Shown: piece by piece, positions 1-64,000 of the stretch
How the letters are laid out: every line of letters begins with the position of its first letter
Numbering within the stretch: the stretch's first letter is position 1
Source: a virus
Virus record (IMG/VR): IMGVR_UViG_3300032294_002706
Span: 65,693-129,692 of that record
Length of the DNA: 64,000 nucleotides
Strand: one strand, 5' to 3'
The notes under the pieces: generated by a model
Seen by the model: only the letters and a program-made list of their open reading frames with translations
Told to the model about the DNA's origin: nothing
Database searches by the model: none
Made by a program: the position numbers and the translations under genes

Positions 1-188
1 GATGTGTACTTCACGTATTGTGGAGCACCGTATGCTGAACTGTACTTTAAGTCAGGATACACGTCAGTTTCATGAATTTCAATCGATTGCTTGTTCTGAT
101 CCCATTGTGGCTGTTGCCCTTTTCCAGGATTCTTCCAAGTGATTGCGAAACTGATTATTGATTCTGCTATTACGCCTTGTTCTGCCAA
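1..188 (-). CDS. hypothetical protein, 5' part only (runs off window)
   Basis: TTG at 186-188 just after the upstream gene's stop; open frame MAEQGVIAESIISFAITWKNPGKGQ... to the window edge. Confidence 0.6.
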   Translation of the reverse strand, partial: MAEQGVIAESIISFAITWKNPGKGQQPQWDQNKQSIEIHETDVYPDLKYSSAYGAPQYVKYT

Positions 189-191
189 TTG

Positions 192-497
192 TTATCCAAG
201 TTCTTTTTCTCCCTGGAACTCTTTTCCACGGTTAGATTTCTTTCGAGTTGGGTCAACTGGTTTGTAGTTAGCCCAAATTTCATTGTAGATTCTGCAAGAA
301 GCCCCCATGAAATTAACGATTCCAACGTACTTCTTACGGTCTTCACCCTTCATTTTAGAGATTTTCTTTCCAATGCTTCGTGCATCGTCCAAGTCCAATT
401 CCTCATCATTCGTCTTACCGACTAGATCTTTAAGAGAATTTTCCTGAACTACATAAGCTTGAAAGGATTGAACCTTATGCTTGTTTTGATCTTTCAT
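192..497 (-). CDS. hypothetical head-associated protein with capsid-targeting-like N-terminal motif
   Basis: 101-aa ORF; KVQSFQAYVVQE near N-terminus; downstream of the major capsid gene. Confidence 0.6.
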   Translation of the reverse strand: MKDQNKHKVQSFQAYVVQENSLKDLVGKTNDEELDLDDARSIGKKISKMKGEDRKKYVGIVNFMGASCRIYNEIWANYKPVDPTRKKSNRGKEFQGEKELG

Positions 498-515
498 TTC
501 AGGATCGCTTTTTTA

Positions 516-881
516 TTACTTAGGCATTTTAGCCATGCTAGGCTCAACTTTCTTGTTGATAGCCTTTCCTTTGATAACTAATTTAGCCATCTTAGGTTCA
601 ACTTCTTTCTTAATTGCACTACCTTTAGTAGTAGGTAACTTAGAAGTCTTTTCGTCAACTGTTTTGTTGATTGATTTACCTTTACGTTTAGGCAGACCAG
701 CCATTTCAGGTTTAACTGATTTGCTGATTGCTCTACCATTTCCTTTAGGAAGATCTGAAGTTTTAGTGTCTACTGACTTGTTAGACTTAGAACCTTTACC
801 TGTAGGCAGGTCAGCCATTTGTTGATCAATTGACTTCTTTTCAAGAAGGAATTCGCCGTAGCTTAGAACTGATTTGCTCAT
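516..881 (-). CDS. Lys-rich repeat protein, putative internal head/DNA-condensing protein
   Basis: SVLSYGEFLLE motif followed by about 5 imperfect 18-19 aa repeats; AATAAATA upstream. Confidence 0.65.
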   Translation of the reverse strand: MSKSVLSYGEFLLEKKSIDQQMADLPTGKGSKSNKSVDTKTSDLPKGNGRAISKSVKPEMAGLPKRKGKSINKTVDEKTSKLPTTKGSAIKKEVEPKMAKLVIKGKAINKKVEPSMAKMPK

Positions 882-916
882 TGTGTTTTATTATTTTATT
901 GTGTCTTTAGGAATAT

Positions 917-924
917 TATTTATT
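917..924 (-). promoter_or_regulatory. T4-type late promoter (AATAAATA)
   Basis: Close to T4 late consensus TATAAATA; upstream of the ATG at 881. Confidence 0.55.
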
Positions 925-944
925 TGAGCTCGAATCATAAAAAC

Positions 945-974
945 AAAAAAAGGCTCTCCAATGGAGAGCCTTTT
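945..974 (-). terminator. intrinsic terminator after the major capsid gene
   Basis: AAAAGGCTCTCCA-A-TGGAGAGCCTTTT perfect inverted repeat with T-tracts. Confidence 0.85.
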
Positions 975-1000
975 ATTATTGTCCTATTTCGTTGTTACGA

Positions 1001-2725
1001 TTAGTAAGAAGCAGAAGGACGAGTTGAACCAGTCAATACTCCTAGGCCAGTTACTTCCATAGTGATGTATTGAGTTTCAGGATGCCATCCAGCCTCAGTG
1101 ATTGCATAACGAGACTTCATACCAATCTTAGGAGAGAAAGTTCCCTCTGCGATAGTTTGAAGAGACTCAGCCATGATGTAAGGTAAGAATTTAACACCTG
1201 GTTCTTCGTCAGCACCTTTACGTCCGATGTGGATACGGTTATCGCTGAACTTCAAGTTAGGATCTACGTAGATGGTTAAACCATGTACTTTACCTGCAGG
1301 ATACAATTGACCTGGAGTAGAAGGTAGATCGTTATTGAATGGAGCGAAAGAGTAACCAGCAACATCAGCAAGAGCAGATGCAACACGACCGTTAGTCACG
1401 ATGTAAGTACCAGCACCAAAACGACCTCTATGATAAATCAAGTTAGCCATTTCAAGAATTTTGGTTACAACACGACGTTGTAGTGTTGAGATGTTCTCGA
1501 AACCAGTTGAACCTACCGTTAGATCAAGGTTACAGATGTTAGCACCTTCAACTGCTTCAAGAGAAGTTTTGTGAGTAGCACCTAAAGTTAATACTCTGTC
1601 AACCAATTTCTTATTGATAGATTGAGCAAGTTCGTTAACCGCTACGTTTTCCAACATAGAGATTACGTCGAAATTCCAAACTCTGTTAAGATCTTGGATT
1701 TGCTCAACTGTTGCAGAGATAGCAACTTGGTCGCCTCTAGCCTCGATGAACTTAGTGAACATACGAAGACCCATTTGACGGAATTTAGAAACCTCAGCTG
1801 TAGCACGAGTCATTCCACCAAAGTTAGCTTGAGAACCAGTAGATCCTAAGAAAGGACCGTCTACGTCTGTAGCTTCAGTTGAACCTGTACCAGTCCATTC
1901 AGTATCACTTAATGACGTGAAACCAGAGATGTGGTTTTCAAGAGCTGAAACTAATTCGAATTTCTCAGTTGTTGCGAAAGTGAATAGAGCAGAACCAGTT
2001 ACTGCATAAGCACCAGAGCTGATCGCAGAAACCGCTTTAAGAACTGGAGAACCAACCATGTAGTCTTGGATAGCAAAACTAGCCGAGTCAATAGAAGAGA
2101 TTACTTTGAAGATAGGAGAACCATCAACACGAGATCTTCCAACGAATTGAATGATCAAGTCATCAGTTCCTGATCCAGTAGCACCATCGATACCGTAGAT
2201 AGTACCTGCAGTCATTGCTGAAATCAAACCAGATGATGCACCAGTTAATTTAACTAGGAACGGCTCGTATTGCTTGTCAACGTTACCGCCTTGGTAAACA
2301 TAATCCAAATAAGGTAGGAAACCTACAGGAGAATCCATAGGAACTACACCAACTAGGTCGAAACCAATAGTTTTAGCAGCAACTTGGATAGCTACTGGTA
2401 AAAGGCTTGGAAATTTATCACCAGAACCTGATACAGTTGAACCGTAACCTGCTTTAGTAGCACCACCACCAGTGAACGGAGTCATTGAAGAAGTTGGAGC
2501 TGAAATAGCGCCCATTGCGCTGATTGAACCTGGTTGTTGTAGGAATAATCCTGGAGCAACCGAAGATTCGTTGATAGCACCTGCGTTATCGAAGATAGCA
2601 TGGTTGTGAGCTAAGTCAACTAACCAAGGACGAGAATTGATGTCTGCGCCGTAACCTTCTAAAACTGGAGCCCATGTTTCTTTGATTGAAGCGTCATTCA
2701 ATCTTTTGAAAATTTTTGTTGCCAT
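1001..2725 (-). CDS. gp23: major capsid protein, T4 gp23-like
   Basis: W-x-P-V-L-E N-terminus, DLVGVVPMDSPVG, TVEQIQDL, ELAQSINK, YIVTNGRVASAL, PKIGMKSRYA; follows the prohead protease. Confidence 0.95.
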   Translation of the reverse strand: MATKIFKRLNDASIKETWAPVLEGYGADINSRPWLVDLAHNHAIFDNAGAINESSVAPGLFLQQPGSISAMGAISAPTSSMTPFTGGGATKAGYGSTVSGSGDKFPSLLPVAIQVAAKTIGFDLVGVVPMDSPVGFLPYLDYVYQGGNVDKQYEPFLVKLTGASSGLISAMTAGTIYGIDGATGSGTDDLIIQFVGRSRVDGSPIFKVISSIDSASFAIQDYMVGSPVLKAVSAISSGAYAVTGSALFTFATTEKFELVSALENHISGFTSLSDTEWTGTGSTEATDVDGPFLGSTGSQANFGGMTRATAEVSKFRQMGLRMFTKFIEARGDQVAISATVEQIQDLNRVWNFDVISMLENVAVNELAQSINKKLVDRVLTLGATHKTSLEAVEGANICNLDLTVGSTGFENISTLQRRVVTKILEMANLIYHRGRFGAGTYIVTNGRVASALADVAGYSFAPFNNDLPSTPGQLYPAGKVHGLTIYVDPNLKFSDNRIHIGRKGADEEPGVKFLPYIMAESLQTIAEGTFSPKIGMKSRYAITEAGWHPETQYITMEVTGLGVLTGSTRPSASY

Positions 2726-2744
2726 TTTGTTTTAAAATGTTTTT

Positions 2745-4736
2745 TTAGTTTTGTGCTCTTCTTTGGAGCATTTCAATGTAAGAATTAGAGTAGCCTCTTA
2801 GACTTTCATTGACTTGTTTTAACGAGACATAACCTTCTTTACCTTGGTTTTCGTTAATTGTTTGATTATTTATATTTGCTTGAGTAGCAATTCTTTCACT
2901 AATTCCTCTAAGATTACGTGAATCCCAGAAAGCTTTAACTTGGTATGGAGTGTTCAACGACATGTTGTTAGCTTGTGCTGAAATCCAATTTTTTTCACTG
3001 TCTGTCATGCTTTCGTATAGTTCTTTGTATTGAGCAGGCATGAATTTAACGTAGTTAGGAGTGTTTTCAACGTGCTTGTTAAGAACGGCTTCCATGATAT
3101 TAACTACTTCGTCTTCTGTGAAGAAGATAGCACCTCTCATTGTCTCAACGATTGCTGTTTTAGACGCTTGATCCAAGTTGTAAAATGCTTGTTTTCTAGC
3201 TTCGCTTAACAATTTTAAGAAAGGATATTTACCTTCCAATACTGCATTTGCTGTATTTGATTTGATATGTGTTAAGATACCGTCAACTGCATTAACTAAA
3301 TCATCAACTGATGAAGTTTCGGAGATTTCAAAATCAGCGCTTTCGTTTAATTTTTTAACCTCTCCCAATAGAGAACGAGTTTTAGCTGTTGCTCCAGGAA
3401 TCATTTTTTCATTTAAAGATTCAGCGATGTAGCTAGAATACTTGATACCTTTATCTAAGTTTTCTCCTAAATAGTTAGAATATTGAATTGTTGCATCAAG
3501 ATTCTCAGCTAAATAGTTAGAGAATTTAATTCCGTTCTCTGCGTGTTCTGCAACGTGCTCAGCATATTGAATGCTTAGATCAACGTTCTCAGCTAGGTAG
3601 TTTGCGTACTCTACTGTTTTTTCAACATTTTCTGCAACGTATTCAGCGTAGTTAGCTGTTTCATTTACTTTTTTACCTAAGTAATCAGAGTAAGCAATGT
3701 TCTTTTGAACTTTGTCTCCTAAGTAATCAGAGTAGTCAATTACGTTGTTTACTTTTTCTGCAACGTGTTCAGTGTAATTAACACTTTGATTCATCATTGT
3801 TGAAAGGTAGTTAGTATATTCAACTAGGCTTTCCATTTCGCCAGCTAAGTAGTTTACGTACTCAACCATTTTCGAAACTACTGGTGATTCATCAGTTGAA
3901 GCGTTTTCAGAGATCTTTTGAAGACCTTTATTGTTTTTAGAGATGCTCTCTTGTAAAGCTGAGAATTTCTTTTTAACCAATTCGGAGTATTGGTTCATCT
4001 CGTCTTTTGTTACAAACTCATTAGCCATTTGCTGTGTATTATTTTGTTTAGTTGGTGTTTCAGAATTATTTATTTTATAGATTCTCACAGAATCTTCAAA
4101 ATTGAAGTTTTCAGAAATATCCGTTAATTTATTGGTAATTGCAGTAGTCTTTAGATTATCTAAAGATTCAAAAATCGCTGAGAAACTGCCTTGTAAGCTT
4201 TCAGATACCTGAGATAGGGAAGCTTGTGAGAAACCTGGTTCAGCTACCAGATCGTAAGTGAATATCTTGTGTAGTTTAACCTTGCCGTTCTGATCAACAT
4301 TACCTGCTGCTCTAGAAGATACTGAGGTTGTACAGCCAGATTCAACCAAGGTCTTTGCGATCTTTCCGCATGGAGTATCAAGAAGGCGTAGTCTAATCTT
4401 TACGCTATTCGAACTTTCGTCGTATGTAAGATCTTCAATTACGTGAGATACGTTAGCTAAGGAAATATCGAATTTTTGTGGATGATCAAGTTCACCAAAG
4501 AGTCTGCGCTCTTCGATCTTCTTGTTTAAATACTGTAAGTGAGGTAAGTACTCGTTCTTTTCGTATACACGATTGTTTTCGTTTACGACTCCAAAAACGG
4601 CAGCAGTACCTTCAAGAATAACGTCACCGTTAGTTTCTTTAGTTACAGTAACGGCCTCGTTAATTCTTTCAATGATGAACACTGAATTTTCAGGAATAAC
4701 CGTTTGGTTTAGGTTAGCGATTTTAGTATTACTCAA
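2745..4736 (-). CDS. gp21: prohead protease (T4 gp21-like) fused to repeat-containing scaffold/core protein
   Basis: NENNRVY, GELDHP, VSH, LLDTPCG, VSSRAAG, YDLVAEPGF protease motifs; long coiled-coil C-terminal region. Confidence 0.9.
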   Translation of the reverse strand: MSNTKIANLNQTVIPENSVFIIERINEAVTVTKETNGDVILEGTAAVFGVVNENNRVYEKNEYLPHLQYLNKKIEERRLFGELDHPQKFDISLANVSHVIEDLTYDESSNSVKIRLRLLDTPCGKIAKTLVESGCTTSVSSRAAGNVDQNGKVKLHKIFTYDLVAEPGFSQASLSQVSESLQGSFSAIFESLDNLKTTAITNKLTDISENFNFEDSVRIYKINNSETPTKQNNTQQMANEFVTKDEMNQYSELVKKKFSALQESISKNNKGLQKISENASTDESPVVSKMVEYVNYLAGEMESLVEYTNYLSTMMNQSVNYTEHVAEKVNNVIDYSDYLGDKVQKNIAYSDYLGKKVNETANYAEYVAENVEKTVEYANYLAENVDLSIQYAEHVAEHAENGIKFSNYLAENLDATIQYSNYLGENLDKGIKYSSYIAESLNEKMIPGATAKTRSLLGEVKKLNESADFEISETSSVDDLVNAVDGILTHIKSNTANAVLEGKYPFLKLLSEARKQAFYNLDQASKTAIVETMRGAIFFTEDEVVNIMEAVLNKHVENTPNYVKFMPAQYKELYESMTDSEKNWISAQANNMSLNTPYQVKAFWDSRNLRGISERIATQANINNQTINENQGKEGYVSLKQVNESLRGYSNSYIEMLQRRAQN
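3408..3869 (-). repeat. 11 tandem 14-aa (42-nt) repeats in the scaffold region
   Basis: MVEYVNYLAGEMES / LVEYTNYLSTMMNQ / SVNYTEHVAEKVNN ... GIKYSSYIAESLNE. Confidence 0.85.
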
Positions 4737-4756
4737 CGTAATTCGGCTTTTTTGAT

Positions 4757-4764
4757 TATTTATA
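4757..4764 (-). promoter_or_regulatory. T4-type late promoter (TATAAATA)
   Basis: Exact T4 late consensus about 20 nt upstream of the protease start. Confidence 0.75.
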
Positions 4765-4800
4765 CGTGCCCCCTTTCATATAAGGTGAGCAGTACTATCA

Positions 4801-5694
4801 TTATTTATTAAAGTCGAGTAGCAAGTCTTTTAAAATCTGTAGTTTTTCTTCACTAATTTTTGAAAAATCCGGTTTGGTCACAATTATCTTGAATACGTAA
4901 TTGCCCCTATTGCCGAAGGCTGAAACCAGTCCCTGATTGGGTATTCTGACAGTAATGTCATTAAGGGTGTCCCGATTAAAGGATTTTATTCGATATTTCT
5001 TACCTAGCCGACTCTCTAGTAGAGTCTCTTCATTAAATAGCACATCGTGTAATGACAGTTCAATTCGTTGAACGATATCACTTTGATCAATTGCAAGTTC
5101 TAATAGATCAATGTTTACTCTAACAATTAGATCTCCGGTTGCTAACATTTTTCTGGCCCTGCCAAAGAAATCAGTTTCATTTATCTCTTGTACGGAACCT
5201 CCGCCCCTAATCTTTAGCAGAATACAGTATCTGCCATTTTCAAAGGTGATAGGATAGCCGTTCTCTGCTAGGTTTACCGATACCTTTACGTTCTTCATTT
5301 CGGAGCTTTTTGAACCTCCTACCTCTTTGGTAATGGAATACTGAACATCAAATGAAGTTCCTTCCATTAATTCTTTAATTGATGCCCATTTATCGACAGT
5401 GTGAGTTAGATTCTTTAGATTAGACCTGTGTCCGCCAAATGAAAAATCCTGAAAACTGTCATAGAAGTTATTATGATGGCCGCGTGGACCACGACTTGCA
5501 TCGTATGTCTTACGTTTAGCTGCATTACCTAGAGTTTCGTATGCTTCTGCAATCTCTTTGAACTTATCCTCAGATTCCTTGCTTCCTCCATTTTTGTCAG
5601 GATGGTGTTCGGTCACAAGCTTACGATATGCCTTTTTGATTTCCTCTTGAGAAGCAGTTTCTGCAACTCCTAACGTTTCATAATAATTTTTCAA
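4801..5694 (-). CDS. dnaJ: DnaJ-family co-chaperone (J domain plus C-terminal domain, no Zn finger)
   Basis: NYYETLGV...IKKAYRKL...HHPDKN...AYETL; GDLIVRV. Confidence 0.85.
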
Positions 5695-5785
5695 TGATTA
5701 AATCTAGTATGATATTTACAGTATAATACTAAATACCTTCAACAAGTTTATCTTGTCAATAAATAAGAAAAAGTAAAATTCTCAA

Positions 5786-7822
5786 GTGAAAACAGTATTA
5801 TTTACCTACTATGCCAATCCGGCACAAGACATTTTTCTAGAAAACGTTGAATCACTACTTAAAAATAGTGCATGTGAATATGACGAAATTGTTATTTGTT
5901 CTCAGATAGACGTACCAGTTAAAATAATAAAGGCCTTGTCAAAGCACGCAATAGTAAGCCGAGTTTTTCCGGATCACAATGCACAACAAGCAAAAAGATC
6001 ATCCAATCCAAATCGTTCTTATAAAGTCAGCCCATTCATGCTAACTGCTCTATCTTATAAGGAATCGATAGTTACTGTTTTTGATTCTCAGTTATTCGTG
6101 ATTAGCCCAATAGCTAATTATTCAGGCAATAATATCTTTTATAAGAACCACCGAGGAGCATTAATCACGCAGCTTTTTACAATCGTTAATACCGAATCAA
6201 CTGCCAATCTATTAATAAAGAGTTTAATTGACTGTGATTTCACAGATGATTCAACTAGCCATAAATTCACATTCATTATCGCAAACGCTGTACCGTTCAA
6301 TACTGCAACTATTTACGACAAGGCGTTCATATTCAGCGATCCTTCCGAGCATGATGTTATAAATGAGGATAAGCTAATTGCGTTTGACCTATCAGAGACA
6401 ATGACCTCGTCCATGATACATAAGCAGATGTGGGCCATTCGAAAAACCTACATTCCAAAAGTTTCAACCCTAACTAAAATTGCAAATCATGCAAATTCAA
6501 TAGTTTCAACGGCAGTCGCCGCGATTCAAGAGGTTGAAATGCCATTCACAAAGACCGGCAGTCATGATCCAGTAATATTATTCAAATACACTTCAAGGAG
6601 TCGACCTGATCAGTTTTATCGAGGTTTGATTAGTATCATCAATAAATGTTCAAGTCCAAACTATTTAATATTGTGTAGTTTCGATCATAACGATCCAGCA
6701 TTACCTACTTATTTAGAATACATCAAGGATTTGAATGATGACCGACTCACAGTCTGTTTAGGAGATAGTAAAAGCAAAATTGACGCAATAAATAGAGATA
6801 TTAATACATACGATAAGCATTGGGATATTGTTGTTAACATGTCAGACGATATGATTTTCACAAAGAATGGATTTGACTTAATAATAAAAAGCGATTTCAT
6901 TCAATACTTTCCAAAGTTTGATGGGGTAATGCACTATCCTGATCAAGATGCCGGCGAAAAATTAATGACTCTATCGATACTAGGTAGAAATTATTATCTT
7001 CGATTCAATTACATATACCATCCAGACTATTCATCTCTATGGTGTGATAACGAAGCAATGGAAGTATCAATAATGCTTGGAAAATATCGATACTCTTCGG
7101 TCCGAATGTTCGATCACATTCACCCAGCATACGGCCATTGTCAAACTGACGAGCAATATAAACACACTGAATCTTTTTACCACGCAGATAATGCGGTGTA
7201 CTTACAGAGAAAGGCTAGAGGTTTTAAATTAAAGTTTGCAATATTAATTGCAACAATTGAGACCCGAAAACCTCAGTTTGAAAAACTAAGAAGTTTCTTA
7301 CAATCTCAAATAGTTAAAAATTCTCTAGTTGGTCAATGCGAAATAGTCCACATTAGTGATAACAAGGAGATCTCAGTTGGATTAAAAAGACAACGCCTAT
7401 TGGAAATAGCCAATAGTAATTACGTTGCATTCATAGACGATGATGATTGGGTTAGCGATGATTACTTACCAATGATCATAAATTCAATAGATTCAAATTC
7501 ACCAGATTCAATTGGATTTTTAATTAGATGCACATTTGACAGATCTTCGCCAATCATGGCAAAAGCCTCAAACAAATATGCAGATTGGGCAGAAGACATT
7601 GACGGATACAAGTACGTTAGAACACCTTATCACAAAACTCCAATCAGGAGAGACCTCGCCATTCAAATAGGATTTAAAGACATTCGATATGCTGAAGATC
7701 ACGATTACAGTCGTAGATTAAAAGCTGCAGGTCTAATAAGAAAAGAAGATTTTATCGACTCTCCTCTCTACTATTATAGTTATGTACATGAGAATCCAAA
7801 TACAAAATACGGTTTAAAATAA
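5786..7822 (+). CDS. multidomain glycosyltransferase (GT-A/GT2-like domains)
   Basis: SRSRP, SKIDAIN, MSDD, and C-terminal FIDDDD, AEDHDYS motifs. Confidence 0.75.
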   Translation: MKTVLFTYYANPAQDIFLENVESLLKNSACEYDEIVICSQIDVPVKIIKALSKHAIVSRVFPDHNAQQAKRSSNPNRSYKVSPFMLTALSYKESIVTVFDSQLFVISPIANYSGNNIFYKNHRGALITQLFTIVNTESTANLLIKSLIDCDFTDDSTSHKFTFIIANAVPFNTATIYDKAFIFSDPSEHDVINEDKLIAFDLSETMTSSMIHKQMWAIRKTYIPKVSTLTKIANHANSIVSTAVAAIQEVEMPFTKTGSHDPVILFKYTSRSRPDQFYRGLISIINKCSSPNYLILCSFDHNDPALPTYLEYIKDLNDDRLTVCLGDSKSKIDAINRDINTYDKHWDIVVNMSDDMIFTKNGFDLIIKSDFIQYFPKFDGVMHYPDQDAGEKLMTLSILGRNYYLRFNYIYHPDYSSLWCDNEAMEVSIMLGKYRYSSVRMFDHIHPAYGHCQTDEQYKHTESFYHADNAVYLQRKARGFKLKFAILIATIETRKPQFEKLRSFLQSQIVKNSLVGQCEIVHISDNKEISVGLKRQRLLEIANSNYVAFIDDDDWVSDDYLPMIINSIDSNSPDSIGFLIRCTFDRSSPIMAKASNKYADWAEDIDGYKYVRTPYHKTPIRRDLAIQIGFKDIRYAEDHDYSRRLKAAGLIRKEDFIDSPLYYYSYVHENPNTKYGLK

Positions 7823-7825
7823 AAA

Positions 7826-8503
7826 ATGGAAGCAAGTAAAGTTAAAGTTTGCATACTAAATGCATCGAACGGAACAGGCTGGTATCCAGTAGGATCACAT
7901 AGACTTAAAAGATCATTAATCCATCATGGATATGCTCATGATCTTTTATTTTTCAATAATTGGCCAAACAATGAGTTTGATAAAATGTGTCCTTATAATA
8001 TAAAAGCAGCCGCCTTTGCTGAGGCCTTGAAGAAGGACTACGATATTATATTATGGGCAGATTGCTCGGTATGGGCAATTGACTATCCGTATCCGGTTCT
8101 AGACATAATAAATCATGACGGCTATTACTTTTGGAGATCTGGATATACATGCGATCAAACTTGTTCAGATGCATGCCTAGATTATTTTGGAGTCGACAGA
8201 GATACTGCCGAGACTTATCAAGATGTTTCAACTTCCCTATTTGGAATCCATACAAAAAACGAACTTGGAGCAAGATTCATTAATGAATGGCTACAGTCAG
8301 CAAAGGACGGCCAATTTAAAGGATCTAGAGAACACGACGGTCAGTCTAAAGATCCTAGATTTCTATTCCACCGCCAAGATCAATCATGTGCAAGCCTTAT
8401 CGCGAATAAGCTTGGGCTAAAGATTCACAATGAAGGCGATCACATTCAATATTACAAGAAAAAACAACCCGACAATCTCATATTCACAATGAGAGGTCTT
8501 TAA
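7826..8503 (+). CDS. putative glycosyltransferase
   Basis: ILWADCS and HRQDQS motifs; inside the glycosylation cluster. Confidence 0.6.
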   Translation: MEASKVKVCILNASNGTGWYPVGSHRLKRSLIHHGYAHDLLFFNNWPNNEFDKMCPYNIKAAAFAEALKKDYDIILWADCSVWAIDYPYPVLDIINHDGYYFWRSGYTCDQTCSDACLDYFGVDRDTAETYQDVSTSLFGIHTKNELGARFINEWLQSAKDGQFKGSREHDGQSKDPRFLFHRQDQSCASLIANKLGLKIHNEGDHIQYYKKKQPDNLIFTMRGL

Positions 8504-8516
8504 AAAACTCAAATTT

Positions 8517-9140
8517 ATGTATTCACAAAACGACGAAGAAACAATTCTTTTACAACACCTAACTTTACCAACTGGCACGTTGCTTGATATTGGAGCAAAT
8601 GACGGAAAAACTCTCTCAAATTCATTAGCTTTAATCGAAAGAGGCTGGTCTGCTGCCTTGGTTGAACCTGCCAAAATTCCATTTTCAAAATTAGTGGAGT
8701 TACATAAAGACAATCAAAATGTCCAGTGTATTAATTTAGCGATAGGAACTCAAATCGGCGAACTCAAATTTTACTCTAGCGGTACTCACCTGAAAGCCGG
8801 CGACACTGATCTTCTTTCAACTCTGTGTGAATCGGAATTGGATCGATGGGCCGGTACCGACAATGAATTTACTGAAGAGACAGTATCCGTTGTCGATTTT
8901 AAAACATTCTTAGACCATTCTAATTTCAAGAAATTCGATCTGGTCTTGATTGATGCAGAAGGCCTTGATTATGAGATTCTAACTCAGATCGACCTTAATC
9001 AAATTGAGTGTTCAATGATTGTGGTTGAGACGAACAGCAAGGATGATGCTAAGTACATCAAGTATTGTGAATCATTCGGTTTTAAACAAATTCATAAGAC
9101 TTACGAAAACTTAATTTTTTCAAAAAATCAAAATTCGTAA
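8517..9140 (+). CDS. FkbM-family methyltransferase
   Basis: YSQN, LDIGANDG, VEP, IDAEGLD. Confidence 0.9.
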   Translation: MYSQNDEETILLQHLTLPTGTLLDIGANDGKTLSNSLALIERGWSAALVEPAKIPFSKLVELHKDNQNVQCINLAIGTQIGELKFYSSGTHLKAGDTDLLSTLCESELDRWAGTDNEFTEETVSVVDFKTFLDHSNFKKFDLVLIDAEGLDYEILTQIDLNQIECSMIVVETNSKDDAKYIKYCESFGFKQIHKTYENLIFSKNQNS

Positions 9141-9923
9141 ATGGCTCACTTGGACATAACAGCCGGCACAGGCTTTTTTTCATGCTCAACTGAAGCTCTG
9201 TTAAATTTGGTAATTTACTCATCACTAAATGGGAGAATTCCAAATTCAATCGATCGTAGTAAACAATACGAGTATCATAAGAGCGATTCTATTACTGACC
9301 TGATTCCATATTACTTTGAAGAATCAGCTGAGCCTTTTGATGTCCCTCAAGGAGTTCAAATAAATTCAGACGGAGTCTATTCTCAATTCTGCGATTATCG
9401 AACGATCCAATTCGATGCAATGAAGGCCTACTTACTAAAGTACTTTCAGCCAAGTAAGAGAGTCAAGAATCGTGAGTCGGAGTTCATTCGTAATTACGAA
9501 ATTTCTCCTGAAAATACTTGCGCTATTTTCTATAGAGGAAACGATAAATCTAGAGAAACTACTATCGCCAACTACTCTGAATTTATTGCACAGGCTAAAA
9601 TAGTCAAAACTGAAAATCCGACAATTGAATTCCTAGTTCAAACTGACGAAACTGAATTTCTTGAACTATTTTTAAGAGAGTTCCCTGATGCTAAGTACAT
9701 ATCTGAAATTCCAAGAATTTCTAAGCAGGACAATTGGGTTACTCAAACTCTAAATAGAGATTCTCGTCCAGATTTCGGAGTAGACTTCTTTAGTTCAGTT
9801 TTAATACTCGCAAAGTGCAAATCTCTCATAACTCACTCCGGGAATTGCGGATTTTGGAGCGTTCTTTATAGAGGCTCGTTCGATGGAGTACGCCAATGGC
9901 AAAATGATCATTGGATAATTTAA
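9141..9923 (+). CDS. putative fucosyltransferase-like (NodZ/GT23-like) protein
   Basis: IFYRGNDK, VQTDE, LAKCKSLI..SGN motifs. Confidence 0.6.
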   Translation: MAHLDITAGTGFFSCSTEALLNLVIYSSLNGRIPNSIDRSKQYEYHKSDSITDLIPYYFEESAEPFDVPQGVQINSDGVYSQFCDYRTIQFDAMKAYLLKYFQPSKRVKNRESEFIRNYEISPENTCAIFYRGNDKSRETTIANYSEFIAQAKIVKTENPTIEFLVQTDETEFLELFLREFPDAKYISEIPRISKQDNWVTQTLNRDSRPDFGVDFFSSVLILAKCKSLITHSGNCGFWSVLYRGSFDGVRQWQNDHWII

Positions 9924-9936
9924 AAAATTTATTATT

Positions 9937-10788
9937 ATGAAATTAGCAGTAGGTTACGTAGTTTTTGATGGGCTTGAAACGCTAGAAGCCTCAATTCGAT
10001 CAATCCGAGAATGTGTTGATATTGTGATCGTCTCTTATCAGACGGTATCATGGGGAAATACTCAGTGTTCTCCATTGTTGGTGCCCACACTAGAGAGGCT
10101 CAAGGAGAATGGGCTAGTTGATGTAATAATGGAATTCACAAAATTCGTCCCATCATCTCTGACTAAACCAGACGATGTGATCCGCGCTAAAAAATACGAA
10201 TGTGATAAGAGACAGAGCTGTTTAGATAAAGCTCTTGAACTTGGAGCAACTCATTATACTTCAATGGACGCTGATGAGTTCTATATCAAGGAACAGTTTG
10301 AGGAGGCGAAACGCCAAATCATACAAGATAAGTTACAGGCAACTGCCGTTCGTTACATAAACTACTTGACTCCAACTCTACATCAGGGCTATTCTAAATT
10401 CAAGGTGCCTTTCATTTACGAGATTGGGCCAAACAGTCGACATCATGCACTACAGTTCATGTTCTCAGATATCGATCCAACTCGCGGAATCACCGATGAT
10501 TCGTACACCAGATCTAGAGTTTTTGAACGTGACTTGATAACGATGCATCACATGGAAATGGTTAGGGAAGACCTACTTGGAAAGTACCAAGCCTCAAGCC
10601 GATACTTTAGAAATAGACAGGACCTTCCAATCTTGGCTGAAGATATTATTCATGCCAAGAAAACCAAGGAACTTAAGTTTAGAGCAATTCATTTTGGTGA
10701 TTCGCTAAGCGGTTTAAATAAGGAATTAGTATTGACTGAATGCGAAGATCTTTTCGACTTACATTCCTACCGTTACGGTACCCGATAA
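9937..10788 (+). CDS. putative GT2-like glycosyltransferase
   Basis: SIRSIRECVD, ECDKR, MDADEFY. Confidence 0.65.
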   Translation: MKLAVGYVVFDGLETLEASIRSIRECVDIVIVSYQTVSWGNTQCSPLLVPTLERLKENGLVDVIMEFTKFVPSSLTKPDDVIRAKKYECDKRQSCLDKALELGATHYTSMDADEFYIKEQFEEAKRQIIQDKLQATAVRYINYLTPTLHQGYSKFKVPFIYEIGPNSRHHALQFMFSDIDPTRGITDDSYTRSRVFERDLITMHHMEMVREDLLGKYQASSRYFRNRQDLPILAEDIIHAKKTKELKFRAIHFGDSLSGLNKELVLTECEDLFDLHSYRYGTR

Positions 10789-11562
10789 TAATTTAGGTAA
10801 CATCGAAGTAACGTATGCGGAGTTTGCACCAGGTGTGCTTGGCATTTTGGCATCTATCGCTGATGCTAGGGTCACTAATATTTCAAATAAAGTATTTCCC
10901 ATTACTGCATGTTCAGCCTTTGCATTCGCGCCAATGTTAGTTAATTGACCGTTAACGTTTATTGTTTGTCCTTCTAGTGTTATTACGTTAGAAGTAACGT
11001 TCACTTGGGAAGAACTTTGCACGTTGATAACGTTGCCATCAAATTCCATTGAGGATAGTCCATCCTTATGATAAATTTCAATCTTTGAATTTTGATCAAT
11101 CGTCAAGTAGGAGTCCTTCATTTCAAAGGTCAGTCCTCTACCCTTAGTGAAGTATATTTTGATATGCTCATCTCCATCAAATAGAATATAGTGAGCTCCC
11201 TCATACTCATAATCCGTGCTGGACTGCAGAGCCTCCTTAATATCATCTCCGATCTCTTGGATTTGACCGTATTCTGGTGAATAGAGATTTCCATTATTAA
11301 AAACAACTTCAACTATTGAACCTTTCTTGGGAATTGAAATTGATCCAGCCTTTGCGTACTGTCCAAAGAAAGTCGGCTTTTTCATTTGTATTGCCCATGG
11401 AATATCTTCAACCTCTAAGTTATCAAATATGCTGAAAACTCTGACTCTACAGCGACCTTCTCTCAATGGGTCTTTTACATCAACTACTTCGCCCAAGTAC
11501 TTGGTAACAATTAATTCTGCACCGCTTTGATCTTTTACAATTTCATTATTTGAAGTTATCAT
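10759..11562 (-). CDS. baseplate hub/spike protein (gp5/VgrG OB-fold)
   Basis: GEVVDVKDPLREGRCRVRV...IPWA...IPKKGSIVEVVF; beta-helix-like C-terminus. Confidence 0.85.
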   Translation of the reverse strand: MITSNNEIVKDQSGAELIVTKYLGEVVDVKDPLREGRCRVRVFSIFDNLEVEDIPWAIQMKKPTFFGQYAKAGSISIPKKGSIVEVVFNNGNLYSPEYGQIQEIGDDIKEALQSSTDYEYEGAHYILFDGDEHIKIYFTKGRGLTFEMKDSYLTIDQNSKIEIYHKDGLSSMEFDGNVINVQSSSQVNVTSNVITLEGQTINVNGQLTNIGANAKAEHAVMGNTLFEILVTLASAIDAKMPSTPGANSAYVTSMLPKLLSGTVTVGM

Positions 11563-11569
11563 ATACTAA

Positions 11570-12679
11570 TTATGGGTAAACGTCTCCTAGGTCTCCGTCT
11601 TTAATTATTTTATTAGTGTCAGCTCCTGGGTAAACATCATCTCTAACGCCTTGACCTCCAGTCGGACCGACTGGTGATCGTCTTCCAAACAGTTGACTTG
11701 TTCCAAGAACTTCCGTACTTCTATTATACACATTTTGAGCTAACGCGGTTTCAAGGCCAGTCTGTAATTGATTAGTTAGGTCTCCAATGATCCTAGCGGG
11801 AAGTCTTGCTGCACTAGATAAGAACCTTTGTGCTCTACCCTCGAGTGAACTAGCAAGGCCCGAAAAAATACCCAGTGAATGGTAATCCGAGTCTGATGAC
11901 TCTTCTGATTCTTCTAAAACCCAACCGGCTCGTATCTTGAAAGACGTCGTGAACGGCTTATCCTCAGTGTATGCTTTGATTTCACTGCCACTAATTGCTC
12001 CTCCGAGTGTCTCTGAAAAATCAAATTCACATCTTTGTAGTCTGTACTTTATTTGATGTAGTCCGCTTGCTAAATTAGCCGAGCGATCGTTAATGTCCCT
12101 AATTTCAAATAAGGTAATTGTCATGTCAAAGGTTCTTAGGTTATCCGGTAGCGTGTAGCACATTTTATCCGAATCGTAAATTGCTCTACGATAGTATTCT
12201 GCGAACTTAAGTAGAGGTTGCTCAATTGAATCGATGCAGTTAATCGTAATTTCAGCTTTCTTATCACCTTCTTTCACTCTCATTGCTGCTTTCCATAGCT
12301 GATCAACTCCTTGAATTGATTGAAAGTACCATGGAGACTCTTGTAATTTTCTCAATTGGCTAATTGCTGCCCCCAAAAATAAGTCGTTTCGATTGGTCCA
12401 ACCTGAACCATACGTGATTAACCAATCTTGGGCAGACCATTCGACATTAATGTACTTTGAATTAATGTCAGTTCCCTTTCTAGCAGGTCTCAGTAAATTA
12501 TCCCAAAATAAACCGTCGCCGGTAGTTGAGGGTACAGTACTTATCCAATCACTGTCGGGGGTGGCTTGATTTGGAAAAAAATCAAGGTCGAACGTTAGAA
12601 AAATCGGGTCCTGTACATCGGATAGTGCACTCTTTACGAACTGTTTATAACGCTTAGGTCCATTTATTAATTGAGCCAT
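11570..12679 (-). CDS. putative tail tube-like/baseplate protein
   Basis: Position in baseplate block; tube-like ITINC..S, Y...IYD, FDMTI pattern. Confidence 0.45.
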   Translation of the reverse strand: MAQLINGPKRYKQFVKSALSDVQDPIFLTFDLDFFPNQATPDSDWISTVPSTTGDGLFWDNLLRPARKGTDINSKYINVEWSAQDWLITYGSGWTNRNDLFLGAAISQLRKLQESPWYFQSIQGVDQLWKAAMRVKEGDKKAEITINCIDSIEQPLLKFAEYYRRAIYDSDKMCYTLPDNLRTFDMTITLFEIRDINDRSANLASGLHQIKYRLQRCEFDFSETLGGAISGSEIKAYTEDKPFTTSFKIRAGWVLEESEESSDSDYHSLGIFSGLASSLEGRAQRFLSSAARLPARIIGDLTNQLQTGLETALAQNVYNRSTEVLGTSQLFGRRSPVGPTGGQGVRDDVYPGADTNKIIKDGDLGDVYP

Positions 12680-12684
12680 TATTA

Positions 12685-14184
12685 TTAAATTTTATTTTCC
12701 ATTTTAGGTTCAGGCAACCAGCTACGACGACTTAACATCATTACCGTTGAAAATTTCTGACGTGGTTCAGCCGCTGCATTGTAATGATATGAAATACTCT
12801 TCACGTAGTATGCACCGCTTAAGTACTCATCCTTAATCTGAGCAGACGTTGTGTCTTTACCTGTTTTTTCTCTGTCCTGTTGACTATCCTCAATTGCTAG
12901 CTCGTCTTTGGCAGAGTCGTCGCTTGCTCTTTTTAAACGATCTCCGTAAATGTCAACTGCTAATCTAGCGCCTCTACTTATATTGTGGTTAATGCCGTCA
13001 AGCTTAACTCTCAAAAGATTCTTTTCAGTCTCTTCACGGTTGTGGTGATTCACGAGCTTTGCGTACTTGTAACTTAAATGAGAATTTCCATAATCGGTTC
13101 CCATCCATTTAACAATCTCGTTACCGTCGTCAGTATAATCGGTAAGATCTGGGGTTTGGTGTACTTGATCGCCGTTTGGAGATACTGTCGAAAGTGGTTC
13201 AACGAACCAGTTTTTAAGAGCCTCTTCCTCTCCGTGCTGGTACATTTGCAAACGTTTTCTAAAGCCTGATCTTTGTAAAATACTGCCGTTTTCACTTATC
13301 ATTGAGTACTCTACTATCGTAAAGTCTGAGCCAGCTCCAAGATTCGAGCCGTTTGTCAAGATTATTGGAACCTGTACATCAACACTAAGATTATCTGACG
13401 CATCTTTTGCTAAACTTAAATCAGCGTATTCAGTTGAGGTTGCCGCATATCCAAGTGGAATATCCTTATCGCTATCAAATGGCTTAAACTGATTTTCTAC
13501 ATTTACCAAGCAGAGTTTATAGTATCGATCAATGAAACACTCAAAAAATGTGTCTTTATTTTTAAAACTGTGGTCAGCTATCATTTTAATGAAGGCTTTA
13601 TAATTCAAGTTCGGATTAATCCATGTCATTTTATCATCAAACGTTTCTTCGTTTGATGCGTATCCAATTTCAAGTTCCTTAGCTATTTGTTGTAAAGCTT
13701 CTTGAGATGTCATATTTGAATACGACTTCACGAAATTACCATTTAGTTTAGGAATGTACAACTCTCCATAAAAATCATATCTAGTTATCGATTGACCCAT
13801 TGGCATTGACTGAATATCAGTTATCAAAAACGTTTGACAAAGTTCATTTAATTTTGAATGACTCCTTGCGATGTAAATTGTTAATAATGGATTCTTTTTA
13901 GGAAAGGTAACTGACGTGAATGTGCCGGATGAATCAAAAATACTCACATGTATTTTCGGAATCAGTTCGTCATAGTAAATTGAAGTTGATATAATATCAG
14001 TTGATGGAATTCTAGCATTGCCGATTTTAATCAAGGGCGATTTCTTTCCAAGTTGAGATGCATAACCAGTACGATCTGGTGTTCTTTGAACGTCACCGTC
14101 CGGTTTTTCCAAATCGAGTATGTCAAGACTTGGAGGAGTCAACTTAGGATCAATCTTAGTAAGAATTATGCTCTCTAATCCCAT
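12685..14184 (-). CDS. putative baseplate hub protein (gp27-like)
   Basis: C-terminal YLSGAYYVKSISYHY...MMLSRR typical of hub proteins; synteny. Confidence 0.55.
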   Translation of the reverse strand: MGLESIILTKIDPKLTPPSLDILDLEKPDGDVQRTPDRTGYASQLGKKSPLIKIGNARIPSTDIISTSIYYDELIPKIHVSIFDSSGTFTSVTFPKKNPLLTIYIARSHSKLNELCQTFLITDIQSMPMGQSITRYDFYGELYIPKLNGNFVKSYSNMTSQEALQQIAKELEIGYASNEETFDDKMTWINPNLNYKAFIKMIADHSFKNKDTFFECFIDRYYKLCLVNVENQFKPFDSDKDIPLGYAATSTEYADLSLAKDASDNLSVDVQVPIILTNGSNLGAGSDFTIVEYSMISENGSILQRSGFRKRLQMYQHGEEEALKNWFVEPLSTVSPNGDQVHQTPDLTDYTDDGNEIVKWMGTDYGNSHLSYKYAKLVNHHNREETEKNLLRVKLDGINHNISRGARLAVDIYGDRLKRASDDSAKDELAIEDSQQDREKTGKDTTSAQIKDEYLSGAYYVKSISYHYNAAAEPRQKFSTVMMLSRRSWLPEPKMENKI

Positions 14185-14783
14185 TAACCGTTAATTTTAT
14201 TTTTCAATAAGGTCGAAAGAAGCTTGGTTCTTGAAATTGGATCAGGACAATCCTCTTTTTTGATTGACGTAACTCCTGAGCCAAATACAACCTTTCCATT
14301 CGTGATCTTAACTGATGTATCCTTAGCGACGGTAGTCGGAGCAACCGCCGTTCCGTATTTTGTAGTCAAATAGTCAAGACGTTTTTGATCTTGTTTTGTC
14401 GCAGGTTTAATGAATTGAGGTTTCTTCTTCTTTCTGGTTGATGTCATCCAATTATTATCTGACCCGTTTAGTTTAGCTGGAGTTGCTAGCATTGACGATA
14501 ACACTGAACCGTCTGGCATTTTAAGAATATCATTCACGTCAATCGCAAATGGATTTGAAATTCCATTGTACTTTAAAAGAAGACATAAAAAACCTGAAGT
14601 TTGATAAAATATCTTAGAGATCAGATCGCCTCTCATTTGTAATCCGTCTTCAACTATGTAAGTTTTACCTTGATCAACAGTTACTCCTCTAAACGAAACG
14701 CTTCGTCTAGTTAGGTCAACCACTGAATCTCCGTTTGTTTTGGTAAAATTTCCCTTTTTTCCAAATATTGCAAGTTCTATCAT
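14184..14783 (-). CDS. LysM-like baseplate wedge protein (gp53-like)
   Basis: RGDLISKIFY...LLKYNGISNPF..GDIL-like pattern. Confidence 0.65.
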   Translation of the reverse strand: MIELAIFGKKGNFTKTNGDSVVDLTRRSVSFRGVTVDQGKTYIVEDGLQMRGDLISKIFYQTSGFLCLLLKYNGISNPFAIDVNDILKMPDGSVLSSMLATPAKLNGSDNNWMTSTRKKKKPQFIKPATKQDQKRLDYLTTKYGTAVAPTTVAKDTSVKITNGKVVFGSGVTSIKKEDCPDPISRTKLLSTLLKNKING

Positions 14784-14789
14784 ATTTAA

Positions 14790-16802
14790 TTAGTTATTTC
14801 CATATTGACGCGTGTAATACAACAATAATAAACTATCGTCAAGAACTCCATCCTTTCCGAAAGCGGATACTCCATCTGCGAATCCGTTAGTAGGTGCAGT
14901 AAATCCATACCCCTTTAGGAATCTATTTTTAAATCCATTATACGCTGATTTACTAGTACCGGTTAATTGAGCGTACGAATCTTCTAATTTCAAATCATAC
15001 GTACCAGAGTCAGTCACAGTCTTGTAAATTTCATTATTTGTTTCGCCAAATGTATCTTTCTCGGATGACGTTCTAAGAGCGCCTGCTGTCAATTTAGTTT
15101 GGCCATGATTCAACATTCGTTCAATTGCTGTTTTGTCCCTAGGCTTTCCTTGTTTCAATGTGACTGTGAATGTTACGCCAGTCGGAAAATCATCAGGCCC
15201 AATTTCATCGTCCCATGCCATTTTAACGTCAGTACAAAGTAAATCTCCCATCACAAAGATAGGATTCATTGGATTTCCAACTACTATATGCCATTCTCCA
15301 ACCGGCCTGTCAGATAGTGCAGATTTGATTGAGATTAAATCAGGAATAGCATTTCCCAACATATCCGACCTCATTAGTCCTGCCTGTAAAACTTTTTGAC
15401 CTACGCCAAGAGGATCTGACACTATTTTGCTACCTGCCAATTTTACTGCACCGATTAGATTTGCGAACAGCGTACCGAACTCGGCCGAATTATTTCCAGC
15501 GTGAGTTGTTCCCCAGCTCGTTAAAATATTACCAATTGCCTCAGTCGTAGTAGGGTCAAACTTTACACCCGTCTTAGGAAAGTATCTCGCAAGTTGACCT
15601 AAGAACTGTGCATCCTGATATGTCAAATTCATGAAATTTGAAATAATATCAAGAGCTGCAATCTTTGGGCTAATTCCATTGAATGATCTAAATACGTAAT
15701 GAAATTTTAGAGCGATTGGATTAGAGTCCCAACCTAGTTGAACGCCGCGTTTTCTTCTACTTGATTGAGTTATCACATTAACTGGTCCGTATATTCTATT
15801 CCAATAAGGGCCACTCGTCTGATCGTATAGGTTCTTTTGATACTTTTGAATTTTTTCCTCGTATCCTGAGACTTGTTGCATTTGAGCATCTGTTCCGACC
15901 GTTCCAACGTAAGCAGCCGTTATTGCAGCCTTTATTTGGTCTCCTCCTGGTACACCAGTGACCAACTTCAATAATTCGTTTAGCGTAATTTCATTACCTT
16001 CAATCGTTTGGCCAGTTGCTCCATCCACTGCATTGAGAGTTTCCCATGGAATGTCCCAATTGAAAACGCCGAGGCTATTTAACGTGTTAGCAGTCTCTCC
16101 TCCGAACCATGTAACCGCTTGAGCCACCGGTATCGCATTTCTTCGCTCTCCTCCCAATCTCAAAGAGTCTCCTATTGGAAACGGGTATCTACGTAAAGTT
16201 ATCAATCGATTATTTGGAATCTTTCCGTAATATTTACAGTACATAAAATCAGTATGCGAATAAGGCTGAAAACCTACATTGGTCGATGCGGAAACTTGTG
16301 AACCCCAATCGATTAATCTTTTGGCAGTTGGATTAGATAATGTACCAGTAGATATGTTCTTAAAATTGCTAGCTGATGCAGTAACTGCACCTTCACTATT
16401 CTCATAAAATTTGATTCTAGCCTCAATCTCTTTTACTAGCTCTTTCTTGCCCTTTAGTTTTGCATTACTTTTTGCTGTTTCTAGAGAAGTTAATCGAATC
16501 AAAGTATTTCCCCTAGACGCGTCTTCGTATTGAGTATCAGTTTTGAGATTGCTCGTAAAGCCAATGAAATGCCCCTCTGCTCTATACGATGCACCAGCAT
16601 TCAACGCTGCATATTGGAACACTGTGAACTTATTCATTATTGAACTTACGTTATGCTGTAAGTTCCCCTGATCGTTTGCTGCAAGTAGATTAGTTTCAAA
16701 CGGAGACTTTGATTTATCTACATTTAGCGCTTCCAAGTAATTCACGCCTGCGAACGCCTGCACTACCTTTAGACTATTAATATCTTCTGCCATTAAATGC
16801 AA
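14790..16802 (-). CDS. putative structural (baseplate/tail) protein
   Basis: 670-aa ORF heading the baseplate operon; GATAAATA at 16814-16821. Confidence 0.5.
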   Translation of the reverse strand: MHLMAEDINSLKVVQAFAGVNYLEALNVDKSKSPFETNLLAANDQGNLQHNVSSIMNKFTVFQYAALNAGASYRAEGHFIGFTSNLKTDTQYEDASRGNTLIRLTSLETAKSNAKLKGKKELVKEIEARIKFYENSEGAVTASASNFKNISTGTLSNPTAKRLIDWGSQVSASTNVGFQPYSHTDFMYCKYYGKIPNNRLITLRRYPFPIGDSLRLGGERRNAIPVAQAVTWFGGETANTLNSLGVFNWDIPWETLNAVDGATGQTIEGNEITLNELLKLVTGVPGGDQIKAAITAAYVGTVGTDAQMQQVSGYEEKIQKYQKNLYDQTSGPYWNRIYGPVNVITQSSRRKRGVQLGWDSNPIALKFHYVFRSFNGISPKIAALDIISNFMNLTYQDAQFLGQLARYFPKTGVKFDPTTTEAIGNILTSWGTTHAGNNSAEFGTLFANLIGAVKLAGSKIVSDPLGVGQKVLQAGLMRSDMLGNAIPDLISIKSALSDRPVGEWHIVVGNPMNPIFVMGDLLCTDVKMAWDDEIGPDDFPTGVTFTVTLKQGKPRDKTAIERMLNHGQTKLTAGALRTSSEKDTFGETNNEIYKTVTDSGTYDLKLEDSYAQLTGTSKSAYNGFKNRFLKGYGFTAPTNGFADGVSAFGKDGVLDDSLLLLYYTRQYGNN

Positions 16803-16830
16803 TCATTTTAGTTTATTTATCGCAGGAAAT

Positions 16831-16856
16831 AAAAAAGGAAGACGCTAAGTCTTCCT
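16831..16856 (-). terminator. intrinsic terminator
   Basis: AGGAAGAC-N5-GTCTTCCT hairpin with minus-strand U-tract. Confidence 0.75.
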
Positions 16857-16881
16857 GCATTTAGTATTATTGAGAGACTAG

Positions 16882-17436
16882 TTATCTCCAATTGCCAATC
16901 GTGAAATCGTACCAGAATTGGCTAGGATCAAATGAATGGTTCATGTGAATGCCAACTCCAGTAGGTTCAATTGGAAAGGGCCGTTTTGCATCATCCCATT
17001 CAAAGCGGTCTCCAATATTATCGTCAACCATTTCAAAGTGAGTGCTTATTGTTGTATCATTAGATTCATCCCAGGTTTCAACTTCAATCGCCAATTTCAT
17101 TCTTTTCGGAATGAATAACATGTTTTCAACACCAGCGGCGTCCCACATCATTATTATATCGTATTCAACTTCTAGCTTGTTAGCCGACACGTATTCAATC
17201 TCTGTTTCATTAGCGAATCCCATTGCTTTAAGTTCAGCTTGCTCTTCCTTTGATATTCCAGGATTTTCATTATCTATTGTTTTAGGATTATCGTACAGGC
17301 CAACGTTTGCACGATCGAAAGTCTTTTTTAAGATTTCAGGCTTTCTATATGTGTATTGAGCCCACTTAAGTTGGTCCGGTCCCTTATTCGACTCGGTTAT
17401 TAAGTAAGACTTAAAAGATTCAATTGCCTTTGTCAT
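16882..17436 (-). CDS. hypothetical acidic protein with capsid-targeting-like motif
   Basis: AIESFKSYLITE; ELKAMGF. Confidence 0.6.
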   Translation of the reverse strand: MTKAIESFKSYLITESNKGPDQLKWAQYTYRKPEILKKTFDRANVGLYDNPKTIDNENPGISKEEQAELKAMGFANETEIEYVSANKLEVEYDIIMMWDAAGVENMLFIPKRMKLAIEVETWDESNDTTISTHFEMVDDNIGDRFEWDDAKRPFPIEPTGVGIHMNHSFDPSQFWYDFTIGNWR

Positions 17437-17780
17437 TACTTCTTTAAACTCTCTCTTTTTACTAGATCCGCGAAAGACATTGCGTATCTCTCGTTGATTC
17501 TCTTTTTGCTAGATCTACTCGTTTTCTCAGCGGCAGTCTTTCGGCTCTTGATTAATTCAATATTGTCAGAATACAGACCCGGAACAACGTTAATTCGCTC
17601 TCCATTGTACTCGATAGGTTCATCCAGCTCAACTTCAAATCGATCGACATCAGGCTCATAGTTGTTTTGATAGATCTCAGAAATGGTACCGGTTGTACCG
17701 TCTACCATTTCAATGACACCATTTTGTAGCTCTTCAGCGTCCGCCTTAATCATAATTCTGTCTCCGATTGAAAATTTCAT
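17436..17780 (-). CDS. hypothetical protein (SH3-like N-terminus)
   Basis: FSIGDRIMI...GTTGTISEI; coupled overlap with neighbours. Confidence 0.55.
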   Translation of the reverse strand: MKFSIGDRIMIKADAEELQNGVIEMVDGTTGTISEIYQNNYEPDVDRFEVELDEPIEYNGERINVVPGLYSDNIELIKSRKTAAEKTSRSSKKRINERYAMSFADLVKRESLKK

Positions 17781-18046
17781 ATTGGTTCCTGTTTAATTTT
17801 TAAAGTTAGTGTTCCGGTTCCCTTAATTAGACGATGCCATTCATGTCTTGGAATCCGTATAGTATTATTTAACGAGACAGGCAGTGCATTATCCAATTGG
17901 ATCATCCAATCCGTCTTGTTTTCTGAAATTATTTCTCTAGTTTCATCATCACGGTGCCACTTTAACTCTATTGGATCAAGGGTTTGAGAAAATTCCCTGA
18001 TCAGAAACCCGTTTTCTTCCTTGAGATTAGTGTACGGCTTTTCCAT
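17777..18046 (-). CDS. small cupin-like protein
   Basis: WHRD..TR and IPRHEWHRLIKG. Confidence 0.6.
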   Translation of the reverse strand: MEKPYTNLKEENGFLIREFSQTLDPIELKWHRDDETREIISENKTDWMIQLDNALPVSLNNTIRIPRHEWHRLIKGTGTLTLKIKQEPI

Positions 18047-18047
18047 A

Positions 18048-19019
18048 TTACCAAAATCCTGGATAAGTTTTACCGCCCCATAGATGAGAGTATCTGTTAA
18101 TTCTACATGCCCAGTAACCAGCTTTCGTTCTATCGTTTTTTAGATGACACTGGTGTCTTGCCGCGAAACTTTTACGAGCTTTAGGATTGCTTACTTTGGC
18201 AGTTAATCCGCCGTGTACGTCTCCGAATGCAATCTTTTTAACTCTCTTTGTTTTTGGATTGATAACGTAGACATAGTACTTCTTGGTTCCACCTCGCATC
18301 GGCTTGCCGATTTCAACCTTCTTTCCATGATACTCTGCTTCGAATAAAAAATCCAATGGAACAATTTCACCTCGATATTCTCCAAATCTTCCAAGATCAG
18401 TCTCTTCAAATAAGATCCGATCTATTCCATTCAGTTCAATCTCTCCCCTATCGTATGCCGTTCTGGCTTCAGCCAGGAGCTCAAAATGGGCTTGACTCGC
18501 TGGGCGATAAACTGACTCGGCTATTGAGATACCTTCATTGATGTGATATAGTAGACTTTCAGACATTGGGTCAAGATCTGGATTTGGAATTGGAATTTTG
18601 TTCCATGATCTTTTGGCATTAACTCCTCTTCCTCTAGCCAGCTTAATCTCTTGAGCTTCTTGTTTTAAATACACTAGCGCTTCTTCATAGTCTCCGTTGC
18701 TTAACAATTCATCGATTTCTTCAGCATTTTCCTTATCTAGTTTTGCCATGTAAACGACCGCATGTCTTTGAGCATTAAATTGACATCTCATTGCCATCAT
18801 GCCTACTGTGTGGTTAAATTCCTTTGTAACTGAATCACTATCTTCTTTTGAAATAATTCCCATATCAAGTAATTCAGTAGCAGCTTCCATTTCAACATCG
18901 CTCGGAGCCTTCATGAATGACTCTAGACCCTTACAATCGGCAATGCCGTAATACCATTCAGCTTGTGAATTTCTGAATGATTCATTGAATTTACTAAATG
19001 ATTTTACGAGTCTTTGCAT
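18048..19019 (-). CDS. putative head-associated protein with basic C-terminal domain
   Basis: LVKSFSKFNE; C-terminal KKYYVYV...IAFGD...RKSFAARHQC...AGYWAC. Confidence 0.6.
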   Translation of the reverse strand: MQRLVKSFSKFNESFRNSQAEWYYGIADCKGLESFMKAPSDVEMEAATELLDMGIISKEDSDSVTKEFNHTVGMMAMRCQFNAQRHAVVYMAKLDKENAEEIDELLSNGDYEEALVYLKQEAQEIKLARGRGVNAKRSWNKIPIPNPDLDPMSESLLYHINEGISIAESVYRPASQAHFELLAEARTAYDRGEIELNGIDRILFEETDLGRFGEYRGEIVPLDFLFEAEYHGKKVEIGKPMRGGTKKYYVYVINPKTKRVKKIAFGDVHGGLTAKVSNPKARKSFAARHQCHLKNDRTKAGYWACRINRYSHLWGGKTYPGFW

Positions 19020-19024
19020 ATAGA

Positions 19025-19660
19025 TTATTCTTTAGTTAATGTACCACCACACTCACATATATCGCCTTCGTTAATAACAGCAGCTTCATAAGAGATTCCG
19101 CACTCATTACATGTATATTTACCTTCTGTCATGTACTCTTCATTCTCTGGATTATCAGACAGTCTGTCATTATGCTCAGAACTGTGTTTGCGGTCAAAGT
19201 CTTTTCCCTTAGGACCAAAGTTCTTTAGTCTAGCTAAACTCTCGGCTCTTGCTTTAGGATCATAATCTCCCATAGTTCCTTTTACGTTTGTGTGAGGTGC
19301 TGATAAAATATCTCTATCATGAATACCTTCTTCAACTTCCTCAGTCATTTCGCCGATTAAAAAATTAGCAACTTCTTCAATATCGTCCTTTGATGTAGCA
19401 ATATGATCTACTGCCCAACTGTGTCCATTTTTTAAAATTTGATCTACTTTTCTTGGATCCATTTTTAACATGATCTCAGTCAATCTCTGGATTGTTTCCA
19501 AGTTTCCGAAAAACATATAGTTCTCAGCTTCATGATGATCATCGTGATCTATTTTAGAGGCTGGATGCTGTTGCATATCCGGATTTGGTGCCTGGTGAGG
19601 CATCATTTCGTGTTCTTCTGGCTCATTAAAAAAGCTTTCGAATGTTTTAACAATTCTCAT
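19025..19660 (-). CDS. hypothetical protein with capsid-targeting-like motif and C-terminal Zn ribbon
   Basis: IVKTFESFFNE; CNECG...CECGG. Confidence 0.6.
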   Translation of the reverse strand: MRIVKTFESFFNEPEEHEMMPHQAPNPDMQQHPASKIDHDDHHEAENYMFFGNLETIQRLTEIMLKMDPRKVDQILKNGHSWAVDHIATSKDDIEEVANFLIGEMTEEVEEGIHDRDILSAPHTNVKGTMGDYDPKARAESLARLKNFGPKGKDFDRKHSSEHNDRLSDNPENEEYMTEGKYTCNECGISYEAAVINEGDICECGGTLTKE

Positions 19661-19664
19661 TTTA

Positions 19665-21209
19665 TTATCTGTTATTTTGTTCTTTTATAAAATCTGCGAA
19701 TCCCAATACCAATGAAGATTTCTTCTTTTTCTTTGGAGTGTTACCTCCAAGCGAAACGAATTTATCTCCTGATCCTATCGTATTTTGGGTAGGTGGAGTG
19801 ATTGGTCCCATTGAACCAATAGAACCTGGAACTTGTGGAGTTACTCCAGGAGCTGCACCGTCCTCAGTAACCGCTTTAGGTTTGGGTTCGTCAACTACCG
19901 ATGTGTCTAGGATAAAGAGTCTAGAGTAAGCATCAGCTTTCATTTCTCCTTCTCTGCCCTTAACTGCTTTACCTACTGCCTTAGCGGTAGTATTCAAAGT
20001 TTTAGCGTATAGCGTATGTAGGTGTTTACCGGTTTTAGCGAAAGCTTGTCCAGCCGCAGTATTGCCAGTAGTATCTTCACCAAATATGAGACCCATCAAA
20101 GCTTGAGAAGCTTTTCTGAACTTCATTATCTTTGTATCGTCTGCGATCTGCTTTCCTGTAACAGGTAGAGCAGTTCTTTCATATAATGGTAATTTCTTAT
20201 TGAAATCGTAATGAATTCCTTTGTATTTCTTTGTTTCAAAATCTTTGCTTTTGGCTCTTTCAATAAGGCTCTTTTGAATGCCGTCAACCATTCTAACTAA
20301 ATATTCTTTAGCTTCGTCCGATACGTCCGGAAATCCATTGATACTCACCTTTAGCGCGTTTGCTTCTCGGATGATATCAGACTCATTTGTCCAATTTGTG
20401 TACTGAAATTGAAAGATTCTTCTAATTATAGATGCTGTGTTCTTGTTAATGAATAGTCCGCTTTTTATGTCAGCTGACGTGCCTGCTCCCAACTTAGAGT
20501 CTATTTTAGTCTCGTATTCTTTGTCGGCTGCTTGGATACCAGCAGTAAGTTCGTCAGACATGTCGTCCGTGATTATCTCAGCTGTGTGAATTGCATCAAA
20601 TACTTCGCTTGCGGCTTCTTTCTGAGCTTCCTCAGTTTCAGCCTGTTCAAAATTAGCATAGGCTTGAGTTGCTCTTTTTGCTGGAAGTTTAATCTTTAAC
20701 GAAAATGCCTCCGCTAAATCGTCCTGCACCTTTTTAATTTTTTCGTAAATTTCTCCGCTAAAATCAGTTGTGCCTTTACTGTCTAATTTAGCATAAATCT
20801 TTTCAAGAACATGGATCCTTGCAACAAACGTAAGAATCTTACGACTTATTTCTTCGATTTCAACCTCATTGACTTCCTTTTTAGATAGGGCCTCTTCTAA
20901 ATTTTTACGGAATTCTGCAACTCTCTCGGTCAAGTACATGAAATAACTATCTAAAACCGCTTTCATTTTTGGATTACCGAAGTACTTATCAAAAGCCGGA
21001 TCGTCCTCGCCCATTGCAAAAAGAGCGTCCAATAGTCTATTGAGCATTTCGTTAGTATCCTCTTTGCTCTTGCCGTCTTCGCTGCCGGATTTCCGATCCT
21101 TGTCCACAAGATTATCGATCTGACCTCCAATTTGGATGAGGTCAGCTTCTAGAATCAGGCTTTGGATCGCCTGCAGTCTTTTTACTTTTAAAAACATATT
21201 AGGCTTCAA
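19665..21209 (-). CDS. hypothetical helical protein, probable virion component (start may be 21197)
   Basis: 514-aa ORF; C-terminal VLGFADFIKE. Confidence 0.55.
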   Translation of the reverse strand: MKPNMFLKVKRLQAIQSLILEADLIQIGGQIDNLVDKDRKSGSEDGKSKEDTNEMLNRLLDALFAMGEDDPAFDKYFGNPKMKAVLDSYFMYLTERVAEFRKNLEEALSKKEVNEVEIEEISRKILTFVARIHVLEKIYAKLDSKGTTDFSGEIYEKIKKVQDDLAEAFSLKIKLPAKRATQAYANFEQAETEEAQKEAASEVFDAIHTAEIITDDMSDELTAGIQAADKEYETKIDSKLGAGTSADIKSGLFINKNTASIIRRIFQFQYTNWTNESDIIREANALKVSINGFPDVSDEAKEYLVRMVDGIQKSLIERAKSKDFETKKYKGIHYDFNKKLPLYERTALPVTGKQIADDTKIMKFRKASQALMGLIFGEDTTGNTAAGQAFAKTGKHLHTLYAKTLNTTAKAVGKAVKGREGEMKADAYSRLFILDTSVVDEPKPKAVTEDGAAPGVTPQVPGSIGSMGPITPPTQNTIGSGDKFVSLGGNTPKKKKKSSLVLGFADFIKEQNNR

Positions 21210-21621
21210 ATTGTAGTAAGTATTTAGTCTTGTTAACTGAATCTAGAACTTCGTCAGTTAAATTGTATAGTTCCGAATCTTTATCTCTGTCGAATAGCTC
21301 GCAGAAAGTCCCTCTAAACGTAACTTCTACCATTTCAAAGAATTCACCAACTGCCATTTCGTAATCGCATACTTCAATAGCCGCTTCTCCGAATTTTAAC
21401 TGGTCCTTTCCGTATTTACCAGCGATCGCTTCAACGATTGTGTCCATTTGATCAATGAAACCCTCATAAAAAGCACCATAATGGCGATGCTCTCTGTCAT
21501 AACGCGTCTGCCAGTGAATTATTTTAGCCTGATCGGCAATTTGCATTAATGATAGCATGAAGTACGCAATTGATACGTTTTGGGATTCTCCAGCTTCAGG
21601 TAATTCTTCTAGTCCAAACAT
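21199..21621 (-). CDS. ferritin/Dps-like four-helix protein
   Basis: HWQT..EH..YG.FY...D.IVE..AG; start set at the TAATG overlap with the upstream ORF. Confidence 0.6.
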   Translation of the reverse strand: MFGLEELPEAGESQNVSIAYFMLSLMQIADQAKIIHWQTRYDREHRHYGAFYEGFIDQMDTIVEAIAGKYGKDQLKFGEAAIEVCDYEMAVGEFFEMVEVTFRGTFCELFDRDKDSELYNLTDEVLDSVNKTKYLLQFEA

Positions 21622-21803
21622 TATTTGTTGTGTGTTTTTTGTGACTTTTGCCATTTAGAAAATGGAGTTACCCAAAAATCTCGGTTCACATTCTTTTTCA
21701 AGTAATCGTAAACGTCATTTCCGGTAGGGTGCTGTAATACAGCGTTTCGTAAAGGTTCTTTGCCCTTACGATAATTTTCCAAATTTTTAAACGAGTTTTC
21801 CAT
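21621..21803 (-). CDS. hypothetical protein
   Basis: 60-aa ORF right after AATAAATA (21810-21817). Confidence 0.5.
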   Translation of the reverse strand: MENSFKNLENYRKGKEPLRNAVLQHPTGNDVYDYLKKNVNRDFWVTPFSKWQKSQKTHNK

Positions 21804-21906
21804 CTAAGTTATTTATTAAACATCACCATCATTCTTTCAAGCGAGCAGGTTAAAACTTTATCGGCTGGAGAGATATAATTAATAAACACCAAAACTGTAA
21901 TTACTG

Positions 21907-23478
21907 ATGAAGTTTGAAGAATTAACAAAGGAACAGGTATTACTAATTTCTGAAATTTACTGGAATAAAGAGTTAAGCTGGGATGACCGAATGAAACAAC
22001 TTAGCGATTATTTAGATAAATCAGAAAGAACTGTTCAAAAATGGTTAGCCAAGCTTGGAATAACCGAGAGTTCTGTTCAAGAATCTCCACAATTAATAAA
22101 GGCCAGAGAAAAAAAGTTCGATAAGAAAAAGAAGCGATTCCTAATCACTTGGGCTCAAAATGATACGCCAGTTCATGAGGCATTCGTTTCTAATCTAGAA
22201 GCCTATGCTCGCGAAATCAATGCGGACATTCATGTTATCGCTGGTCGATACAAAAATCCAACCTCTGTATTTACTGACAAGAACTACGAAACCTGGTCAG
22301 ACCGAATATTAGACTACTTGGATGCGAACCGTCATGAACTTCACAAACACATGTGGATCATGTCAGACGTAAAGATTCAGCCTACTGCCGTTGACCCAAT
22401 GACCTGTCTGCAAGGAATGAGCGGAATCAATTCATGCGTTTTTGGATCGCCTAAGGTACATTTAGAAACAATCCCAGTCCTTGAGGGTAATTTACCTAAA
22501 ATGATGCTCACGACAGGTGCATGTACTGTTAAAAACTACACGGATTCCAAATCCGGTAAAAAAGGAGAGTTTCATCATACTCTAGGATTCGCAATAGTCG
22601 AAATCAAGAATTCAGACGTATTCTTTGTTCGCCAAGTAACCGCGACTGAGGATGGTGATTTTTACGATCTTAACTATCGAGTTCAGTATGACGAAGACTC
22701 TTTTGAGAGTTCAGTTTCTAAAAACTCGGAAATATCTGCTGCAATTCTTGGAGATCTTCACTATGGTCAGCATGATGAAAGAGTGATTGATAAAACTCTA
22801 AAACTCTTCAAGACCTTGAAACCCGATCACGTGGTCTTGCATGACGTGTTTGACGGACTTTCAATAAATCACCATGAAAGCAAAGACCCATTCATTCAAT
22901 ACCAGAGAGAAGTCGACGGATCTAACCGATTACGTTGGGAGATAGACGCGATGCTTTCTGGATTAGAAGACTTTGCAGAATACGATGTTACTGTTGTTAG
23001 AAGTAATCATGATGACTTCTTAGATCGCTGGCTTAAGAGCACCGATTGGAGAAAAGCAACCACTCTTAAAAATTCTTTGGAGTACATGGAGTTCAGCACT
23101 CTATTACTAAAGGGAGAAGCTCCAAACGGAATCATTCCATATCTAATCAAAAAGAAATTTCCAAACTTTAGAACGCTAGGCCGAAGCGACAGTTTCGTGG
23201 TCAATGGCTGGGAGTTAGGTCAACACGGAGATATTGGATCGAACGGATCACGCGGGTCGCTTTTACAATTTAGAAAGTTAAATACTAAAGTAGTAGTTGG
23301 CCATTACCATTCTCCTGGCAGAAAGGACGGTGCATTAGCGGTCGGAACGTCAACCTTACTGCGAGTCAACTATAACGTAGGTCCTAGTGGTTGGTTACAG
23401 TCACACGTAATCATTCATAAGGATGCAAAAGCACAACATATTAATTTCATTAAGGGCGAATTTACGACCCTATTTTAA
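21907..23478 (+). CDS. HTH plus metallophosphoesterase protein, resembling T5 A1-type nuclease
   Basis: N-terminal LDKSERTVQKW HTH; GDLH, HDVFDG, SNHD, HGD, GHYH motifs. Confidence 0.65.
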   Translation: MKFEELTKEQVLLISEIYWNKELSWDDRMKQLSDYLDKSERTVQKWLAKLGITESSVQESPQLIKAREKKFDKKKKRFLITWAQNDTPVHEAFVSNLEAYAREINADIHVIAGRYKNPTSVFTDKNYETWSDRILDYLDANRHELHKHMWIMSDVKIQPTAVDPMTCLQGMSGINSCVFGSPKVHLETIPVLEGNLPKMMLTTGACTVKNYTDSKSGKKGEFHHTLGFAIVEIKNSDVFFVRQVTATEDGDFYDLNYRVQYDEDSFESSVSKNSEISAAILGDLHYGQHDERVIDKTLKLFKTLKPDHVVLHDVFDGLSINHHESKDPFIQYQREVDGSNRLRWEIDAMLSGLEDFAEYDVTVVRSNHDDFLDRWLKSTDWRKATTLKNSLEYMEFSTLLLKGEAPNGIIPYLIKKKFPNFRTLGRSDSFVVNGWELGQHGDIGSNGSRGSLLQFRKLNTKVVVGHYHSPGRKDGALAVGTSTLLRVNYNVGPSGWLQSHVIIHKDAKAQHINFIKGEFTTLF

Positions 23479-23492
23479 ATAACCTAACCCAA

Positions 23493-24788
23493 ATGATAGA
23501 TTCATCAAACATCCAATCCCTTGTAGGAAACCACGTAGCTCCTTACATTTACAATTCCAAAGAATTCATTCCTGGAAAAACTCCGATTTATTATTCTGGT
23601 CCCTATTGGGACAACTGTGAAATTGAAGCAGCAATAAACGCTTTCGTAAACGGTAAATGGATAACTACTGGTGAGAATGTTTTTAAATTTGAGCGAGCCT
23701 TTTCTCGTAGATTTAATGTGAAACATTCGTTAATGGTTAATTCAGGTTCTTCTGCGAACCTAGTGTTAATCACCGCATTAAAAACTAGATTCGGTTGGGA
23801 AGATGGAGATGAAGTGATCGTTTCGCCTGTTGGATTTCCAACCACAATTTCGGTACTATATCAGAACCGGCTTACTCCGGTTTTTGTCGATATTGAATGG
23901 GATACTCTTAACTTTGATGTTGATAAAATCAAAGAAAAGATTAACTCGAAAACCAAAGCAATCTTTGTTTCTCCAGTACTTGGAAATCCTCCAGATTTTG
24001 ATAAATTGCTTGATCTTTGCGAAAAATACGGACTCTTGTTAGTTGGAGACAACTGTGATAGTTTAGGTTCAAAGTGGAATGGCAAGTATCTTAATGAGTA
24101 CTACATTGCATTCTCAAATTCATTTTATCCAGCTCACCACATTTCAACTGGAGAAGGTGGAATGGTTTGCACTAATGACGATGACCTTAAAAAGATAATG
24201 ACCAGCGTTGCGTGGTGGGGAAGAGACTGTTATTGCGTAGGTTCCGCAAATCTTTTATCTTGTGGAACTTGTGGAAAGCGTTTCGATAAATGGTTAGACA
24301 CATACGATGGAATAATTGATCATAAATACGTGTTCTCAAATATGGGATATAATTTAAAACCATTGGATCTACAAGGAGCTATCGGATTAGAACAATTGAA
24401 GAAATTAGATGAAATTGAAGCTAACCGCAGAGTATCTCGTGATCGATTAACTGATATATTTACCGATAATATTGTAGGATTAAGAGCACCAAGCGTATTA
24501 GATAATGCGGATCCATGTTGGTTTGGAACACCATTCATTTGTGATGACCCATCTAATCCTGACCTAAAACAACGCTTAGTACAATACTTAGAAGATAATA
24601 AGATTCAAACTCGTAATTACTTTGCTGGCAATATTTTATTGCATCCTGGATACTCTCATCTAGGAAACTCAGCAGAATTCCCTGAATCCAATAAAGTGCT
24701 AGACAAAGTATTTTTCATTGGGGCTGCACCTCACTACACTGAACCCGTATTTGAATATGTTGAACAAATAGTAAAGAATTTTAAATGA
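23493..24788 (+). CDS. rfbH: CDP-4-keto-6-deoxyglucose-3-dehydrase (RfbH/DdhC; DegT family)
   Basis: VNSGSSANL, DNCDSLG, SFYPAHHISTGEGG, WGRDCYC, DHKY. Confidence 0.85.
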   Translation: MIDSSNIQSLVGNHVAPYIYNSKEFIPGKTPIYYSGPYWDNCEIEAAINAFVNGKWITTGENVFKFERAFSRRFNVKHSLMVNSGSSANLVLITALKTRFGWEDGDEVIVSPVGFPTTISVLYQNRLTPVFVDIEWDTLNFDVDKIKEKINSKTKAIFVSPVLGNPPDFDKLLDLCEKYGLLLVGDNCDSLGSKWNGKYLNEYYIAFSNSFYPAHHISTGEGGMVCTNDDDLKKIMTSVAWWGRDCYCVGSANLLSCGTCGKRFDKWLDTYDGIIDHKYVFSNMGYNLKPLDLQGAIGLEQLKKLDEIEANRRVSRDRLTDIFTDNIVGLRAPSVLDNADPCWFGTPFICDDPSNPDLKQRLVQYLEDNKIQTRNYFAGNILLHPGYSHLGNSAEFPESNKVLDKVFFIGAAPHYTEPVFEYVEQIVKNFK

Positions 24789-26056
24789 TAATAATTTTAG
24801 GAGACGGATTACTTGCAACCGAAATCGTTAAACAAACTGGTTGGACCCAAGTATCTAGAAACAAGGATGGATTCGATATTACGGATGTTTCTACTTGGAA
24901 AAATCTGTTAGACGGTGCAACCTCCATTGTTAATTGTATTGCCTACACTAATACCTATGACTCTAATAGAGATCCGAATTGGCAAGTTAATGTAGTTGGT
25001 GTAAAATCACTAATTGACTTCTGTAATCAGCGATCAATTAAATTGATCCACATTTCAACAGATTACGTTTATACTGGATCGGTAAGTCAAGCCTCAGAGA
25101 CTGATGTACCAGTTCATTTGCCTACATGGTACGGCTATTCTAAATTGGTCGGAGATGCATTAGTACAGTTAGAATCAGCAAATTACTTAATATGCAGAGA
25201 GTCTCATAAGCCATATCCATTTCCATACGATAAAGCATGGAATGATCAATTGACTAATGGTGATTTCGTAACAACTATCGCAAGAATAATCATTGATCTA
25301 ATTAATAAAAAAGCTACCGGCCTCTACAATGTCGGTACTGACTTGAAAACATGGCACTCACTAACGACTGAAGAGTTTAATACTGATCCAATTGGACGAC
25401 CGAGTTTTGCACCAGCTGATATTTCAATGGATATTTCTAAACTGAAAGGATTTCAAAATCAAATCAGCAAAGAATTAGTTATTGCTGCTTACGATAGAGA
25501 CTATTCGTGGATTGATCAACTTGACTCAAACGTTAAAACAACCGTTTATAGGAAGGGCGAGCTCGTCCCACCTAGTGAATCTGAGATTTATATTTCAAAT
25601 AATGTGGGTAGAGATGTGCATACTTTCTTTTATCATATAGTCAATCGATATGATAGCTTGGCCGATTTCACGTTCTTCTCTCAAGATTATCCATTCGACC
25701 ATGTTGCAAATTATATAGATTTAATTAATGGAGACTTTTTAAATTGGACAGCCGATGCCATGTATCAAAATGAAGAAATTTGGTTTTTTGATACGACTTA
25801 TAGAAGAATCTTGGAGACCGATAAATTTGGAAATCCCCATCATGCAGGTTTAGACCTAGAACCGGTTTGGGCAAAAATATTTTCCGAACCTTGCCCAGAG
25901 AGCCTTGGTTTTGTAGCGGCTGGCCATTTTTGTGCTTCTCGAAAGCAACTCCATAAGAAACCAAAGGAATTCTATGAAAAGATTCTTAGAATTCTAGAGG
26001 AGGATCCGCTTTCGCCATGGTGCATTGAACGTTTTGAAATTTACATATTCACATAA
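24785..26056 (+). CDS. RmlD-like sugar reductase fused to DUF3431-like domain
   Basis: ILGDGLLA, HISTDYVY, YGYSK; C-terminal VIAAY...NVGRD.HT..YHIVNRYD.LA. Confidence 0.7.
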   Translation: MIIILGDGLLATEIVKQTGWTQVSRNKDGFDITDVSTWKNLLDGATSIVNCIAYTNTYDSNRDPNWQVNVVGVKSLIDFCNQRSIKLIHISTDYVYTGSVSQASETDVPVHLPTWYGYSKLVGDALVQLESANYLICRESHKPYPFPYDKAWNDQLTNGDFVTTIARIIIDLINKKATGLYNVGTDLKTWHSLTTEEFNTDPIGRPSFAPADISMDISKLKGFQNQISKELVIAAYDRDYSWIDQLDSNVKTTVYRKGELVPPSESEIYISNNVGRDVHTFFYHIVNRYDSLADFTFFSQDYPFDHVANYIDLINGDFLNWTADAMYQNEEIWFFDTTYRRILETDKFGNPHHAGLDLEPVWAKIFSEPCPESLGFVAAGHFCASRKQLHKKPKEFYEKILRILEEDPLSPWCIERFEIYIFT

Positions 26057-26086
26057 AAAAAAGCTCCGAAAGGAGCTTTTTCTTTT
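26055..26086. terminator. bidirectional terminator between convergent genes
   Basis: AAAAAGCTCC-GAAA-GGAGCTTTTT. Confidence 0.85.
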
Positions 26087-27955
26087 TTAATCTTCAATAT
26101 GTATTATTGGTTCGGGATAGGATTCATCTGTTTCATTAGTCGTCACATTAGGATGATTAATACTCTCAGTTATTGATTCCATTAAATCCTTATTTAGGTT
26201 ATAGAATTCTGAATGGACTGATGACGGAGTGTATTCCTTATAGGTACCGTAATTCTTTTCTTTTATTGAATTTAAGATTGTCTCCGATACTGAGTCTGAT
26301 GCAATTTCAATTAATTTAGTATCTCTTTTAATGTTCAAGTTTCTTGATCTTTTCTTAGCCAATTCAAGTTGTAAAGCAATATCTTTTATTCTACTAGGCT
26401 CTGCTGCAATTGACAGCGGTTCGTATTGAGGTTTAATTGATTTAAGAATACTATCAACGTTTCCATCATTGATCACTACGTGTCCTGTAATATTATGAGT
26501 ATCACTTGCTACTAATTTATTAAGCGCATTATTCAATGTTTCCTTTTTAAATGGAAATCGTTTTGTCTGTTTTCCTGGATGAATGCAGACCAGAAGGGTT
26601 GGTACTCCAGTTTTTTCAGTTAATGCCTTTGCTGTTTTGCTATGGCCTTTGTGGATTGGCTGAAATTCTGAGATTAACAAATTTACCTTTTTAACTTTAC
26701 GTTGCTCTCCTTGTTGTAAATCATAAGTTTCGAAATAGCCTGGAGTCTTTTCATCTCCGACGAATTCACTGAATGATGGAAAATAATTCTCGTATAGTTT
26801 TTCTCCCATTGCAACCTGATTTAATTTCTCGATTTGGGAAATGAGATTAGCTTTCATTGAATCAGTAAATATCGGAGAATTGATTTTAACCTTCTTTTTA
26901 CGGAACGTATTGATGAAAACTCTGTATATTTCTTTGTAGTTAGGATTCTCTTGTAGGATAGGTATGACGATAGGATCGTTTATTAAGTTCGAGTTAATGT
27001 CAAATTCTTCTCGTTTCAAGAAGTCTGGAACTTGAATATCAAGATCACTGTACTTGTCTCCATATTCATGAATGAATTCTACGAATAGGTGATTAAGCAG
27101 AGATACGAATCTCTCTTCAACTGTTTCTCCAGAAATTGTGAATGATCTTAGGTCCGAAAGTCTGTAACTCTCAATGAAATTCATTAAGTCGCTCACGATT
27201 ATCCAAATGTAATCATCGCTCTTTTTACCAACTTGAGGTTTAGGTAAGTTCTTTGAATTATCGTAGAATACCGGATCCACTAATTTGGCCAGTATTGCCG
27301 AATCGTCCATTGTTGATTCATCATCGTAGAATCTAAATACCACTTCATCGATTGAACGATCGTCCACTGAATTTTGAGAATTTTCATCGACGGTTGGGCT
27401 AAGTATCGATATGAGATGCTTAGTGAATGATTCGGTCTTAAACTTCTCCGATAGCTTTTCCAATGGAGTAAAAATGAACTCTTGGATCTTTACCTGCTGA
27501 TCTTCAGACAACTTTCCTTGGAAAAGAATCGCTGGCTGATTAACGTTTAGGGATCCTGCCCATTTATTAAGTTCCTCCCTATCGTGAATTACGCTAGCTA
27601 TTTGATAATTCTCATCTAGGACTTTAATGTGGCTTATTGTTAGCGGATTCTCTCTACCTGAGGCATAATCAAATCCAAATACGTAATTTTCAGGTAATGA
27701 TTTTAGTATATCACTCCCAAGGCTCTCAAAATGTTTAACGCCTGGTTCGTAGTATTTACTAAGAACCCTGTCGATGTAGCTAATTTTGCTGTCCTTTTTA
27801 AAGAAGTTAAATTTATCTGTACTTGCATCTCTTTTTGCACCAAAGTAGGCGCCTTCTATTTTTTCGTTAATGATGACGGTTTTATTAAGGAGATTCTCCA
27901 AGAAGTCCTTGCCACGTTTTTCATAAACGTCTCTTAAATGTGATAGTCCTGCCAT
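26087..27955 (-). CDS. ligase-like N-terminal domain fused to HIGH-type nucleotidyltransferase-like domain
   Basis: INEKIEG, EVVFR, AKLVD; C-terminal FQPIHKGH. Confidence 0.5.
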   Translation of the reverse strand: MAGLSHLRDVYEKRGKDFLENLLNKTVIINEKIEGAYFGAKRDASTDKFNFFKKDSKISYIDRVLSKYYEPGVKHFESLGSDILKSLPENYVFGFDYASGRENPLTISHIKVLDENYQIASVIHDREELNKWAGSLNVNQPAILFQGKLSEDQQVKIQEFIFTPLEKLSEKFKTESFTKHLISILSPTVDENSQNSVDDRSIDEVVFRFYDDESTMDDSAILAKLVDPVFYDNSKNLPKPQVGKKSDDYIWIIVSDLMNFIESYRLSDLRSFTISGETVEERFVSLLNHLFVEFIHEYGDKYSDLDIQVPDFLKREEFDINSNLINDPIVIPILQENPNYKEIYRVFINTFRKKKVKINSPIFTDSMKANLISQIEKLNQVAMGEKLYENYFPSFSEFVGDEKTPGYFETYDLQQGEQRKVKKVNLLISEFQPIHKGHSKTAKALTEKTGVPTLLVCIHPGKQTKRFPFKKETLNNALNKLVASDTHNITGHVVINDGNVDSILKSIKPQYEPLSIAAEPSRIKDIALQLELAKKRSRNLNIKRDTKLIEIASDSVSETILNSIKEKNYGTYKEYTPSSVHSEFYNLNKDLMESITESINHPNVTTNETDESYPEPIIHIED

Positions 27956-27960
27956 ATTGG

Positions 27961-28569
27961 TTATTTATTAGGCTCAATGCCCAATAGCTTGCAGCATTCG
28001 TTATTAAATGAAACTACTGATGTTTCATCAAAGTGATTGAAAACGAAACTTAGTCCGTTATTTTTAGTAGTATCCGAAAGGCCTCTTAGCCCGGACTCTA
28101 TTAAGTTAGCCATTAACTGTTGTTCTTCAACCGTTGAGTGAGTGCCGTCCCAAGTGTCTTTGACTCTGCTTGAATCGCCAGTTTGACCAGCGACTGACAC
28201 GACCAGAGTTTTGGAATTTTTATAGAGATCCGAGCTTACAAGCTTAAGAAACTCAAGCTCAGCTCGACTTCGACCCAGTCGCTTTCTCAGTATTGCCCAA
28301 GTATAAGCAGATATGATAGCTCTGTCAAATATCCAAATTTTATCCTTGTATTCGGGTCGTAAGTTCATTTCCATAATGGTCATGATGTTACCTAAACTGA
28401 AATAGTGTAGTGCAGGAGTTGCATCAAGATCAACAAGATCAAGTGCCTTTACGTGATTCGCAAAATAGAACTTATAGTACTCGATTCTTGGATCCTTGTG
28501 AGTTTCAATGAATTGATTAATTAGGAACGTTTTGCCTGATCCCCTGGCGCCTTCTATTATTAGTAGCAT
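27961..28569 (-). CDS. dNMP/thymidylate kinase-like P-loop protein
   Basis: IIEGARGSGKT, IFDRAIIS; start moved to MLLIIEG. Confidence 0.7.
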   Translation of the reverse strand: MLLIIEGARGSGKTFLINQFIETHKDPRIEYYKFYFANHVKALDLVDLDATPALHYFSLGNIMTIMEMNLRPEYKDKIWIFDRAIISAYTWAILRKRLGRSRAELEFLKLVSSDLYKNSKTLVVSVAGQTGDSSRVKDTWDGTHSTVEEQQLMANLIESGLRGLSDTTKNNGLSFVFNHFDETSVVSFNNECCKLLGIEPNK

Positions 28570-29096
28570 AATAATTTTAATCTTTCTACTTTTGAAAATT
28601 TTTCTAGGGATCTTGCTGAATCCCAATCTATTTTAATTATTGTGCTCTTATCGACAAAAATGAAATCGACAGTAGCATTTAGTTCAGTATATAAAAAGTA
28701 AGAGGTGTACTTAATGATTTCCCAAAGAGAATCCTCAAATATCGTAATTGAGTCAGCTTCAGTAGTTTCTACCAATTCAATGACGGTCTCAGCCTTATCG
28801 CTTTCTCTTCCCAAGAAATAGGTTTTATCGAACCTAATATTATACTCAGAAAGTAGATCCAGAACAGCTGATTCGCAAGCTTTAACTCGATGAGTTATCA
28901 AGTAGTTAAGACAATTGTCTCCAGTTCTGTCAATTGTGTTTGAGATTCCTCTAATGTTGAACTTTTTTGAGAGTGATTCCGGCGAATCGAACCATTGATA
29001 GGGTTCCATGCCCTTAGCTTCACCGCATGTGTAACCTGGCACCCTAAATAAGGTTTCATCAAAATCAAATATGTTAATGTGTGGTCCGTTTTCCAT
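28560..29096 (-). CDS. HAD-family phosphatase
   Basis: FDFDETLF, LITHR, K, IFEDS. Confidence 0.7.
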   Translation of the reverse strand: MENGPHINIFDFDETLFRVPGYTCGEAKGMEPYQWFDSPESLSKKFNIRGISNTIDRTGDNCLNYLITHRVKACESAVLDLLSEYNIRFDKTYFLGRESDKAETVIELVETTEADSITIFEDSLWEIIKYTSYFLYTELNATVDFIFVDKSTIIKIDWDSARSLEKFSKVERLKLLCY

Positions 29097-29147
29097 AGGC
29101 TATTTTACTGATAAATAACTTAGTAGTTTTATCTAATATACTAAATA

Positions 29148-29615
29148 ATGAACAGAGTACTCAGACATACACGCGAACACATGGGCAACCGCTATCACCT
29201 TGTTAGGGAATGCGTGCAGGCTCAAAAACCTTTCGCGATCTATAATTTCACAAATTCCAAGCAATATAATCAATTTCTTTACGATTTGGACAACTACGGT
29301 AAGCTTAGTTACGTTTTACAGACAATCACTTCAGTTGACATGTCTAATAGAGTTAGACGAGTTTTTCCAAGCGTCTTTGTAACCAATGAAGGTACTGATA
29401 TTAACCTAGACCAATTCAAAGAAATGGTTAAAGGCTCAATAAAGCACTACAACTTAGACTCAATCGTATGCCTATACGACGGTGCTGTGTCGGTTTTTTA
29501 TAAGAACGGCGAACACCATGAAATTGGAAGCTCTCTATACGCTAGCAGTAGCATTCAGGAGTTTAACAGTGATTTTTATCAAATCGAAGGCATCTATTAT
29601 TGTTTTATCAGATAA
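29148..29615 (+). CDS. hypothetical protein
   Basis: 155-aa ORF; GATAAATA at 29110-29117. Confidence 0.55.
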   Translation: MNRVLRHTREHMGNRYHLVRECVQAQKPFAIYNFTNSKQYNQFLYDLDNYGKLSYVLQTITSVDMSNRVRRVFPSVFVTNEGTDINLDQFKEMVKGSIKHYNLDSIVCLYDGAVSVFYKNGEHHEIGSSLYASSSIQEFNSDFYQIEGIYYCFIR

Positions 29616-29647
29616 AACTTCGGTCAATATCTTGATAGAATATAAAG

Positions 29648-30088
29648 ATGGAAGAAACTACCCAAAAAAGAACGATTGCCGAAGTATTTAGAGATAAGCG
29701 AGAGCTCTTCTCCGGCGAAATTTACATAGGAATCAAGTTACTTGAAAACGTACGTAAGATTCCAGAAGCCCAAGTAACTTTCTTGAGCTTAAGACAGAGA
29801 ATGCTGGAAGAAAACCACACTCTGATCGAACACTTCACTCAGTTAAAAAAGACATATCGTGAGAAAAAGGGAGAAGAATGGGTTGATGCTTCAAAAAGTC
29901 ATCAAGTCAGATACAATTCCAATGAAAAGAACACGATAGTTGACGGTAAGACTGCCTCAATCAAGGAAAAGCTTGAACAGGTTGAAAACCAGATAGGATT
30001 CTATGCAGAATCAATCAAAACAATAGACGCTGTCCTCTTTGGGATCAAAACTCGTCTAGACGTTCAAAAGCTCCTTGATGGGCATTAA
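29648..30088 (+). CDS. uvsY: UvsY-like recombination mediator
   Basis: Helical protein ending IKTIDAVLFGIKTRLD; adjacent to uvsW as in T4-like phages. Confidence 0.55.
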   Translation: MEETTQKRTIAEVFRDKRELFSGEIYIGIKLLENVRKIPEAQVTFLSLRQRMLEENHTLIEHFTQLKKTYREKKGEEWVDASKSHQVRYNSNEKNTIVDGKTASIKEKLEQVENQIGFYAESIKTIDAVLFGIKTRLDVQKLLDGH

Positions 30089-30104
30089 AATTATTGACAC
30101 TTAA

Positions 30105-31637
30105 TTGTTAACATTTAAAGTTACAGAGGACCGTCGTCATCTACAATTAGTCTCTCACGACCTAAAGGGTGAGCTTAAGGACTTGCAACTCTATTTTAAA
30201 AAGAGACAAAAGGGCTATCACTTCAATAAACTTTACAAACGAAAACTTTGGGATGGATTTGATAAATTCATTGATCCTGAACTAAAAATTGGGGTCGGTT
30301 TATGGAAAGAAGTCATTAACTTCGGCAAAAAGTACGATTATGAGATCAACATTGAGGGCCTTGACGATCTACTTAATCTTAAATTCACTAAAGAACAGCT
30401 CAGTAAATTCGCATCAGTTCTGCTTGATGGAACTGGCATTGACATGCGAGACTATCAATTAGAAGCAGCTCACCGTGCTCTAAAGTACAAGTTCTGTTCT
30501 CAGGAACTTGCAACATCTGCTGGTAAAACCTTGATTCTCTACATTTACCTCTCTTTCCTAAAACGTAAGGGCATCATTACGACCGATAAGAAAGCCTTGA
30601 TCGTTGTTCCAAATATTTCACTGGTCGGCCAGACTGCCGAAAAATTCGAAAAGGATTATGCTACCGGTTTAATTAATTACAACGTGCTTTCAGTTGGAGG
30701 AACCAATAAGTATTCTGACAAGAAATTTGATGAGGCTGACCTAATCATATCGACCTATCAAAGTTTAAAAAACAAGGACGCTGATTTCTTTAAGAAATTT
30801 TCAGTTCTGTGTATCGATGAGTGCCACACAAGCCGAGGCGATTCAATCAAGAATATTCTACTTTCATCAACTAATGTAGAGTACAAATTGGGCCTATCCG
30901 GTACCATCCAGATCGAGGAACAGTATTCCGATTTCTTTAAGATTCAAGAATACTTGGGACCGTTAAGCATGACCCTAAAATCAAGCTTCCTAATTGATCA
31001 GCAACATTCGCCTAATGTCTATATTAAAATGATTAACCTACAGTATCCAGATAGTGAACCTTTTGTTAATCAATACAAAGCCTTAAGAGAATCAGGTCAA
31101 GCTGGCAAACAGTTATTTGATTCTGAAAGGGCTTTCATCGTGGGTTATGAGCCTAGAATTCAATTCATTTCTCAATTCGTTAAGAAACTTGGAGGAAATA
31201 CGCTAATCCTATTCATTAACGTTAAGGATCAATACGGTCAACGAATTTGTGATAAGATTAGGGAATGGAATGACCACGCTTATTATATCGACGGTGGAGT
31301 GGATGGAGACGATCGCGCCGATTACAAGGAGGCAATGGAACGTGAGGAAGGCGCAGTTATTGTGGCAAGTTACGGAACGTTCTCGACCGGGATTGACCTC
31401 AAGAAGGTCAATAATATCATATTCGCTGAAAGTTACAAATCTGAAATCACGATTCGTCAATCGATCGGTCGTGGAATGCGTAAACTTGCCGGAAAGCATG
31501 AAGTTACGGTGTACGATCTAATTGACGATCTTGACGGATACATCGTGAAACACGGAAAGGTCCGCGAAGCAATTTATCTTAAGGAAAAATTCATTGTGTC
31601 AAAGCACAGTTACGATTTAAGTAAACTTAAGGGTTAA
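30105..31637 (+). CDS. uvsW: UvsW-like SF2 helicase
   Basis: RDYQ, ATSAGKT, DECH, GLSGT, FSTGIDL, QSIGRGMR. Confidence 0.9.
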   Translation: MLTFKVTEDRRHLQLVSHDLKGELKDLQLYFKKRQKGYHFNKLYKRKLWDGFDKFIDPELKIGVGLWKEVINFGKKYDYEINIEGLDDLLNLKFTKEQLSKFASVLLDGTGIDMRDYQLEAAHRALKYKFCSQELATSAGKTLILYIYLSFLKRKGIITTDKKALIVVPNISLVGQTAEKFEKDYATGLINYNVLSVGGTNKYSDKKFDEADLIISTYQSLKNKDADFFKKFSVLCIDECHTSRGDSIKNILLSSTNVEYKLGLSGTIQIEEQYSDFFKIQEYLGPLSMTLKSSFLIDQQHSPNVYIKMINLQYPDSEPFVNQYKALRESGQAGKQLFDSERAFIVGYEPRIQFISQFVKKLGGNTLILFINVKDQYGQRICDKIREWNDHAYYIDGGVDGDDRADYKEAMEREEGAVIVASYGTFSTGIDLKKVNNIIFAESYKSEITIRQSIGRGMRKLAGKHEVTVYDLIDDLDGYIVKHGKVREAIYLKEKFIVSKHSYDLSKLKG

Positions 31638-32319
31638 TTAACTTTATTTCAAAGTCTCGGCCTCTCCAAGTATGAACGTAATAATTTACGCCGTCTACTT
31701 CATGTTCCTGCTGTTCGTAGCCCTCTCCCCAACCATCAGAATATTGGCCCAATAATTCTTCTTTCATTGCCTCAATGTCAAGATCAGATAGTGCAACAAC
31801 TTCAACGATAAAATTACCGTCCCTAGTTACTTCTTTTGCTCTAATCGTTTCAACTCCTGGCACATCTGAATACTCTTCAAGTTTAGATTCGTTAAAGTCA
31901 TTAACTATATCATTTTCGAAATCATTAGCCTGAACGACTCCTTGGTAAGATAACGGCTCCATGTAATCATTTGCTCTCCTAATTTCGTCTTCTGCTGCCT
32001 CAAAGAATTCATCCTCATCAATTTCTTCATTTTGGTACTGCATATAATCATAACTGAAATCAAAGCCAAGATCCTGAGCCTGACTCACGAAATCGTCAAC
32101 TCCGTATTGTGAAGCACTCTCAAACCAGCTTTGGTAGTCTAATCTAATGAATATTGGTGATTCAAACGTGAATGTTTTAGTTGTTGGAAAACCCATTGTT
32201 CCAAGTTCTCGAGTGGACGTATCGTCCATGGTAGAACCATCTGTTTCAGGCTTGCGATCAAAATCGAATTCTAACTGCTTTTCAGTTGTAAACTGTTCGA
32301 ATAGTTTAATGTGTTTCAT
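31627..32319 (-). CDS. very acidic protein with capsid-targeting-like motif
   Basis: MKHIKLFEQFTTE; GQYSDGWGEG. Confidence 0.6.
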   Translation of the reverse strand: MKHIKLFEQFTTEKQLEFDFDRKPETDGSTMDDTSTRELGTMGFPTTKTFTFESPIFIRLDYQSWFESASQYGVDDFVSQAQDLGFDFSYDYMQYQNEEIDEDEFFEAAEDEIRRANDYMEPLSYQGVVQANDFENDIVNDFNESKLEEYSDVPGVETIRAKEVTRDGNFIVEVVALSDLDIEAMKEELLGQYSDGWGEGYEQQEHEVDGVNYYVHTWRGRDFEIKLINP

Positions 32320-32348
32320 TTATAGTTGTTTTATTTTATCTTATTTAT

Positions 32349-33122
32349 TTATATAGAAGATCCACTAACCCACTCGTAAAAATGAGCTTCGGCAGTTTTT
32401 CTAAAATTTTCAATTTCGCCAGTTATCATTGCTAGATCTTCCTTAACTTCAGTAAGCTCAACAAGTTCCTTATTGATCCAATTTAGCAAATCTTGTCTAG
32501 CTTTCAGGGCCTCTTGTCCATTCTCAAGTTCATCAGCATTAATCAATCCCATATCAGCAAGTTCCTTAACATCCGGATTGCTCACCAAATTCTTAATTAG
32601 TTCAAGATCAGAATCGTCGTTAAGGTAGTTCAAGTAGTCTTCAATTTGATAACTTGCATCATCTTCGATATTATCATGAGTTGCTTCTGGATAGATTAGT
32701 AGCCAACCTCCGCTTTTGCCTCCGGCTCCAACGTCCTTTATCCATGAGAATGATTCTTTGTAGTCTTCGGCATGCATTTCATAAGTATCTTCCATGTACC
32801 TAGCCCAGTCCTCATACATCATTTCATCACAAAAATTCATGTTGACATCCTCTAGGTCTTCTTCTCCTCGTGCCGCCGCCCATTTCTCTAGGTCAGGATA
32901 TGCATGAATTTTCATGTTTAGAGCGTAGTGAGCTCTACCACCCTCACGTTCATACCAATACCTGTTCTCTAAATCATTCAAAGAGTTAGATAGCTCTTCT
33001 AACTTACCAAGGACTTCAGTATCCTGAAGTTGAGTTAACTTATTTAAGTAATACGAACCGATATCTCGGTTCGCTCTTTCCAATATGAATTGTGAAAACG
33101 TGTATAATCTATTACCTAGCAT
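32349..33122 (-). CDS. acidic protein with capsid-targeting-like motif
   Basis: LYTFSQFILE; GKSGGWL. Confidence 0.6.
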   Translation of the reverse strand: MLGNRLYTFSQFILERANRDIGSYYLNKLTQLQDTEVLGKLEELSNSLNDLENRYWYEREGGRAHYALNMKIHAYPDLEKWAAARGEEDLEDVNMNFCDEMMYEDWARYMEDTYEMHAEDYKESFSWIKDVGAGGKSGGWLLIYPEATHDNIEDDASYQIEDYLNYLNDDSDLELIKNLVSNPDVKELADMGLINADELENGQEALKARQDLLNWINKELVELTEVKEDLAMITGEIENFRKTAEAHFYEWVSGSSI

Positions 33123-33516
33123 TTTGTGCTTTACTTATTTCGATTGCCTGTAATTGTTTTACCGCCTTTTTACGACTTGTGTGAGTTCCTAATACTTTAG
33201 TTCCCTTTTTATTCTTTACTTCCCATTTATCTCCGTGCTTAACGATCTTTTCGTTCATCTCATTAAACTCTGAAAAGCTATGAACCTTATTCTCTTGAAT
33301 TACTAGTTCCAGCTGTTTTACTTGAACTGGCTCTGTTGCATATTGATGTTCAGCACTACACTTTCCGAACGCGGCTGCACATGTTTCAACTTTTTTAACT
33401 ATCTCAGCTACTTTATCTTTTATAACCTCAAGTTTTTGAACCTGTAAGGTAGTTAGTTCGGTCGTATTCTCGTCAATCGTGTACAGATATTCAAGAAATT
33501 GGTCAATTTTTTCCAT
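33112..33516 (-). CDS. hypothetical head-associated protein
   Basis: VHSFSEFNE followed by basic IVKHGDKWEV...LGTH...A..QL.AIE domain. Confidence 0.6.
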   Translation of the reverse strand: MEKIDQFLEYLYTIDENTTELTTLQVQKLEVIKDKVAEIVKKVETCAAAFGKCSAEHQYATEPVQVKQLELVIQENKVHSFSEFNEMNEKIVKHGDKWEVKNKKGTKVLGTHTSRKKAVKQLQAIEISKAQNAR

Positions 33517-34125
33517 TTATAAGGATATTTTTGAGGCAATAACAATGCCGAGTATTAATTTAGCGTAGACTAACTTAAAGTGAAAATACGTGAATATGAT
33601 GTTTAAATTTTCTTTAGAAATCTTAACGACTCCCTTCTTAGCATACAGTTTGTTCACTGAATTTATTACTGCAACTGCTTCAGATAGAGGCTTTCCTCCC
33701 AATAGAGACTGTATGACTTCATTGGAGGTTTCCTTACTTAGTGAAGAGGATCTGTCCTTGATTCCGTTAAGCCATACATCGGCTTCCATCACGATATCTC
33801 GCTTAAGAAAAATGTCCCGAGTCTTTAATCCCTTGTCTATGAGTTTCGCGATCTTATCTAGGCTCTTAACTGAGTTGGCAACGTCACCAATCCATTCAAG
33901 TTCGTCTGGGTACATTGAGATCACCATTTTTGACGGCGATCCATCATGTATGAATTGTATCAAGCTTGGGGTGCTTCTTCTAGTCGCTGAAAATTCTTCA
34001 TCGAACATCGTTGCCATGACCGGAGCCGATGATACTTCCATTGAGAATTCATCCCCAAATGGGAAATTCTTCATAAGCGGGAAGGCTCGGTTAATCTTGG
34101 TTCTTTCAGTAGTGACTTCTCTCAA
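33517..34125 (-). CDS. hypothetical protein
   Basis: 202-aa ORF after AATAAATA (34145-34152). Confidence 0.55.
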   Translation of the reverse strand: MREVTTERTKINRAFPLMKNFPFGDEFSMEVSSAPVMATMFDEEFSATRRSTPSLIQFIHDGSPSKMVISMYPDELEWIGDVANSVKSLDKIAKLIDKGLKTRDIFLKRDIVMEADVWLNGIKDRSSSLSKETSNEVIQSLLGGKPLSEAVAVINSVNKLYAKKGVVKISKENLNIIFTYFHFKLVYAKLILGIVIASKISL

Positions 34126-34195
34126 CTGGCAAAAGCTTTTTGGTTATTTATTTGGTAAATTAAACCAAATTGTGTATTTAAAGTACAACAAGTAT

Positions 34196-35821
34196 ATGTC
34201 AAAACAACTCGAACAACAAATCAAATCTTTAGATCTAAAGCAGAATGCAATAAAGATCTTAATTAACTCGTTTTACGGAGCCTTCGGTAATCGATATTTT
34301 TACTTCCATAACAATGATATTGCGCAATCAATCACTTTGCAAGGCCAAGATCTAATCAAGTTCTCAATCAAGGCCGTTAACCACTATTTCACACATAAGT
34401 GGCATTTAGATACAGAGCTTCATGAAAAGCTTGGAATAGCTGATATGAAAATCAATCAGATTGAGAGAGAAGCGGCAGTTTACACTGATACTGACTCGGT
34501 TTACGTATGTTTTGACTTTGCGATACAGTCGGTCGAAGGTTTACAATTATCTGATCGTGAAGCTCTTGAATTTTGCTTGGGAATTAACCGTAATCGATTA
34601 AAGAATTATTTTGAACAGGCTTTTGAAAAGTACGCATCTCATTTCAATACAGATAACCGCCAGAACTTTGAGCTTGAGAATTTATCCCGCGCTGGAATTT
34701 GGCTTGCAAAGAAAAAATACGTGCTAAAAGTTTCATACAAAGATAATAAGCATGAAAGACTCTTAGACAAGGAATCATTAATCATTAAGGGCCTTGAAGC
34801 AATTCAAGCATCGTATCCGATTTGGGCACGTAAGCATTTACAAGATCTTTATTGGGAACTCTTAGACTTGGGTTACAGTCTAGATCTTGAAAGAGACCTA
34901 ATTCCCAGGTTATCCGCTCTTAAGGACGAGTGTAATCAACTTACGATTGATGAGATTGCCTTTAACTTTTCAGTTAGAGTTTACGAAGATTACGTTAAGA
35001 AATTAAATCCTCTTCAGCTTGAAACTGGAATGCCAATTTACGGTAGAGCCGCCGCCTATCATAATCACTTAATCAAAAAGACCAATAACCAAAAGTACAA
35101 TCTCATTCGTAGCGGTTCAAAGATTAAATTCTACTATGCTGCTACTAACGAACATAATTTTGATATTTTTGCCTATACTCCCGGTGCTTTTCCGGAAGAG
35201 TTCGCAGTACCGATGGATAGAGACCAACAATTCTTTAGATTATTGGTTGAGCCCATTAATAAACTCTTAGTCGCAATGGGATATTCTGAATTAACTCCAA
35301 GCCTTGCTCGCAAGGTTGACATAATCAAATCAAGAAGTCGCAGCAAGGAGTTCACGCCAGAAGAAACATTCCCATTATATGCAGTTAGTTCAGTTACTCT
35401 AGAATACGCTGAAATTCCGGAAAGCTGTCAACACTTCATCAGTAATCCCGATCTACAGGTTCCGCCAGATCTTTTCTCAACCTACATTTCATCCATTTCA
35501 AAATTTGGTCTGAATACGGTAATTGTGCCAAAGCACGAACTTGTTAAATACCGAGATCGAGTTGCAAAGAAATTAGGAATTGAAGTATCTGATCCTTTTG
35601 CAATTCCGGTTGAAACAATGCAAGAATACTTAAGGGAAAACGGCTGGTCAGAAATAATCGATTCGCCGGATGGTGGTTCATGGTTGCAAACTGACAAGTA
35701 CGAAAAGGCTCTTAAAGCCAGAAAGGACATTTATAAAATGGGATACGATCTAGAAAAGGCATATAAGAGTGCAATAAAACCAAAGGCCGAAAAGAAGATA
35801 AAAGTAACTGATGAAAATTGA
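34196..35821 (+). CDS. family B DNA polymerase, C-terminal half (split gp43)
   Basis: Begins just before motif B (QNAIKILINSFYG), then YTDTDS, KKKY, IKGLE; no exonuclease or motif A; start set to ATG 34196. Confidence 0.85.
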   Translation: MSKQLEQQIKSLDLKQNAIKILINSFYGAFGNRYFYFHNNDIAQSITLQGQDLIKFSIKAVNHYFTHKWHLDTELHEKLGIADMKINQIEREAAVYTDTDSVYVCFDFAIQSVEGLQLSDREALEFCLGINRNRLKNYFEQAFEKYASHFNTDNRQNFELENLSRAGIWLAKKKYVLKVSYKDNKHERLLDKESLIIKGLEAIQASYPIWARKHLQDLYWELLDLGYSLDLERDLIPRLSALKDECNQLTIDEIAFNFSVRVYEDYVKKLNPLQLETGMPIYGRAAAYHNHLIKKTNNQKYNLIRSGSKIKFYYAATNEHNFDIFAYTPGAFPEEFAVPMDRDQQFFRLLVEPINKLLVAMGYSELTPSLARKVDIIKSRSRSKEFTPEETFPLYAVSSVTLEYAEIPESCQHFISNPDLQVPPDLFSTYISSISKFGLNTVIVPKHELVKYRDRVAKKLGIEVSDPFAIPVETMQEYLRENGWSEIIDSPDGGSWLQTDKYEKALKARKDIYKMGYDLEKAYKSAIKPKAEKKIKVTDEN

Positions 35822-36932
35822 GGAAATATCGGCCTTCTTGGAAATTCTCTTACGTAAGAGATTTCATGATGTGCCTGAAAAACAAAAGATTGAAGAGCAT
35901 AGTTCGCGTAAGCTAAATTTCGCGTGTCCAATCTGTGGAGACTCTGATAAAAAGGTCTCCAAGAAACGCGGTAATCTTTACTTAGACACTGGCGCTTACA
36001 AGTGTTTCAATGACGGCTGTATGGCTTACTTGCCAATAGGCGAGTTCATTGCCAGAATGAGTAAGGAACATGGCATCATGTTACCAAGCTTCTTACTGGA
36101 CGGAGATTATCAACCGGCTAAAGTAAAACGGGTTGAGAACCAGCTTTTGCGATTCTTAACCTCTGATACGAGTCAGCTTGTGACCATCACCGATATCATT
36201 AACCGATTCTCACTAAAACGGCTTGATCTCGTTCCGGAAACCTCTACTGCATTTCAATACATCAAGTCCAGAGATCTTAATCTAATCGAGGATTTTGGAG
36301 ACTGTCTCTACACTGATGCAAGCGATAACAAGGTTTACATATTTAATTTTGATCGCCGATCAGGTAGGCTGCTCGGGTTTGCAATTCGTAGCCTAGATCC
36401 AAACTCTGATCGAAAGTACATCATTAAGTCATACACCGATCTTTCAATTATTTTTGCTCAACGTGGATTGAATAAGGACCTAGTTGAGGATGCTAACTTC
36501 TTGAATAACTACTTCAATATCTTGAATGTAGATTTCACCAAGCCAATTCTAATGACTGAGGGTCAATTTGATTCGCTGTTACTTGAGAATTGTATTGCAA
36601 CGTCAGGCGCATCAAAGGCACGTAGCATTCTTGCGAATTTGGGAGCAAAGGGCGCAACTCGAGTGGTGTTTGACCGAGATAAAGCAGGTAAGACTCAGAT
36701 GATGAACTTCATCAAGCAAGGTTACTCGGTTTTTCTGTGGAACAAGGCAATCGATTTTCTAAAAAAGAAATATTCTTCAACCGAAGAGATGAAAGAGATT
36801 CAACGAATCAAGGACATTAATGATATGTACTCGTTCATTCATTCCAAGGACTCTGAGTACAGTCCGCGTGAATTTAATCAATGGATCAATAGCTATTTTA
36901 GCGAAACCGTGTTTGACATGGCGTACCTATAA
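35811..36932 (+). CDS. DNA primase (T4 gp61-like)
   Basis: CPICGDS...CFNDGC Zn finger; TEGQFDS, VFDRD, KDIND TOPRIM motifs. Confidence 0.85.
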   Translation: MKIEEISAFLEILLRKRFHDVPEKQKIEEHSSRKLNFACPICGDSDKKVSKKRGNLYLDTGAYKCFNDGCMAYLPIGEFIARMSKEHGIMLPSFLLDGDYQPAKVKRVENQLLRFLTSDTSQLVTITDIINRFSLKRLDLVPETSTAFQYIKSRDLNLIEDFGDCLYTDASDNKVYIFNFDRRSGRLLGFAIRSLDPNSDRKYIIKSYTDLSIIFAQRGLNKDLVEDANFLNNYFNILNVDFTKPILMTEGQFDSLLLENCIATSGASKARSILANLGAKGATRVVFDRDKAGKTQMMNFIKQGYSVFLWNKAIDFLKKKYSSTEEMKEIQRIKDINDMYSFIHSKDSEYSPREFNQWINSYFSETVFDMAYL

Positions 36933-36940
36933 ATAACTAT

Positions 36941-37447
36941 ATGAAACCTAAAGAGCAGAAGAGCATCAAGACCTTCTTAAAACCGCGAGCCGGGTCAATC
37001 AGACAGGGCTATTTTAAACCAACCTTTCCTGAAAAATACGTCGGGGATCCAACTCAAATCATATTTAGGTCAAGTTGGGAATTTAAGTTTCTTAAATGGT
37101 GTGATCATAGTCCAACCGTAATTAAGTACTCCAGCGAACCTGTTGGAATTCCTTACTACAGTCCATTGGACAAAAGAGGCCATACTTATTACATTGATTT
37201 TTACGTGGTTACAAAGGATACTGAGGGTAGAGAGCAGCCATGGTTAATTGAGATCAAGCCTGACAAGTACACCAAACCTCCAACTGCCCCAGCCAGAATG
37301 ACTGACAAGCAAACTGCGAGCTATGTGTATGCTGCAAAGCAGTACATCGTTAATCAGGCTAAATTTGAAGCAGCAAAAGAATTCGCTTCAGTCAGAGGTT
37401 TAAAATTCGGAATAATTACCGAAAACTTTCTGTTCAAATCAATATAA
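36941..37447 (+). CDS. head completion nuclease (T4 gp4-like)
   Basis: KYVGDP..I.FRSSWE, SSEP..IPY, YYIDF, IEIKP, NQAKFEAA; TATAAATA at 36928-36935. Confidence 0.85.
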   Translation: MKPKEQKSIKTFLKPRAGSIRQGYFKPTFPEKYVGDPTQIIFRSSWEFKFLKWCDHSPTVIKYSSEPVGIPYYSPLDKRGHTYYIDFYVVTKDTEGREQPWLIEIKPDKYTKPPTAPARMTDKQTASYVYAAKQYIVNQAKFEAAKEFASVRGLKFGIITENFLFKSI

Positions 37448-37456
37448 AAGATAGTA

Positions 37457-38089
37457 ATGGCAATACGACAAATAAAGGAATACATTGAAACTGGCAAGGT
37501 CGATAATTTTACTCAACCTGGTCCAAACTATCGGTTCTCTGAGGAATCCGTACAGGTTCCAATCCTGATTCCCGGCCATGTCTATACGTTTGTTGCGAAA
37601 ACAGTTAAGGGAAATGACGGATTGCCGAGCCTAGATGATTACACCTCAGGTCAAAGTAAAGGAACCAAACCGTATATTGATAACTATCCAATATTCATTT
37701 CGTTAGGAAGCAGTGGACCAATTGAATTTGGCTTAAACATTAAAGTAATGCCACAGCAATTAAGACGAAAATTCATCCAGACATATTTGAAAAGAATTCT
37801 ACCAGTTCTGTCTAACCTAACTGACGATAAGGGAGAGCTCATAGAATATCAAAAAAGAATCAGACAGCCAGAAATGAATCCTTTTGGCTCGGTGAATAAG
37901 AACTTCATAATGAGCATCAGCCCATATTCAGGTATTAAATTTGAGTTCCTGGTTGATAAATATAACAGAGAAGAAATGCGATACTTGCGCTTAATAGATT
38001 GGCCGACCGTGCCAAAAATCGGAGAAGTTAACTACTCTCGTGATGAATCTATTGCGACAAGGTCACAAATTTCAGACTTTTTGAAATAA
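37457..38089 (+). CDS. DNA end protector-like protein (T4 gp2-like)
   Basis: PGHVYTF, YPIFISL, GLNIKVMP..LR; adjacent to gp4-like gene. Confidence 0.5.
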   Translation: MAIRQIKEYIETGKVDNFTQPGPNYRFSEESVQVPILIPGHVYTFVAKTVKGNDGLPSLDDYTSGQSKGTKPYIDNYPIFISLGSSGPIEFGLNIKVMPQQLRRKFIQTYLKRILPVLSNLTDDKGELIEYQKRIRQPEMNPFGSVNKNFIMSISPYSGIKFEFLVDKYNREEMRYLRLIDWPTVPKIGEVNYSRDESIATRSQISDFLK

Positions 38090-38103
38090 CATAACATAAA
38101 TAA

Positions 38104-39786
38104 ATGGCAGGATTTTTAGATAGCAATCCAGTAAGAGGACTTAGATCAGGTTTAACCGCACTCAGCCGATTCGGTATGAAGTACGATGATCTACTCGTTA
38201 AGAATTCCCAAGCAATCGGTTATATTGAGGGCCAGCTAACGGGCTTCAATAATGCACTAGGCGACGACCTAATGAAAGCAACTCTTGCTCTATCGGACAC
38301 TACATCTTCACTCAAGAACAAGTCAATTGCATTCTTTCAATTGGACTATGTTCAAAAAAGAGAACGTCTTCGTGATCTTGCCTCAAACGGCGAGATTGAA
38401 TTCATTATTGAAACTATTGCTGATGATGCGATCGTATTCGACCAAGATAACCGTTTTTGTTATCCAAACGACCTAGTTGGGGAAATCAACTATCGTGGAA
38501 AGAACAAGGACGAGAGGTTGAATTATCAACAAAAGATCTTGGACAAGTACCAAGAGAATTTTGAAAAGATCTATAATGCATGGGGATTTGATCGTGGTAT
38601 TTCTGCATGGCAGTACTTTTATCAATGGTTAATCGAAGGCCACTTGGCTTTCGAAATCATCTACGATAACTTGACCAACCCCAAGGGTATTATCGGTTTC
38701 AAAGAATTAGATCCATCCACTCTGTATCCAGAAGTTAAAAAGGACTCAAGCGGTCGTATTTACCTACAATGGGCTCAACGCGATCCAGTCAATCGAATGA
38801 ATCGTACCTTAACTGATTCACAGATCATTTACATCTCGTACTCAAACGAATTTAGAACAAAGCGAGTTAGTTTCGTTGAGAGACTGATTCGTTCATTTAA
38901 CCTATTACGTTTGATTGAACACTCTAAAGTCATTTGGCATACAATGAATGCTCCAATCCGTTTAAAGACAACCGTTCCAGTTGGAACCAAGTCAATGCAA
39001 AAGGCAAAAGAGGACGTTCGCGAATTCACTAACACTCTAAAGGAAGACATTTCGTTTGACGGAAGCTCTGGAGAATTAATGGTGGACGGTAAACCAAATA
39101 TTCTATTCTATAAGAACTACGTTTTGCCTAAGAACGATCGTGGTGAAGCAATCGATATTGAAGCTCTTGAATATCCTGGACCAAACTTATCGGGCTCTGA
39201 GCTCTTGAAGTACTTCCAAGATAAGTTAAAACTTGATTCTAAATTGCCGTATTCTCGTTGGTCTGAAAATCAAGGATCTTACACGATGAACGCTGAAGGA
39301 ATCTCAAGAGAGGAAATTCGATACAACAAATTTATTAAACGTCTACGTTCAGCATTTAAAGAGCTTATGACTAAACCTCTTTACTTGCAAATGTGTTTGG
39401 ACGTGAAGGACCTTAAGTCTGATCATCGATTCGCGAATGCGGTTGGTTTAACATGGCACGATGATAACGTGTTTGAAGAAATCAAGACTCAAGAGCTACT
39501 TAACAAGCGTCTTGCGACTCTTAATGCAATGAAAGCTGTTGTTAATGATGAAAACAAACCTTACTTCTCAACCGAGTACTTGATTAAGGAATACTTGAAG
39601 CTTAGTGATGAAGATATCGCTAAGAACAAGAGCTATCAAGCTACTGCTGAGGGTGAAGCTGCTGCGGCAGCCGGTGGCGGCGGGTCAGCTGCTGCTCCAT
39701 CTGGAGGTGCTGCTGCTACACCAGCAGCAGAGACCGCTCCGTCTGGAGAAACTTCATCAGAAGTCGGAACTAAGGGCCAGTTATAA
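38104..39786 (+). CDS. gp20: portal vertex protein (T4 gp20-like)
   Basis: IETIADDAIV, WLIEGHLAF, ELDP, LIEHSKVIW...AP, YFQDKLK...KLPYSR, REEIRYNKFIKRLR. Confidence 0.9.
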   Translation: MAGFLDSNPVRGLRSGLTALSRFGMKYDDLLVKNSQAIGYIEGQLTGFNNALGDDLMKATLALSDTTSSLKNKSIAFFQLDYVQKRERLRDLASNGEIEFIIETIADDAIVFDQDNRFCYPNDLVGEINYRGKNKDERLNYQQKILDKYQENFEKIYNAWGFDRGISAWQYFYQWLIEGHLAFEIIYDNLTNPKGIIGFKELDPSTLYPEVKKDSSGRIYLQWAQRDPVNRMNRTLTDSQIIYISYSNEFRTKRVSFVERLIRSFNLLRLIEHSKVIWHTMNAPIRLKTTVPVGTKSMQKAKEDVREFTNTLKEDISFDGSSGELMVDGKPNILFYKNYVLPKNDRGEAIDIEALEYPGPNLSGSELLKYFQDKLKLDSKLPYSRWSENQGSYTMNAEGISREEIRYNKFIKRLRSAFKELMTKPLYLQMCLDVKDLKSDHRFANAVGLTWHDDNVFEEIKTQELLNKRLATLNAMKAVVNDENKPYFSTEYLIKEYLKLSDEDIAKNKSYQATAEGEAAAAAGGGGSAAAPSGGAAATPAAETAPSGETSSEVGTKGQL

Positions 39787-39807
39787 TTAACCTTTAATAC
39801 TTTATAA

Positions 39808-40701
39808 ATGCTAAGAAAAGTAACAGTAATCGGTGGGGCCGGATTCATCGGGTCTCATCTAGTAGACTTGTTAATAGAGAACGGTTTCTCTCCAGTAGTC
39901 ATCGATAATTTCTTAACCGGTAAACTTTCTAATTTGCCACAGAGCGGTGTTGACATTAAAGATTACGATATTACCGGAGATCCCCAGAGGATCGCTGAGA
40001 TGATAAAAGGATCTGAATGCGTATTCCATTTAGCCGCATTAACTTCTGTCCAGGAGTCATTAGATCACCCTGACCGTTACACTAACGTTAACGTTGTCGG
40101 TACAGCAAACATCCTTGAAGCCTGTAGAATTGCAGGAGTACAAAAGCTTGTATTTAGTTCAACTAGCGCGATTTACGGAAATACTTCAACGTTTCCTACT
40201 TCTGAGACTCAATCCCCTGATCCAATCTCAGCCTATGCTTTATCAAAGCTAGTCGGCGAAACTTATGCAAAGTACTATGCTGAAACAACTGACGTTACCG
40301 CGATATGTTTAAGATACTTTAACGTATTCGGGGAAAGAACTAATCCTAAAAGTTCGTATAGATCAGTAATTCCAATCTTTTTAGAACAATTTAAAAATGA
40401 CAAGCCCCTAACGATTACAAATGACGGTCTTCAGCAAAGAGATTTTATTTACGTGAAGGACGTTGCTCTTGCTAATCTAAAAGCAATGAGTCGTACTAAA
40501 AGATTTGATGTTATTAATGTTGGGTCAGGTAAAACCTGGTCAGTTAATCAAATAGCCGACATGCTTTCAATAAGTAGAGAAAATATTGGATTTAGGCTGG
40601 AACCAAAGATTAGTTTAGCTGATGTAAGTCGAGCTCAATCGGTTCTAGACTGGAAAGCTACTACTGATTTAGAAGCTTGGATTAAAGATCAAATAGTGTA
40701 G
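39808..40701 (+). CDS. NAD-dependent sugar epimerase/dehydratase (GalE-like)
   Basis: GGAGFIG, SSTSAIYG, YALSK, LRYFNVFG, RDFIYV. Confidence 0.9.
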   Translation: MLRKVTVIGGAGFIGSHLVDLLIENGFSPVVIDNFLTGKLSNLPQSGVDIKDYDITGDPQRIAEMIKGSECVFHLAALTSVQESLDHPDRYTNVNVVGTANILEACRIAGVQKLVFSSTSAIYGNTSTFPTSETQSPDPISAYALSKLVGETYAKYYAETTDVTAICLRYFNVFGERTNPKSSYRSVIPIFLEQFKNDKPLTITNDGLQQRDFIYVKDVALANLKAMSRTKRFDVINVGSGKTWSVNQIADMLSISRENIGFRLEPKISLADVSRAQSVLDWKATTDLEAWIKDQIV

Positions 40702-41074
40702 CAAACGCAGATTCTCCGTTAATCTTAATGTCAAGACCAACACCCACTTTATAAGGATCTGCTATATCGTCAAGTGTGAATGCTCGAGCGTCAATATTGT
40801 AAGGTTTTGAAAGTAACACGAATTCAGCAATTTGAGCATTCGCCTCTGATTCCATTTCGGTTAAATTTGAAAATTCAAACTCGAAGAGATACTTTTCAGC
40901 GTTGAATCCAATATCTTCACCAAGCACTTCTCCTGCTCTAGTCAACAACACCATTCTGACCTGTTGAACCGCGTTCTCTAGGGAATCATTGGATTCAAAG
41001 GTATCAGCTGTGTAGTTAGGATCTCCTGGAGATCTAAAGTAAAAGTCTTTTCCTATTGGTTGTGTAGTTAGCAT
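40682..41074 (-). CDS. baseplate wedge protein (gp25-like)
   Basis: QQVRMVLLTRAGEV...G..YLFE. Confidence 0.65.
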   Translation of the reverse strand: MLTTQPIGKDFYFRSPGDPNYTADTFESNDSLENAVQQVRMVLLTRAGEVLGEDIGFNAEKYLFEFEFSNLTEMESEANAQIAEFVLLSKPYNIDARAFTLDDIADPYKVGVGLDIKINGESAFATLFDL

Positions 41075-41081
41075 ATATTAA

Positions 41082-41822
41082 TTACCATCTAGCGAAGAAC
41101 ATAAAGTCCGCTGTATTTTCTCCCTTCATCATCTCAATTACCTGATTAAGCTCGTTTTCTGCTTTAGTAACAAGATTCGTGTAATTGGGCTTGATTCCAC
41201 CCGGTAAATTGTAGTCAAATGTTGTCAAAAGATCTCCGAGTCTTAATTTTGCCTTAGCTCTCACGTATCTCTGGAATAATTCATCATTGTAAAGATCATC
41301 AGACGGAACCTTTTTTGCAATTTGTAAAACTACTGCATTGGATGCTGGAGTTCTACCTAAAATCATTAGTTTTCTGGTGTTCTTGTTATAGTCATAGGCT
41401 AGCGTATCAATCGTGAATCCTTTAACCAGATCCAAGAATGAAAATATTACCGTTCTATACATGATTGATTCACCAATGAACGGCGTTAAGAATACTTCAG
41501 AACCAATGAATTTATTGTCTGCGAAATCGACGTCCATTGTTCCAAACATTGAGCTTGTGCCCTTTGCTTCTTTTACTTCATGTACGAATGCAACGCAATC
41601 AGGCAATTGAATCGTTCTCTCCTTCTTAAACTGAGGATGTCTAAAAACGGCAGCCGGAATCATCATGTACCTGGCCTCAACTGCATGTCTCCAATTATCA
41701 TGAAAATATCTTTCAGCATTGGTGATGATACGCTGTATTTCCTTTTCCGGGATTGAATACGGTAAGGCCTTTGCAAATGTTAATTCCTCTTGTATGTCGA
41801 GTACTAGTTCGTCTAAAGTCAT
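41082..41822 (-). CDS. neck protein (gp13-like)
   Basis: FQRYVRAKAK..LG.....YNLPGG...N. Confidence 0.65.
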   Translation of the reverse strand: MTLDELVLDIQEELTFAKALPYSIPEKEIQRIITNAERYFHDNWRHAVEARYMMIPAAVFRHPQFKKERTIQLPDCVAFVHEVKEAKGTSSMFGTMDVDFADNKFIGSEVFLTPFIGESIMYRTVIFSFLDLVKGFTIDTLAYDYNKNTRKLMILGRTPASNAVVLQIAKKVPSDDLYNDELFQRYVRAKAKLRLGDLLTTFDYNLPGGIKPNYTNLVTKAENELNQVIEMMKGENTADFMFFARW

Positions 41823-41837
41823 TTGACCTGTGTATTT

Positions 41838-42206
41838 TTAGATAGGTTTACTCGCCTTATTCTTTTGTTCAATTTGGGTCTGAACCTGCTTGATTCTGTT
41901 CAAGATCGAAAGACGTTTGTCGTCAGTATCAGCAGTCGCTAGCTCTTTTCTAAGTTCGCGAGTTGCATTGATTGCATCAATCTCAGCTTGAGTATCGGTT
42001 GAACTTTCCTTGATTGGTTCAGTTACCGTTTTTGTGTAGTCTGGTTCAGTTGCCTTTATTCCAGTAGATAAGCTTGCACGCTTAACCTGGTCAATTGATT
42101 TCTCCTTTTTTACTGGAGCTGCCGCTTTGACATCAAGTGCAGTTTTAGGTTCACCTAATTTAGGACCTTTTACGAATGAATCGAAGTTTAGAAGTTTGTT
42201 ACTCAT
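41838..42206 (-). CDS. hypothetical protein with capsid-targeting-like motif
   Basis: KLLNFDSFVK. Confidence 0.55.
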   Translation of the reverse strand: MSNKLLNFDSFVKGPKLGEPKTALDVKAAAPVKKEKSIDQVKRASLSTGIKATEPDYTKTVTEPIKESSTDTQAEIDAINATRELRKELATADTDDKRLSILNRIKQVQTQIEQKNKASKPI

Positions 42207-42223
42207 AGTATTGTCAATTTTTA

Positions 42224-42499
42224 TTATTTATCGCTGCTTGGGCCCGGTTCAAATATTCCATCCACGAATTCGTTAAAGGTTAGCACCTTAGACGTCTTTG
42301 GGTTAGCTCCAATCCCAGGAGTATTATTCATTTTCATGTCCCTTCTTGAAATTGGCTGGGTCGCTAACCAGTGATTCGGAATTCCACCGGTATGCGTATT
42401 GATCGGCGTTGGTTGAATATTCGGATCATTACTTTGGGTGAAAGCTGCTGCCGGTACTGTACCTGTACTACTTGCCATATTTGTAGCGTGTTCTTTCAT
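42224..42499 (-). CDS. hypothetical protein with C-terminal FxxF motif
   Basis: KVLTFNEFVD; AATAAATA at 42505-42512. Confidence 0.55.
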   Translation of the reverse strand: MKEHATNMASSTGTVPAAAFTQSNDPNIQPTPINTHTGGIPNHWLATQPISRRDMKMNNTPGIGANPKTSKVLTFNEFVDGIFEPGPSSDK

Positions 42500-42528
42500 A
42501 GGATTATTTATTTAGGACTAGCCAAAAT

Positions 42529-42551
42529 AAAAAAGCCCGACGAATCGGGCT
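42529..42551 (-). terminator. intrinsic terminator
   Basis: AGCCCGA-CGAA-TCGGGCT with minus-strand U-tract. Confidence 0.75.
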
Positions 42552-42573
42552 CATTTACTCAATTAGGTCAATA

Positions 42574-43311
42574 TTAATATTCTGGGCTCCAGTTGCGGTC
42601 TCCGCAGTTAGAGCATCTCATTCTAGGATTCTCTTCGATTTCTTCATGTTCTGCACGTTCTCCGCAAGTATCGCAAGAGTATGCAGTAGACTCATTAACT
42701 TGTAGATTTGCAGCAGATTCCATCATGCACTCTGTCATGTAAGAACCACATTCGTTTAAGTAATTCTCGTACGTATGCATCGGATCCTTATCTTCATCGC
42801 ACATTTGAGCCTCTTTAATCAGGATATTTTCACAAACTTTCTTGATGGCCTGTTTTGCCTCTTCTGACATTGCTGGAGAATAACCTTCTTCCATTGGATT
42901 CCAGCATTCGGTTACAAAGCTTTCAAATGTTTTTGCAGCCTTGCCTTTTTTCTTGTCCTGAAGAGCTTTTTTCATGGATTCCTTTTTATCTCCATCTTGA
43001 TCAAAATCTAGATAGTCTGGCCTACCTTTCTTTGCTTCATCTAGTTCGTCCATGTCGGAAACGATTTTAACTTCAACTGGAATCGAATATTCGTGATCTC
43101 CGTGTTGAGCGGTCAACATGCCATCGCCATCATAGTCAAATCTTAACTCAACTTCTTGGCCATCATGAGTTTTTATTACGATCATGGCATGATCATCGCC
43201 ATGGCCAGTTAATGATAGTATTGTCGGATGGATTGTTTTTCCATCGTGTGATTCTGGAATGGGCTCTCCCATCATGAATTTAGGTATTCTCTTGTTACCA
43301 AACTTTCCCAT
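42574..43311 (-). CDS. hypothetical head-associated protein with C-terminal Zn ribbon
   Basis: PDYLDFDQDGD; AKTFESFVTE; CDTC...CSNC; TATAAATA at 43333-43340. Confidence 0.6.
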   Translation of the reverse strand: MGKFGNKRIPKFMMGEPIPESHDGKTIHPTILSLTGHGDDHAMIVIKTHDGQEVELRFDYDGDGMLTAQHGDHEYSIPVEVKIVSDMDELDEAKKGRPDYLDFDQDGDKKESMKKALQDKKKGKAAKTFESFVTECWNPMEEGYSPAMSEEAKQAIKKVCENILIKEAQMCDEDKDPMHTYENYLNECGSYMTECMMESAANLQVNESTAYSCDTCGERAEHEEIEENPRMRCSNCGDRNWSPEY

Positions 43312-43335
43312 TTAATTATGGATATTTTTGGTTAT

Positions 43336-43452
43336 TTATATGGATAGGTCAACATAAACGACTCCCTTATGTGAAACTGCTTCGCCCGCGCATTGATTTG
43401 CGAACTTAATTGACTCCAAGATATCGCCAGTTTTAGCGTATTTTGCCACCAT
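43336..43452 (-). pseudogene. 3' remnant of PfkB/RfaE-type sugar kinase
   Basis: Frame reads VAKYAKTGDILESIKFANQCAGEAVSHKGVVYVDLSI*, a typical ribokinase-family C-terminus. Confidence 0.6.
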
Positions 43453-43837
43453 GTGATATTACGTAATCCTCAGCCGCGTACTTGCTCCAACCGTATAGAT
43501 TAGATGGGAACTTACCATTTGTTCCATAATTTGCGGCTGACGACGAATAGATCATTTTGCTGCCAGTCATGTTACAGTAATCTGACAAAATTTTAGTTGA
43601 TTCATAATTCAGTTCCATCATATAATTGATGTTCTGTTCCAATGTGTCTGAGCAGGCACCGACATGAAATATAACGTCAGGACTAAGGTCGCACACTATC
43701 TCGAGTAGTTGTTTATCCCAATTTTCAACTCCTCTAAAATCTTCAACGTCAATTCCAAAGACCTTAAAATTACGGTCCAGTTTCCAAATAAGCCGTTTAG
43801 CGATAAATCCCTGATCGCCGGTTACTAATATCTTCAT
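43433..43837 (-). pseudogene. truncated ADP-heptose 6-epimerase (RfaD/HldD-like), 5' half
   Basis: VTGDQGFIA, FHVGACSDT, YSSSAANYG, NLYGWSK, then stop at 134 aa. Confidence 0.65.
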
Positions 43838-45816
43838 TACTTAATTGATAGTTTTTCGTCTTTTGATTTACATGTGATTACTAAATGATCACCATCCTTG
43901 ATTTTACCGTCAATATAGGCTTCAGCAATTAGATCCTCAACATGAGTTTGAATCGCTCTTTTTAGAGGTCGTGCTCCGAATTTTTCATCGTAACCTTTTT
44001 CAATCAAGAACTCTTTTGCCTGTTTCGTTAATTCAACTGAGTATCCATTTTCTTTTACTCTTTCGTAAAGATCAACTAATTCTGTCTCAACGATTTTAGC
44101 AATATCTTCCCTTTTAAGAGATTCAAATATAATAATGTCGTCTAAACGATTTATGAATTCTGGAGCGAACTGCTTGCTAACCGCTTTTCTTAAAACGCCG
44201 GCTGCAATTTCTTTTTGCTTTTCATAGTTAATGCCAGTTGAGAATCCAATTCCATTTCCAAACTCTTGTAATTCTTTAACTCCTAGATTTGAAGTCATGA
44301 TGATCACCGTATTCTTAAAATCGATTTTACGGCCAAGGCCATCAGTCATGTGACCTTCATCTAATACTTGCAATAGAGTGTGGAAAATATCAGGATGCGC
44401 TTTTTCAACTTCATCCAATAGAACAACTGAGTACGGCTTACGTTTTACGCGCTCTGTCAATTGACCTCCCTCTTCGTAACCAACGTAGCCTGGAGGAGCT
44501 CCCAATAATTTAGTAGCATTGAATTTTTCTCCATACTCTGACATGTCAATTCTAATCATTGCATCCTCTGAATCGAACATGAATTTAGAAAGCTGTTTTG
44601 CCAATTCAGTTTTACCTACTCCAGTTGGGCCTAAGAACATGAAAGTTCCGACCGGTCTCTTTTTGGATTTTAGACCTGCTCTAGATCGCTGGATTGCTTT
44701 AGTTAATTTAAGAACTGCTTCAGGTTGTCCAATGACTCTTGATTCCAACCATTTTGCCATGGTTGCAAGTCTTTCCAATTCTGATCCGGTTAGTCTGGTG
44801 ATTGGAATGCCTGTCATCGTTGAGATCACTTGTGCGATATCGTCTTCAGTAACAGTTAATCGATTAACCTTTAACGACTCTTCCCATTTGATTTTTTCTT
44901 CATCAATTTCTTTCTGTACTGAAAGTGCTTCATCTCTTAATCTAGCCGCTGCTTCGTACTGTTGTGAATCGACTGCCTTTTGTTTTCTGGCAGTAGCCTC
45001 AACCATTTTTTCTTCAAGTTTCTTGATTGAATCGGGTACGACTACTCCATTAATGTGAACGCTTGAACCAGCCTCATCCATCAAATCAATTGCTTTATCC
45101 GGTAGGAACCTGTCCTGTAAGTAACGATCACTGTAGCTAACGCATGCATCAAGTGCAGAGTCAGTGTACTTAACTGAGTGATGATCTTCATACTTAGATC
45201 GGATATTCTCGATGATCTGGCGTGATTGTTTCGGAGTTGATGGTTCTACCATCACTTGCTGAAAACGACGATTTAGGGCACCATCCTTTTCAATTGAACC
45301 TCTAAACTCATCAAGTGTGGTTGCTCCCAAGCATTGAATCTGTCCTCGAGAAAGTGCAGGTTTTAGGATATTCGCTGCATCTAATGAACCGCTTACAGAA
45401 CCAGCTCCAATCAAGGTATGAATTTCATCGATGAATAAAATAATATTTGGATTCTGCTGAACCTCATCAATTATCTGCTCCATTCTCTCTTCGAATTGAC
45501 CTCGATATTTTGTACCTGCCACAAGATTCGCAAGTTCAATCGAAATGATCTTTTTATCAAAAAGAACTCGTGGACAAGTTCTGTCCACTATCATCTTTGC
45601 TAAACCTTCAACGATCGCAGTCTTACCGACTCCAGGTTCGCCAATCAGGATTGGATTATTCTTTTTTCTGCGAGCTAGAATTTGACTGCATCGCTTAATT
45701 TCTTTTTCTCTACCAACTACTGGATCCAACTTGTCCTCAATCGCTAATTGCGTTAAGTCCTTACCGTATGAATCCAACATTGGAGTCTTTCCTGATTTAT
45801 TCGCTTGTTTTGCCAT
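43837..45816 (-). CDS. clpC: ClpC-type AAA+ ATPase lacking the N-terminal domain
   Basis: [17 protein letters not shown] middle domain ([11 protein letters not shown]), [12 protein letters not shown] loop. Confidence 0.9.
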
Positions 45817-45837
45817 ATACAGTTATTATACTAAATT

Positions 45838-46443
45838 TTAATCCCACCAGCCGCGAAGCCCGCTACCGTCGAATTGACTATCCCAGCTATTTTCTTCGCT
45901 ATTTTCGAATTTTTCGTAGTCTTGGCCCTTTAATATTTCCCAAAGTTCAGCCCATTCCGCCTCTCCAATTTCACGAGCTCGAGCAAATACTTTACGGTTG
46001 TGTTCCTTTTCTTCGGGGGCGTCCTTATCCACCATTTGATAACAGCCCGGATGGTCAGGAGCCGGCTCAAATTCAAAACCGTGTAGCACCAATTCTCCAA
46101 GTTCAGCCTCTGCCATTTCTATGTAGAGATCCTCGTTGTAGTTCTTAATAAGCTGTGCCGCTCTACGCATGCTAGCAACCTTCTTTAGCCTACTCTCGTC
46201 AACCTCAAGGCCTTGAGTTTCGATTCGATCAGCCATTCGGTCAAGTGCGATTTGCAGATGCATTAGCGGACCGTGATGATCCCACCAATAGGTATTCCAT
46301 AAGGCTTTCCTAAATAACCAGATGTTCTTAATGAACCTAGGAATGTCGTATCTGATAGTATCGTAAGTTTTGTACCACCATGTATTGTGTCGTACTAACG
46401 TCTTTATACTCTTCGCAAAAGAGTCTCCGAATTTAATATCCAT
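45838..46443 (-). CDS. hypothetical phage protein
   Basis: 201-aa ORF, Trp-rich, ends GLRGWWD. Confidence 0.6.
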   Translation of the reverse strand: MDIKFGDSFAKSIKTLVRHNTWWYKTYDTIRYDIPRFIKNIWLFRKALWNTYWWDHHGPLMHLQIALDRMADRIETQGLEVDESRLKKVASMRRAAQLIKNYNEDLYIEMAEAELGELVLHGFEFEPAPDHPGCYQMVDKDAPEEKEHNRKVFARAREIGEAEWAELWEILKGQDYEKFENSEENSWDSQFDGSGLRGWWD

Positions 46444-46750
46444 TGTTAATTTGTGTGTCTTTTTTAATTGAGTCTAATCGATTTAACGATTGACTTTTAT
46501 TAATAATTTGTGCATTATCGCAGTGTCTTCTTGAGCATGGTGCCTCAATCAGGATTGTATCGTGTACGGGTTTTTCAATAATTCTTTCAATTCTAACCGT
46601 GTCTATTAAATCAGCAGACCGAGTCTTTTTTGAAAGAGGCTTGATTTCAACGGCCTGCTTTATTCCAAAATACAATATTAAAATTGTGATTACTGTAAGA
46701 CCGGTCAGTATTGTTGAGCCTAATACTGTGAGGCGTGTAAACTTATTCAT
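46433..46750 (-). CDS. hypothetical membrane-anchored protein
   Basis: N-terminal hydrophobic helix. Confidence 0.5.
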   Translation of the reverse strand: MNKFTRLTVLGSTILTGLTVITILILYFGIKQAVEIKPLSKKTRSADLIDTVRIERIIEKPVHDTILIEAPCSRRHCDNAQIINKSQSLNRLDSIKKDTQINNGY

Positions 46751-47192
46751 CTATTTTTACCAATATCGTTTTTAAAGAGTGCTTAACGTTTTCTTTGAAA
46801 CTTAATTCCATTTCAAGTCTACGCTTTTCAAGTTCAACATTAAATGCATCATTCAATGCTTTGTTAGTCCTTTGAGAGATTCTGATGTTGTAGCTAAATA
46901 CGTGATTAATTACGGTCAATTCGTAATTATCTAAAATCAATAAGATACTCTTCTCATCGTTTCTAACGTACTGCTTCTGAGAGATTGGGCTCATTAGCAA
47001 GTCGCTCTCTTGACACTTTATCATCTTTCTGAAAATAAAAGCCGCGTCCCTTTCCGCTTCTCCTGAACTCGTCTCAGCTCGACCGGTTGAATCCAACATC
47101 CTATGAACCTTAATACTAACTTGTTGAGAAAGTCTTTTGAATCTATGAATAGATTTCCTAGTATTCTCTGAAAATTCTTTTTTAAATTCCAT
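46743..47192 (-). CDS. hypothetical protein
   Basis: 149-aa ORF in a tightly packed minus-strand run. Confidence 0.55.
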   Translation of the reverse strand: MEFKKEFSENTRKSIHRFKRLSQQVSIKVHRMLDSTGRAETSSGEAERDAAFIFRKMIKCQESDLLMSPISQKQYVRNDEKSILLILDNYELTVINHVFSYNIRISQRTNKALNDAFNVELEKRRLEMELSFKENVKHSLKTILVKIDE

Positions 47193-47207
47193 TTTTATAT
47201 TAATAAG

Positions 47208-47606
47208 TTACTTTTGACCTTCTCCGTTAAAAAACCCGCCAATTAAATTAATTATGAAGTTTTCATCGATTGGTTTTTTCTCAGGTAATTCGTACTCAAC
47301 AAAATCATCCGCACATCTAATCTCTTCAACGCATTTCCATAAGCTTGGAATATCATAACAAATCTCATTACCTTCCTTGTCCCAAGCTTGCAAAATTTCC
47401 CCACTGAGACTTTCCTTTTCGTAAAGGTACCAGCTTATCCAATCCTCGCCCTCGTTTCCGTAATATGCTTTAAATAATAAAGTTATTGCGGTTGCGTATG
47501 AATCTTCGTAATTAATTAGATCAACTCCCATCTCAGCCAGTCTAAAGCTACGTTCGCTCTGTTCCTTAATTAGGGTTACTATCTTTTCGAATACTTCCAG
47601 TTTCAT
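47208..47606 (-). CDS. hypothetical protein
   Basis: 132-aa ORF; DWISWYLYE. Confidence 0.55.
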   Translation of the reverse strand: MKLEVFEKIVTLIKEQSERSFRLAEMGVDLINYEDSYATAITLLFKAYYGNEGEDWISWYLYEKESLSGEILQAWDKEGNEICYDIPSLWKCVEEIRCADDFVEYELPEKKPIDENFIINLIGGFFNGEGQK

Positions 47607-47799
47607 TTATAATTATCTTTGATTGATTTTCGATTTGAATCACGTACTCTTCTAGAGCAGTTTCTATTCCGGAAGCTATTAATATGGTTAGTTCTTCCTG
47701 CGAAGAGACCATTCCCATTTGTTGGGCTAACGCTAGCGCCTGAACCGTTTCTTCAGCTGCTTCCCTTGCGATTTTTTCAATTATTCCTTGAGTTTCCAT
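47566..47799 (-). CDS. hypothetical protein
   Basis: 77-aa ORF after a GTATAAT element. Confidence 0.45.
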   Translation of the reverse strand: METQGIIEKIAREAAEETVQALALAQQMGMVSSQEELTILIASGIETALEEYVIQIENQSKIIINETGSIRKDSNPN

Positions 47800-47824
47800 G
47801 TTTCTTTTAGTTATTATACTACGT

Positions 47825-48421
47825 TTATTGTAAAAATTTCAAAATTTTATCCTTGATTCCACTTTGTTTGATTCCTTCCGCTGATTTTGGAGTCAACACA
47901 AAATTCGTGAGACCCCATTCTCGATCAATTTCACCCCAAGTTTTATCAGTGTAAGGTGCTCCCATATTAAGGTCATCTATTGCTACCCAATGTGTAACTT
48001 CAGGATGATCTATTAGGTATTGCCTAATCTCAATAGCTCGAGTTTGTTCTAGATCCCATTTCGGTGACCATACAAATACTTTCTCGCTGTACCATGTACA
48101 CTCGTTAAGGTCAGGTGTGAATGATATCGGCCGCTTTACAATACCTTTCATCTCATAGTAGTCTCCCATCTCCTCAACGGTTGCCCATCTCTTCCAATCC
48201 GAACTTACAACGATTTCGGCACCAGTCTCTTCAACGATTGCGTTAAGAATGGCAATTGCCTTTCGGTTAAAATTATCGAATCTAACATCAACCGGTCCGT
48301 TCTGAGCAAGCCCCTGTCTAGGATTGGTTTCAGTAAAGTGAGCGCGTTGCTTTTTGTATCGACTGCCCCATTCGGTCGAGAGACATATTACGCCATCATG
48401 GTCTAAGAATATTACTTTCAT
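47825..48421 (-). CDS. HAD-family protein (RNA-repair-associated type)
   Basis: FLDHDGV, VVSSDW, VAIDD. Confidence 0.75.
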   Translation of the reverse strand: MKVIFLDHDGVICLSTEWGSRYKKQRAHFTETNPRQGLAQNGPVDVRFDNFNRKAIAILNAIVEETGAEIVVSSDWKRWATVEEMGDYYEMKGIVKRPISFTPDLNECTWYSEKVFVWSPKWDLEQTRAIEIRQYLIDHPEVTHWVAIDDLNMGAPYTDKTWGEIDREWGLTNFVLTPKSAEGIKQSGIKDKILKFLQ

Positions 48422-48662
48422 AGTCTTTCTTGATTTGATCGATTAGATCCTGAGGAGCCTCAATCAATTCGAATTTTTGGTCAATGAGTCCAAACTCTGG
48501 GTTCTCGGTCAATTCCTTCAACAGGGAATCGTAATCGGCTGCACTAGGTTTTTCGAAATACCCACAAAAGTGTAGCACATCGATTCCTTGTGAATCTCCG
48601 ATTCGCTTTACTGCCGCGATCCCGTGAGTAATGTCAGTTATACTTTTATCTTCTGAGCTCAT
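48396..48662 (-). CDS. hypothetical protein
   Basis: 88-aa ORF overlapping neighbours. Confidence 0.5.
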   Translation of the reverse strand: MSSEDKSITDITHGIAAVKRIGDSQGIDVLHFCGYFEKPSAADYDSLLKELTENPEFGLIDQKFELIEAPQDLIDQIKKDYESNILRP

Positions 48663-48942
48663 ATACTGAATTTTCTGTTTTAAATCTAACTAGTTCGTAA
48701 TAGCCTTCAGCATCCTTCTTCTCTTCAATGATTTCAGTTACTTTAGTGGTTAGCCAATAATCTTGATGTGAGTAACTTCTGGCGGTGACTGAACCTACGA
48801 GTAATGAACAGCCCACGACCGGCTTGGAATCAATGATCTCTTTGAAAGTGCGATCTTCGTTCCATGCGATAGCTTCAATCCGCTGGCCCTGCTCCTTGAT
48901 CTCTTCGCGGCCATCTTTGTGTATTTTAATTAGAGTTGCCAT
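48646..48942 (-). CDS. hypothetical protein
   Basis: Start set to MATLIK; W.TT.V.EI...FKTENSVYEL. Confidence 0.55.
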   Translation of the reverse strand: MATLIKIHKDGREEIKEQGQRIEAIAWNEDRTFKEIIDSKPVVGCSLLVGSVTARSYSHQDYWLTTKVTEIIEEKKDAEGYYELVRFKTENSVYELRR

Positions 48943-49183
48943 CTTCTTGTATTTTTTGAAGTCTTGCGTAAAACTTTCGATCCAATGATTTTTCTTCAAT
49001 TATTTTAAGTTCAAGATCTTCGGTTACTTTCCGTATACCCATTTTAAACATCCAAGTCTGTAACACAGGACCTGCATTGAACTCAAGGTACTCGATTACC
49101 GGTTTATCTTCATGATTCGCAAGGTAGTCTAGTGCTCTAGCCGCGATGCATTCATTATATAGTTCTTTATCGCTTTTCCACAT
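48926..49183 (-). CDS. hypothetical protein
   Basis: 85-aa ORF. Confidence 0.5.
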   Translation of the reverse strand: MWKSDKELYNECIAARALDYLANHEDKPVIEYLEFNAGPVLQTWMFKMGIRKVTEDLELKIIEEKSLDRKFYARLQKIQEDGNSN

Positions 49184-49415
49184 ATTGATAGTATTTATAG
49201 GTTACAGTGTCATTAATTCTAGTTCTTTCATGTACTGGTACAGTATCACCATTCTCCAGCGCAGCATAGTACCTTGGTGAAATTTCATCGTGAACGCTGA
49301 TCGGCTTCTTTTTAAAGATTTCAACGATCACATGTTTTTCGATCTTTACCGAAGATGGACCTTCGCAACTGGCAAGCATAACCAAGGTCAGCGTTAATAG
49401 GATGTAGTTTCTCAT
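49167..49415 (-). CDS. putative lipoprotein
   Basis: Signal peptide with LASC lipobox. Confidence 0.55.
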   Translation of the reverse strand: MRNYILLTLTLVMLASCEGPSSVKIEKHVIVEIFKKKPISVHDEISPRYYAALENGDTVPVHERTRINDTVTYKYYQYVEKR

Positions 49416-49822
49416 ACGAAAGATTCTTTTGCTATTGCCTCAATTCGGGATTTTTGTTCGTTAGTTAGCAACCAACGATCTTCCCAAAGCTTATGTAATA
49501 TAGTACCAAATTCCTGTTCGGAATAGGTTCCGCCTGAGAATAGCTCTTCTGGCGTTCTAGGATGGTCATCATCCCCAAAATCCTCTTTTAGATCATCATA
49601 CATTCTCTGCTTATCCCATGAGCTTGCTTCCCAAAGAATATCATCAATATCGACATAGGTCGAGGCTTCAATGTCTCTTGGTGAATATTCGCCATCAGGA
49701 ATTGGAGTATCGAAGTCGTCTCCTATATCCTCCTTTAAGTACTCAACTAGTTTTCGCTTTTCGTTTAGGTTCAGATCGTCAACCAACTCGGTGACATCGA
49801 CTGTGACTCTTATGTCTGACAT
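49412..49822 (-). CDS. acidic hypothetical protein with internal duplication
   Basis: VDVTELV...LKEDIGDD / VDIDDIL...LKEDFGDD. Confidence 0.55.
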   Translation of the reverse strand: MSDIRVTVDVTELVDDLNLNEKRKLVEYLKEDIGDDFDTPIPDGEYSPRDIEASTYVDIDDILWEASSWDKQRMYDDLKEDFGDDDHPRTPEELFSGGTYSEQEFGTILHKLWEDRWLLTNEQKSRIEAIAKESFV

Positions 49823-49859
49823 GATATTACTATTTTAGATTATTATACTCAATAAAAAC

Positions 49860-49883
49860 AAAAAAGTCCCCGATTGGGGACTT
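49860..49883 (-). terminator. intrinsic terminator
   Basis: AAGTCCCC-GATT-GGGGACTT with minus-strand U-tract. Confidence 0.8.
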
Positions 49884-49907
49884 AATTAAAAATAATGATT
49901 GTAAAAA

Positions 49908-50312
49908 TTAGTTTTCCACAGATTTAAAAACGATGCTAACCAATATGCCGGCAACTGCTGTGAAGAGAATCCACAGAATTTTAGTAACCGTGCTCTTCCA
50001 TGACATTAATTCCTTATGTTCGTCAATGATGTTCTGAAAAGATTTCTCAGATTCTTCTTTTCTCTTACGAAATTCGGTGTTCTTATTTACTCGAACAACA
50101 ATTCCGTCTTCTGGATCTAATAATTGTTTCTTGATCTGTCTTAGATCTTCATGCATGTCCTCTTGAGCTGACTCAATATTCTCAATCTTATCTTGTATTG
50201 ACTTGATCTCGCCGTTTGGCATTTTGTCCTTGATCACGTCAAGGGCATCTAAAATATCATTCATCATAGAGTCAATATCATGATTGACTTCTCTGCGTCT
50301 TCCGCTACTCAT
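49908..50312 (-). CDS. coiled-coil protein with C-terminal transmembrane helix
   Basis: ILWILFTAVAGILVSIVF at the C-terminus. Confidence 0.55.
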   Translation of the reverse strand: MSSGRRREVNHDIDSMMNDILDALDVIKDKMPNGEIKSIQDKIENIESAQEDMHEDLRQIKKQLLDPEDGIVVRVNKNTEFRKRKEESEKSFQNIIDEHKELMSWKSTVTKILWILFTAVAGILVSIVFKSVEN

Positions 50313-50321
50313 TTGGGAAAA

Positions 50322-50630
50322 TTAGTCTTTTTTAGGCTCGTCATCCATCATGACGTTTGCATCAACTGCAGGGGCATCAGCTTCTCCGTTTTCATCGTCC
50401 GTCATGTGAACTGCTGAAACAGTCTCAGGCTCATCGCTAATTGGTTCTTGTGCTGGAACTGGCATATCGTCTCCGAATGGTTCAGTCATGGTTGGCTCTT
50501 CTACTGGAGTAGGAAGTTCGTCGTGCATCGGCTCAATTTCAGTCGCTTGCATTTCTGGGCCAACTTGACCTTGTGCATTCTGCTTCACGAAATCTTGAAA
50601 GCTTAAAATTGTATTGTTATTAGTCTCCAT
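50322..50630 (-). CDS. acidic disordered protein with capsid-targeting-like motif
   Basis: TILSFQDFVK; GATAAATA at 50652-50659. Confidence 0.55.
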   Translation of the reverse strand: METNNNTILSFQDFVKQNAQGQVGPEMQATEIEPMHDELPTPVEEPTMTEPFGDDMPVPAQEPISDEPETVSAVHMTDDENGEADAPAVDANVMMDDEPKKD

Positions 50631-50700
50631 TTTAGTGAAATAATTTGAGTTTATTTATCTGGGGTAGAGGAACAAATTGAGCCTCGCTCTAGGCTAATTG

Positions 50701-51489
50701 TTATTCTACGACTGGGGTTCCGCAATTAGGACAGAACTTCCAGCTTGATTTTTTGTGACGAGTTCCGCAGCCTGTGCAATACGAGCGTATTTCTCCCATC
50801 TCTACCGGTTTTTTGCTCTCAGGCAGAATTTGCCACTCGGAAGTGATACTTGCCCAATCGCTAAAATTTCCGTAACCGTTTGAGAATTCTTGTTTTGAAT
50901 TGGAACCCTGCTCAACTCGGCCGGTTTCAAAAGAACCTGCGGCACTTGAATTGCAATAGTTTACGCTAGCCCCGATTGAGCTTGTGAAAGTCGCTGGAGA
51001 CGATGTGTAGGTGATTGTGCTTGGATAAAGCTGCCAGTTTGTCGTGCCTGAATCGCTTTTCCAGGCTGGGGAGATCTCGTCATAAAAGAACACTTTGATC
51101 TTTCCATTATTTGCAATTGCTGCCTTTGCCTCAGCTGAGTCTTCAACCTCATACGTTTCAAAGACAAGCTTCTTTGCTACATCGATGAATCTTTCAAGAT
51201 AAACTCGCTGACCTGGTTTCAGGACGATGCCTGCTTCGGAGAGCCATTGACCATTCACCATGATCTTTGCAAGTACTTGGGTTGTTTTTGGATTAAAGAG
51301 CTCAATTTCGAAATTTGAACCCGTTTTTAAGTAGACTGTATTTCCGTATGCTTTTAGTCTACCTCTGCTCTTTGTGATATGAGCGGTTGGTTTTGGTTCG
51401 CTATTGTATAGCGTGAATGCTGATGTCACAGTTGTGCCACCGAATGCTAAGTTTTGTTGGTACATAGTAGTTATGTTATTTTTGCTCAT
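50701..51489 (-). CDS. conserved phage protein with C-terminal zinc ribbon
   Basis: FEIELFNP...LERF; CTGCG...FCPNCG. Confidence 0.65.
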   Translation of the reverse strand: MSKNNITTMYQQNLAFGGTTVTSAFTLYNSEPKPTAHITKSRGRLKAYGNTVYLKTGSNFEIELFNPKTTQVLAKIMVNGQWLSEAGIVLKPGQRVYLERFIDVAKKLVFETYEVEDSAEAKAAIANNGKIKVFFYDEISPAWKSDSGTTNWQLYPSTITYTSSPATFTSSIGASVNYCNSSAAGSFETGRVEQGSNSKQEFSNGYGNFSDWASITSEWQILPESKKPVEMGEIRSYCTGCGTRHKKSSWKFCPNCGTPVVE

Positions 51490-51594
51490 CTCATCGTAAC
51501 ATTAGGTGATTACTCAAGGGCTCGTAAACCCGAGACGAACAGAGCGAGGCTCTATGTTCCAATAATATTTAACTGAGTTCCCTAAAAAAGTTTT

Positions 51595-51990
51595 TTACTT
51601 TCTTATCCACTTATTGTCCGAGGTTAGCGTAAAACTACCGATACAGCTGTCCCCTCTACTCCATTCTTGAGGCGATATGATGCTCAAGGTGTTCGTTCCA
51701 TCGAAGTCGTATAAATGATAGGTTTTCCCAACAATGGGATCAAACTCTATCTTGGATTCCCAAACCATTAGGGAATCGTTAAATTCGGCTGTTAGTTTCG
51801 CAGCTCTTTCAATTAGCTCAACTCGTTCCCTCTCAAAAACGTCCAGCATTTTCTTAGAGGACTCGGTTCTAATTAGCGATACGTTTGGCAATTTGAATGA
51901 AGGCGCGCCAATATTAGTTGGATAGGGCTTAAGCTTTGCATCATATCCGTTTTCTTCTGACCAAACGACTGCATCTGGTTTTTTACTCAT
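51595..51990 (-). CDS. DUF2452-like protein
   Basis: PYPTNIGAP, F.PIVGKTYHLY, LSIISPQEW. Confidence 0.6.
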   Translation of the reverse strand: MSKKPDAVVWSEENGYDAKLKPYPTNIGAPSFKLPNVSLIRTESSKKMLDVFERERVELIERAAKLTAEFNDSLMVWESKIEFDPIVGKTYHLYDFDGTNTLSIISPQEWSRGDSCIGSFTLTSDNKWIRK

Positions 51991-52021
51991 ATTTTTATTT
52001 TACTTTTAGATCTACAATAGT

Positions 52022-52372
52022 TTAGTACTTCACGACCGTGACTCTAAGTCCGGCCTTTTTCGCTAGGTCGATCATGTGACCTGTGCCCTTGCTTTGACCG
52101 TCCCAGAAACAAATACATGAGTCTGCGTACTGGGCCATTTCAGCATTTCTCTTGAAGCCTGCTGATTTACCGAATCTTTCCCAATCTGCTGGAAATCTTT
52201 TAACCTGCAAACCCTTATCGATTGCATAGTGTTCTCCCAATAGATCGGCACCCTTGGCTCCACCTGACACAATTTCAACTTCTGAAACTCCATCAATTAG
52301 TTTACCGACTTCCTCGCACAGCAAGTCATATTTGGAGAAATTTCTGCCGCCTGCAATTATAAGTTTCATCAT
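52022..52372 (-). CDS. SLOG/YspA-like (DUF2493) protein
   Basis: IIAGGR.F, VSGGAKGAD, AG..RN..M, FWDGQSKGT..MI. Confidence 0.8.
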   Translation of the reverse strand: MMKLIIAGGRNFSKYDLLCEEVGKLIDGVSEVEIVSGGAKGADLLGEHYAIDKGLQVKRFPADWERFGKSAGFKRNAEMAQYADSCICFWDGQSKGTGHMIDLAKKAGLRVTVVKY

Positions 52373-52578
52373 TATTCTTTTATTAGTGGTTGAGGTAATT
52401 CGACTTCATTAAACGCTCGACAGATTCCAAAGTGGATCCATCGATTAATGAAATCGGTTGAATATTCATTGGCCTCAGTAATGACCTTTCCTTTGATTGG
52501 GTCAGATGATGCCTTAACAATTTTCTCCAGTCGTTTGCCGTCCGCAAACACAAGAATCATTCCTTTTTTCAGTTTCAT
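52372..52578 (-). CDS. hypothetical protein
   Basis: Short ORF; start uncertain. Confidence 0.35.
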   Translation of the reverse strand: MKLKKGMILVFADGKRLEKIVKASSDPIKGKVITEANEYSTDFINRWIHFGICRAFNEVELPQPLIKE

Positions 52579-52702
52579 TTGCATTGATGTTTTGTGATCC
52601 AATATACAATCTCCTAACTTTCTCTCCCAATTCCATGTCATTTGGAATAGTTTCGATAAGCTCGATAACCTTTTTGCCGAAGTTTTCGTCGATGTTGCTC
52701 AT
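52514..52702 (-). CDS. hypothetical protein
   Basis: 62-aa ORF with A-rich start context; PNDMELGEKVR. Confidence 0.45.
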   Translation of the reverse strand: MSNIDENFGKKVIELIETIPNDMELGEKVRRLYIGSQNINANETEKRNDSCVCGRQTTGENC

Positions 52703-52724
52703 AGTTTAATTATTATTTTATGCG

Positions 52725-52797
52725 TACCCCTGGAGAGATTCGAACTCCCATCTGACGATCCGTAGTCACCGATTCTAATCCATTGAACTACAGGGGC
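52725..52797 (-). tRNA. tRNA-Arg(ACG)
   Basis: GCCCCTG/CAGGGGT acceptor; CT-ACG-GA loop; GTTCGAAT. Confidence 0.9.
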
Positions 52798-52801
52798 AAA
52801 T

Positions 52802-52878
52802 TGGTGATCCCGACAAGATTCGAACTTGTAACCCCCAGCTTAGAAGGCTGGTGCTCTATCCAATTGAGCTACGGGACC
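52802..52878 (-). tRNA. tRNA-Arg(TCT)
   Basis: CCAGC-CT-TCT-AA-GCTGG; encoded CCA. Confidence 0.95.
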
Positions 52879-52905
52879 AGTTGTATTAGTTATTATACCA
52901 AAAAG

Positions 52906-52991
52906 CGGAGAGCGGAGGGATCGAACCTCATACGTTTTACCGTACGTCGCGCTTAGCAGGCGGACCCACTCGCCGTCGTGGATCACTCTCC
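52906..52991 (-). tRNA. tRNA-Ser(GCT)
   Basis: GGAGAGT/GCTCTCC acceptor; CT-GCT-AA; long variable arm; atypical D arm. Confidence 0.8.
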
Positions 52992-52996
52992 TTTTG

Positions 52997-53083
52997 TGCT
53001 TCTGGTCGGACTCGAACCGACACGGACCTTTCGGTCCAACAGATTTTAAGTCTGTCGCGTGCTACCAATTTCGCCACAGAAGC
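52997..53083 (-). tRNA. tRNA-Leu(TAA)
   Basis: ACAGA-CT-TAA-AA-TCTGT; long variable arm. Confidence 0.95.
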
Positions 53084-53088
53084 CTTCG

Positions 53089-53170
53089 TACCCAGAGTCG
53101 GACTCGAACCGACACGTCTTTCGACACTAGTTCCTAAGACTAGCGCGTCTACCAATTCCGCCATCTGGGC
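53089..53170 (-). tRNA. tRNA-Leu(TAG)
   Basis: CTAGT-CT-TAG-GA-ACTAG; long variable arm. Confidence 0.95.
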
Positions 53171-53173
53171 ATG

Positions 53174-53830
53174 TTACTTTTTAATGATTCTACCAGCTTT
53201 CCAGCCGATTGGAATTGCTTCGTTCTTCAATATTTTTTTATTTTCATGTTCATTAGTTATCCATATTTTTCCAAATTGGCTGTTTCTGGAACCTACCTGA
53301 TTTTGTGAATTTGCAATACCTATCTTTTTCTTAGTTTGTTCGTTATGCGATTTTCCAGTCCAATCATAAAATACTCCATGCGAACGTCTCCCTTCGGAAT
53401 ATGCTTTTTTGTTTCCGATTGATAAATTATTTGATCTATTTCTAGACCATTCATCATTTTGACGCAGCTCTTTCATTTTTAAATTTCCTCTAATTCCACG
53501 GCTTCTTTGGATTTCGGAGTTTTTATTATATGTCTCAAACCCTCCTTCTCCACCTATAACCAGATTCATACACATTGGATCAACTAATAAATTCTCATTC
53601 ACTATTTCCCTTTCTCTAAATTTCAAAGAACTTCGGTCAGTCAACCATTCCAATATTTCAATCGAATGATTTTTCTTTCCGTGTTTGTTTAAGGATCTTT
53701 TCAGAACCTTGCCGCTTCCGAAATACCCGTCATCTAAATTAGAAGTCGAGTGCATTCCGATGTAGTACTTTCCAGTTATATTACAAGTCACCTTGTAAAT
53801 GTAATGGTGAGTATGTTGTTTTCTTGGCAT
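53174..53830 (-). CDS. free-standing GIY-YIG homing endonuclease (Seg-like) inside the tRNA array
   Basis: YIYKVT...YYIG, YFGSG, GGEGG, GKSHNEQTKKKI (NUMOD3-like). Confidence 0.9.
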   Translation of the reverse strand: MPRKQHTHHYIYKVTCNITGKYYIGMHSTSNLDDGYFGSGKVLKRSLNKHGKKNHSIEILEWLTDRSSLKFREREIVNENLLVDPMCMNLVIGGEGGFETYNKNSEIQRSRGIRGNLKMKELRQNDEWSRNRSNNLSIGNKKAYSEGRRSHGVFYDWTGKSHNEQTKKKIGIANSQNQVGSRNSQFGKIWITNEHENKKILKNEAIPIGWKAGRIIKK

Positions 53831-53876
53831 TTTTGTCCTAGTCTTTTGATTTATTTATCTGAGACTAGGTACAAAA
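53831..53876 (-). promoter_or_regulatory. hairpin sequestering the endonuclease start region, with a late promoter in its loop
   Basis: TTTTGT(A)CCTAGTCT pairs with AGACTAGGACAAAA-ATG; GATAAATA (53852-53859) in the loop. Confidence 0.75.
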
Positions 53877-53886
53877 CTACCTCGTT

Positions 53887-53961
53887 GGTGACCGATGGGA
53901 ATCGAACCCACGACCTCTTGAACCACAATTAAGCGCTCTAACCAACTGAGCTACGGCCAAC
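53887..53961 (-). tRNA. tRNA-His(GTG)
   Basis: TAGCTCAGTTGGTTAGAGC D arm; TT-GTG-GT loop; GTTCGATTC; one mismatch each in acceptor and anticodon stems. Confidence 0.85.
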
Positions 53962-53962
53962 G

Positions 53963-54045
53963 CGGAAGAAGAGGGAATCGAACCCCCAAGGCTTTTACAC
54001 CCAGCTGTTTTCAAGACAGTTTCCTCGTCCATTCGGACTCCTTCC
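53963..54045 (-). tRNA. tRNA-Ser(TGA)
   Basis: CTGT-CT-TGA-AA-ACAG; long variable arm; G discriminator. Confidence 0.9.
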
Positions 54046-54054
54046 AATTTTTTG

Positions 54055-54124
54055 AGGTCAGTGTTGGAATCGAACCAACTCCGCAGATTTTGCAGACCTG
54101 CCGGCCTCCACGACCGAACTGACC
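54055..54124 (-). tRNA. tRNA-Cys(GCA)
   Basis: GGTCAGT/ACTGACC acceptor; U discriminator; CT-GCA-AA. Confidence 0.85.
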
Positions 54125-54161
54125 AAAAACAAAAAAGGCTTAAACGTTAGTCTAAGCCTTT
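54125..54161 (-). terminator. attenuator terminator immediately before the first tRNA
   Basis: AAAGGCTTAGAC-TAAC-GTTTAAGCCTTT followed by TTTGTTTTT. Confidence 0.85.
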
Positions 54162-54186
54162 ATCTGTAATAGTTCCTTACTTTACA

Positions 54187-54258
54187 TCACGGCTTAGACT
54201 TATCAAGACTTAGTCTTGACGAGCGTAAACAAAGTGAATGTAAAGATAGTGTTTTCAT
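54187..54258 (-). CDS. attenuator leader peptide MKTLSLHSLCLRSSRLSLDKSKP (not in ORF track)
   Basis: Codons 4-18 encode only Leu/Ser/His/Cys/Arg, matching the tRNA array; 3' end complementary to the terminator 5' arm. Confidence 0.85.
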   Translation of the reverse strand: MKTLSLHSLCLRSSRLSLDKSKP

Positions 54259-54264
54259 GCTAAT

Positions 54265-54301
54265 AATATACTATAAAAGTGTTATTCGGTTTTTATTTAT
54301 C
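54265..54301 (-). promoter_or_regulatory. promoters for the leader/tRNA transcript
   Basis: AAAC-N17-GTATATT (54265-54292) and GATAAATA (54294-54301); both motifs recur before other genes. Confidence 0.55.
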
Positions 54302-55072
54302 TTTTCTTTTTGCTAATTTTCTTTTAACTGCTTCTCTGGTTGATTCCATCTTCTTTGCATACGATGGATTCTTTCTCTTGTTGAAGTTGATTTGTTGGTT
54401 TAAGGAACCTGTGATCTTTTGCATGTTACCTCCTCTTGTTCTGATCAACCAGTCTGCGAGTTTCTGAACTCCAAGCTCTTTGAATTTACCCTTTGCATCG
54501 GGAGCATCACTGTGATGAAACTTAAGTTTCTTCTTTTCTGATACGTCATCATCCTCTTCTTCGTCATCCCACTGATCGTATGTGTCGGCTAGTGCATTAC
54601 CAATGATTTCCCTAATTTTATCGAAATATCGAACTTCTTGTAAACCGGAGATCGCATCCATTGCCAGCTCAATTTCTTCTGCGACCTCGTCTGTTTGCAT
54701 TGAACTAGGATCCCCATTTTGGAAAAACCAACCCCAATCCAGATCGTCTAGTTCGAACGTTTCCCACAGATCCATGTCCTTTTGACTGATGAACCCTTCT
54801 GCTTTAATCGTTGAAGCATTGAAGTCTATTGAAATCGTGATCTTATTCCAAAATTTTCGTGTAACATCCTGGTAATTTTCAGAATCTATTCCATAATCTT
54901 CAAGGTCCATGTCCCATTCTGACACAAGTTTAAGCACGTTACCTTCAACTGTGCCACCGACTCCTTTAGCCAATTGGTCAAGATCAATTGAGCTAAATCC
55001 CATTGACCTAAGCTCGGCGGAGTCGTCATCGCTTAAATTTTCAAGTACGAATTGTTTAAATGTCTTTACCAT
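54293..55072 (-). CDS. acidic protein with capsid-targeting-like motif and basic C-terminal domain
   Basis: MVKTFKQFVLE; ELRSMGF. Confidence 0.6.
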   Translation of the reverse strand: MVKTFKQFVLENLSDDDSAELRSMGFSSIDLDQLAKGVGGTVEGNVLKLVSEWDMDLEDYGIDSENYQDVTRKFWNKITISIDFNASTIKAEGFISQKDMDLWETFELDDLDWGWFFQNGDPSSMQTDEVAEEIELAMDAISGLQEVRYFDKIREIIGNALADTYDQWDDEEEDDDVSEKKKLKFHHSDAPDAKGKFKELGVQKLADWLIRTRGGNMQKITGSLNQQINFNKRKNPSYAKKMESTREAVKRKLAKRKDK

Positions 55073-55085
55073 AGTTTACTTATTT

Positions 55086-55658
55086 TTATCCAGGAAAGTG
55101 AGAGTATAAGGTGTCAACCTTTTCTTTGTAGTCCGGCGCGATTGTTATAAGCACGTCAGCCAGCAGTGAGTATAGAGAAACAAGTTCAGAGTACTCTCGA
55201 TATTCGCTAGTTGAGTTATCGTTTCTAAATAGTGCCATTACGTCAATCAATATTTCCTCAAGCAACTCATAAATTTTTTCAGCGTCAACCTTTGCCGCGA
55301 ATTCCTCATCGGATTCAACGTACTCAGATTCGGTCTTTAGATAATTATAGTAGTCTTTAGCCGAGTTCACTAGATTCTGTAGATCCGCTTGAGTATCTCT
55401 AACCTTGTGAGACTCAATCTCGCCCTTATCAATTTTAGTTAATGAGAATAACGGAACAGTTGCAACGTTCTCTTTTGAGTTGTGCAATTTTACCTTTGCA
55501 TATTCTCCAGTGATCGCAACCACTTCTCCCATTCCTCTGTAGGATTTTACTGAATCTCCAACCTCAATGCCGTTTGGGTTTGGATCCTCTTTTCTGTCAG
55601 GTTGATGAGATATTTCGAAGTCGTCTTCGAAGTCCTCAAATAGTTTAATGTATTTCAT
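55086..55658 (-). CDS. acidic protein with capsid-targeting-like motif and SH3-like domain
   Basis: MKYIKLFEDF; IEVGDSV...GEVVAI. Confidence 0.6.
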   Translation of the reverse strand: MKYIKLFEDFEDDFEISHQPDRKEDPNPNGIEVGDSVKSYRGMGEVVAITGEYAKVKLHNSKENVATVPLFSLTKIDKGEIESHKVRDTQADLQNLVNSAKDYYNYLKTESEYVESDEEFAAKVDAEKIYELLEEILIDVMALFRNDNSTSEYREYSELVSLYSLLADVLITIAPDYKEKVDTLYSHFPG

Positions 55659-56052
55659 TGTGCTTAATAATTAATTCTCCCAATACTTCAATCGTACCGA
55701 CTATTCTCTGAAATTCCATTTGTTTTAATTTAATGGCTTTCGTTGAACCGTCGATCGTCTTTAAGTGTTCGGTTAATTCTTTTTTTGCATCAGCGACGTC
55801 AAATTTACCAGCAGCTGCTTTTTTGTAGTACGGTAATTTGACTTTGAAATGTTGATATGTAAGAAGAGCGTCTCCGCCCTTTTCTTTTGCATTTTGCGTG
55901 ATCTTTGCTGCACCGGCTAATCTATTCTTTGCGAAATCCTCTAGCGATTCCGGAGCCTTGGCTTCATTAATCATGAAACTTTTAAAACTAGTTTCAATTC
56001 TTGAGTTGGTTCCATTGGCCTTGTGATGTAGTTCCCAATTGATTATTGACAT
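55645..56052 (-). CDS. hypothetical protein with capsid-targeting-like motif
   Basis: IETSFKSFMINE. Confidence 0.55.
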   Translation of the reverse strand: MSIINWELHHKANGTNSRIETSFKSFMINEAKAPESLEDFAKNRLAGAAKITQNAKEKGGDALLTYQHFKVKLPYYKKAAAGKFDVADAKKELTEHLKTIDGSTKAIKLKQMEFQRIVGTIEVLGELIIKHNEIH

Positions 56053-57293
56053 TATAGCATGTTTGCATTTTTAGCAGCAACTTTGATCATGTCGACCGTG
56101 AATTCAATTCGGTCTTCTGCTGGTTTTGCTGACTCTTTTCGATTTTCTGAATCTACGATTGACTTTAGGATTTTATCTAAATCTAGATTTGAACGGTTAG
56201 CTGTGTTCTTGGCATCTCTAAACATTTGTAAGCTGCGAGCATCAATTTCTTTTTGCTTAGCCTTTTTAACTTTCGACTTTTCAACAGAGGCCTTTGATCG
56301 TTCTTCTTTTTGTTCCGGAGAATCCTCAGCCTTTCCGCTGTACTTAAGTAGAGAGTACGTTGAAATATATTTTGCGTAATCTTGTAAGTTTTCGTCGGTC
56401 AGCTTTGTTGCAATATTATCGATGATTCCCTTTAGAGTAGTTCCGCCAACGAGCATATCGTCAACTACCATGAAATATGGAGTTCCGGCAGTGATCACAC
56501 TTGTAATCTTGCGGTAGTTAGGATTTCTAATTAACGCTTGATGGGCTTCAGCTGATGATTTGAATGCATTGAGTATGTAATCGTCAACGTGATGTCCCGG
56601 ATTCAAAAGACGGCGTGATCCTGATCTAAGGCCTGACGATTTCTTAATGAATCCTGTAAAATCCGTGCTCTGTGAAGTTTTAGCATTCTCCATACCTGGC
56701 CAGTCCTGAACCGGTTGACCAGTTCTTTCGGACCAAGCCATTGCGGCTGGACCGTTCCAATAGCCGGCAACATGGTTCTTTAGATAAGAATCTAATTGCT
56801 CTCTTGTAATCTTGTCAGCTTTCGCATAGGCTTCCCAATTAACGATTGCTAATGGATCTGCATAAAATCGTTTGATCACGTCTATTACTTTTGCATTTGG
56901 ATAGTAAATACTCTTGATTGTTTCGGCAATTCTTAACGCTAACGGGGAAGAGGATCCGGCTGGAATGATAATGTCAACTTTTCGGCCAACTAGATTATCT
57001 GGATAGGTTAACTTGACTAATTTAGTTAAGTCTTCATCAGAGATGGCATCCGGTTTTTTAAGAGCATCCATTAACTGAACTTTTTGAGAGCCGTCTGCCT
57101 TCTCCATAGCATAGCCATGATACATTTGAACCTTTGAGTTTGCCACCTTATACGCACTTGAACCAGCAGTAGGCGCACTCGCTAATTTCACGATATCATC
57201 AGGCGAATCTTGACTGAAATCTATAGCAGGCCTTCCGTTAACAAGTTTAATGCCCTCAGTCAAAAACTGAGAGAAATTCATTAGGTGTTTCAT
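56052..57293 (-). CDS. phosphoribosyltransferase-like protein with capsid-targeting-like motif
   Basis: MKHLMNFSQFLTE; IIIPAGSSS; MVVDDMLVGGTTL PRPP-binding loop; TATAAATA at 57299-57306. Confidence 0.65.
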   Translation of the reverse strand: MKHLMNFSQFLTEGIKLVNGRPAIDFSQDSPDDIVKLASAPTAGSSAYKVANSKVQMYHGYAMEKADGSQKVQLMDALKKPDAISDEDLTKLVKLTYPDNLVGRKVDIIIPAGSSSPLALRIAETIKSIYYPNAKVIDVIKRFYADPLAIVNWEAYAKADKITREQLDSYLKNHVAGYWNGPAAMAWSERTGQPVQDWPGMENAKTSQSTDFTGFIKKSSGLRSGSRRLLNPGHHVDDYILNAFKSSAEAHQALIRNPNYRKITSVITAGTPYFMVVDDMLVGGTTLKGIIDNIATKLTDENLQDYAKYISTYSLLKYSGKAEDSPEQKEERSKASVEKSKVKKAKQKEIDARSLQMFRDAKNTANRSNLDLDKILKSIVDSENRKESAKPAEDRIEFTVDMIKVAAKNANML

Positions 57294-57297
57294 AGAG

Positions 57298-57431
57298 TTA
57301 TTTATATTCGATGCGAATCCTGGACTTAAATTCCGGTGGAAATTGATCACCAGCTGACTTCATGAGATCAGCAAAGCATCCGTCCAAGAAATAGGTCACT
57401 GCCCAGTCTTCCGGAGTTCTAATAGATCGAC
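57298..57431 (-). pseudogene. displaced original 3' end of the DinG-like helicase gene
   Basis: Reads RSIRTPEDWAVTYFLDGCFADLMK...RIRIEYK*, a second version of the helicase C-terminus. Confidence 0.9.
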
Positions 57432-58193
57432 TTAACAATAAACCCAATCTATAAATTTTGGATTTAATAATCTAGCTCTAATTGTTGTAACTGGCATAGT
57501 TAATAGCTCTGACGCTTTGTGTAAACTTTCATACTCAATGCCACTTATTGATATTTTTCTTTTATTTGGACTGGGTCTACCTTTACTGGCTTTTCCTATA
57601 TTTTCTCTATGTTTATCTGAAAATGGTCCAGTCTTTTTACCTTTAAATCTATCCGACGTTAATTTTCGCCCTCTTTCTGATTTATTAAATAAAATTAATT
57701 TTTCAGTATTTTTAAGCCTAGCTTCTTTTTCTTTATTAGTATACCCACTAGCTTTCATTCTATCTTTTTTAGTAATTGCAGCTTTAACACCAACTGACTT
57801 TCTACTTTCAGGACTAATTTTTGAATTGTGAATTTTCATAAGTTCACAAAATTTAGGAGTGCGTTTCTTTCCAGTATTTTTAATTCTACGTTTTTCAATT
57901 ATTTCATCTCGATTAGGGTGGTTAGTTGTAGTATCACCGCCGGTTCCTCCGTCTGTTATATTATATCCACTGTGTTGAGATCCTAGTTCTTTTATCCAAA
58001 ATTTTTCTCTATTTGATAATTGCTCAAAGGTTTCACAAACTTCGAGTATTTCTTTCGTAAATGAAGAAATTCCATATTTATTAATTGCTTGCTTAATTAA
58101 TTTACCTGATCCGAAATAGTTTTTTTGATTTTTGACACTTTTACCGACATATATTTTACCATTTATTAAATTAGTTATTTTGTATATGACCAT
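57432..58193 (-). CDS. GIY-YIG homing endonuclease
   Basis: VIYKITN...IYVG, YFGSG, GYN..DGG; NUMOD3-like repeats; C-terminal HTH; AT-rich. Confidence 0.9.
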   Translation of the reverse strand: MVIYKITNLINGKIYVGKSVKNQKNYFGSGKLIKQAINKYGISSFTKEILEVCETFEQLSNREKFWIKELGSQHSGYNITDGGTGGDTTTNHPNRDEIIEKRRIKNTGKKRTPKFCELMKIHNSKISPESRKSVGVKAAITKKDRMKASGYTNKEKEARLKNTEKLILFNKSERGRKLTSDRFKGKKTGPFSDKHRENIGKASKGRPSPNKRKISISGIEYESLHKASELLTMPVTTIRARLLNPKFIDWVYC

Positions 58194-58235
58194 TTGACTG
58201 ACTCTTTTATTTTATATATATGAGACATCGTGGTG

Positions 58236-59972
58236 TTACCTATATACCACACGTAGCCGTTCTCTAAAATTTGATCCAGTTAACGCAGTTGGGTCTCTTA
58301 ATACATCAGCTAGACACCCATCTAAGAAATATGTTATAGCCCAATCATTTGGGGTTCGGATTGACCTACCAATTCCTTGAGCAATACTAACTTCGGTCTT
58401 CCAGTTATACCATTTTTGACTGTATTCCAATTTTGCAGCAACGTACTTATCACCAAGGTGAGGATACGGCACCTTTAGGAATATTTGGAATCTGCTGTGA
58501 TCATCGACCATGTTCAGACCCTCAAGAATTGACGGTCCCATTAGGACCATGCCCTTCTTTTTAATCATTTTCTTTAGTGCAAGTTCCTTTTCACCGGAAC
58601 CTTTATAGAGTAGAATGCGTTTCTTAACATCCTTGGGAAGGCCATTAAAAATCTTAGTATTCAATTCATAAGAACCGGAATGGATGATCCCAGAGTCCTC
58701 AGAGTGCTCACGAATGATTCTGGTTACCGTATCTATTGCCCATTGTAAATTGTCATTCAAGAATCGGGCTGACATTTTCTTACCTGGGTAAAAAATGATC
58801 GGTGACCGCTCCCAATTGAAGTTACTTTCAATCTTGAAGTACTTTGCTTTTTTGATTCCATGATTTCTCATGAAGTCTCCAGCTCCTCCCATTGTTGCAG
58901 TCATCAACAATTTGAACCCGAACTTCGTAAAGAAGTGTTTTTGTAATAAGTAGTACTCATCGATGCAGTTAAATGTGATCGATTTCTCTCCAGGATTCTT
59001 TACAAGCTTTTCAAGACCTACCTTGTCAATAATATCACAATAGTCTTCTAATTTACAGTGAACGTCCTTACACCAATCGGCTAGATTAAAAACTGCAAGC
59101 CATTCTAGCGGAAGGCTTTCATCAACGAACTCCTCTGCCGCGTTTTCTCTGATTTGTGAGGTTGACTTTACCAAGTCGGCTAGCAGCCTGGTCACTTCTC
59201 TAAGCAGTTTAAGTAGAGTTGAATGATCTTCGTGCTCGTAAATTAAATTGATTGCCTTTTCCAATCGCTTGAAGTCAACGGATGGCGGCCTTTGTCCAAT
59301 ATCTCCCAAACCTTCAACTAATTTTTGAGTTTTACCGACTATTTCAGTTGAAACGATTGGGCTGAAATGGCTCTGTACAATATCTAGGAGTTTGTGAGCC
59401 TCATCGCATATCACGAAATCTCTTTGTGGAAATGGTGATCCTCTACCCGTGCCTTGCTGCTGGGCCTCAACATAATTTCTTTGAATCAAGGCATACGGAT
59501 AGGTTAACAGAGCCACTGGAGATTTAATAGCCTTTTTGCGTGAAGTTAAGTAACCGCATTGCTTGAAACACGGCAAGGCTTCAGCAGCCTCATAGCTCGT
59601 TCCCTTGTTCTTGCACTCACCGACTGAGAATTTCTCACCATTCACCGCACACGTGTAATTATCAACACCCTTGATGTTGCCCCAATTCCAGAGCTGCATT
59701 TTACGAAAGTCCTTTACGTACTGTTCGTGCAAAGAAAGGTCAGAGGCTAAAATATAGCCTCGATTACCCTTGAATGCCAAAAAATCCGCGAATAACATTG
59801 CAATTACTGACTTACCTGAACCGGTTGGAGCATCAAGCAGATAGATTCCGTTTGGATCCTCCTCATAGGCTTCGATAATATCAAGAATTGCCTCTTGTTG
59901 TTGCGGTCTGAACTCCAATCCTGGGTGCTTGCCCTTCACGAACTGTTCAAACTCTGCTTTTAGTTTACCCAT
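58236..59972 (-). CDS. DinG/XPD-like SF2 helicase
   Basis: RPQQ, APTGSGKS, four Cys (Fe-S-like), DEAH, MTAT, LKVPYP, QGIGRSIR. Confidence 0.85.
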   Translation of the reverse strand: MGKLKAEFEQFVKGKHPGLEFRPQQQEAILDIIEAYEEDPNGIYLLDAPTGSGKSVIAMLFADFLAFKGNRGYILASDLSLHEQYVKDFRKMQLWNWGNIKGVDNYTCAVNGEKFSVGECKNKGTSYEAAEALPCFKQCGYLTSRKKAIKSPVALLTYPYALIQRNYVEAQQQGTGRGSPFPQRDFVICDEAHKLLDIVQSHFSPIVSTEIVGKTQKLVEGLGDIGQRPPSVDFKRLEKAINLIYEHEDHSTLLKLLREVTRLLADLVKSTSQIRENAAEEFVDESLPLEWLAVFNLADWCKDVHCKLEDYCDIIDKVGLEKLVKNPGEKSITFNCIDEYYLLQKHFFTKFGFKLLMTATMGGAGDFMRNHGIKKAKYFKIESNFNWERSPIIFYPGKKMSARFLNDNLQWAIDTVTRIIREHSEDSGIIHSGSYELNTKIFNGLPKDVKKRILLYKGSGEKELALKKMIKKKGMVLMGPSILEGLNMVDDHSRFQIFLKVPYPHLGDKYVAAKLEYSQKWYNWKTEVSIAQGIGRSIRTPNDWAITYFLDGCLADVLRDPTALTGSNFRERLRVVYR

Positions 59973-60336
59973 TTTTTAATTCTACCGCTTTTATTAGTAA
60001 ACTTGCCGTTGCATAGTTGGTTGCAATCGGAATATTGTGCACATTACATAAGCGCAACAGCATTTGCACATCGACCTCATGTGGATGTGATGAGAGCGGA
60101 TCAATGAAGAATATCACTCCATCCACCTTGCCTTCCACTAGTTCGGCTGCAATTTGTGCATCTCCACCCTGAGGCCCTGAGAATTTTCGCTGAACGCTAA
60201 GACCTGCATGCTCAATGTGAGCACCGGTTGTGCCAGTAGCGACCAACTGATTCTGTTTAAAAAAGTCAAGACGTTTCATGATGAATGCTACCATGTCCGC
60301 CTTTTTATTATCGTGTGATATTACTGCTATTCTCAT
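59965..60336 (-). CDS. mgsA: methylglyoxal synthase
   Basis: ISHDNKK, ATGTTG, SGPQGGDAQI, FFIDPL..HPHEVDV, ATN.ATA. Confidence 0.95.
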   Translation of the reverse strand: MRIAVISHDNKKADMVAFIMKRLDFFKQNQLVATGTTGAHIEHAGLSVQRKFSGPQGGDAQIAAELVEGKVDGVIFFIDPLSSHPHEVDVQMLLRLCNVHNIPIATNYATASLLIKAVELKNG

Positions 60337-60563
60337 TTTGTTTCTACCTTTCCGTATGTTTCAATCCAGACCTTGGCTCCACATGATAGCGGAGTGTCTG
60401 GTGAATATTTTATTTTTGCTGCCGGCAAACCATCCTGCCCGTAAATGATTGCCTCATTTGCGTACTCATTCGTCTTATAGGTTTTACAAGTCAAGACCGG
60501 TCGGTTTTCGCCCTTGTTATTGGCCTTGATATTGTGTTGATTTACGTGAATTATTGTCTTCAT
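60333..60563 (-). CDS. conserved phage hypothetical protein
   Basis: IIHVNQH...YSPDTPLSCGAKVWIET. Confidence 0.6.
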   Translation of the reverse strand: MKTIIHVNQHNIKANNKGENRPVLTCKTYKTNEYANEAIIYGQDGLPAAKIKYSPDTPLSCGAKVWIETYGKVETK

Positions 60564-60565
60564 AG

Positions 60566-60886
60566 TTAAAAAGTTTCTTTATCCCAGCCGTCCTCACTGT
60601 GCATGTACTCGCAGCACGGATATTCTCGGCCAAGATCATCAATATAACACCAAACCTTTCCAGCCTCAATCCATTTCCAGTCCTTGCCTTCTTCGCCGTC
60701 CGGTAATTCAGGAGTGTCTAATGGAGGATGATATGCATTCACATCAACTGAATAATGATTGCAACTGCATCCTCTTGGCACGCAATCATCGCACGAACTT
60801 GGATTTCCACCGTCTGCGTATCCTGGCCCATAGCACCAGGTCGCAATCTTTCCGCAATCGCAGAGTTCTTTACCAGCTATCGACAT
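60566..60886 (-). CDS. Cys-rich hypothetical protein
   Basis: CDCG..A.W.Y, CDDCVPRGCSC, PCCE. Confidence 0.55.
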   Translation of the reverse strand: MSIAGKELCDCGKIATWCYGPGYADGGNPSSCDDCVPRGCSCNHYSVDVNAYHPPLDTPELPDGEEGKDWKWIEAGKVWCYIDDLGREYPCCEYMHSEDGWDKETF

Positions 60887-61073
60887 CAGTTAAGTCTATT
60901 TTTACCCTTGCAGTATGTGAGTATACTTCAATACCTTCTCCAATTCCATTTGGTGTAATCGACCAGGTTAGAAGTCCAATCTCTCCATAAATGGCTTTGA
61001 TGTGAGTGCACCACTTATCAAACTTCTTTTGCTGCTTGTTGCTTAGCTCGAGTGTTATTACTTTGTTTGCCAT
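60870..61073 (-). CDS. hypothetical protein
   Basis: TPNGIG...DLTDVDSW. Confidence 0.55.
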   Translation of the reverse strand: MANKVITLELSNKQQKKFDKWCTHIKAIYGEIGLLTWSITPNGIGEGIEVYSHTARVKIDLTDVDSW

Positions 61074-61752
61074 TGTACTGTTTAAAAATTTTACTGAACT
61101 TCTTTTCCCAGGTTTTAATTCCCTTGAGTTTATTCATTCCATCATGCAGACCGGTCGCTAAATAGGCTTGAGTCTCGTCAGCTAGTACCTTTGCCGGATA
61201 GCCTTCCTTGATTAAGAAGTCATTCAATGATTCGGTCAATTTAGTCGGCACCTGCTTCATTAGATCGGTCATGGCCGCTTTGTATTCTGGATCGGTGAAG
61301 AACCTTGCATGTGCCATCTCGTGATCCATTACCCATGAATCCAATGAGTCGACTCCAAGTAGGTAAAAATTACCTCTTCGTTGGTGTTGACGAATTTGCC
61401 ACAAGATATTCATCATGTGTTCGTCGTACGGCGTGACCATGTCAACGTCATAGGCTAGTTGACCATAGCAGCCTTCGACCTCATTACTTGGCACATTGTA
61501 GCCTGACCAATCAGCAGGATAGGAAAAGTGATCCTTGCCCCAGTGCTTTCGGTAGCGATTCATATAGGCAAAGATATTGAAGTTACGGCCTCTAAACTCC
61601 GGAAATGCAGACTCATAGTACTCTTGAGCTCTCAAAAAGAGCATTGCTCTATCGTAATCATCGGTCACTTGCACAGCGTAAATTTTTGGGGCAACCTCGT
61701 ACAGTGAGTACGTTATCATTGGTAAATCTTCTGTGTGAGATATTAATTTCAT
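61018..61752 (-). CDS. HExxH-containing hypothetical protein
   Basis: FLRAQEYYES, WSGYNVP, DHEMAH, DETQAY. Confidence 0.6.
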   Translation of the reverse strand: MKLISHTEDLPMITYSLYEVAPKIYAVQVTDDYDRAMLFLRAQEYYESAFPEFRGRNFNIFAYMNRYRKHWGKDHFSYPADWSGYNVPSNEVEGCYGQLAYDVDMVTPYDEHMMNILWQIRQHQRRGNFYLLGVDSLDSWVMDHEMAHARFFTDPEYKAAMTDLMKQVPTKLTESLNDFLIKEGYPAKVLADETQAYLATGLHDGMNKLKGIKTWEKKFSKIFKQYNGKQSNNTRAKQQAAKEV

Positions 61753-61805
61753 AATTATATTATACCAATTTTACAAATTAATAGCGTTTCATTTTACATA
61801 TTATC

Positions 61806-61831
61806 AAAAAAAAGGCAGCCGTTAAGCTGCC
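61806..61831 (-). terminator. intrinsic terminator
   Basis: GGCAGC-CGTTAA-GCTGCC with minus-strand U-tract. Confidence 0.75.
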
Positions 61832-61863
61832 AATTCTTGTCAACATCAGTTATTGTTTTTAAT

Positions 61864-62046
61864 TTACTTCAATATCTTCACCTTTTTATAGTTATCCAGG
61901 ATATAAATCTTTGCTGCTTCAACCAGGGTTTTAATCTCGGTTGAAAATTCGATGCATAGAATCTCGAAGTTTCCCTCGTTATATTTTTTACCCTCCCTAA
62001 TTACGGAAAGAACTTCTTCTTCTCTCTTTGATATGTCTACTAGCAT
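61864..62046 (-). CDS. hypothetical protein
   Basis: 60-aa ORF with A-rich start context. Confidence 0.45.
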   Translation of the reverse strand: MLVDISKREEEVLSVIREGKKYNEGNFEILCIEFSTEIKTLVEAAKIYILDNYKKVKILK

Positions 62047-62103
62047 AGTTGATATTTTAATTGTTCTACCGCAATGCTAAGTAAAATTTTCGGGGTAAAA
62101 AAA

Positions 62104-62904
62104 TTAAATTGGAAGTTTTACCCTACTTAAAAGACTATTTGAGACGTGTGTGTAAATTTCTGTTGTTTTAGAGCTGGAATGACCTGCTATTTTTTGGATA
62201 ATTCTTAAATCAGTTCCTGATTCTAATAGGTTAGTGAAAGAGGAATGTCTTAGTGTATGTATTGATGACCCGTCATCAATGTATTTTTTATAAATTTGCT
62301 GACAGCTTCGTATTGAATACAATGAAGAATTTTGCCCATTAAAAAGATAATCTGAAGGTTTATACTCTTTAAAATATTCTCTTAGCAAAGTTAAAACAGT
62401 TAATGACAGCGGAACTATCCTATCCTTTCGACCCTTTGCATTTTTAATGTGAATTATCATTCGTTTGGAATCAATGTCCTCGATTTTTAAGTTTACGATT
62501 TCAGACACCCTTAGGCCAACCGAGTAGGTTAGAGTTAGTATAGCTCTGTGCTTAATGTTTTGTATTTTAGCAAGTTTGCTCTTAATAAACTCACCATCAA
62601 TTACCCTGGGCAGTTTCTTTTCCGATTTTGGTCTTTTAAACGATACCTTATCGTATTTCTTATCGAGTCCGTACTTATATAAAAACCTTATAGCGTTAAT
62701 CACTTGGTTCTGTTGAGAAACCGAAGTGAATTTATAGTTATCCAAATAAAATTGGAAATCTTTGGAACTACAATGAATTATCTGTTTGTCATTAAGTGTA
62801 TTAAGAAAATCCCTAATATGACACATATAATTGTCTTTTGTTCTTGGTGAGTAGTTTAAATATATAAACTTTTCCTCACAAATCTTTATAATTTTTTGAT
62901 TCAA
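62104..62904 (-). CDS. tyrosine recombinase (integron-integrase/XerD-like)
   Basis: YSPRT..Y, QNQVINAIRFLY, LPRVI, GLRVSE, KGRKDR, HTLRHS, GHSSSKTTEIYTHV. Confidence 0.9.
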   Translation of the reverse strand: MNQKIIKICEEKFIYLNYSPRTKDNYMCHIRDFLNTLNDKQIIHCSSKDFQFYLDNYKFTSVSQQNQVINAIRFLYKYGLDKKYDKVSFKRPKSEKKLPRVIDGEFIKSKLAKIQNIKHRAILTLTYSVGLRVSEIVNLKIEDIDSKRMIIHIKNAKGRKDRIVPLSLTVLTLLREYFKEYKPSDYLFNGQNSSLYSIRSCQQIYKKYIDDGSSIHTLRHSSFTNLLESGTDLRIIQKIAGHSSSKTTEIYTHVSNSLLSRVKLPI

Positions 62905-62934
62905 AGTATTGGTATTAAAGGGTTTAATCTATAC

Positions 62935-62964
62935 TTGTTTATATATGATAGTTATATGCAATGC
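62935..62964 (+). mobile_element. putative attI-like junction at the start of cassette 1
   Basis: G|TTATATGCAATGC at 62951, upstream of the divergent integrase; complementary to the cassette end at 63753-63766. Confidence 0.6.
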
Positions 62965-63032
62965 TACGTTTGTGCTTCGTATTAAGTTTCGTGGTTATAG
63001 TCTTTTTGTTTTATTTTTTTTCCAACCGCACA

Positions 63033-63638
63033 TTAATAAATTTGAAGAAAAGAAGAGTTTGGTACTACTGCTGATATTGAACCTTCATCTTCGCCAATAT
63101 TAGTGTAGAAGTATCCACTTTTCGCATTACCCATTTTTAAATTTCTTAACATCATACTATTTGCACGGTCATCACTATGTGGTGTATATGGAGTATTACT
63201 CATTCTACCCATTATTTCAACAGGAAATATTATTGGGCTTGAATTAAATGGTATTGGTGTTCTATCTGAATATACTGCTCTTGTTTTTCTATCTGTTGGG
63301 TAATAATCATCTTCTGGAATATCACTACCTGAATTATATCCTGTTGTCACATAATATCCACGCTTTTTTTCAATTTCTTTTAGCCTTTTTTTACCAGCAA
63401 TTAAAGTTTTACCATATTCTCTTGTACCATCCCACTCACCTTCGGATGGCACTCCAATACGTGCTTCTAATGCTTGTGTTGCAGCAAGTTTCGTTCCAAT
63501 GTGTATTCCATTTTTTCCTTCTAAATTTTTATCAGTTGAGCCGTGATAAAAAAGTCTACCAAAATTATATCCTTCTAATATTTGTTGCTCATTCAAATAT
63601 TCACGTATAGTAGTTGCTATAAATTTTCTTAATTCCAT
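63033..63638 (-). CDS. cassette gene: ADP-ribosyltransferase-like protein with head-targeting-like leader
   Basis: MELRKFIATTIREYLNE; FYHGS, GIHIG, GYFYTN..EDEGSIS; start set to ATG 63638. Confidence 0.55.
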   Translation of the reverse strand: MELRKFIATTIREYLNEQQILEGYNFGRLFYHGSTDKNLEGKNGIHIGTKLAATQALEARIGVPSEGEWDGTREYGKTLIAGKKRLKEIEKKRGYYVTTGYNSGSDIPEDDYYPTDRKTRAVYSDRTPIPFNSSPIIFPVEIMGRMSNTPYTPHSDDRANSMMLRNLKMGNAKSGYFYTNIGEDEGSISAVVPNSSFLQIY

Positions 63639-63752
63639 ATTATTAAATAGTTTTATTATATATATATATATATATTCAAATTTTAATTTTCCACCCACAA
63701 AAATAAAACAAAAAGGTTCTGTTCTTCGATTTAAGTTAATCTCTTAAAATCC

Positions 63753-63891
63753 GCACTGCATATAACAAGGTGTATATGTAATGGTGGGTTCATCTGTAAT
63801 TTCAACATTAGTGGTTTCTATATAGTTTTGTTATTAATTAAAGTTCATCTCTTTCTATCCACCACTACATATACACCCAACCGTTATGTGC
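63753..63891 (+). mobile_element. attC-like recombination site
   Basis: ATATAAC ... GGTGTATATGTAATGGTGG (63769-63787) / CCACCACTACATATACACC (63859-63877) ... GTTATGT. Confidence 0.75.
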
Positions 63892-63893
63892 CA

Positions 63894-64000
63894 TTAAGCA
63901 GACACCTCACGAATACCAACGACAACAGGGTTTTTAGGTGTTCCGTCATCAAAATAACCATCGTGTTCTATTTCGGCAATCTTTCTATCAGTCCAATTAC
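63894..64000 (-). CDS. 3' end of a gene in cassette 2 (truncated by window)
   Basis: ...NWTDRKIAEIEHDGYFDDGTPKNPVVVGIREVSA*. Confidence 0.5.
   Translation of the reverse strand, partial: NWTDRKIAEIEHDGYFDDGTPKNPVVVGIREVSA

What the first reader, a model, noticed from the sequence alone, without database searches (positions are those of the whole stretch)
52725..54301. tRNA-sensing attenuator: the leader peptide's codons match the downstream phage tRNA array
Seen in sequence (minus strand): a 24-codon ORF at 54187-54258, ATG AAA ACA CTA TCT TTA CAT TCA CTT TGT TTA CGC TCG TCA AGA CTA AGT CTT GAT AAG TCT AAG CCG TGA. Codons 4-18 encode only Leu, Ser, His, Cys and Arg; under uniform codon use that is (22/61)^15, about 2e-7, for a given position. 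The array behind it is Cys(GCA), Ser(TGA), His(GTG), Leu(TAG), Leu(TAA), Ser(GCT), Arg(TCT), Arg(ACG). Every tRNA has a cognate codon in the run: TGT; TCA/TCG/TCT; CAT; CTA; TTA; AGT; AGA; CGC. A 12-bp terminator with U-tract (54125-54161) ends right at tRNA-Cys. AGTCTAAGCC in the last leader codons (54191-54200) is a 10/10 complement of the terminator 5' arm GGCTTAGACT (54149-54158). Extra helices (TCAAGAC/GTCTTGA; CTTTACA/TGTAAAG) could act as pause/protector stems. Established: this is the geometry of trp/his/ilv-type ribosome-mediated attenuators. Inference: a ribosome reaching the stop covers the antiterminator and transcription ends; stalling on a depleted tRNA frees it and the replacement tRNAs are made. 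That would be on-demand counter-defence against host tRNA-cleaving nucleases or tRNA shortage. I know of no description of this for a phage tRNA array. Caveat: possible internal promoters (53852-53859, about 52891) could uncouple the distal tRNAs.
Basis: partly seen in the sequence, partly recalled or inferred. Interest (0 to 1): 0.97.

Follow-up and report, generated by a model that had tools for sequence, protein, structure and literature searches.

The report
Leader-peptide switch controlling phage tRNA genes
A tiny 23-residue test gene, spelled almost only with the amino acids carried by the eight tRNAs behind it and wired to a switchable transcription stop, probably lets this giant phage make its own tRNAs only when ribosomes struggle to read those codons.

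Summary

The codon bias is not chance. 0 of 20,000 dinucleotide shuffles reach it. It is the most extreme of 592 small ORFs in the record.

Three mutually exclusive helices (1:2, 2:3, 3:4) are kept in all 5 leader variants, with compensatory changes.

- Relatives with 16-25-tRNA arrays carry homologous leader ORFs spelled from many amino acids.
- Three near-complete relatives hold two arrays with complementary tRNA sets and complementary leaders (Fisher p 1e-6 to 5e-5).
- One relative without tRNA-Ile has lost both Ile codons.
- There are imperfect cases too.

Best reading: a trp/ilv-type ribosome-mediated attenuator applied to tRNA genes. Nothing has been shown experimentally, and the counter-defence role is open.

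Four literature searches found no published account. Earlier notes of this scan describe the same device on other phage DNA. Novelty: new variant of a known kind.

The parts
54294..54301 (-). Late-promoter-like motif (T4-late type), overlapping the stop codon of the upstream 259-aa gene. Probable promoter of the leader and tRNA array.
   Evidence: A form of the motif is kept in all 5 leader variants, including L023, whose upstream gene is different. In the whole record, 24 of 43 occurrences of the 7-base core lie within 60 nt upstream of the ATG of an ORF of at least 80 aa. The same motif precedes the big-array leaders of relatives. Promoter activity is inferred.
54259..54275 (-). Near-invariant A/T-rich block directly before the start codon. 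Either the translation-initiation region or a -10-like box that would place the transcript start at the ATG.
   Evidence: 15 of 17 columns are invariant in 5 variants. The block is unpaired in the consensus fold. The 13-base core is not a repeated promoter: 4 matches with up to 2 mismatches against 3.7 expected. The phage hardly uses Shine-Dalgarno sites (5 of 106 genes), so the lack of one here is normal.
54187..54258 (-). Leader ORF: 23 sense codons plus an opal stop. Codons 4-18 are the sensor run, all Leu, Ser, His, Cys or Arg.
   Evidence: Same length and frame in 5 of 5 variants.
54212..54245 (-). Strand 1: the 5' half of the long leader hairpin, lying inside codons 5-16.
   Evidence: Single-sequence folds, consensus fold and pair counts.
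54180..54208 (-). Strand 2: the 3' half of the leader hairpin. It holds the antiterminator core at 54200-54191 (codons 20-23) and the stop codon.
   Evidence: It pairs either with strand 1 or with the terminator's 5' arm.
54165..54173 (-). Spacer segment that can pair with 54186-54179 and so lengthen the antiterminator.
   Evidence: Seen in folds of the transcript cut before the terminator's 3' arm in the window. A comparable pairing, in a different register, appears in L003, L010 and L023. Not tested by column covariation.
54134..54161 (-). Intrinsic terminator hairpin (strands 3 and 4): 12 pairs and a 4-base loop.
   Evidence: The wider hairpin helix scored has 15 pairs, 93% of cells paired, and 3 pairs changed on both sides.
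54125..54133 (-). T-run of the terminator, abutting tRNA-Cys. No room is left for a promoter.
   Evidence: The same abutment is seen in all leader types.
54054..54124 (-). tRNA-Cys
53962..54045 (-). tRNA-Ser (UCN-reading)
53886..53961 (-). tRNA-His
53174..53830 (-). GIY-YIG-like homing-endonuclease ORF inserted into the array, with its own late-promoter-like motif at 53858-53852. It could drive the five distal tRNAs independently of the leader.
   Evidence: ORF. Motif. The closest relative L001 has 3 bases here between tRNA-His and tRNA-Leu, against 715 in the window.
53088..53170 (-). tRNA-Leu (CUN-reading)
52996..53083 (-). tRNA-Leu (UUR-reading)
52905..52991 (-). tRNA-Ser (AGY-reading)
52892..52900 (-). 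-10-like box in the 26-base spacer before the last two tRNAs. Possible internal promoter.
   Evidence: Spacer sequences of the window and L001 share the box. Function untested.
52802..52878 (-). tRNA-Arg (AGR-reading)
52724..52797 (-). tRNA-Arg (CGN-reading)

Best explanation
This is a ribosome-mediated (leader-peptide) transcription attenuator placed in front of a phage tRNA operon.

Proposed mechanism:
- Transcription starts at a phage promoter just upstream, most likely the late-type motif at 54301-54294.
- A ribosome translates the 23-residue leader while RNA polymerase is still on the leader.
- If all Leu, Ser, His, Cys and Arg codons of the sensor run (codons 4-18) are decoded quickly, the ribosome reaches the last codons and the stop. 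There it covers strand 2 (54208-54180). The terminator's 5' arm then has no partner except its own 3' arm, the hairpin and T-run form, and transcription ends one base before tRNA-Cys.
- If the ribosome stalls in the sensor run because any one of those tRNAs is scarce, uncharged or cut, strand 1 is covered and strand 2 is free. Strand 2 pairs with the terminator's 5' arm (54200-54191 with 54158-54149). The terminator cannot form, and polymerase runs into the eight tRNA genes.
- The newly made tRNAs then relieve the stall. This makes a negative feedback loop that sets phage tRNA output by demand.

Shown here: the sequence anatomy, its conservation, base-pair covariation, the codon bias, and covariation between leader codons and array content.

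Inferred: translation of the ORF, termination at the hairpin, the kinetic competition, the direction of control, and the physiological trigger.
For: 1. Anatomy. ORF, terminator and 10/10 alternative pairing are present. There is no room for a promoter between the T-run and tRNA-Cys, so the array must be transcribed through the terminator.

2. Conservation.
- 5 distinct variants in 3 lineages align without gaps over 151 columns.
- The leader hairpin plus terminator give 41 pairs with 92.2% of cells paired, 7 pairs changed on both sides, and 0 of 500 shuffles reaching the covariation score.
- The 2:3 helix keeps 8 core pairs in 5 of 5 variants. 2 of them show compensatory changes that the terminator's own helix does not require. 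Slid controls pair in 6-56% of cells against 90% for the real helix.

3. Codon bias in the reading frame only.

4. The peptide sequence is not conserved between lineages (pN/pS about 0.7-0.85), while its composition is. This is expected of a sensor and not of a working peptide.

5. Ribosome-mask folding places the switch at codons 18-19. The off-set residues lie at codons 2, 3, 19, 20, 22 and 23.

6. Covariation across phages.
- Homologous leaders precede arrays of 16-25 tRNAs and use 13-17 kinds of amino acid.
- In 12 of 17 leader/array rows, every amino-acid kind of the array is present in the leader.
- In G004 (CheckV 100% complete), the two arrays share no amino-acid kind, and their leaders split the same way: 17 and 5 residues against 6 and 36, p = 9.9e-7. 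G005 gives p = 3.9e-6 and G003 p = 4.5e-5.
- In the big-array leader of G004, the off-set codons are 8, 36, 37, 39, 40 and 43, and the modelled switch is at codon 34.
- The relative G001 has no tRNA-Ile. It differs from G002 at 6 leader codons: 4 are synonymous, and the other 2 replace the only two Ile codons.

7. In the large-array leader type, codons 6-17 vary at 5 codons. 4 of these vary only synonymously.

8. The phage does not use Shine-Dalgarno sites (5 of 106 genes), so the start context is normal.
Against: - There is no direct evidence of translation, of RNA 3' ends at the T-run, or of regulated read-through.
- With the whole terminator present, equilibrium folding lets the antiterminator win only in the window's own variant (A-site codons 9-12, P 0.63-0.67). 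It never wins in L003, L010 or L023. The switch must therefore be kinetic, which I could not simulate.
- Before the 3' arm is made, the antiterminator is also favoured without any ribosome (P 0.55-0.92). The untranslated default state is unresolved.
- Covariation is imperfect.
  - L010 and L023 keep 5 and 4 Ser codons, although their small array has no tRNA-Ser. A lone tRNA-Ser lies elsewhere in those genomes.
  - G003's big array lacks Lys, Val and Asn tRNAs, yet its leader keeps those codons.
  - For the largest arrays the composition test has no power (p 0.25-0.8).
- Only 3 lineages carry this leader type, and the compensatory changes in 2:3 may be a single event. 28 of 500 shuffles reach its covariation score.
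- In the window, an inserted endonuclease gene with its own promoter motif, and a -10-like box, may uncouple five (or two) of the eight tRNAs.
- G001 is only 52% complete, so a tRNA-Ile could lie off the contig.
Confidence: 0.75

Rival explanations
1. The same ribosome-dependent switch senses general translation capacity rather than shortage of particular tRNAs. Examples are ribosome availability, host shut-off, or loss of transcription-translation coupling late in infection. On this reading the codon matching serves another end, or is a by-product.
For: The structure only requires that a ribosome reaches, or fails to reach, the end of the ORF in time. The leaders of the largest arrays use nearly all amino acids, so they would report almost any slowdown. 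The published Anabaena tRNA array responds to general translational stress (passages of PMC8421152; abstract of PMC10272220).
Against: A general sensor needs no codon bias. Yet the small-array leader is restricted to five amino acids (0 of 20,000 shuffles). The two leaders within one genome are complementary. Both Ile codons are gone in the one relative where no tRNA-Ile was found.
Confidence: 0.1
2. The region is a structured non-coding leader or small RNA: a conserved 5' single strand, a long hairpin and a terminator. It would serve RNA processing, stability or base-pairing with targets. The open frame is not translated, and the tRNAs are made by leaky read-through.
For: There is strong conserved secondary structure. 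The invariant unpaired 5' block resembles a seed region. With no indels among only 5 variants, an open frame is cheap to keep. Start and stop codons sit in invariant blocks that are also structural.
Against: It does not explain the frame-specific restriction to the array's amino acids in each lineage. It does not explain the complementary leaders of complementary arrays, the mostly synonymous variation in the large-array leaders, or the conserved 2:3 alternative pairing. No Rfam family matches: the best hit is 25.3 bits against a gathering score of 59.
Confidence: 0.08
3. The ORF encodes a working 23-residue micro-protein with its own terminator. Its position before the tRNAs is incidental.
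For: The first seven residues are identical in 5 of 5 variants, and the length is fixed. The leaders of large arrays have a well-conserved 12-residue core.
Against: Residues 8-22 are freely exchanged among Leu, Ser, Arg and Cys between lineages (pN/pS 0.7-0.85). These are radical changes for a folded or binding peptide. The module always abuts a tRNA array. It is absent where the array is absent, although the upstream gene is kept (L002).
Confidence: 0.04

Closest known systems
Multivalent leader-peptide attenuators of enterobacterial amino-acid operons (ilvGMEDA: Leu/Val/Ile; thr: Thr/Ile). Also trp, his, leu and phe leaders. Textbook knowledge, recalled; the pheL mechanism was read in passages of PMC3082878.
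   Same: A short leader ORF enriched in sensor codons. Strands 1 to 4 with exclusive 1:2, 2:3 and 3:4 pairings. An intrinsic terminator directly before the first regulated gene. Ribosome position decides the fold. Several amino acids are sensed at once.
   Different: The regulated genes are the tRNAs themselves, not biosynthetic enzymes, so the product directly relieves the signal. Five amino acids (eight tRNAs) are sensed here, and up to about 15 in sister leaders. The device is phage-borne, probably with a phage late promoter and no Shine-Dalgarno site. There is no sequence similarity to Rfam leader families.
Long tRNA array (trn operon) of Anabaena sp. PCC 7120, induced under translational stress (PMC8421152, passages read; PMC10272220, abstract read).
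   Same: A spare set of tRNA genes is kept silent and switched on when decoding is impaired. A homing endonuclease sits beside the array.
   Different: Control there acts at the promoter, through direct repeats and the repressor TrcR. The words attenuat-, leader and terminator occur 0 times in PMC8421152. It is a cellular element, not a phage one, and has no codon-matched ORF.
T-box riboswitches (recalled; no paper read).
   Same: A terminator/antiterminator decision that reports the state of a specific tRNA.
   Different: A T-box binds uncharged tRNA directly, needs no ORF, and controls synthetase and amino-acid genes. No T-box match appears in the Rfam scan at E up to 10, and the leader is only 134 nt.
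Small ORF plus terminator units before the tRNA blocks of Caulobacter phage phiCbK (JX100813). Lead from earlier notes of this scan; looked at.
   Same: The record annotates rho-independent terminators 12 to about 130 bases before three tRNA blocks. A 45-aa 'hypothetical protein' ends 67 bases before one terminator. An ORF rich in Gln, Phe, Val and Ile ends 26 bases before the terminator that precedes the Phe-Val-Ile-Ile-Val-Gln-Gln block.
   Different: No sequence relation to the window. The genome is high in G+C and the host is an alphaproteobacterium. By my hand count, the 45-aa ORF is only about half built from its block's amino acids (23 of 44). I did not fold or test these units.

Membership tests
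Ribosome-mediated (leader-peptide) transcription attenuators | Short translatable ORF in the leader, upstream of the regulated genes | tested here: met
   24-codon ORF at 54258-54187. Open in 5 of 5 variants, while the other frames carry 1-3 stops. The start context is normal for this phage.
Ribosome-mediated (leader-peptide) transcription attenuators | ORF enriched in codons that report the regulated pathway | tested here: met
   15 of 15 codons (4-18) belong to the array's amino acids. 0 of 20,000 shuffles reach the in-set count. Top of 592 small ORFs.
Ribosome-mediated (leader-peptide) transcription attenuators | Intrinsic terminator between the ORF and the first regulated gene | tested here: met
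   12-pair hairpin plus T-run at 54161-54125, ending one base before tRNA-Cys. Kept in all variants.
Ribosome-mediated (leader-peptide) transcription attenuators | Mutually exclusive 1:2, 2:3 and 3:4 pairings | tested here: met
   Consensus fold and pair counts with compensatory changes. The 2:3 support rests on 2 covarying pairs.
Ribosome-mediated (leader-peptide) transcription attenuators | Ribosome position (stalled in the sensor run, or at the stop) selects antiterminator or terminator | tested here: inconclusive
   Masking folds of the nascent transcript fit: P(2:3) is at least 0.98 at codons 2-15 and at most 0.04 at codons 19-23. Equilibrium folds with the full terminator switch in only 1 of 4 variants. 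Kinetics were not modelled.
Ribosome-mediated (leader-peptide) transcription attenuators | Leader is translated, and read-through responds to the supply of charged tRNA in vivo | not testable with these tools
   Only contigs from two RNA libraries were available, and they come from a relative. They cannot show RNA ends or expression levels.
Ribosome-mediated (leader-peptide) transcription attenuators | Regulated genes are amino-acid biosynthesis, transport or synthetase genes | tested here: not met
   The downstream genes are eight tRNAs. For this reason I file it as a new variant, not as a member of the classical set.
Rfam leader families and T-box (RF00230) | Match to the curated covariance model | tested here: not met
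   cmscan of 52000-55500 at E up to 10: apart from tRNA-type hits, the best hit on the leader is the trpB motif at 25.3 bits (gathering score 59, E = 1.8). No T-box or leader family is listed.
Codon-matched leader units before phage tRNA arrays (this phage group) | Homologous short ORF whose last codons pair with the 5' arm of a terminator that abuts the first tRNA, with amino-acid content following the array | tested here: met
   Four leader types were found in IMG/VR relatives.

The most novel reading that the evidence does not exclude
Giant phages split their tRNA genes into separately gauged operons. Each sits behind its own codon-matched test gene, so the phage measures codon set by codon set which host tRNAs are failing and replaces just those. 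If the usual cause of failure is cleavage by host anticodon nucleases or tRNA-depleting defences, this is an inducible, self-limiting counter-defence circuit built only from RNA structure and the ribosome.
Probability: 0.3. Interest if true: 0.95.

Novelty: new variant of a known kind. Interest (0 to 1): 0.86.

Why it matters
- Phage tRNAs are usually discussed as constitutive helpers for codon usage, or as spare parts against tRNA-cleaving defences. How their expression is controlled is largely unknown.
- A leader-peptide attenuator in front of tRNA genes would mean the phage reads the decoding state of the infected cell directly and adjusts tRNA output by feedback.
- It would extend a textbook mechanism, known for amino-acid operons, to a new class of target in which the product itself closes the loop.
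- The leader sequences would become a readable record of which tRNAs each operon is meant to replace. That gives a computational handle on phage-host translation conflicts in uncultured viruses.
- The design is compact, about 135 nt, and could be reused as a synthetic sensor of codon-specific decoding.

Tried and rejected
- Rfam scan: no known family on the leader.
- blastn of the 2.1-kb region against cultured phages: 898 records match, but only over tRNAs, and 0 cover 80% or more. The large-array leader found no match at all.
- The 13-base block before the ATG as a repeated phage promoter: 4 matches against 3.7 expected. Rejected.
- Metagenome pattern scan. My pattern was too loose. 5 passed a second motif filter, 3 were true leaders, and none was a new variant.
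- dN/dS as a test of translation. It is clear between the window and L003 (pS 0.36, pN 0.08), but not between the two deep lineages, and another frame scores lower there. Not used as evidence of coding.
- Equilibrium folding as proof of a switch: it fails in 3 of 4 variants.
- The lone tRNA-Leu 5-6 kb upstream in relatives has no such leader.
- I recalled that E. coli tRNA-Phe genes have an attenuator-like leader. The pheV upstream region in MG1655 shows only a promoter-like stretch, with no ORF-plus-terminator unit. The two old papers I recalled are not held, and a phrase search found nothing. Lead dropped.
- RNA evidence. Two riverine metatranscriptome runs hold contigs of a relative that span 54050-54199, which is tRNA-Cys, the terminator and the leader's 3' part. 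Contigs cannot show ends, strand or level, and DNA carry-over is possible, so I draw no conclusion.
- Two pattern hits are unrelated ORFs with no tRNA nearby (L018, L168). L180 gave no ORF.
- Literature searches that found no account of leader-peptide control of tRNA genes in phages. Supplementary files were not consulted.


Full report
**1. The observation**

All coordinates are on the minus strand.
- ARAGORN finds eight tRNAs, and only eight, in the window and in the whole 129,692-base virus record: Cys, Ser, His, Leu, Leu, Ser, Arg, Arg.
- The terminator scan reports its strongest hit at 54161-54134: 12 pairs, a 4-base loop and a T-run. The T-run ends one base before tRNA-Cys.
- Bases 54200-54191, which are the last leader codons, are a perfect complement of 54158-54149, the terminator's 5' arm.

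**2. Is the codon bias chance?**

- Codons 4-18 are 15 of 15 Leu, Ser, His, Cys or Arg.
- 12 of these 15 are strictly cognate to the array's anticodons, and 15 of 15 if U34 also reads U.
- Each of the 8 tRNAs has at least one strictly cognate codon in the leader.
- For the in-set count over codons 4-22, 0 of 20,000 dinucleotide-preserving shuffles reach it in the window, L003 and L023, and 1 of 20,000 in L010.
- Of 592 ATG-ORFs of 18-40 codons in the record, this one has the highest in-set fraction. Its run of 15 compares with 9 for the next longest.
- The bias is specific to the reading frame. Frame 0 has 16-17 in-set positions of 24. The other frames have 7-9 and 2-5, and carry 1-3 stops each.

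**3. Relatives and structure**

Finding relatives:
- The 259-aa gene upstream brought in 16 IMG/VR loci.
- DNA patterns brought in more. The metagenome scan added no new variant.
- The leader occurs in 5 distinct variants from 3 lineages, always directly before tRNA-Cys.
- It travels with the array, not with the neighbouring gene. L002 keeps the gene (77% identity) but has neither leader nor tRNAs. L023 has a different upstream sequence but keeps the leader.

Structure:
- The five variants align without gaps over 151 columns.
- Every single-sequence fold and the consensus fold give a long hairpin, leader nt 14-47 with nt 51-79, followed by the terminator.
- These 41 pairs are 92.2% paired, with 7 pairs changed on both sides. 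0 of 500 shuffles reach the covariation score.
- The alternative 2:3 helix keeps 8 core pairs in all five variants. Two of them are compensatory (U-A to C-G and C-G to U-A). At those positions the terminator's own helix simply shifts a G-U pair, so the leader's change is not explained by the terminator.
- This support is thin: 28 of 500 shuffles reach the score, and the changes may be one event.

**4. Does the geometry work?**

I masked a ribosome footprint (A site minus 15 to plus 12) at every codon and folded the RNA.
- On the transcript as it exists before the terminator's 3' arm is made, the antiterminator has P at least 0.98 for A-site codons 2-15 in 4 of 4 variants. It has P at most 0.04 for codons 19-23.
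- The off-set residues of the window's leader are codons 2, 3, 19, 20, 22 and 23. The sensor run therefore ends about where the model says stalling stops mattering.

Two cautions:
- With the complete terminator present, equilibrium folding lets the antiterminator win only in the window's variant, at codons 9-12. It never wins in L003, L010 or L023.
- Without any ribosome, the nascent transcript also favours 2:3 (P 0.55-0.92), whereas the full leader favours 1:2 plus 3:4 (P 0.96-0.97).

The switch must be kinetic, and the untranslated default is unresolved. Either way, termination requires a ribosome that finishes the ORF in step with the polymerase.

**5. Start signals**

- Only 5 of 106 long ORFs in the record have a Shine-Dalgarno-like word. 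Their upstream regions are A-rich and G-poor.
- This, together with the helicase's nearest named relatives being Prevotella Lak phages (about 31% identity), suggests a Bacteroidota host. That is an inference.
- The leader's start context is therefore ordinary for this phage.
- A T4-late-like motif lies 35 bases before the ATG in the window, and is kept in all five variants. Genome-wide, 24 of 43 copies of its core lie within 60 nt upstream of a gene start.
- A -10-like box directly before the ATG could instead give a leaderless transcript. I cannot tell which is used.

**6. The covariation test**

Other phages share the same tRNA-Cys but carry arrays of 16-25 tRNAs. They also carry a 29-32-codon ORF and a terminator that abuts the first tRNA.

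*Leader types.* Pattern scans gave 22 usable distinct leader ORFs from 51 matches. L018 and L168 are unrelated, and L180 has no ORF. The first ten or so codons of these ORFs resemble the window's leader. After that they are spelled from 13-17 kinds of amino acid.

*Two arrays in one genome.* A whole-record tRNA search showed that the three near-complete relatives with the small Cys/Ser/His/Leu/Arg array also hold a second, large array 12-20 kb away.
- In G004 (CheckV 100% complete) the large array has 18 tRNAs for 15 amino acids. It has none for Cys, Ser, His, Leu or Arg.
- It has its own 43-codon GTG-start leader, terminator and late-type motif.
- Counting leader residues by which array carries their tRNA gives 17 and 5 for the small-array leader, against 6 and 36 for the large-array leader (Fisher p = 9.9e-7).
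- G005 gives 13 and 5 against 3 and 32 (p = 3.9e-6). G003 gives 11 and 4 against 3 and 26 (p = 4.5e-5).
- In G004's large-array leader, the off-set codons are 8, 36, 37, 39, 40 and 43, and the modelled switch point is codon 34.

*Coverage of the array by the leader.* Across 17 leader/array rows, every amino-acid kind of the array is represented in the leader in 12 rows. Four of the five exceptions are rows where distal tRNAs behind long gaps were counted.

*A fine-scale case.* G001 has no tRNA-Ile among 16 model hits and 15 ARAGORN calls. Its close relative G002 has one. Their leaders differ at 6 codons: 4 changes are synonymous, and the other 2 replace the only two Ile codons.

*Synonymous variation.* In the large-array leader type, the 12-codon core varies at 5 codons, 4 of them only synonymously.

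**7. Results against the reading**

- L010 and L023 keep 5 and 4 Ser codons, although their small array has no tRNA-Ser. A lone tRNA-Ser lies elsewhere.
- G003's large array lacks Lys, Val and Asn tRNAs, but its leader keeps those codons.
- For the biggest arrays the composition test has no power (binomial p 0.25-0.8).
- G001 is only 52% complete.
- ARAGORN missed some tRNAs. I added two labels by hand and said so there.
- In the window itself, an inserted GIY-YIG gene with its own promoter motif separates the first three tRNAs from the last five. It is absent from L001. A conserved -10-like box precedes the last two tRNAs. The distal tRNAs may therefore partly escape the leader.

**8. Expression data**

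Two riverine metatranscriptome runs hold contigs of a relative that span tRNA-Cys, the terminator and the leader's 3' part. These are contigs, so they show neither ends nor levels. I draw nothing from them.

**9. Comparison with what is known**

- The device works like the multivalent leader-peptide attenuators of ilvGMEDA and thr (recalled textbook knowledge; pheL mechanism read in PMC3082878).
- It meets the structural features of that class. It differs in the regulated genes, so I treat it as a new variant rather than a member.
- It matches no Rfam family and no T-box model.
- The nearest published biology I could read is the Anabaena tRNA array that is induced by translational stress. That array is controlled at the promoter by the repressor TrcR, and the 2021 paper never mentions attenuation, a leader or a terminator.
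- Four full-text searches found no account of leader-peptide control of tRNA genes.
- My recollection of an attenuator before E. coli tRNA-Phe genes was not borne out for pheV.

**10. Earlier notes of this scan**

A word search returned eight unchecked AI notes that describe the same kind of device on other phage DNA. They include phiCbK-like Caulobacter phages and a marine Bacteroidota phage. These notes are not independent evidence.

I looked at phiCbK myself.
- The record annotates terminators before three tRNA blocks, and a 45-aa ORF ending 67 bases before one of them.
- An ORF rich in Gln, Phe, Val and Ile ends 26 bases before the terminator that precedes the Phe-Val-Ile-Ile-Val-Gln-Gln block.
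- By my hand count, the 45-aa ORF is only about half built from its block's amino acids (23 of 44).
- This gives a culturable system for the decisive experiments.

**11. Verdict**

- The attenuator reading is supported by comparative evidence. It remains without any experimental test.
- The counter-defence purpose is one of two open readings. The other is simple feedback matching of tRNA supply to demand.

Noticed in passing
window 53174-53858 (-): A GIY-YIG-like homing-endonuclease ORF (218 aa) with its own late-promoter-like motif sits between tRNA-His and tRNA-Leu. The closest relative L001 has only 3 bases there, so it is a recent insertion that splits the tRNA operon.
   Followed up: partly
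window 57298-57447 (-) and 58236-59972 (-): A 49-aa orphan frame after a second GIY-YIG gene (57432-58193) repeats the C-terminal end of the 578-aa helicase. It looks like a duplicated target-site remnant of endonuclease invasion. A first-reader note (e1-6169083) also records this.
   Followed up: no
G004 (L181), G003 (L182), G005 (L183); Near-complete relatives divide their tRNA genes into two arrays with no shared amino acid (5 or 4 kinds against 15, 12 or 14). A lone tRNA-Ser and a lone tRNA-Leu stand elsewhere. The window's own record is about 48% complete and holds only the small array.
   Followed up: yes
L181 about 4000-4220 and L183 about 3775-3990 (oriented as): About 220 bases between a CAT-anticodon tRNA and tRNA-Asp contain tRNA-like T-arm sequence and G+C-rich structure, but no tRNA call. 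This may be a tRNA with a long insert, or another structured RNA.
   Followed up: no
L185 3095-3179 (G002): ARAGORN calls a Ser-type tRNA with the unusual anticodon ACT. The corresponding 81-82-base gap in G001 gives no tRNA call.
   Followed up: no
L018 8560-8730: In an unrelated, higher-G+C 203-kb phage contig, the same 21-base block, start codon included, precedes a 43-residue Lys-rich ORF. A sigma-70-like -35/-10 pair would start the transcript at the ATG, giving a possibly leaderless mRNA. No tRNA follows.
   Followed up: partly
L029, L035, L037, L042 upstream of the leader ORF: The leaders of the large arrays are preceded by a match to the Bacteroidota -7 promoter consensus as I recall it, not by the late-type motif. 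This suggests host-polymerase (early) transcription for those arrays, and phage late transcription for the window's type.
   Followed up: no
window 54187-54192 (-): In 4 of 5 variants the leader ends in Pro followed by an opal stop. From recalled knowledge (TnaC, pheL), this context terminates slowly. It could hold the ribosome over strand 2.
   Followed up: no

Follow-up and report, generated by a model that had tools for sequence, protein, structure and literature searches.

Organisation of the locus at the end of the phage contig

The window analysed herein, i.e., the whole stretch of 64,000 nucleotides at positions 65,693 to 129,692 of the viral record IMGVR_UViG_3300032294_002706, has its 3' limit at the end of the contig (129,692 bp), and the cassette array is cut there. 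The replicon is a large lake phage of the virulent type with a T4-like gene set, and capsid, portal, protease, DNA polymerase, and helicase are encoded in the same window. Between positions 62104 and 64000, a recombinase gene, an attI-like docking site, one complete cassette (62952-63883), and a partial second cassette were identified. This segment very probably represents the recombinase-proximal end of an integron-like gene-cassette system of a large virulent-type phage. A preliminary description of this DNA had recognized a tyrosine recombinase, an attI-like site, and a cassette array, and all of its sequence statements held on re-inspection. The features are as follows (the caret marks a break point).

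62104..62904, minus strand: tyrosine recombinase gene, 266 amino acids, TTG start (Pfam Phage_int_SAM_4 and Phage_integrase)
62934..62954, minus strand: attI-like docking site, TAAC^TATCATATATAAACAAG as read on the recombinase strand, placed by the homology break of the relatives
62952..63883, minus strand: cassette 1, complete mobile unit of 932 bp, with exact borders from comparison with contig L104
63002..63018, no strand assigned: inner inverted repeat, first arm (CTTTTTGTTTTATTTTT), pairing perfectly with 63699-63715 (17 nt, 100%)
63033..63641, minus strand: cargo gene 1, open reading frame of 202 amino acids from the ATG at 63641
63699..63715, no strand assigned: inner inverted repeat, second arm, partner of 63002-63018
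63753..63896, minus strand: attC-like hairpin of cassette 1, with no other strict site in the 129.7-kb contig
63884..64000, minus strand: start of cassette 2, truncated by the contig end, recognized from its translation

The usual catalytic-residue motifs were found in the recombinase at GLR (residues 130-132), KGRKDR (157-162), HTLRH (216-220), GHS (241-243), and IYTH (250-253). The best matches among NCBIfam models were XerA (XerA_Arch, 176.1 bits against a cut-off of 220) and the integron integrase TIGR02249 (145.5 against 265); with XerC at 140.6 against 335 and XerD at 139.9 against 330, no curated cut-off was reached among these four matched models. PRK15417 gave 96 against a cut-off of 435, and PRK15417 and TIGR02249 each matched in two pieces. 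In a PDB search, the XerA-like structure 4a8e matched at 5.6e-33, and IntI4 (2a3v) was aligned in two pieces, in which query residues 178-208 (31) face chain residues 181-259 (79). This alignment gap and the score of TIGR02249 below its cut-off agree with the earlier impression that the IntI-specific insertion is missing from the 266-residue enzyme, and as judged from its sequence, the recombinase is Xer/IntI-like without this insertion. The recombinase stays below every curated family cut-off, and as far as the sequence alone goes, it may also play a Xer-like housekeeping role. In the available text of two reports (PMC7790495, PMC4792948), the IntI insertion (the I2 helix region) is held to be a step towards single-strand recombination; since the present enzyme is without this region, its action on folded sites is put forward below as a proposal.

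A total of 202 relatives of the recombinase were found in viral contigs, and 80 of them (57-98% identical) were kept for study. At all 80 loci, a common sequence extends from the recombinase start to TAAC^, 46 nt upstream of the recombinase gene, and the DNA past TAAC^ is unrelated. AAC is followed by the conserved TAT.ATATATA in 80 of 81 sequences (the 80 loci and the window), and per-position conservation is 0.76-0.97 on the recombinase side and 0.35-0.5 a few bases past TAAC. The crossover point falls inside TAAC/GTTA (62951-62954) or at its border; the G^TT of the preliminary description is at 62951^62952. As in integrons, the docking site is located beside the recombinase gene, and one and the same cassette can be found at attI and at internal positions.

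Different continuations at the docking site were also observed among the 20 public runs, all of which were examined as assembled contigs. In the probable source sample, the recombinase-bearing contig of 9652 bases stops at 62956 and another contig goes on with different letters; the depth in this run was 14.4 for the backbone contig and 8.98 for the cassette-1 contig, and a second continuation exists at 62956. The alternative continuation of run X1 at 62956 has only six letters in common with the related contig L002 and is a different cassette start, and the continuation of run X2 at 62955 is an exact match to contig L003. The lack of contig cover over 63096-63515 in runs X2, X4, and X5 carries no meaning.

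The GC content drops from about 0.40 to 0.31 over the final 2 kb, at the end of the contig, as would be expected if the recombinase were a lysogeny integrase at a prophage or assembly boundary and the AT-rich DNA beyond it were host DNA or a chimeric join. This reading has a very small probability. In relatives, too, arrays are more AT-rich than their flanks (GC 0.291 against 0.309; 26 of 37 loci), and in one relative the array ends after about 7 kb and phage DNA continues for 41 kb. Among cellular relatives of the recombinase, identity over the greater part of the protein does not exceed 50% (bacterial relatives at 41-50%), with the exception of a 184-residue fragment (66%) on a 2-kb contig. 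A chimeric join was ruled out, because an independent viral contig of 180 kb (G001/L003) has the same junction of recombinase and backbone, with the next five genes in the same order at 81-98% identity, and because the region 62050-62110, for which a check of continuity had been recommended, is crossed by contigs of four runs from four studies.

No record from isolated phages was more than 40% identical to the recombinase. Polaribacter phage Freya_10 and Cellulophaga phage Ingeline_1 were considered as members and are not counted, because no convincing hairpin array was detected in either by strict and relaxed scans.

Cassette 1, its hairpin site and the cargo genes

In cassette 1, the cargo gene is combined with a conserved 3' module (62952-63018), a 5' leader, and the hairpin site. 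The outer arms GTTATATGCAATGC (62951-62964) and GCACTGCATATAAC (63753-63766) are complementary at 13 of 14 positions, the start of the cassette being complementary to its own end as in integrons, and the 14-mer occurs at 0-1 mismatch in just two places in the 64 kb. The inner arms GGTGTATATGTAATGGTGG (63769-63787) and CCACCACTACATATACACC (63859-63877) are complementary at 18 of 19 positions with 71 nt between them. On the plus strand, the hairpin is thus read as R arm (63753-63766), AA, L arm (63769-63787), the 71-nt loop, L arm (63859-63877), CAACC, and the second R arm, which begins with the GTTA at 63883 and belongs to cassette 2. The two arm complementarities, the GTTATGT starting at 63883, and the spacers of 2 against 5 nt were all reproduced as first described. 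The site is an imperfect palindrome with AAC...GTT cores, as are integron sites, and its sole R-arm mismatch, A62961 opposite C63756 on the plus strand and T.G on the other, is the mismatch found throughout the family.

A perfect 17-nt inverted repeat (63002-63018 and 63699-63715) encloses the cargo gene, with 37 nt separating each of its arms from the nearer outer arm, and its arm at 63002-63018 is kept in the related contigs L104 and L063. This repeat and a direct repeat (62971-62988 and 63720-63737) are absent from the preliminary description.

Rfam search over the hairpin gave only chance-level matches (mir-548 with 23.9 bits against a cut-off of 90, and TMV_UPD-PK3) and no RNA family, and no properly spaced motif was detected when the cassette-1 leader was searched by eye for Bacteroidota-type or sigma-70-type promoters. 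Random Markov genomes (n = 10) contained 0 or 1 strict site apiece, one site being present in 2 of 10, so a single strict site per 130 kb is no rarity by chance and is, for the window alone, only suggestive; that the sites far exceed chance follows from the comparison with related loci (see below).

The borders of cassette 1 were set by contig L104, which carries the same cassette (hairpin, leader, gene, and 3' module) at an internal array position. The homology between L104 and the window starts right after the GAC of ..GAC^GGTTGGG and stops at ..GCATATAAC^, exactly the predicted crossover points; past cassette 1, the window continues into attI and L104 into another hairpin site.

In the product of cargo gene 1, a conserved core comes after a leader helix at the N-terminus (MELRKFIATTIREYLNEQ), and only this leader shows a likeness to other proteins of the same phage, many of which have similar leaders. 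In an alignment of 28 sequences, H32 (in FYHGS), S124, and D184 are invariant, and Y123 and E183 are conserved at 90% or more. No Pfam, PHROG, or NCBIfam family was matched, and none of its 334 relatives is named. When the AlphaFold2 model (mean pLDDT 87) was compared by VIA-align, proteins of the ART fold, including NatT, RES, ParT, MbcT, the catalytic domain of diphtheria toxin, and PARPs, made up most of the 48 matches listed, with a weak best Z of 5.1, and Foldseek against PDB returned nothing at E <= 0.001. From these weak scores, the modelled core is probably of the ADP-ribosyltransferase type, and the conserved residues may correspond to an NAD-binding H-Y-E set (ART-fold enzymes having either an H-Y-E or an R-S-E set). 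The earlier suggestion of a phage head protein was given up in view of this resemblance and of the missing Pfam and PHROG matches.

Cassette 2 is represented by the final 34 codons of a gene (..IAEIEHDGYFDDGTPKNPVVVGIREVSA) with its stop at 63894-63896; its peptide is 62.5% identical to a 32-residue peptide of contig L017, which ends just before attI in the first cassette there.

Arrays, cassette ends and shared cassettes in related loci

The site pattern TAAC-GGTTG-stem-loop-stem-T-GTTA recurs in the relatives. Upstream of the recombinase gene, a total of 304 strict sites were found in 322.5 kb on the recombinase's strand and one on the opposite strand; downstream, two plus five were found in 423.6 kb (eight in all outside the main class). 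Among the loci with a full 6-kb flank, 45 of 46 carry at least one site, with a median of 4.5 and a maximum of 12. A look for further sites beyond 64000 had been recommended; the contig ends there, but the closest relative with a fully covered array has 16 sites in about 7 kb, and in the 41 kb past that array no site was found on the array strand and two on the other.

The consensus from 261 non-redundant sites is aATTgcnnATAAC-GgTTg...T-GTTAT..gtaGT. The spacer is 5 nt in 171 of these sites on one side and 1 or 2 nt in 230 on the other. The gapless stems have a median of 18 bp and are 90% paired, a fraction that is not independent evidence because the scan selects paired stems. In attC, extrahelical L-box bases set strand choice; here, the sites were found with gapless stems, the form that the scan covers, and the unequal spacers and the apparent lack of an extrahelical base, both first seen in the window, are properties of the family. 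In 142 of the 147 well-paired cassettes, the T.G mismatch lies at a distance of 7 nt from the core. The L arms are diverse, with 150 distinct 12-mers among 260 sites.

In integrons, the integrase gene is divergent from the promoterless cassettes and a common promoter is located at attI/intI. The orientation of reading frames in the phage arrays is different, the longest open reading frame being on the recombinase's strand and pointing towards the recombinase in 166 of 174 cassettes. This orientation had been noted for both cargo genes of the window, where 63033-63641 and the frame running off the end are on the minus strand. The cargo is diverse, 171 open reading frames falling into 162 clusters, and Pfam scanning of 116 cassette frames gave only 11 families with one to three frames each. 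A capsid-targeting-like leader ([ILV]xx[FY]xx[FYW]x1-5E) was considered as a common feature of cassette proteins and rejected as too weakly enriched, since it was present in 9 of 164 N-termini against 3.1 +/- 1.8 in shuffles (maximum 9) and in 6 of 136 control segments (residues 36-70).

The arrangement, a tyrosine recombinase beside a gene with inverted repeats (13/14 and 17/17) at both ends, could also be an inverton in which the recombinase flips the gene between 62951-62964 and 63753-63766, and contigs do break more often on the array side (21 of 80 loci) than on the other (5 of 80). Inversion is nevertheless highly improbable, given the single orientation of both genes (166/174) and sites (304 against 1). 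The relatives differ in presence, absence, and position of whole units and not in inversion, and no inverted form was seen among the public-run contigs examined.

The integron-like reading was further examined by the pairing of cassette ends. For 260 non-redundant cassettes, the 10 nt after GTTA could pair at 7.05 of 10 positions (mode 9) with the 10 nt that precede the terminal TAAC of the same cassette, against 3.55 for the adjacent arm and 3.45 for random arms. The own end scored higher than the adjacent arm in 224 cassettes, equal in 15, and lower in 21, the last group probably including sites missed by the scan, such as the TGAC variant in L104. Pairing with the own far end across 300-1200 bp points to a circular intermediate and not to exchange between neighbouring hairpins.

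Nearly identical cassettes were also found in different surroundings. L005 (586-1542) and L023 (2637-3593) are identical at 955 of 956 positions with flanks of 43% and 41% identity, one copy abutting attI and the other abutting another cassette. A second pair is identical at 266 of 273 positions with flanks of 38% and 36%. Together with the breaks at the docking site, the oriented arrays, and the own-end pairing, these shared cassettes support the earlier proposal of a non-canonical, phage-borne system for gene capture and shuffling.

The PeSLs of T4-type phages join a conserved promoter and terminator, with homology as the presumed route of recombination, and are not known to have a recombinase of their own. 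The hairpins might likewise be promoter or terminator stem-loops between early genes, shuffled by homologous or illegitimate recombination, while the recombinase serves another role such as dimer resolution. The phage is indeed large with a T4-like gene set, and the hairpins do sit in expression signals, because about half of the longer ones (98 of 207) hold the start codon of the next gene. PeSL-mediated shuffling has been described for T4-type phages in the available text of PMC2839356 and PMC4122927. Shuffling of this kind is nonetheless improbable, if less so than inversion: the diversity of the L arms is too great for exchange by homology, the breakpoints are at the single fixed point TAAC^, the own-end pairing fits a circle, and the sites are all but confined to the neighbourhood of this recombinase gene, with a single orientation.

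Proposed mechanism and comparison with known systems

Under the integron-like reading, we propose that the small Xer/IntI-like recombinase would act at the fixed docking site by its own gene and at the hairpin sites with which cassettes begin, strand exchange taking place within or next to the invariant TAAC/GTTA. Excision would yield a circle, in which the cassette end (AT-n6-TAAC) pairs with its own start (GTTA-n6'-GT), and for cassette 1 the expected circle junction would join the L arm and CAACC-G of 63883 to TTATATGC of 62952. Insertion at the docking site would place new cassettes next to the recombinase gene. The enzyme probably reads the site in a folded state, single-stranded or cruciform, because arm sequences vary freely while pairing is kept. 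The polarity of the site could be given by the fixed T.G mismatch and the unequal spacers (about 5 against 1-2 nt) in place of the bulged bases of attC. Each cassette would supply one small gene pointing to the recombinase, about half of these genes starting inside the hairpin, and the cargo would be a highly diverse set of accessory proteins that probably serve to take over the host or to counter its defences. The anatomy, the orientation, the breakpoints, the own-end pairing, and the occurrence of one cassette in different surroundings are direct observations, whereas catalysis by this recombinase, a folded DNA substrate, and the roles of the cargo are part of the proposal.

A wider reading, to which we give slightly less than an even chance, is that the phage arrays represent a second integron-type lineage, in which folded hairpins are recombined without the I2 helix, held to be the key innovation of IntI, and polarity comes from the T.G mismatch and unequal spacers. 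Through it, large virulent phages of freshwater Bacteroidota would share genes for host takeover and counter-defence (here an ART-fold enzyme with a cleavable-looking leader); related arrays would exist in bacterial chromosomes, and the system might be near the ancestral state of bacterial integrons. Integrons are commonly seen as bacterial and as defined by IntI. A complete system of cassette capture in virulent phages, with a different and smaller recombinase, would show that such gene trading is wider than thought. Phages would thereby have a site-specific means of exchanging accessory genes across lineages, and the system would offer a natural test of the need for the I2 helix and bulged bases in folded-DNA recombination. 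The arrays are also a catalogue of small, uncharacterized phage proteins kept mobile by selection, among which activities in host takeover and counter-defence may well be found. In the openly searchable literature, no account of a cassette system with a phage-encoded non-IntI recombinase was found.

Among known systems, XerA of archaea (PDB 4a8e, 5hxy) and XerC/XerD come nearest to the recombinase in sequence and structure, the phage enzyme being likewise small, with two domains and no extra insertion. It differs in being phage-encoded, in scoring below the XerA, XerC, and XerD cut-offs, and in being tied to hairpin arrays and a docking site instead of a 28-bp dif site. Xer-dependent modules such as pdif modules may be counted with this group.

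Classical integrons, especially sedentary chromosomal ones with their long arrays of small uncharacterized genes, are similar in having a recombinase gene, a docking site, and an oriented array of one-gene cassettes behind it. Integron cassettes have AAC...GTT core sites, and a cassette's end is complementary to its own start because the two are joined in the excised circle. The phage system shares this complementarity and the imperfect palindromic site per cassette, with outer R and inner L pairs and AAC...GTT cores, as well as new cassettes next to the docking site and an extremely diverse and mostly uncharacterized cargo (162 clusters among 171 frames). In contrast, the phage enzyme is without the IntI insertion and is below the cut-offs of IntI models; TAAC/GTTA forms the core, the R arms being 12 bp long (AT-n6-TAAC); the stems are without bulged bases and have instead the fixed T.G mismatch and spacers of about 5 against 1-2 nt; the cassette genes are co-directional with the recombinase gene, read towards it, and often start inside the hairpin; and the replicon is a virulent-type phage.

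With PeSLs, as far as described in the available text of PMC2839356 and PMC4122927, the phage arrays share small accessory genes bounded by stem-loops and shuffled within plastic regions of large T4-like phages. Set against PeSLs, the arms here are unconserved, the breakpoint is single and fixed, and a recombinase gene and a docking site are adjacent at 80 of 80 loci. Phage genomes have been reported to carry CALINs (17), which are attC clusters that lack an integrase, and integron fragments (Qi et al. 2023, PMC9892861). According to the part of that report available, the sites were identified with the bacterial attC models of IntegronFinder in clusters of at least two, no recombinase of the phage accompanied them, and the bacterial IntI1 was used to test them. 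Virulent phages with attC-type sites, among them a Polaribacter phage and a myovirus whose host is unknown, are described in the same text, with DNA methyltransferases among the cargo, in likeness to the present arrays. The difference from these CALINs, as far as that text goes, is that the phage described here encodes its own non-IntI recombinase and docking site, in a family with hundreds of members.

The recombinase, its contig and the sites in the window

The contig is that of a real phage, 129,692 bp in length and 48% complete (CheckV), with the window as its last 64 kb and its end at position 64000. Genes for the major head protein, head maturation protease, portal, DNA polymerase and helicase were recognised on it. 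The features concerned are as follows (window positions).

62104-62904, minus strand: tyrosine recombinase of 266 aa, domains Phage_int_SAM_4 and Phage_integrase
62951-62954: TAAC at the end of the attI-like docking site
62952-63883, minus strand: cassette 1
62971-62988 and 63720-63737: direct repeat (not inverted), AACTTAA..CGAAG.ACA, within the two 37-nt stretches around cargo gene 1
63002-63018 and 63699-63715: perfect inverted repeat of 17 nt flanking cargo gene 1, each arm 37 nt inside the outer arm
63033-63641, minus strand: cargo gene 1
63884 onward: cassette 2, cut by the contig end

The best-scoring curated models for the recombinase are XerA, integron integrase, XerC and XerD, and it passes the cut-off of none of them, giving 176 bits against the archaeal XerA model (cut-off 220), 145 against the integron integrase model (cut-off 265), and about 140 bits against each of the XerC and XerD models. 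The closest solved structure is an XerA-like protein (4a8e). Alignment with the Vibrio integron integrase 2a3v was obtained in two pieces, 79 chain residues standing opposite 31 query residues, and the absence of the insertion specific to the integron integrase IntI, as proposed in the preliminary description, is thereby borne out. The sequence motifs normally holding the catalytic residues are all present.

All the repeats listed in that description were found in place, and the complementarity of the cassette 1 ends is indeed 13/14, the single mismatch (A62961 / C63756, plus strand) being the family-wide one. Under a strict site scan (TAAC, 2-6 nt, a stem of at least 12 bp, loop, stem partner, 0-3 nt, GTTA), the 129.7-kb contig gave one site, as did 2/10 random genomes. 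The evidence from this contig by itself is thin, and the case is built on comparison with relatives. The 3' copy of the repeat module flanking cargo gene 1 is kept in other cassettes, such as those of L063 and L104 (L numbers denote loci carrying recombinase relatives) and many cassette ends. A (TA)n run of ~11 units is located at 63654-63675 in the leader of cargo gene 1, and the L104 copy of the cassette is five bases shorter there.

Docking sites, hairpin arrays and cassettes among the relatives

A total of 202 recombinase relatives were identified in the viral contig collection, and 80 were kept, 57-98% identical, the largest of their contigs measuring 362 kb. Among the isolated phages of the GenBank collection none was more than 40% identical, and the relatives in cellular genomes reached about 50% identity, one 2-kb fragment excepted. 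At 80/80 loci, the conservation upstream of the recombinase gene reaches TAAC (followed by TAT.ATATATA), beyond which the DNA is unrelated; this conserved stretch with its sharp break has the look of a docking site that has taken up a different insert in each case. Short palindromes, GTTAT-nnnn-TCGTTTTAATG-n'n'n'n'-ATAAC, lie directly at the docking site in L003 (5936-5964) and at the same place in L011, L013 and L043; the four variable bases covary (GGCA/TGCC, AAAA/TTTT, GTTC/GAAC), and these palindromes may be gene-less or minimal cassette ends.

The strict scan upstream of the recombinase genes (322.5 kb) yielded 304 sites on the recombinase's strand and 1 on the opposite strand, and that downstream (423.6 kb) 2 plus 5 sites. 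A complete 6-kb flank was available for 46 loci, and 45 of these had at least one hairpin site (median 4.5, maximum 12). The typical site consists of ..AT-n6-TAAC, a 5-nt spacer (often GGTTG), a stem (median 18 bp), loop, stem partner, a 1-2-nt spacer (T or TT) and GTTA-n6-GT.., with inner lengths clustering at about 40, 70-80 and 110-120 nt. G001/L003, an independent 180-kb viral contig and the closest relative with a fully covered array (recombinase 89-90% identical), carries 16 sites in ~7 kb, and the 41 kb past the array contain 0 sites on the array strand and 2 on the other; since the sites stop after ~7 kb, the arrays are finite. The GC content of the arrays is somewhat lower than that of the flanking phage DNA, 0.31 in window positions 62001-64000 versus about 0.39-0.44, and 0.291 versus 0.309 in the relatives (lower in 26/37 loci).

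Pairing between the two ends of one cassette, the integron hallmark, was examined for 260 non-redundant cassettes, each taken as the stretch between successive TAAC points. The 10 nt after GTTA were compared with the 10 nt before the cassette's own far-end TAAC, with the physically adjacent arm and with random arms, a test that is independent because the arms played no part in site detection. The score was 7.05/10 for the own end, 3.55/10 for the adjacent arm and 3.45/10 for random arms, the own end outscoring the adjacent arm in 224 cassettes, equalling it in 15 and falling below it in 21. The own-end score had its mode at 9 and never reached 10, the mismatch being located exactly 7 nt from the core in 145 of the 147 well-paired cassettes, with T opposite G in 142/147.

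The unit shared by L005 (586-1542) and L023 (2637-3593) is identical at 955/956 positions, with flanks 43% and 41% identical, and adjoins the docking site in L023 and another cassette in L005. A second shared pair is identical at 266/273 positions, with flanks of 38% and 36%. L104 carries cassette 1 of the window complete with hairpin, leader, gene and 3' module; the homology begins directly past the preceding core and stops directly after ..GCATATAAC, beyond which the docking site follows in the window and another hairpin site in L104. The cassette 2 gene end has a 62.5%-identical counterpart in the first cassette of L017, and no two of the four phages whose recombinases share at least 89% identity (window, L020, L002 and L003) have the same first cassette. 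Judging from these alignments, the cassettes move as units.

Continuity, population data and cargo genes

The chimeric join to host DNA considered in the preliminary description was ruled out, because L003 keeps five genes downstream of the recombinase in unchanged order (60-aa ORF, 98% identical; 244-aa, 96%; 67-aa, 96%; 106-aa, 81%; helicase, 92%) and positions 62050-62110 are crossed by contigs from four runs of four studies. In the public metagenome run X1, possibly the source run, a 9652-base contig (depth 14.4) stops five bases inside the cassette, at 62956, and from this point a second contig carries on with different letters. The cassette-1 contig has a depth of 8.98 and that over the cassette 2 end (63879-64000) 31.5, versus 14.4 for the backbone. 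Multiple alternative continuations exist at 63871-63895, and cassette 2 seems to be present in more than one context in this community. In run X2, another lake sample, the continuation past 62955 is the exact L003 form. The continuations at 62955/62956 fit a variable first cassette, and as assembly-graph facts from contigs they are no proof of recombination. Contig breaks within 1200 nt of the relatives' recombinase gene were found on the array side at 21/80 loci and on the other side at 5/80.

In 166 of 174 well-defined cassettes the longest ORF is encoded on the same strand as the recombinase; it has a median of 84 aa, starting ~85 nt into the cassette and stopping ~14 nt before its end. In 98/207 longer hairpins, a reading frame of 50 or more codons starts at an ATG within the hairpin. 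The 171 cassette ORFs form 162 clusters, and only about ten of the 116 ORFs of at least 75 aa match Pfam, the matched cargo including three N6/N4 DNA methylases, RNA ligase with its OB domain, and an Rv2179c-like exoribonuclease. Common N-terminal leaders were noted on otherwise unrelated cassette proteins (ORFs of L003, L005, L007, L026, L035, L038, L062, L066 and others): the hairpin-encoded ..LNISDV(R/S)S.. in 27/164, MSKEMR..I..F.. in 10/164, and MELRKFI.TTI.EYLNE in 3/164 plus cargo 1. Since translation of the first of these runs through the inner (L) arm and GTTA, the recombination site doubles as coding sequence of a common leader.

Cargo 1 (63033-63641) is a member of a large family without a name (334 relatives); because 33/35 other loci of the family have no hairpin site within 6 kb, it is regarded as an ordinary phage gene captured as a cassette in the window and L104. 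Its model (pLDDT 87) gave no Foldseek match in PDB at E <= 0.001, and in a wider structural search ADP-ribosyltransferase-fold proteins dominate the matches listed (Z up to 5.1). The invariant or near-invariant residues H32, Y123/S124 and E183/D184 fit an ADP-ribosyltransferase-type enzyme, which is a lead and not a finding.

Proposed working and comparison with known systems

Strand exchange by the recombinase probably takes place at TAAC/GTTA, inside this core or right next to it; the core being invariant, comparison places the cut no more finely, and by analogy with integrons it would fall between G and TT. Excision would generate a circle where the outer (R) arms, one from each end of the cassette, pair into a 12-bp duplex adjoining the L stem, and insertion at the docking site would place newcomers beside the recombinase gene. 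The L-arm 12-mers include 150 distinct sequences in 260 sites with pairing kept, and because the arm sequences are free under this pairing, the folded site is the likely substrate. In a replicating T4-like phage, single-stranded DNA is plentiful. The T.G position and the unequal spacers, as the sole constant asymmetries, are likely to be polarity marks.

Hairpin sites of the same build were also observed with cellular recombinase relatives (41-50% identical).

L159 (Flavobacterium cheonanense contig), 7983-10276
L200 (Desulfitobacterium chromosome), 7791-12152
L131 and L133 (Nitrospirae MAG)

Here the sites are reversed in orientation and lie on the downstream side of the recombinase gene (37 antisense versus 3 sense in 585 kb), and own-end pairing is 12-13 of 14 in several cellular cassettes. 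Given such sites, bacterial chromosomes too contain the phage system or a sister system, differently laid out. Polaribacter phages Freya_1 to Freya_10 (MT732463-MT732472; ten isolates of one cultured phage, 43,978 to 48,920 bp) carry an integrase 36% identical to the window recombinase, its distance from the start of the record varying between 83 and 4180 bases. Ahead of the integrase, Freya and Cellulophaga phage Ingeline both have the motif ATTGTTGCTAACACCC.ATAAC (the loci compared include L123 and L124), and the hairpin-site scan of Freya_10 and Ingeline_1 gave no clear hairpins; if this region is a related cassette region, it would offer a culturable model.

No description of the phage cassette system was found in the literature searched. 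The available part of PMC9892861, the single paper on integron parts in phages, describes these as bacterial-type attC clusters without a phage recombinase, and the stem-loop elements (PeSL) of T4-type phages, as far as the available account goes, differ in mechanism. On sequence grounds, the system works in an integron-like manner: it shares four structural criteria with the integron and departs from it in three, IntI membership, bulged bases and divergent promoterless organisation. In the available portions of PMC7790495 and PMC4792948, the I2 helix is treated as the innovation permitting single-strand recombination, and an enzyme that lacks I2 and is associated with hairpin arrays is therefore relevant to this question.
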